NCBI GenBank assembly: GCA_964400755.1 | Contig: CAYNVX010000001.1 | Coordinates: 1-45,460, forward strand | Source: an uncultured bacterium | Lineage (GTDB): Bacteria > Chlamydiota > Chlamydiia > Chlamydiales > SM23-39 | Direction of reading: 5' to 3' | DNA: 45,460 bases | Shown: positions 1 through 45,460 of the stretch, piece by piece | How positions within the stretch are numbered: position 1 is the stretch's first letter | Layout of the letters: each line of letters opens with the position of its first letter | Program-made: the position numbers and the translations under genes | Notes under the pieces: generated by a model | What the model was told of the DNA's origin: nothing | What the model saw: only the letters and a program-made list of their open reading frames with translations | Database searches by the model: none

Positions 1-18979: not shown

Positions 18980-20386
18980 ATGTTGAGCTTTAGAAAAAAA
19001 ATTGCCCTTAGCACTATTATAATTTTTATTATTTTTATAGTTGTCTTGTTTCCTGTAACCAAACAGATGGCAATGGACACTTTAAGAGCTCCACTTGCCA
19101 ATGTTGCAAAAAACTTAAGGGTCTCTTTTTTTAGTTTCGGCGTTCTAATTTTATTGGGATATAGTTTGGTTGTAGGGGCTATCTTGTATAGATTGAGCAA
19201 ACCTATCGAGCAGATTTTCAATATGCTCAAGCCCTATCAGGAAGGAAAAGAGCAGTTTCCTCCTCATATTGAAATTAATAGACAAGATGATTTTGGTAAA
19301 TTAGCTAAAACTTTGAACTTTCTTTCAAAGCAGGTAAAAAAACAGATAAAAATATTAATACATCAAAAAAATGAAACAGAATCGATATTGGAAGCTCTTT
19401 CAGAGGGAATTATCGCTGTTGATGATAATAAAAGAATAACTTTTATTAATAAAACTGCCTGTAAAATGTTAGAGAAGAATAAAGAAGCTTTATTAGATGA
19501 GAAATTATCAGATATTGGCACCTCAAAAATTTTAGAAGTTTGTAAGGCTCTTATTTTTTTATCTAAAGAGAAAAAGCATATAATGCAAAAAGAGATAAAG
19601 GAAAATTCCAGTTATATAAATATTATAGCAAAGCCCAACTCTCATAAAGAAGGGGTCTTGCTTGTGCTACAGGATAAAACTTCCGATTATAAAATGGTGG
19701 AGATGGGCAAAGACTTTATTGCTAATGCTTCTCATGAGCTTAAAACACCTATTACCATTATTACAGGGTTTGCAGAAACTCTTTATGAACATCCCGATCT
19801 ATCTAAAGAAATAATAAAAGAGGTTACTTCAAAGATTATGAGAACTTCAAATAGGTTAACAAACCTTTTGAAGAATTTGCTTATGCTCTCTGATTTGGAA
19901 AGGATTGAAAAAGAAAAATTTTTAAAATGTGATCTTTATTCATTAGCCCAAAATTGCAAAATGCAGCTTTTGTCTTCTTATAAAAATATTATGGTTTCTA
20001 TAGAAAAGCCTGATTCCGATTTTTATGTTAGTGCAGAAATCAGCTTGTTGGAAAGAGCTGTTATGAACATTTTAGAAAATGCTGTTAAATATAGTGAAAA
20101 ATCTCCGGAAATTTATATAAGTTTTAAAATTATTAAAGATCAAATTACCTTATCAATTAAAGATAATGGAGTAGGAATTCCTATTAAAGACCAACCATAT
20201 ATTTTTGATAGGTTTTATACTGTTGATAAAGCCAGAGCTCGAAAATATGGCGGGGCAGGACTAGGACTTTCCATTGTTAAAACAATTATGGAAAAGCATC
20301 AAGGTAGGGTAGGGGTTGTTTCTGATGAAAATGGTTCTGTTTTTTCTATCTCTATTCCAAGATTTATAAAAAAAGTTATAAATTAA
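18980..20386 (+). CDS. Sensor histidine kinase (two TM segments, PAS-like domain, HisKA, HATPase_c)
   Basis: 468 aa with the H-box ASHELKTPIT, N-box ILENAVKYS, G1 DNGVGIP and G2 GGAGLGLSIVK. No response regulator gene is adjacent. Confidence 0.88.
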   Translation: MLSFRKKIALSTIIIFIIFIVVLFPVTKQMAMDTLRAPLANVAKNLRVSFFSFGVLILLGYSLVVGAILYRLSKPIEQIFNMLKPYQEGKEQFPPHIEINRQDDFGKLAKTLNFLSKQVKKQIKILIHQKNETESILEALSEGIIAVDDNKRITFINKTACKMLEKNKEALLDEKLSDIGTSKILEVCKALIFLSKEKKHIMQKEIKENSSYINIIAKPNSHKEGVLLVLQDKTSDYKMVEMGKDFIANASHELKTPITIITGFAETLYEHPDLSKEIIKEVTSKIMRTSNRLTNLLKNLLMLSDLERIEKEKFLKCDLYSLAQNCKMQLLSSYKNIMVSIEKPDSDFYVSAEISLLERAVMNILENAVKYSEKSPEIYISFKIIKDQITLSIKDNGVGIPIKDQPYIFDRFYTVDKARARKYGGAGLGLSIVKTIMEKHQGRVGVVSDENGSVFSISIPRFIKKVIN

Positions 20387-21245
20387 TCGCTCTTTTTAAA
20401 CTAATATCGGTATTTTCATCTTTAACAATGATCTCTGTTGGATTGGAGATATTTGTAAAGCTTATGAAATCCCATATCTTGGGATTTAATTGAAAGTGCT
20501 TCTTTGTTAGAAGATCATTTAATCTTTCTTTAGTTATCTCTTCACCTAGTAATTGAAGTTTTACAATTTCCTCAGCAATTTTTTCATTAAACAGGATAGA
20601 TAGGATTTCAAAGTGGGCAGAGTTAATAGGAATTTTATTCTTCTCATCTCTAATTTTTATAAAATCTAAAAGAGAAGGATATCCAATCTTTTCCTTATAA
20701 TTATAAAATTTAGAGCCTTTCATCATTTTATAATATATAGGCTGAAGATCTTTTTCTTTAAGTTCCAACTTCGCCAAATGAAGTTCATTAGCAGAAAGTT
20801 CTTCTTTAAGACTTTCTTTAGCACTAAGCAAAATATTATTTAATATCTCTTTATCAAGGTTTTTTATTTTGAGATTTTTAAAAAAACCGTTTTCTAAATA
20901 TAAAACTCTTATCAAATGTAAAATAGATTCATATAATTCGGGGTGGCTCTCTTTTCCTTCAGTTATCAGGGGATAGATATTAAAATAGGATTCTGATCTG
21001 TTTGGCTCTTTTATTTTTTTAACTTTTTCAGTTTTGATTTTTTGTTTTATCTCTTTTTCATTTTTTTCAGTTTTGATTGTTGAATAATAATAGGTTTCAC
21101 TTTTTGAGGTAGCTCTTCTTTGAACCTTCATATAGCCGACATAGCTTTTTGAAATAATATCCGAAGAGACTTTCTTAGATAAAAGCATCTGTGTTGATAT
21201 AGCAAATATCATAAGTATGGTTATAACTAAACTTAAGATGTTCAC
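20376..21245 (-). CDS. Membrane-anchored hypothetical protein, GspK-like minor pseudopilin candidate
   Basis: 289 aa with a GTG start that overlaps the upstream stop (GTGA), suggesting translational coupling. It has an N-terminal TM segment, and the IPINSAHFEIL block resembles the GspK NxNTA motif. Confidence 0.5.
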   Translation of the reverse strand: MNILSLVITILMIFAISTQMLLSKKVSSDIISKSYVGYMKVQRRATSKSETYYYSTIKTEKNEKEIKQKIKTEKVKKIKEPNRSESYFNIYPLITEGKESHPELYESILHLIRVLYLENGFFKNLKIKNLDKEILNNILLSAKESLKEELSANELHLAKLELKEKDLQPIYYKMMKGSKFYNYKEKIGYPSLLDFIKIRDEKNKIPINSAHFEILSILFNEKIAEEIVKLQLLGEEITKERLNDLLTKKHFQLNPKIWDFISFTNISNPTEIIVKDENTDISLKRAINL

Positions 21246-21964
21246 GATTGCACTCTTTTTTTAGGATAGGAAATGTTTAACATTTTTGATGGTAGAAAAA
21301 AAGAAAAATCTAGATCATCCGAAAGCTTCAATTTGATAATGGAAGGAAGATAATTTTTTTCTTTTGACCAAAAATCTATCCATTCCAGATCTTTACTGAC
21401 AGCCTCTTTTTTATAAGCTTTATTTTCAGGCTCTTTATTAGATAAAAATCTGAATTCAATTTTTTTAATATTTTTAAATAAGGTCTCATCTCTAACAATA
21501 TTTTCTAATATTTCTTTATTATCCGTTCCCCAAATTTTTAACTTTAAGTTTTTTTCATCGTCTATAAAAAGCTTGCCTACAACAATCCCGCTAAACTTAG
21601 GGTCAGGATCTATGCCGTTGTCAAAGGCAAAATATAAGGAGGTTTTTTCATTTTTTTCTTTTTCTGTAAAAAAATATTGTTCATCGGAAAACTTTTTTAA
21701 AGAGGCATTTGAAAAAATATTAGAAAGCCTGATTTGTATATGCTGTTTTTGAAAAACATCAGCTTTAGCAACTTCCAGTTTTTTTTCTATTTTGGTTATT
21801 TGTACAAAATAGCCGAATAAAACAGTTAATATTATAGAAGTTAAAAAAAGTGAGATCATCACTTCTATCAATGTGATATGGTGCTTCTTCTGACATACTC
21901 CCACGGCTAAAGCCGATGGGGTTCTAAGGTTTGGCTCTTTCATGCCACTATCCTCGCTGGGCAT
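21242..21964 (-). CDS. Pseudopilin-like protein with prepilin-type N-terminal motif; the 5' end of the ORF is fused to the IS end
   Basis: KKHHITLIEVMISLFLTSIILTVLF matches the prepilin-type cleavage/methylation region. The first ~23 codons of the tracked ORF (MPSEDSGMKEPNLRTPSALAVGV) lie inside the IS right end and the tnpB 3' end, so the real start is uncertain. Candidates are 21943 (IS-borne) or 21859. Confidence 0.55.
   Translation of the reverse strand: MPSEDSGMKEPNLRTPSALAVGVCQKKHHITLIEVMISLFLTSIILTVLFGYFVQITKIEKKLEVAKADVFQKQHIQIRLSNIFSNASLKKFSDEQYFFTEKEKNEKTSLYFAFDNGIDPDPKFSGIVVGKLFIDDEKNLKLKIWGTDNKEILENIVRDETLFKNIKKIEFRFLSNKEPENKAYKKEAVSKDLEWIDFWSKEKNYLPSIIKLKLSDDLDFSFFLPSKMLNISYPKKRVQS
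21900..21920 (-). repeat. IS right-end (tnpB-proximal) subterminal hairpin
   Basis: CCCACGGC-TAAA-GCCGATGGG forms 8 bp with one bulged A. Confidence 0.8.
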
Positions 21965-22794
21965 GCCAGATGCCCCTCTCCAACATCTCTGTCTATTGGA
22001 GATTGAAGAATGCCTTGATGTCTAAGCGATATAACGAAAGACGCATTTACATCAGCATTTTCAACGTGTCCACAAGAACACTTAAATATTTTCCCTTTTC
22101 TTTCGCCAAGAAGTCCGCATTTAGAACACTGTTGAGAAGTGTATCTCGGATCAATCTTTGCTACTGGAACGCCATGCAGCTTAGCCTTATACTCAATAAA
22201 TGTCTTGAGTTGATAAAATGACCAACTGTTCAGGGCATACCTGTTTTTTCTATTTGTTTTTGCTGTTTTCCGGATATCTTTTAAATCCTCAAAAACAATT
22301 CCTGATTTTTTCTCCTTAGCTTCATTCACTATTTTGTTCGAAATTTTATGGTTTAAATCCCTCACAATTCTTGACTCTTTATTTTTTAAAGTCTTGACTG
22401 ACTTAAATCTATTTTTCTTTTGAAGCTTTCTTCTTATGTTTTTATATTTCTTGTGTGTGTGATTTGCTGACTTTCCCAGCTTTAATACTTTTCCGGATTT
22501 TGGATCGGAGGCAACGCAGCAATGTCCTGTTGTATTAAGATCAATACCAATCCAAGAATCAACCGTTATTTGCTCTTCTTCTTTGATGGTACAAGAAATA
22601 TATGCAAACTCTTGATCTAACTCAATTTGATTGATCTTTTCGACGTCTTTTGATGATCTACTTTTAGTCTTGAGAGCAAAAAGAGCAACTTGCCTTCCTT
22701 TTTCAAGTTCTACAGATAGGTTTTGGTTGTGTTTCACTTTGTGTGTTAAAATCATGCTTGAATTATAAGATGGCCAGCGATATAATGTCAACAT
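21940..22794 (-). CDS. tnpB: TnpB (IS605 OrfB-family RuvC-like nuclease), unusually short
   Basis: 284 aa with RuvC-I IGIDLN (D85), RuvC-II VFEDL (E169), the zinc finger CSKC...CSC (C223/226/239/241) and RuvC-III ENADVNAS (D248). Only ~84 aa precede the first catalytic Asp. Confidence 0.85.
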   Translation of the reverse strand: MLTLYRWPSYNSSMILTHKVKHNQNLSVELEKGRQVALFALKTKSRSSKDVEKINQIELDQEFAYISCTIKEEEQITVDSWIGIDLNTTGHCCVASDPKSGKVLKLGKSANHTHKKYKNIRRKLQKKNRFKSVKTLKNKESRIVRDLNHKISNKIVNEAKEKKSGIVFEDLKDIRKTAKTNRKNRYALNSWSFYQLKTFIEYKAKLHGVPVAKIDPRYTSQQCSKCGLLGERKGKIFKCSCGHVENADVNASFVISLRHQGILQSPIDRDVGEGHLACPARIVA

Positions 22795-23188
22795 GAGTAG
22801 ATGGAAAACTTCAAAAACAGCCGTATTTAACTTGAGCTATCATTTAATCTGGTGTCCAAAATATCGAAGAAAAGTCCTAGTAGGAGATATTAAAGATCGA
22901 TTAATTGAATTGATTTATGAGAAGGCTCAACAACTCGAACTTGAAATAGTTGAGGCTAATGTTCAATCCGATCATGTTCACCTTTTTGTTAGATCTATGC
23001 CGATTCACTCACCACAATTTGTCGTCGGACAATTAAAAGGACACACTAGTAGCATTTTGAGAAAGGAATTTTCCACTTTAAGAACGAGGATTCCAACATT
23101 GTGGACAAGATCGTATTATGTTGATAGTGTTGGAAAATTAAATGAGCATACAATTAGAAAATACATACAAGAGCAGGAGAAGAAATAG
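22793..23188 (+). CDS. tnpA: IS200/IS605-family Y1 (HUH) transposase TnpA
   Basis: 131 aa with YHLIWCPKYRR, the HUH motif DHVHLFV and the catalytic-Tyr block RSYYVDSVG. Confidence 0.93.
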   Translation: MSRWKTSKTAVFNLSYHLIWCPKYRRKVLVGDIKDRLIELIYEKAQQLELEIVEANVQSDHVHLFVRSMPIHSPQFVVGQLKGHTSSILRKEFSTLRTRIPTLWTRSYYVDSVGKLNEHTIRKYIQEQEKK

Positions 23189-23198
23189 ACGCTCTCAT

Positions 23199-23218
23199 CC
23201 CACGGCTAAAGCCATGGG
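23199..23218 (-). repeat. IS left-end (tnpA-proximal) subterminal hairpin
   Basis: CCCACGGC-TAAA-GCCATGGG is the same stem-loop as 21900-21920, with a C/A mismatch in place of the bulged A of that copy. Confidence 0.8.
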
Positions 23219-23265
23219 CTTTCCCGCTTTTGTCGTAAATCTTCAAAAAAAACCTTCAAAAAATA

Positions 23266-25137
23266 TTATTTAAGTTTTTTTTGTCTTTTTAAAGTAAAAG
23301 TTAGGACGAAAAGAGCAAGGACTGCAAACATTATTACACTGATATATTGAGGGAAAACGGATGGTTTATCTACCGCTATCGCTCCCGTTATTGTAAGCAG
23401 TGCTATTATTACTCCTGTAAAAGCATCACCGCCTATCAACCCTGAAGATATCAGAAGCCCTTGTTCCTGCGCTTCTTCTTTTCTTGTGTGCCTATTTACA
23501 TAGGCCGCTATAAGACTGCCGAACATAATAGCAGTATTCAGAGAAAGAGGCAAATAGACTCCCATTGCAAAGGGAAGAACAGGTACTCTTAAAAGAGCGA
23601 CAATAATTCCTAAGACTACGCCTATTCCAACTAAGGTGAAAGGCAGATCGCCTGATATAACACCTTTGGCTATCATGGAAATAAGTACGGCCTGTGGTGC
23701 CGGCATAGCAGCTGAGCCTAAGGTATATGCTTTGTTTAAAACAGCTATTGTAATACCTAAAACAGCTGCTGGAATTATAAGTCCTATTATTTCCGCAAGC
23801 TGTTGAGATCTGGGTGTTGCTCCAACTAAAAATCCAGTTTTTAAATCTTGTGATGTCGTACCTGCCATTGCAATGGCTACGTTGGCTACAGCGCTCATTG
23901 TTATCGCAGCAATAAGATAGCCTCGGTCTTTCCATCCGAGTGCTGTAAATAAGAGGCAGGTTATTAATAAAACGGTTAATGTCATGCCAGAGGTCGGATT
24001 GGAAGAGCTTCCTACAAGGCCTACCGTTATTGATGTTACTGCAACAAAGAAAAATCCTAATACCACCAGGAGTATTATCGTAAAGATGTTTAGTTTTGCT
24101 ATCGGAAGAAAGGTAAGTGTTCCTACTATGATAATTGTTCCGATAATCAGCCAGGCAAGAGATATGTCTTTATCAGTTCTGTCTAAGTTGGCCGGAATAC
24201 GAAAACCTCTAAAGAGTTCTTTTAATCCTACATGGACAGTTTTAAATAGAAGCGGCCCAATTTTTATTAAACTTATAAAACCACCGGTTGCCACAGCTCC
24301 TGCTCCAATATACCTAACATAATTTGTCCAGATGTCTAAAGCCGACATCTCAGTTATAGGTACAGTAGATGGAAAAATATTTGTATGTCCTGTTCCAAAC
24401 ATGTGGATAAGCGGAATTATCAACCACCAGCTTATGGCACTTCCCGCCAGCATCATACCTGCAATTCTTGGTCCTATTATATAGCCCACTCCTAAAAGAG
24501 CAGGGGTTGCATCGATACTAAATTGTGTTTTTTCAAAGGGCTTAATTACCCAAGTGGGTATTTCCTGCCAAAGGAAAAAGACATTTATACATAACTTGTA
24601 AGCTACGCCGACCAAAAAGCTCCATCCTGCCATTGCAGCGGATGTCTGTCCCTTTTCGCCGGCTTTTAAAATTTCAGCGCAGGCTGTACCTTCAGGAAAA
24701 GGAAGAACTCCATGTTCTTCAACAATAATATATCTTCTCATGGGTATCATAAATAATATACCCAACAGTCCGCCAAGAGCGGATAGAATAGTTATCTTTA
24801 ATATGGAAGTATTTTCGCCTAGAAAAAACAGGGCAGGGATAGTAAAGATAACACCGGCGGCCATTCCTTCGCCAACTGTTGCTATAGTCTGTGTAATGTT
24901 ATTCTCTAGAATGGTAACTTTTTTACAGATAAGTTTTAAAATGGCCATAGAAAGGATAGCTGCAGGGATAGAAGCAGATATTGTTGTTCCCGTCTTCAAT
25001 CCTAAATAGGCATTGCCGATAGCAAAGATAAAGCCTAAAAAGATACCTAAAATGGTAGCTTTTAAAGAAAATTCTTTTACCTTTTTCTTAGGTGAAATGT
25101 ATGGCTTAAAGTTCTTTAAATTATCTTTTGCGCTCAT
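23266..25137 (-). CDS. OPT-family oligopeptide transporter
   Basis: 623-aa polytopic, Gly/Ala/Ile-rich protein. The N-terminal block KATILGIFLGFIFAIGNAYLGLKTGTTISASIPAA is typical of bacterial OPT transporters. Confidence 0.8.
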   Translation of the reverse strand: MSAKDNLKNFKPYISPKKKVKEFSLKATILGIFLGFIFAIGNAYLGLKTGTTISASIPAAILSMAILKLICKKVTILENNITQTIATVGEGMAAGVIFTIPALFFLGENTSILKITILSALGGLLGILFMIPMRRYIIVEEHGVLPFPEGTACAEILKAGEKGQTSAAMAGWSFLVGVAYKLCINVFFLWQEIPTWVIKPFEKTQFSIDATPALLGVGYIIGPRIAGMMLAGSAISWWLIIPLIHMFGTGHTNIFPSTVPITEMSALDIWTNYVRYIGAGAVATGGFISLIKIGPLLFKTVHVGLKELFRGFRIPANLDRTDKDISLAWLIIGTIIIVGTLTFLPIAKLNIFTIILLVVLGFFFVAVTSITVGLVGSSSNPTSGMTLTVLLITCLLFTALGWKDRGYLIAAITMSAVANVAIAMAGTTSQDLKTGFLVGATPRSQQLAEIIGLIIPAAVLGITIAVLNKAYTLGSAAMPAPQAVLISMIAKGVISGDLPFTLVGIGVVLGIIVALLRVPVLPFAMGVYLPLSLNTAIMFGSLIAAYVNRHTRKEEAQEQGLLISSGLIGGDAFTGVIIALLTITGAIAVDKPSVFPQYISVIMFAVLALFVLTFTLKRQKKLK

Positions 25138-25321
25138 AAATATTTTAATATCGCTATCTTATTTTTGAAGATGCATATTTTTTATATTTTTCGCTAGGGT
25201 TTTCATTATTATAAGGTTTTTTATATAATAGTATTTATTGAAATGGCTTATTAATTACTTATTATTGCTGTTTTTAGCATTGTTTATTATAATGTAGCCC
25301 TCTTACAAGGAGGAATATTTT

Positions 25322-26023
25322 ATGGCATCTTCAATAGGACCTAAAGAAATTGAAAAAGTATTTAAAGATTATTACCCTCAAGAAGAGGATTTAAGGCCAG
25401 AGGTAGAAGCTCACTTAATTCCATTTGTTCCAGATAGCGCACTTTCTGATATTTGTGTTCCTTGCGCTTGTTCTGTTCTTGTTATGCCGAATGGCAAATG
25501 CAGTCTAGCGCTTGATGAACGCTATATTCCTCTAATCAATCCTAGAATTAAAGAGGTCTTTGAAGTTTTTGCAAAATTTACACCTCCTCCAAGGGAAAAT
25601 AGTAGAATTGATGAAGATAAATCGTTTAATGGCCTCACTAATGAATGTTTCAAAATAATAGATGATTATCATAAATCGAAAACTGGACAAAAAGGTGAGG
25701 AATTTTTTGATGGCTTCATCTATAGAATGGCGTGGAAAGCTTTTCCTAATCAAAATAAATGTGCTAATCTTTATTCAATAATTTTGTCGAATCAAAAAAA
25801 ACAAAAAATTACTGTAGATCCTAGCATTTTTAATGAATGCTTTGAACAGGCAAAATCTAAAGCTGATTCATATATAAATGCTTTTGAAAAACTAAAGGAT
25901 ATTGTTGTTAATCCAAGAGGGACAGAGGATGAATTGGATGAATCCTTAAAACTATTAGTAAAAACTCATTTGGATTTTTTAAGCGTCTATAAGGATTTTT
26001 ATCATAAAGCGGATAGAAGATAA
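25322..26023 (+). CDS. Hypothetical protein (no recognisable domain)
   Basis: 233-aa ORF with a strong SD (AAGGAGG, 7 nt before the ATG). It is hydrophilic, with no signal peptide or TM segment. Confidence 0.6.
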   Translation: MASSIGPKEIEKVFKDYYPQEEDLRPEVEAHLIPFVPDSALSDICVPCACSVLVMPNGKCSLALDERYIPLINPRIKEVFEVFAKFTPPPRENSRIDEDKSFNGLTNECFKIIDDYHKSKTGQKGEEFFDGFIYRMAWKAFPNQNKCANLYSIILSNQKKQKITVDPSIFNECFEQAKSKADSYINAFEKLKDIVVNPRGTEDELDESLKLLVKTHLDFLSVYKDFYHKADRR

Positions 26024-26072
26024 TTTCCATCAGCTTTAATCTTTTTATAAGATGTTTTATATTCGAAGAGTA

Positions 26073-34186: not shown

Positions 34187-37100
34187 AGCACCACAGCATT
34201 TTTTATATTTCTTGCCGCTTCCACATGGACAAACGTCATTGCGCCCAATTCTATCTTCATTAGAAATTTGGGGAGAGGATTTTATCTCCCTCTCTTCAGA
34301 ATTATCGCTTTGAGGCTGGTCAGGCTGCGGAACAAAGGACTTTTGTGTATGGAGCTGTAGTTGGCGAATAGTATCTTGCAGCCTTCTTTGCTCAGGTGTA
34401 ATCATCTCAAATTTAAACAGATCAGTAGCAATAGTCATCTTTAAGTTTTGTGATAAAGTGTCAAATAACCTAAATGCTTCCTGTTTAAATTCTATTAGAG
34501 GATCTTTTTGTGCAACTGTCCTTAATGAAACATCTGATCTTAAATGATCGATGTGAAGAAGGTGTTCTTGCCAAAGCTGGTCGACTTTTCTGATCATTAT
34601 GTTTTTTATTACTTCGCTTAAGACTAGTTTTGATTTTTCTAAATCATTAGATTCATTAATCGCTAGGATTATTTCCTGCTGATGAGAAAGCTTTTTGTCA
34701 AAAGCTTCTAATATTTTAGATGTTGCTCTTTTTTCTATCTCTTGTAGATCAAGATAGTCATCATCAAATATCTTTTCATCAAATGTTACAGGGAAATTAA
34801 GCATCAGCCATTGACGATAATCTTTAGGGTTCCAGCCATGTTCCTGAGTTTTATCAAAAAAGAACTCCGGTATCTTTGATATAATGACATTTTCTAAAAC
34901 ATCTTTTGCCAGTTCAAATGCATCATCGGTATTAATAAGATCATTTCTAAATGCATAGATCTCCTGTCTTTGTCTGTTCATTACATCGTCATATTCAAGA
35001 GTGTGCTTTCTAATAGAATAGTTGCGCTGCTCAATACGCTTTTGTGCTGTCTCAATAGATTTGTTTAATACTTTTGCAGCTATCGGTTCGCCTTCAGGGG
35101 GACGGAATTTCTGCAGCATAGAAGTTAATCTCGGTGAGGCAAATAGCCTCATTAAGGAATCTTCAAAAGAGACAAAGAATTTTGAAGAGCCGGGATCGCC
35201 AAGACGGCCCGAACGGCCTCTTAACTGACGATCTATCCTTCTAGAATGGTGTCTTGTCGTTCCAATAACATGAAGTCCGCCAACTTTTTTTACTTCTTCA
35301 GTTAGTTTAATGTCCGTTCCTCTACCTGCCATGTTGGTCGCTAGTGTTATAGCTCCCCAAGTTCCTGCTTTTGCAATAATTTCAGCTTCTTTTTCATGGT
35401 TCTTAGCATTTAATATTGTGTGAGGAAGATTGTTTTGTTTTAAAATTCTAGATAGCTTTTCTGAAATCTCCACAGATTCTGTTCCTATTAATATAGGACG
35501 TCCTTTTTCATTACAGCTTTTTATCTCTTTCAATATCGCTATGTATTTTTCTCTTTCCGTCATGTAGATCTCGTCATCCGAGTCATCTCTTTTACATGGC
35601 GTATATGTCGGAATTTCTAAAACTGTTAATTTATAGATCTCTTTAAATTCACCGGCTTCCGTAATAGCTGTTCCTGACATTCCCGCTAGTTTTTCATACA
35701 TCCTAAATAAATTTTGCAGAGTAATTGTTGCATAGGTCTGTGTCTCTTTTTGAACTTTCAGAGATTCTTTCGCTTCAATCGCTTGATGAAGCCCATCAGA
35801 AAACCTTCTTCCCGGTTGAGGACGGCCTGTATTTTCGTCGATAATTATGATTTGATTGTTCTGAACTATATAGTCCACATCTTTTTCCATCAAAAGATGG
35901 GCGCGGAATAATTGTCTTAAATTGTGAGACCTTTCTTTTCTCTTGGAATCTTCTTCTCTTAGTTTTGTCTTTTTATCCATTTTTTGGTTTTCTGAGAGCG
36001 AAGCGTCATTGTCAATTTTTGCATATTCATAGCCAAGGTCTAACATTATAAAGTCGTTGGAGCCTTCATCATCTTTCTCAAAACTTGACCAGGCATGGAT
36101 ACCTTTGTCGGTAAGCTCAAATTCATTAGCTCTTTCATCAATTATTATGAAAAGCTCAGATAGTAAAGAGGCTTTCTCTTTTTTGTTTTGATCTGATACA
36201 AAAAAAGTTTCCCAATTATCTATTTTTGCTCGTAAATCAGGATTTTCTCTAACCCTTTTTAAGATCTTATTTGTTGGGGTTCCTTTACTTATCAGCCATA
36301 ATTTCTTAAAGGCTTCATCTGCTTTTTCCTTTTCTTCTTTAGAAAGGGAGGGTAGTTCTTTGTCTTCTAAAAATTTAAGCTCGTCTATTGTTTTTTTAGC
36401 TTCGCTTGCAAACCTGTTGCAAAGGTCCCTTTGAGATCTTACTACTATAGATACATTAGACTTTAGTTCATCATACATCTGTCTGCTTTCAGGACAAGGA
36501 CCGGAAATTATTAAGGGTGTTCTTGCTTCATCAATTAAAATCGAATCGATCTCATCGATAATCGCAAAATAAGGCTTTCTTTGTGTCTGCTCTTCTTTTG
36601 CTGTTGCCATAGAATTGTCGCGTAAATAGTCAAAACCAAATTCAGAGGCCGTTCCATAAACTATATCGGCAGAATATGTCTTCTTTCTTTCTTGTACCGG
36701 TACATCATTTGTAAGTGACGCTACTGTCAGGTTTAATTTTTTAAATACCGTTCCTATCCACTCACTATCCCTTTTTGCTAAATAGTCGTTAACTGTAACA
36801 AGATGGACCGCTTTTTCTGTAATCGCATTTAAATAAAGAGGCATCGCCGCTGTAAGTGTTTTTCCTTCTCCTGTCTGCATCTCGGCAATCGATCCGTAAA
36901 ACATTGCTATCGCACCAACCATCTGAACGTCATATGGGATCATATCCCATTTTTGATCATATCCAGATACATGAATGTCGGTCCCGCAAAGCCTTCGGCA
37001 GATGTTCTTTACTACAGCATATACTTCAGGAAGAAGAGCTTCTAAACTCTCTCCATCTTGATAACGCTTTTTGAACTCGTCGGTTTTTTTGATTACCTCT

Positions 37101-37219
37101 TCTTCAGATAATTTTTGGTAGTTTATTTCATGTTCATTGATCAGTTTTACTGTTTTTGAATATTTTTTTAGTATGCGGCTTTGAGCTGTGCCAAATATTT
37201 TTTTTAAAAGGGCAAACAT
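34178..37219 (-). CDS. secA: Preprotein translocase ATPase SecA
   Basis: 1013 aa with Walker A MQTGEGKT, the DEAD-like IIDEIDS, TNMAGRGTDI and the C-terminal zinc motif CPCGSGKKYKKCCG. Confidence 0.98.
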   Translation of the reverse strand: MFALLKKIFGTAQSRILKKYSKTVKLINEHEINYQKLSEEEVIKKTDEFKKRYQDGESLEALLPEVYAVVKNICRRLCGTDIHVSGYDQKWDMIPYDVQMVGAIAMFYGSIAEMQTGEGKTLTAAMPLYLNAITEKAVHLVTVNDYLAKRDSEWIGTVFKKLNLTVASLTNDVPVQERKKTYSADIVYGTASEFGFDYLRDNSMATAKEEQTQRKPYFAIIDEIDSILIDEARTPLIISGPCPESRQMYDELKSNVSIVVRSQRDLCNRFASEAKKTIDELKFLEDKELPSLSKEEKEKADEAFKKLWLISKGTPTNKILKRVRENPDLRAKIDNWETFFVSDQNKKEKASLLSELFIIIDERANEFELTDKGIHAWSSFEKDDEGSNDFIMLDLGYEYAKIDNDASLSENQKMDKKTKLREEDSKRKERSHNLRQLFRAHLLMEKDVDYIVQNNQIIIIDENTGRPQPGRRFSDGLHQAIEAKESLKVQKETQTYATITLQNLFRMYEKLAGMSGTAITEAGEFKEIYKLTVLEIPTYTPCKRDDSDDEIYMTEREKYIAILKEIKSCNEKGRPILIGTESVEISEKLSRILKQNNLPHTILNAKNHEKEAEIIAKAGTWGAITLATNMAGRGTDIKLTEEVKKVGGLHVIGTTRHHSRRIDRQLRGRSGRLGDPGSSKFFVSFEDSLMRLFASPRLTSMLQKFRPPEGEPIAAKVLNKSIETAQKRIEQRNYSIRKHTLEYDDVMNRQRQEIYAFRNDLINTDDAFELAKDVLENVIISKIPEFFFDKTQEHGWNPKDYRQWLMLNFPVTFDEKIFDDDYLDLQEIEKRATSKILEAFDKKLSHQQEIILAINESNDLEKSKLVLSEVIKNIMIRKVDQLWQEHLLHIDHLRSDVSLRTVAQKDPLIEFKQEAFRLFDTLSQNLKMTIATDLFKFEMITPEQRRLQDTIRQLQLHTQKSFVPQPDQPQSDNSEEREIKSSPQISNEDRIGRNDVCPCGSGKKYKKCCGALV

Positions 37220-37521
37220 GATAGGTTCTTCTTTGTTAAGTTAGTTAAATTTTATAACATCATTGCATTTCTCTCAAGGTACAAAACTTATGTTCTAATT
37301 CTATTTTTCAAAGAGCTTAATTTAGGTAATTATTTTATTTAAAAATTAGGATTATTAAGAATCTCGGATTCATCAACAAAAAAATATTAATAAAGAAATT
37401 TTTAACAACTATAAAAATTCCTTTAAAACTAATTCTTATTAAATATTGATGTTTTTTATAAAAAAAAGTTAAACTAGTTCAGGTTAATTATAATTTTTAT
37501 TTTAATTTTTCGAGAAGTACG

Positions 37522-38058
37522 ATGGTCGATGGAAGAAATATATCTTTACGCCCTATCAGAGAAAGAGACTTAGACAGTTTCTTTCTTCTTATGGAGTCTG
37601 CCGGCTCTTTTATTGAGTTTTTTCCTAGACTTATCGATTCAGAATATCTCTTTAAGCAAAAATTTGCCAAAAGCGGACTTTGGGATGATAATGAAGGCTA
37701 TTGCCTTATTATAAACCATGATAAAAAAATTATCGGCATGATCTCTTATTTAAGATCAAATTTCTTAGATGCCTATGATCTTTCTTACATTATCTTCGAA
37801 GAGGAAAATAGAGGAAAAGGTTTTATGAAAGAAGCTCTTTCTCTTTTTTCAAAATTCCTATTTGCTAATAAAACTATTAACAGACTTCAGTTATCAATTC
37901 CTGATTATCATAGAGCTTCTATCGCCATCGCTCAAAAATGCGGATATACTTTTGAGGGGATTTCCAGAGAAGCTATCTTTTCAAGAGGTAAATATTTAGA
38001 TCTTTGCGTTTATTCAATGCTTAGAAAAGAATGTAAAAATATTGATAAATTGTATTAA
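37522..38058 (+). CDS. GNAT-family N-acetyltransferase (RimJ/RimL-like)
   Basis: 178 aa with the N-terminus ISLRPIRERDLD and the acetyl-CoA motif EENRGKGFMKEAL. Confidence 0.7.
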   Translation: MVDGRNISLRPIRERDLDSFFLLMESAGSFIEFFPRLIDSEYLFKQKFAKSGLWDDNEGYCLIINHDKKIIGMISYLRSNFLDAYDLSYIIFEEENRGKGFMKEALSLFSKFLFANKTINRLQLSIPDYHRASIAIAQKCGYTFEGISREAIFSRGKYLDLCVYSMLRKECKNIDKLY

Positions 38059-38097
38059 TCAATTGTATAACTAATTTTTTAAGTACAAAGTATACTT

Positions 38098-38994
38098 ATG
38101 CAGCAAATTACAATTATTGACCGCTTTACTCAAGAAAAAGAGATTGAAAAGATCTACGGACAGAGCTTTTTGTTTTTTTTATATGCTGATAATATTTTTT
38201 CAAAAATTGTAAGAGCTATTTTTTCTAAAATTCCATTTTTCTCAAGATTTTATGGAAATCTGCAACAATCTAAAAGAAGTAAGAAAAAAATTCTTCCTTT
38301 TATAAAAAAATATAATGTCAATACTTTGGAGTTTTACGATAAGGTCGAATCTTTTAATTCTTTTAATGATTTTTTTATCAGAAAATTAAAACCTGATGTC
38401 AGACCTCTTTCTTCTAACCCCCAAATTGCCGTTTTGCCGGTAGATGGCAGATATATGGTTTTTCAAAATATTCAAACTGTAGATGGTTTTTATGTAAAAG
38501 GAGAAAAATTTAGCCTAGAAGAGTTTTTACAGGATAAGATTTTAGCTGAAAAATATAGAGAAGGATCAATGATGATAGGCAGGCTCGCTCCTGTTGACTA
38601 TCATAGATTCCATTTTCCTGTAGACTGCATACCGCAAAAACCAAAATTGATTAACGGTTATTTATATTCCGTTAATCCCATAGCTCTTAAAACAAATATT
38701 AATATTTTTTCTCAAAATAAAAGAATGCTCACCGTTTTAGACACTAAAAATTTTGGTGAGATATTATATATCGAAGTCGGTGCATCAAATGTAGGAACAA
38801 TTATTCAAACATTCTTTGCCGAGACCGAATATAAAAAAGGAGATGAGAAAGGCTATTTTTCTTTCGGTGGTTCAAGCGTAGTTTTGCTTTTTGAAAAAGA
38901 TAAGATTAGATTTGATGAAGATCTAATTAAAAATTCTGAAAATAAAATCGAAACTAAAACCACTTACGGTGGATCTTTAGGTAGGATTTTATAA
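38098..38994 (+). CDS. psd: Phosphatidylserine decarboxylase proenzyme
   Basis: 298 aa with RLAPVDYHRFHFP and the self-cleavage region GYFSFGGSSVVLLF. Confidence 0.88.
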   Translation: MQQITIIDRFTQEKEIEKIYGQSFLFFLYADNIFSKIVRAIFSKIPFFSRFYGNLQQSKRSKKKILPFIKKYNVNTLEFYDKVESFNSFNDFFIRKLKPDVRPLSSNPQIAVLPVDGRYMVFQNIQTVDGFYVKGEKFSLEEFLQDKILAEKYREGSMMIGRLAPVDYHRFHFPVDCIPQKPKLINGYLYSVNPIALKTNINIFSQNKRMLTVLDTKNFGEILYIEVGASNVGTIIQTFFAETEYKKGDEKGYFSFGGSSVVLLFEKDKIRFDEDLIKNSENKIETKTTYGGSLGRIL

Positions 38995-39064
38995 TCTATA
39001 AATTATTTTTTTGATATCAAACCCCATATATTATAATTTATATATAAGGCGACTGCTGCAATAT

Positions 39065-40864
39065 ATGAATAAGTTAATTAAATTATTATTTCTTTTCTTT
39101 TTTTTATTATCGGCAAATCTGTTTGCTGATCAATCTGTTCAACCTTCAGAAAAAACTTCTATTACAAGGAATGATAAAAATGAGGAAATTACCGATCTTT
39201 GGCAAGATGTTAGACCAAAAGAGATTCCTAAAAAAACACCAGAAATTATTGATGATGAAAAAGAAGAGGCTCCAGAAGTTAACATCTCTAATAAAGAAGT
39301 TCAGCTAAAAGAAAAAATTACAGGCCTTCTTTTTATTCCAAAAGAGGATGAAGTTCTAGATACCAAAAATCTTAAAGATTTTGATGGAATTATAATTGAT
39401 AGAGGCTTGTTCGTTCCCGACAAATGCGATTTTGAAACTATAATGAAAACCTTTATCGGTGAGACTATTTCTATTCAAGGGCTTAAAGAGCTTATCTATA
39501 CTATTGAAGATTTTTATGAAAATAAAGGTTTCCCTATCGTTTCTGCTAAAGTTTTGCCAGGACAGGATATTACCGAGGGGATTATAAGAATTACTGTTAT
39601 CGTTGCTCGTTTGGGCGATGTCCAAGCTTATGGTGCAAAATATTTTTCAAATGAAAAAATTGCTGAAGAGATCACTATAAAACCCGGTCAATATATTGCA
39701 GCTGATAAATTGATGACAGATCTTTATTGGATTAATAACAACCCATTTCGATCTACAGATCTAATTTACGAAAGAGGGCAAGAGCTGGGTGAAACAGATC
39801 TTGTTTTGCAAACTAAAGATAGAATACCAATAAGACCTTATATCGGTTATGAAAATACTGGAAACAAGATAGCAGGAGATAACCGTTATTTGCTTGGATT
39901 TAACTGGGGAAAAGCTTTCGGTTTGGACCAACAGTTAAATGCACAATATATGATGGCAGAAAAACCTAAGAGATTCTGGGCTGTTTCAGGAAGTTATATA
40001 GTCCCTCTTCCATGGAGACATTATTTTAAAGTTTTTGGTAGCTTTGTGAAAACCCGCCCCAAAATGGACTATGGCTTAAATATGAAGGGAAAAAGCTGGC
40101 AGATTAGCGGAAGATATAATGTACCTTTCTTTTGGTGTGAGGTGAGACATAACTTTACTTTTGGATATGATTTTAAAAATACCAACAACTTCTTAACTTT
40201 TATTACTGATTCTATTTATGCCAAACATATTGATATATCTCAGTTTTTAGTCGGCTATGATGGAATGACAAAAGATAAATATGGCTCAACCTCTTTTGGT
40301 CTGGAAGTTTTTTTAAGTCCCGGAAATATGACTCCTTTTAATAATAATATTGCTTTTCAGATAGAAAGACCTAATGCTCAGGCAGATTATGCTTATTTTA
40401 AGTTTAAATTCGATAGAGTTACTAAATTCCCTCTTAACTTTTCTTGGGTTTTAAATACTTCTGCTCAAGTTGCCGGAACCAGGCTCCTTCCTTCTGAAGA
40501 GTTTTCTTTAGGTGGTTATTTAACAGTTCGTGGTTATAGAGAAAACCAATATATCGGGGATCATGGATATTTAATTAAAAATGAGCTTAGAACACCAACT
40601 ATGAAATATAAGAATAGTAAAAATGTTGTTGTCGGTGAACTTCAGTTTTTAGCCTTTTTTGATTATGGTAAACTTTATGAGATCGATCCAAATATTCTAA
40701 ATAGAGATGGCACCGCTTTAATGTCGGTAGGTCCCGGTATGAGATTTAATTCACAAGAACATCTTACTATTAGATTAGATTGGGGGTTTCAGCTTGATAA
40801 GGCTCATCCTGACAGTAAAGAAGACAGATCACGTATTCACTTCGGTCTAATTGCTGCTTATTAA
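39065..40864 (+). CDS. ShlB/FhaC/HecB-family outer-membrane transporter (two-partner secretion TpsB-like)
   Basis: The ORF track starts at TTG 39011. ATG 39065 gives the signal peptide MNKLIKLLFLFFFLLSANLFA. It has a POTRA-like region followed by a beta-barrel with the family motif FSLGGYLTVRGYRENQ, and ends in an aromatic residue (...IAAY). Confidence 0.75.
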   Translation: MNKLIKLLFLFFFLLSANLFADQSVQPSEKTSITRNDKNEEITDLWQDVRPKEIPKKTPEIIDDEKEEAPEVNISNKEVQLKEKITGLLFIPKEDEVLDTKNLKDFDGIIIDRGLFVPDKCDFETIMKTFIGETISIQGLKELIYTIEDFYENKGFPIVSAKVLPGQDITEGIIRITVIVARLGDVQAYGAKYFSNEKIAEEITIKPGQYIAADKLMTDLYWINNNPFRSTDLIYERGQELGETDLVLQTKDRIPIRPYIGYENTGNKIAGDNRYLLGFNWGKAFGLDQQLNAQYMMAEKPKRFWAVSGSYIVPLPWRHYFKVFGSFVKTRPKMDYGLNMKGKSWQISGRYNVPFFWCEVRHNFTFGYDFKNTNNFLTFITDSIYAKHIDISQFLVGYDGMTKDKYGSTSFGLEVFLSPGNMTPFNNNIAFQIERPNAQADYAYFKFKFDRVTKFPLNFSWVLNTSAQVAGTRLLPSEEFSLGGYLTVRGYRENQYIGDHGYLIKNELRTPTMKYKNSKNVVVGELQFLAFFDYGKLYEIDPNILNRDGTALMSVGPGMRFNSQEHLTIRLDWGFQLDKAHPDSKEDRSRIHFGLIAAY

Positions 40865-41472
40865 ATTAGTGAGCAGATGGGACAACTTTTTTTATCATGT
40901 CCTCTTGCTTTGCAATACTCTCTTCCAAAATAGATTATTTGAAGATGTGCTTTATGCCACTTTTTTTTAGAAAAAATCTTTTTTAAATCTTCTTCTGTCT
41001 GTTTTCTATTTTTGCCTGATGAAAGCCCCCATCTTTTTGCGCAGCGATGTATATGTGTATCAACAGGAAAAGCTGGCTTATGAAATGCAGACATTACTAC
41101 TGAAGCGGTTTTATGGCCAACCCCAGGAAGAGATTCTAATTCTTCAAAGGTTTTAGGAACTTTGCCTTTATATTTTTCTAGTAATATTTCTGATGTCTCT
41201 AAAATCGCTTTTGCTTTTGTTCTATATAAACCACAGGGTTTTATGATTTTTTCCAGCTCTTTTAACTTTAGTTTGATCATTTGCTTAGGAGAGGAAGCTT
41301 TTTTAAATAATAGCGGTGTTATCTCATTTACCTTTTTATCGGTAGAATTGCCGGATAACATAACAGCAATCAACAATGTAAAAGTATTCTTGTGTTTTAA
41401 AGGTATTTTGGGATTGGGATAATATTCATCTAACTTTTTTTTGATAATTTTAATGCGATCTTTTCTTAGCAT
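40861..41472 (-). CDS. nth: Endonuclease III
   Basis: 203 aa with the HhH-GPD motif LPGVGHKTASVV, followed by VDTH and a C-terminal Cys cluster C...C..C. Confidence 0.88.
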   Translation of the reverse strand: MLRKDRIKIIKKKLDEYYPNPKIPLKHKNTFTLLIAVMLSGNSTDKKVNEITPLLFKKASSPKQMIKLKLKELEKIIKPCGLYRTKAKAILETSEILLEKYKGKVPKTFEELESLPGVGHKTASVVMSAFHKPAFPVDTHIHRCAKRWGLSSGKNRKQTEEDLKKIFSKKKWHKAHLQIIYFGREYCKARGHDKKSCPICSLI

Positions 41473-42833
41473 TACTTTCCTATGCAGAATTTAGAAAATA
41501 TGGAATTTAAAATGTCTTCGGTTATATCTGTTCCTATTATGTTGTTTAATTCATTTAAACAATTTTTCATATCAACATTTATAAATTCAGCAGAAATATT
41601 TTCTTTTAGTCCGCATATTATTCTTTCACAAAAATCAATAGTATTATCTAAGGAACTTTTATGTCTTAAATTTGTGATTATCAGCTCTTCTTTAGAAGGA
41701 AGGCCTTTTTTTAAAACAACTTTTTCGATTAATTCCTGAAGGGATTCTATCCCTATCTTTTCTTTTGCAGAAATATGATGGATGTTAGGTAGATCAATAG
41801 ATTCTGTTGGTTTATTAATATCTATTTTGTTCCAAACCACTATCGTCTTGTTTTTATCTATTTCTTTTAATAGTTGTAAATCATCACTATTCAATTTTCT
41901 TGTGGCATCTAATACTAAAAGGTTCAGATCAGCTTCTTTAATTACTTCTTTTGATCTTTTTATTCCTTCTTGTTCTATTACTTCTTTAGTTGTTCTTATT
42001 CCAGCTGTATCGGTAAGACGGAAATGTAGATTTTTTAATTTTAAATCTTCTTTTAAAACATCTCTTGTTGTTCCGGCAATAGGTGTAACTATAGCTCTCT
42101 CTCTTTTCAAAAGAGCGTTCATTAATGAAGATTTGCCAACATTTGGCGAACCAATTATTGAAAGGTTAATCCCTGTAGATATCATTTTTCCTTCATGATA
42201 GGTAGAAGAGAGCTTTTTCATTTTTTGTAATATCTTCTCTAATGAATTAATTACTTCTTCAAACGATGCAAATTCCAAACCCTCTTCCGGGAAATCTACC
42301 CAGGCTTCTAATATAGCTGCAATTTCTGTTAGCTCTTTTTTATAAGATAGGATTTGATCTGATAAATGACCGCTTAAGTTTTTTTCAGCAAAGCCTAGCG
42401 CTAAATCATTATTAGAAGAAATAAGCTCTTGGACAGCTTCAGCTTGAGCTAAATCAATTTTTTTATTGATAAAGGCTCGAAAGGTAAATTCACCCGGCAT
42501 GGCAGCCCTGGCGCCGGCATCAATAACTTCTTGTAAAATCTTTTTTGTAATTATATTGGAGCCATGGCACTGGATTTCAATAATATCTTCACCGGTATAG
42601 GTGTTAGGAGCTTTCATAAGCACTAATAAGACTTGATCGATTGGCTGGCCGTTATTATCTAAAATCTTCCCAAAATGAACGGTATGGCTCTTATAAGAAG
42701 ATATGTCGCCTGAGAAGATTTTGTTAGTAATCTCTATAGTATCTTTACCGGTTATGCGAACTATAGCTATGGCTGCTTCTCCTGTAGCTGTAGATATAGC
42801 TGCTATTGTATCTTTCTGGTTCTTGATATACAT
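41472..42833 (-). CDS. mnmE: tRNA modification GTPase MnmE (TrmE/ThdF)
   Basis: 453 aa with DTIAAISTA at the N-terminus, the G1 motif GSPNVGKSSL, DTAGIR and the C-terminal CIGK. Confidence 0.95.
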   Translation of the reverse strand: MYIKNQKDTIAAISTATGEAAIAIVRITGKDTIEITNKIFSGDISSYKSHTVHFGKILDNNGQPIDQVLLVLMKAPNTYTGEDIIEIQCHGSNIITKKILQEVIDAGARAAMPGEFTFRAFINKKIDLAQAEAVQELISSNNDLALGFAEKNLSGHLSDQILSYKKELTEIAAILEAWVDFPEEGLEFASFEEVINSLEKILQKMKKLSSTYHEGKMISTGINLSIIGSPNVGKSSLMNALLKRERAIVTPIAGTTRDVLKEDLKLKNLHFRLTDTAGIRTTKEVIEQEGIKRSKEVIKEADLNLLVLDATRKLNSDDLQLLKEIDKNKTIVVWNKIDINKPTESIDLPNIHHISAKEKIGIESLQELIEKVVLKKGLPSKEELIITNLRHKSSLDNTIDFCERIICGLKENISAEFINVDMKNCLNELNNIIGTDITEDILNSIFSKFCIGK

Positions 42834-43005
42834 ATTTTTTTTGGGTTTTAAGCTCTAATTATCCCTTAAAATTTCACAGATATCAATCTAAAAATTATCT
42901 TCTTCTTTTTAAAAATTCTCTTTGTAATAAATTAATAAAATATTTTATTTTCTTTAATAAAAAATTAATTGTATTGTTTTTCTAAATTTTTTTTTGGAGG
43001 ATAAA

Positions 43006-44241
43006 ATGATACGTAAATTTGTAAGAATTTCTCTCTTTTTTTTATTGATAGCAGGTTTTGTTCCTAATAGCTATAGCACTACCGATTCATTTAAAATGAA
43101 AAAGAAAAGCCAAGCTCATTTTAGAAAAAATAAGGAAAAGAAAAAAAGCAATTCAAAATTTTTAATAGAACAATTATCTAAACTTAGCGGTGTGAGCTCT
43201 ATTACTACCACTAGAAGCGTTTATTATTCTGAGTGCTCCGATTTTTTAGAGTATAATGAGGATTTTGAGTATAATGTACTTTGTCAGGAAATTCTCTTTT
43301 CTGATTTAATGAAAAGTTTTTTAAAAATCGGGGAAGATGCATCTTTTTCATGGAACAAAGCTTGTAAAGACTATTTTCAAAGTGATAAAAGCGGTTTTTT
43401 TTCAGATGAGAACGATTTGAAAAATTTCTTTTTATCTTTAAACTGTTTAAATCAAAAAGATTTCTTAAATGCAGAAATTTATGCAAAGCAATTATATAAT
43501 ACGGAGTTTCAAGAGAGTTTAATATTTCTGATAGCTCAATCTCATTTTAATAAAAAAAATTATTCAAAATCATTGAACATTTTAGATGGCTATTTTTGTG
43601 ATGACTATGAAGAGTTTAATGAGTATGAATTATTGAAAATGAAAAATCATTGCTATTTGAAAGATTTCGAAAGCGCTAAAGAAATAGCTCTTTCTTTTGA
43701 AGATGAATATGAACGAGAAGATGCTTTAATGGAATTAATTAAAGTTCTTTCCGGCATAGATCCTAATGAGGCTTTAAGTTTAACTAATTTGTTTGATTCA
43801 AAATATGAAACGGATGAAGCCGTTCTTTATGTTATTGATGGACTTTGCAAAGCAGACCTTATTGATGATGCTAAAAAATTAAAGAATAGTCTTTCTTGGT
43901 CTGATGAAATAGAGGTTGCTGATGCTCTTATTTCTATGTATTCGGATAATTTTGAAAAGGCATTGGAAATTAGAAATACTACTTGGTCTTGGTATAAGGA
44001 ACTTGTAACTGATAAAATGTTAACCTATTGGTGTGATAATTTAGAATTTGATGTAGCTGAAGAGCTTGTATCTCAAATGCAAGATGATGAAGCTTATTTG
44101 TATCTAGTCTATGCCTATGCAAAACACAATTATTTCGAAGATGCTAAAAGAATCGTTCAAGATAAAATAACAGACAATGTTTATAAGGCTTTCGCTTCAA
44201 TTTTAATAAGCGAGCTGAATAAAAAGGTCCATTATTATTAG
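43006..44241 (+). CDS. Secreted alpha-helical repeat protein (hypothetical)
   Basis: The ORF track starts at TTG 42994, but GGAGG sits 5 nt before ATG 43006. The signal peptide is MIRKFVRISLFFLLIAGFVPNSYS. The body is acidic, with repeated E/D...A...Y helical motifs (TPR-like). Confidence 0.6.
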   Translation: MIRKFVRISLFFLLIAGFVPNSYSTTDSFKMKKKSQAHFRKNKEKKKSNSKFLIEQLSKLSGVSSITTTRSVYYSECSDFLEYNEDFEYNVLCQEILFSDLMKSFLKIGEDASFSWNKACKDYFQSDKSGFFSDENDLKNFFLSLNCLNQKDFLNAEIYAKQLYNTEFQESLIFLIAQSHFNKKNYSKSLNILDGYFCDDYEEFNEYELLKMKNHCYLKDFESAKEIALSFEDEYEREDALMELIKVLSGIDPNEALSLTNLFDSKYETDEAVLYVIDGLCKADLIDDAKKLKNSLSWSDEIEVADALISMYSDNFEKALEIRNTTWSWYKELVTDKMLTYWCDNLEFDVAEELVSQMQDDEAYLYLVYAYAKHNYFEDAKRIVQDKITDNVYKAFASILISELNKKVHYY

Positions 44242-44831
44242 ATTCTTTTCAAAGCTGTAGAAATTAAAGAGCCGATCTCAGGCTCTTTTTCAAATCCTTC
44301 TAAAGCTGTTTTTATTGCTTTTTGAGCTTGAAGAGGACTATAGCCTAGATTTATTAAAGCACTAATAGCATCGGAAACGGTATTATTATTTTCATTAGAG
44401 GATAAAGAAGGAAATATATCCGATTTATTAATCTTAAGCTTATCTCTTAGTTCAATAATCAATCTCTCTGCTGTTTTTTTACCTATTCCTGGAACTTTAC
44501 TAATTAATTTTACATTGGCAGAAGAGATCGCTTGCTGAAGACTGAAAAAATCTAAATGGCCTAATATTGAAATTGCTGTTTTAGCTCCAATCCCTGATAC
44601 AGAAATAAGCTTAGTGAAAAGATCTTTGTCCTCTTTAGTTAAAAAGCCATAAAGTGTCTGAGAATCTTCTTTTACTATAAAAGAAGTATATAATTGAATT
44701 GTTGATCCAACTTGCGGCATTTGTGAATAGGCGCTTAAGGGAATAAATATCTTATAGCCAATGCCGTTAACATCTATTATAGCAATTGTTGGATAAATTT
44801 CTGCAAGTTTGCCTTTTATATATTCAAACAT
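44238..44831 (-). CDS. ruvA: Holliday junction branch migration complex subunit RuvA
   Basis: 197 aa with MFEYIKGKL at the N-terminus and the two HhH motifs GIGAKTA and GIGKKTAERL. Confidence 0.93.
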   Translation of the reverse strand: MFEYIKGKLAEIYPTIAIIDVNGIGYKIFIPLSAYSQMPQVGSTIQLYTSFIVKEDSQTLYGFLTKEDKDLFTKLISVSGIGAKTAISILGHLDFFSLQQAISSANVKLISKVPGIGKKTAERLIIELRDKLKINKSDIFPSLSSNENNNTVSDAISALINLGYSPLQAQKAIKTALEGFEKEPEIGSLISTALKRI

Positions 44832-44832
44832 A

Positions 44833-45330
44833 TTATTTCCTTAAATTTAAAAAATTTTGATGGGCATGGCATATTGCCAAAGCTAAAGCATCGGCAGCAT
44901 CTTCAGGTGTTGGAATCTTCGATAGTTTTAAAAGCATCTGTGTCATTTTTTGAATTTGTGATTTGCTGGCCTTTCCATTTCCCACAACTGATAGCTTTGC
45001 CTTTTTAGGAGCATATTCAAAAACAGGAATATTATTCAATGTCGCTGCTAAAATAATAACGCCTCTTGCCATTCCCAGTTTTATGGCGCTTTGAACGTTT
45101 TTATTTACAAACTGTGTCTCTACAGAGATAGCCGAAGGATTGTATTTTTTGATTAGGGAGACTATACCATTATATATAATCAAATAGCGCTGGTTTAACT
45201 CCATTTTTCGAGGAGGACGGATACATCCGTAGTCTAAAGCCCGATGCTCCCTATTAGTGGTGGAGATAATCCCATAGCCTGTTATTAAAGTGCCGGGGTC
45301 TACTCCCATTATAATCGTTTCATTGTCCAT
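44833..45330 (-). CDS. ruvC: Crossover junction endodeoxyribonuclease RuvC
   Basis: 165 aa with MGVDPGT (catalytic Asp), VETQF and a C-terminal DAADALALAICHA. Confidence 0.93.
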   Translation of the reverse strand: MDNETIIMGVDPGTLITGYGIISTTNREHRALDYGCIRPPRKMELNQRYLIIYNGIVSLIKKYNPSAISVETQFVNKNVQSAIKLGMARGVIILAATLNNIPVFEYAPKKAKLSVVGNGKASKSQIQKMTQMLLKLSKIPTPEDAADALALAICHAHQNFLNLRK

Positions 45331-45460
45331 AAGCCTTATCGTGTTTTAGCATCTATTATCAATAATATAATTTTTTTAAAAAAAGAGCATGCCTTTTAAT
45401 TAAAAGGGGTGTAATTAAAAGTTTTAGTTTGCATTTTGAAGTAAAACTTTGAGAAAATGA

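Follow-up and report, generated by a model that had tools for sequence, protein, structure and literature searches.

The small TnpB encoded in the window (the whole 45,460-nucleotide stretch of DNA analyzed here, from the genome of an uncultured chlamydial bacterium) carries an internal deletion and is most likely the product of a recently broken gene, not a new minimal enzyme. We estimate a probability of about 85% that this protein is a recent deletion derivative, probably dead for cleavage, in an otherwise functional-looking element of a compact and mostly archaeal TnpB clade.

An in-frame deletion between short direct repeats

DNA and protein alignments show that the window copy is missing exactly 180 bp (60 amino acids, residues ~38 to 97) that its relatives contain. 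In the protein alignment the gap is a single clean 60-residue break between KSRSSKD(V) and (V)EKINQ, and in the DNA alignment the window element is otherwise collinear with copies from three unrelated contexts. The gap is bounded by an 8-bp direct repeat, AAAGAYGT. In the relative L004, AAAGATGT flanks the 180 bp on either side, whereas the window keeps only one copy of the repeat, AAAGACGT, at the deletion junction (22643..22650, minus strand), where 60 codons are missing. Each of the two repeat copies reads K-D-V in the same frame, which makes any deletion between them automatically in frame; that the reading frame remains open is therefore no sign of selection. The loss of the 180 bp between the two 8-bp repeats was probably caused by slippage or by a microhomology event.

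A search of a collection of 5.8 billion proteins recovered 1774 relatives of the window TnpB. The closest 120 of these 1774 (48 to 88% identity) are nearly all 324 to 347 amino acids long, with a mode of 331; relatives at 60 to 95% identity have this same length range and are mostly of 331 amino acids, and more than 600 relatives are 326 to 331 amino acids long, most of them archaeal and the others from Chlamydiae and candidate-phyla bacteria. In the same collection the deleted protein is alone in its cluster, as one sequence from one contig, and the other short entries are all truncated at the end of a contig. A tblastn search of species-representative genomes and metagenomes added 160 further loci with contiguous matches to residues 1 to 326 or 1 to 331, and the 60-amino-acid gap was absent from all 160. 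The parent clade is a naturally compact TnpB of 326 to 331 amino acids with a three-helix REC, common in Archaea and present in Chlamydiae. The initial annotation had reasoned that, in the case of truncation, other copies would be longer and the window copy would align only to their C-terminal part. Orthologues are longer indeed (326 to 331 amino acids), but the alignment is not confined to the C terminus, as residues 1 to 37 are conserved.

The deletion is judged to be recent because nothing else in the element has decayed. Decay was looked for in the rest of the window tnpB and was not found: outside the gap, the 271-amino-acid protein departs from the family at a single one of 112 conserved columns, fewer than the median relative. 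This sole deviation is a leucine-to-phenylalanine change adjoining the catalytic glutamate, and one relative (P0035) has the same change.

Among 200 genomes of the same order, few contain close relatives of the TnpB clade. The copies in two of them (G151 and G080) are intact at residues 1 to 331, and several others have fragments; further decayed copies are P0030 and remnants on C18, G096, and G205. The source genome itself is a chlamydial draft of 1.49 Mb in 171 contigs that is 89% complete. It contains a second, diverged copy on contig C18, in which tnpA is intact and tnpB keeps the 60 amino acids and stops at about residue 122. Two ORF-less elements of ~360 bp (on C40 and C19) consist of the LE, the omega-RNA scaffold, and the RE of the window family. 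LE or RE cores also lie at the extreme ends of five contigs, and one such core matches the window RE at 55 of 55 positions. The copies broken at contig ends are those on C101, C148, C150, C161, and C18. The interiors of these contig-end copies are absent from the assembly, and a full-length tnpB allele may be present elsewhere in the genome.

The element, its ends, and its insertion site

Similarity to copies in unrelated contexts begins and ends exactly at 21890 and 23234, and these sharp limits delineate a whole IS200/IS605-type element of 1345 bp on the minus strand, with the LE starting at 23234 and the RE ending at 21890. Its full-length relatives are 1525 bp long. The tnpA gene (22793..23188, plus strand) encodes a full-length Y1 (HUH) transposase of 131 amino acids, the same length as its relatives, which matches Pfam Y1_Tnp (1.6e-38, profile positions 2 to 121 of 121) and NCBIfam transpos_IS200 (1e-40, 138.8 bits versus a cut-off of 55). 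The RE core, GGGAGTATGTCAG, forms the RE end of the element (21890-21902, minus strand) and is followed inward by a subterminal hairpin, CCATCGGC-TTTA-GCCGTGG (21901..21919, minus strand), with compensatory changes across the family. At the other end, the LE subterminal hairpin and LE core, GCCCATGGC-TTTA-GCCGTGGG(AT), span 23195..23227 (minus strand), and the stem covaries here as well. The two hairpins have in common the direct repeat TCCCACGGCTAAAGCC, at 21899 and 23198 and in the same orientation. With direct-orientation subterminal hairpins at both ends and no terminal inverted repeats, the window element has the ends by which IS200/IS605 elements are recognized. The RE core of the window family is absent from the small element that precedes groES (1497-1898).

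Directly 5' of the LE lies TTAC (23235..23238, minus strand), the target and predicted TAM, which stands ahead of the LE in essentially all family members whose LE is recognizable. Archaeal and chlamydial copies alike have the same RE end and TTAC, set between unrelated flanks. A TTAC-type TAM had been guessed at, and as a predicted TAM it now has the support of 40+ insertion sites. When the flanks of the element are joined, TTG AAG ATT TAC runs directly into AAG AAG CAC with no duplicated bases, and the restored sequence reads MKIYKKHHITLIEV / MKIYKKHHITLIEVMI. The restored leader MKIYKKHHITLIEVMI is of the prepilin type, like MLKKRSFTLLEV in a relative, and the element thus interrupts a DUF1494/pseudopilin-like gene after its first 12 nt, 3' of TTAC. 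In the preferred reading, this is an IS200/IS605 element that moves as a single strand ("peel-and-paste"), has its tnpA and tnpB genes in divergent orientation, and inserted 3' of TTAC in the pseudopilin-like gene.

The tnpB reading frame, its start codon, and its promoters

The minus-strand open reading frame of 284 amino acids (21940..22794) exists as the initial annotation described it, and its N-terminal part is truly short. The RuvC residues D85, E169, and D248 of this frame do not vary across the family alignment and have the reported spacings of 84 and 79 amino acids. Their codons lie on the minus strand at 22540..22542 (D85, which is D72 of the 271-amino-acid product), 22288-22290 (E169), and 22051-22053 (D248), as calculated from the start of the frame. 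The four zinc-finger cysteines of the TNB domain (C223, C226, C239, and C241; 22072..22128, minus strand) are likewise all invariant among the aligned relatives. The domain matches Pfam Cas12f1-like_TNB (PF07282) at 7.5e-24 in the 284-amino-acid product. NCBIfam guided_TnpB (NF040570) scores 172 bits versus a cut-off of 100, but the match covers only profile positions 129 to 387 of 389; the 271-amino-acid product covers positions 148 to 387, and P0003, a full-length relative, covers 69 to 388. Pfam OrfB_IS605, one of the profiles proposed by the initial annotation, stayed below its cut-off (22 versus 30.5), as it also did for a full-length relative.

The alignment places the true start at M14 of the 284-amino-acid frame (ATG at 22755..22753), as every relative begins with MILT[YH]K. 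The probable true coding sequence of tnpB is therefore 21940..22755 on the minus strand, with 271 amino acids and the conserved start MILTHK; it has a promoter upstream of M14 and is also the gene caller's own product (P0001). The ATG at 22794 was rejected as the start codon in view of the conservation of the M14 start and of the promoter found upstream of M14. On the sequence evidence, the first 13 codons of the longer frame are an accidental upstream extension.

The ATG of the longer frame and the ATG of tnpA do overlap at 22793-22794, as the initial annotation noted in arguing that there was no space for a promoter between the genes. That argument fails with the M14 start, which leaves a spacer of 37 bp that holds two back-to-back promoters. 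These overlapping divergent promoters (22758..22791, both strands) have hexamers that are conserved in relatives, in which the tnpA-tnpB spacer is also 37 bp (L004 2964-3000). The minus-strand sigma-70 promoter, TTGACA-18-TATAAT, matches at 12 of 12 positions (22791..22762), with the end of its -10 hexamer 6 nt ahead of M14. The predicted transcription start at ~22755 would yield a near-leaderless tnpB mRNA, and because of this position the upstream ATG (22794) should lie outside the mRNA. On the other strand, the TATAAT reported ahead of tnpA is present at 22781-22786. It belongs to a predicted plus-strand promoter, TTGAAT-17-TATAAT (10 of 12), which implies the near-leaderless tnpA mRNA that had been suggested.

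Structure of an intact relative and the segment that was lost

An AlphaFold model of the full-length relative P0003, built with an alignment of 81 sequences (pLDDT 85.6, pTM 0.78), begins with a strand at residues 2 to 8, continues with helices at 14 to 30, 35 to 41, and 45 to 56 and six strands within 69 to 116, and ends in the RuvC domain, with D132, E216, and D295 as the RuvC residues. Foldseek matched this model to AsCas12f (E 2.7e-17, TM 0.65), ISDra2 TnpB (8H1J), and ISFba1 TnpB (8IAZ), and sequence profiles agree with these matches for RuvC/TNB. The structural comparison advised by the initial annotation shows the plan of ISDra2 TnpB in P0003. When the N-terminal 143 amino acids of the full-length relative were searched with phmmer against PDB sequences, there were no matches even at E 10, and the assignment of the lost segment to REC and WED is for this reason based on the AlphaFold topology together with Foldseek. 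According to the model, the lost residues (~38 to 97) make up the second and third REC helices together with four WED strands. The segment includes 21 positions with a conservation of 90% or more across the family, and without these 60 amino acids the window TnpB lacks the complete WED and REC lobe that makes up the TAM-binding cleft. An AlphaFold model of the 271-amino-acid form keeps the RuvC/TNB core, with a pLDDT of 82 overall and a lower one, 65, around the junction (residues 31 to 40); such models are insensitive to destabilizing deletions and say little on the stability of this form.

In ISDra2 TnpB, the helical REC is inserted between the first strand of the WED barrel and the rest of the barrel, the cleft between WED and REC holds the TAM duplex, and cleavage is abolished by any one of the substitutions Y52A, K76A, Q80A, and T123A (PMC10097598). 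Only the disordered C-terminal tail of the same protein tolerated engineered shortening (PMC10951260). As ISDra2 TnpB reads the TAM and opens the duplex in the WED-REC cleft, the 271-amino-acid product is likely unable to cut TAM-flanked double-stranded DNA. By this analogy we infer that such cutting has most likely been lost, and in that event the protein would no longer restore the element where it has left a donor site empty. The element's own TnpA is probably still able to move it.

The omega-RNA

An omega-RNA had been expected across the 3' end of tnpB and the RE, with its guide just outside, and this expectation is supported: the covarying helices run from 22005 to 21892, and the end of the RE at 21890 is followed by the predicted guide from 21889 on. 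The scaffold (21890..22005, minus strand) overlaps the last ~20 codons of tnpB as well as the RE and is defined by covarying helices. RNAalifold found compensatory changes at 22 of its 27 pairs. The proportion of paired cells was 94.1%, versus 70% in shuffles and 30 to 44% when the partners were slid, and none of 500 shuffles scored as high. All of the covarying helices are retained in the window copy. An additional stem, GGGGCA..TGCCC (21957-21974), appears compensatory by eye and was left uncounted, as the alignment register shifts between clades there. A long-range pairing of 22050-22053 with 21892-21895 is possible and has no compensatory changes in its support. A scan of 21700-23400 with Rfam matched no known omega-RNA family and gave only a chance snoRNA match (E 0.55). 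Sequence conservation stops immediately after TCAG in 140 loci, and the flanks beyond are unrelated. This boundary sets the start of the predicted guide portion, AAGAAGCACCATATCACATT (21870..21889, minus strand), the length of which was taken from ISDra2 (PMC10097598) and which falls on the first codons that the interrupted pseudopilin gene still retains.

Alternative explanations

The alternatives considered here are not strictly exclusive of the descriptive part of the preferred reading. The initial annotation left two explanations for the short protein, a naturally minimal nuclease and a 5'-deleted remnant with a fortuitous start codon. That the 271- or 284-amino-acid protein could be a naturally minimal and active RNA-guided nuclease with no need for a full REC/WED module is suggested by the intact RuvC triad, zinc finger, and omega-RNA, by the perfect promoter, by the open frame, and by the core that survives in the AlphaFold model of the 271-amino-acid form. 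However, the deleted form was seen on this contig only, all relatives keep the 60 amino acids with their 21 near-invariant positions, and the junction falls at a direct repeat that preserves the frame by itself. The residues that contact the TAM in ISDra2 TnpB sit in the equivalent helices and strand, and the tolerance of that protein for truncation ends with its C-terminal tail (PMC10951260). We therefore regard this explanation as very improbable, and it is not right as it was stated. The second explanation was correct in calling the gene a remnant and wrong about where the loss occurred, which lies inside the gene and leaves the frame open. In favor of this explanation, the ATG at 22794 is fortuitous, along with the 13-codon extension that it opens and nothing more, and the HMM match starts late in the profile. 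Residues 1 to 37 counted from M14 are nevertheless ~90% identical to the N termini of full-length relatives, and the 37-bp spacer between tnpA and tnpB is that of intact elements; these alignments refute a 5' truncation, to which we assign almost no probability.

It might also be that the locus is in truth full length and that the gap stems from mis-joined reads of several IS copies. A draft of 171 contigs with several copies of the IS family at contig ends, among them the one identical to the window RE, would be prone to such an error. An 8-bp repeat is far below the k-mer length of an assembly, though, the 180 bp do not form a tandem repeat, and the contig passes through a clean, in-frame junction and continues into unique flanks on either side, so that an assembly artifact seems very unlikely to us. 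A somewhat less remote alternative, still unlikely, is that the deleted protein has a role other than cutting, in binding or processing the omega-RNA, in interfering with full-length TnpB made by other copies, or in damping TnpA. In ISDra2 the omega-RNA scaffold binds surfaces of both WED and RuvC (PMC10097598), TnpB processes its own transcript (PMC10278001), and the ORF-less omega-RNA mini elements of this genome need a protein in trans. Against such a role, the deleted form is conserved nowhere and four WED strands are gone, and nothing separates it from simple recent damage. A further and very improbable reading is that the 271-amino-acid protein, left with a single REC helix and a WED stump of three strands, assembles with its intact omega-RNA to act as a TAM-relaxed or single-strand-specific nuclease or as a modulator of the mini elements. 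If this were true, it would be the smallest natural RuvC guide-RNA enzyme in either role. Recent damage to an intact gene remains the preferred reading.

Significance

What appeared to be a record-small TnpB is most likely a freshly damaged copy, which serves as a warning against judging such proteins by the length of an open reading frame alone. The finding in itself carries little weight, and the intact 331-amino-acid clade with its omega-RNA is the more useful lead. This parent clade comprises widespread natural TnpBs of 326 to 331 amino acids with a TTAC target, a sharp RE end (GGGAGTATGTCAG), and a covarying omega-RNA of ~115 nt, and it is smaller than the 350 to 400 amino acids quoted for characterized TnpBs (PMC13639567). 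The intact 331-amino-acid copies in related chlamydial and archaeal genomes would be natural candidates to try as compact editors. The natural deletion also marks 60 residues with which it may be asked how much of the REC/WED module a TnpB needs.

Comparison with known systems

IS605 and IS608 of Helicobacter pylori have TTAC 5' of the LE, direct-orientation subterminal hairpins, and a Y1 TnpA and lack terminal inverted repeats, and in IS605 tnpA and tnpB are divergent. The window element resembles both in its TTAC 5' of the LE, its direct-orientation hairpins, its lack of terminal inverted repeats, and its Y1 TnpA, and it resembles IS605 in its divergent genes; its TnpB, in contrast, is much shorter and nearer to the Cas12f type in RuvC/TNB. 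With the ISDra2 TnpB of Deinococcus radiodurans (8H1J, 8EXA), the window system has in common the RuvC D-E-D triad and TNB zinc finger, the order of a WED strand, an inserted helical REC, and more WED strands ahead of RuvC, a guide RNA (omega/reRNA) from the 3' end of tnpB and the RE, a TAM that equals the transposon target, and a Y1 TnpA partner. ISDra2 TnpB differs in having 408 amino acids, a four-helix REC of 104 amino acids, and a TTGAT TAM, whereas the window clade has 331 amino acids, three REC helices (~45 amino acids), and a TTAC target, and the window copy additionally lacks residues 38 to 97. In sequence, the similarity of the clade to ISDra2 TnpB is confined to RuvC/TNB (E 9e-6).

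Cas12f (AsCas12f, 8J3R and 8DZJ; OsCas12f, 9NZQ) provides the best RuvC/TNB match, in sequence (profile E 5e-29) as well as in fold. The window gene, unlike Cas12f, is transposon borne and accompanied by tnpA, LE, and RE, and its protein is 90 to 200 amino acids smaller. A Cas12f locus would be recognized by an adjacent array and a tracrRNA, and no CRISPR repeat array was found within 20500-24500; the window TnpB also scores 123 bits against NCBIfam Cas12f2, for which the cut-off is 450. The TldRs are described as nuclease-dead TnpB-like repressors that make up conserved clades of RNA-guided transcription factors (PMC13622181). They and the window TnpB are alike in being natural TnpB derivatives in which part of the protein was lost. 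The window TnpB, however, keeps the nuclease residues, has lost the DNA-recognition part, and is a singleton. Finally, PATE-like ORF-less derivatives have a counterpart in the ~360-bp LE/omega-RNA/RE elements of the window family in the same genome, whereas the window element itself retains both of its genes.

Insertion site and copies in the same genome

The insertion sequence (IS) interrupts a pseudopilin-like gene (DUF1494, with an N-methyl motif), which is now split between positions 21242-21964 (minus strand) and 23235-23300. The insertion point lies after codon 4, and the reconstructed empty site reads TTG-AAG-ATT-TAC, then, across the junction, AAG-AAG (MKIYKKHHITLIEV). The leftover pseudopilin open reading frame extends back into the IS, as far as ATGs at 21964 and 21943.

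The draft assembly of the window's own genome (G000) is broken at copies of this IS family, with left end (LE) or right end (RE) cores lying within ~55 nt of the ends of contigs C101, C148, C150, C161, and C18. Such cores occupy both ends of C150 and the start of C18, and the end of C161 is identical to the window RE at 55/55 positions. The same genome carries two ORF-less elements of ~360 bp, at ~11330-11687 of C40 (1154-1513 of extracted locus L183) and at ~15900-16254 of C19 (locus L182), in both of which TTAC abuts the LE and is followed by a spacer, the omega-RNA scaffold, and the RE (GGGAGTATGTCAG). These mini elements would need TnpA in trans and, for guide function, TnpB as well. Compensatory changes in the main omega-RNA helix separate them from the window copy. 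In the window copy, RNAalifold paired 22050-22053 (GAUG, the codon of the catalytic RuvC-III residue D248) with 21892-21895 (UGUC, the final RE bases). Because these columns are almost invariant, compensatory changes lend the pairing no support, and it may be either a pseudoknot-like closing helix or a product of chance.

Decay and distribution of the family

A breakpoint just before the RuvC-I aspartate (D132) recurs in the tnpB remnants of three chlamydial genomes. These window-clade remnants, at 2645-3469 of C18 in G000 (1234-2055 of locus L002), on G096 contig C23 (L200), and on G205 contig C3 (L201), all end at about residue 121-125, and in 3/3 the DNA beyond is unrelated; downstream of the C18 remnant it resembles the C-terminal part of a different transposase. 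A family member of 313 aa (P0030) carries an in-frame internal deletion at a different site from that of the window copy, a loss of 19 aa within the helical insert past the RuvC-I strand.

Among the loci surveyed on genome contigs (L015-L092) and in metagenomes (L105-L172), the clade of 326-331-aa TnpB proteins is mainly archaeal (Methanosarcina, Methanothrix, Thermoplasmata, Micrarchaeota, and Asgard archaea), with scattered bacterial hosts (Chlamydiae, candidate-phyla bacteria, and Trueperaceae). The RE end and the TTAC target are near-identical across these loci, which suggests one compact element type that has spread widely by horizontal transfer.
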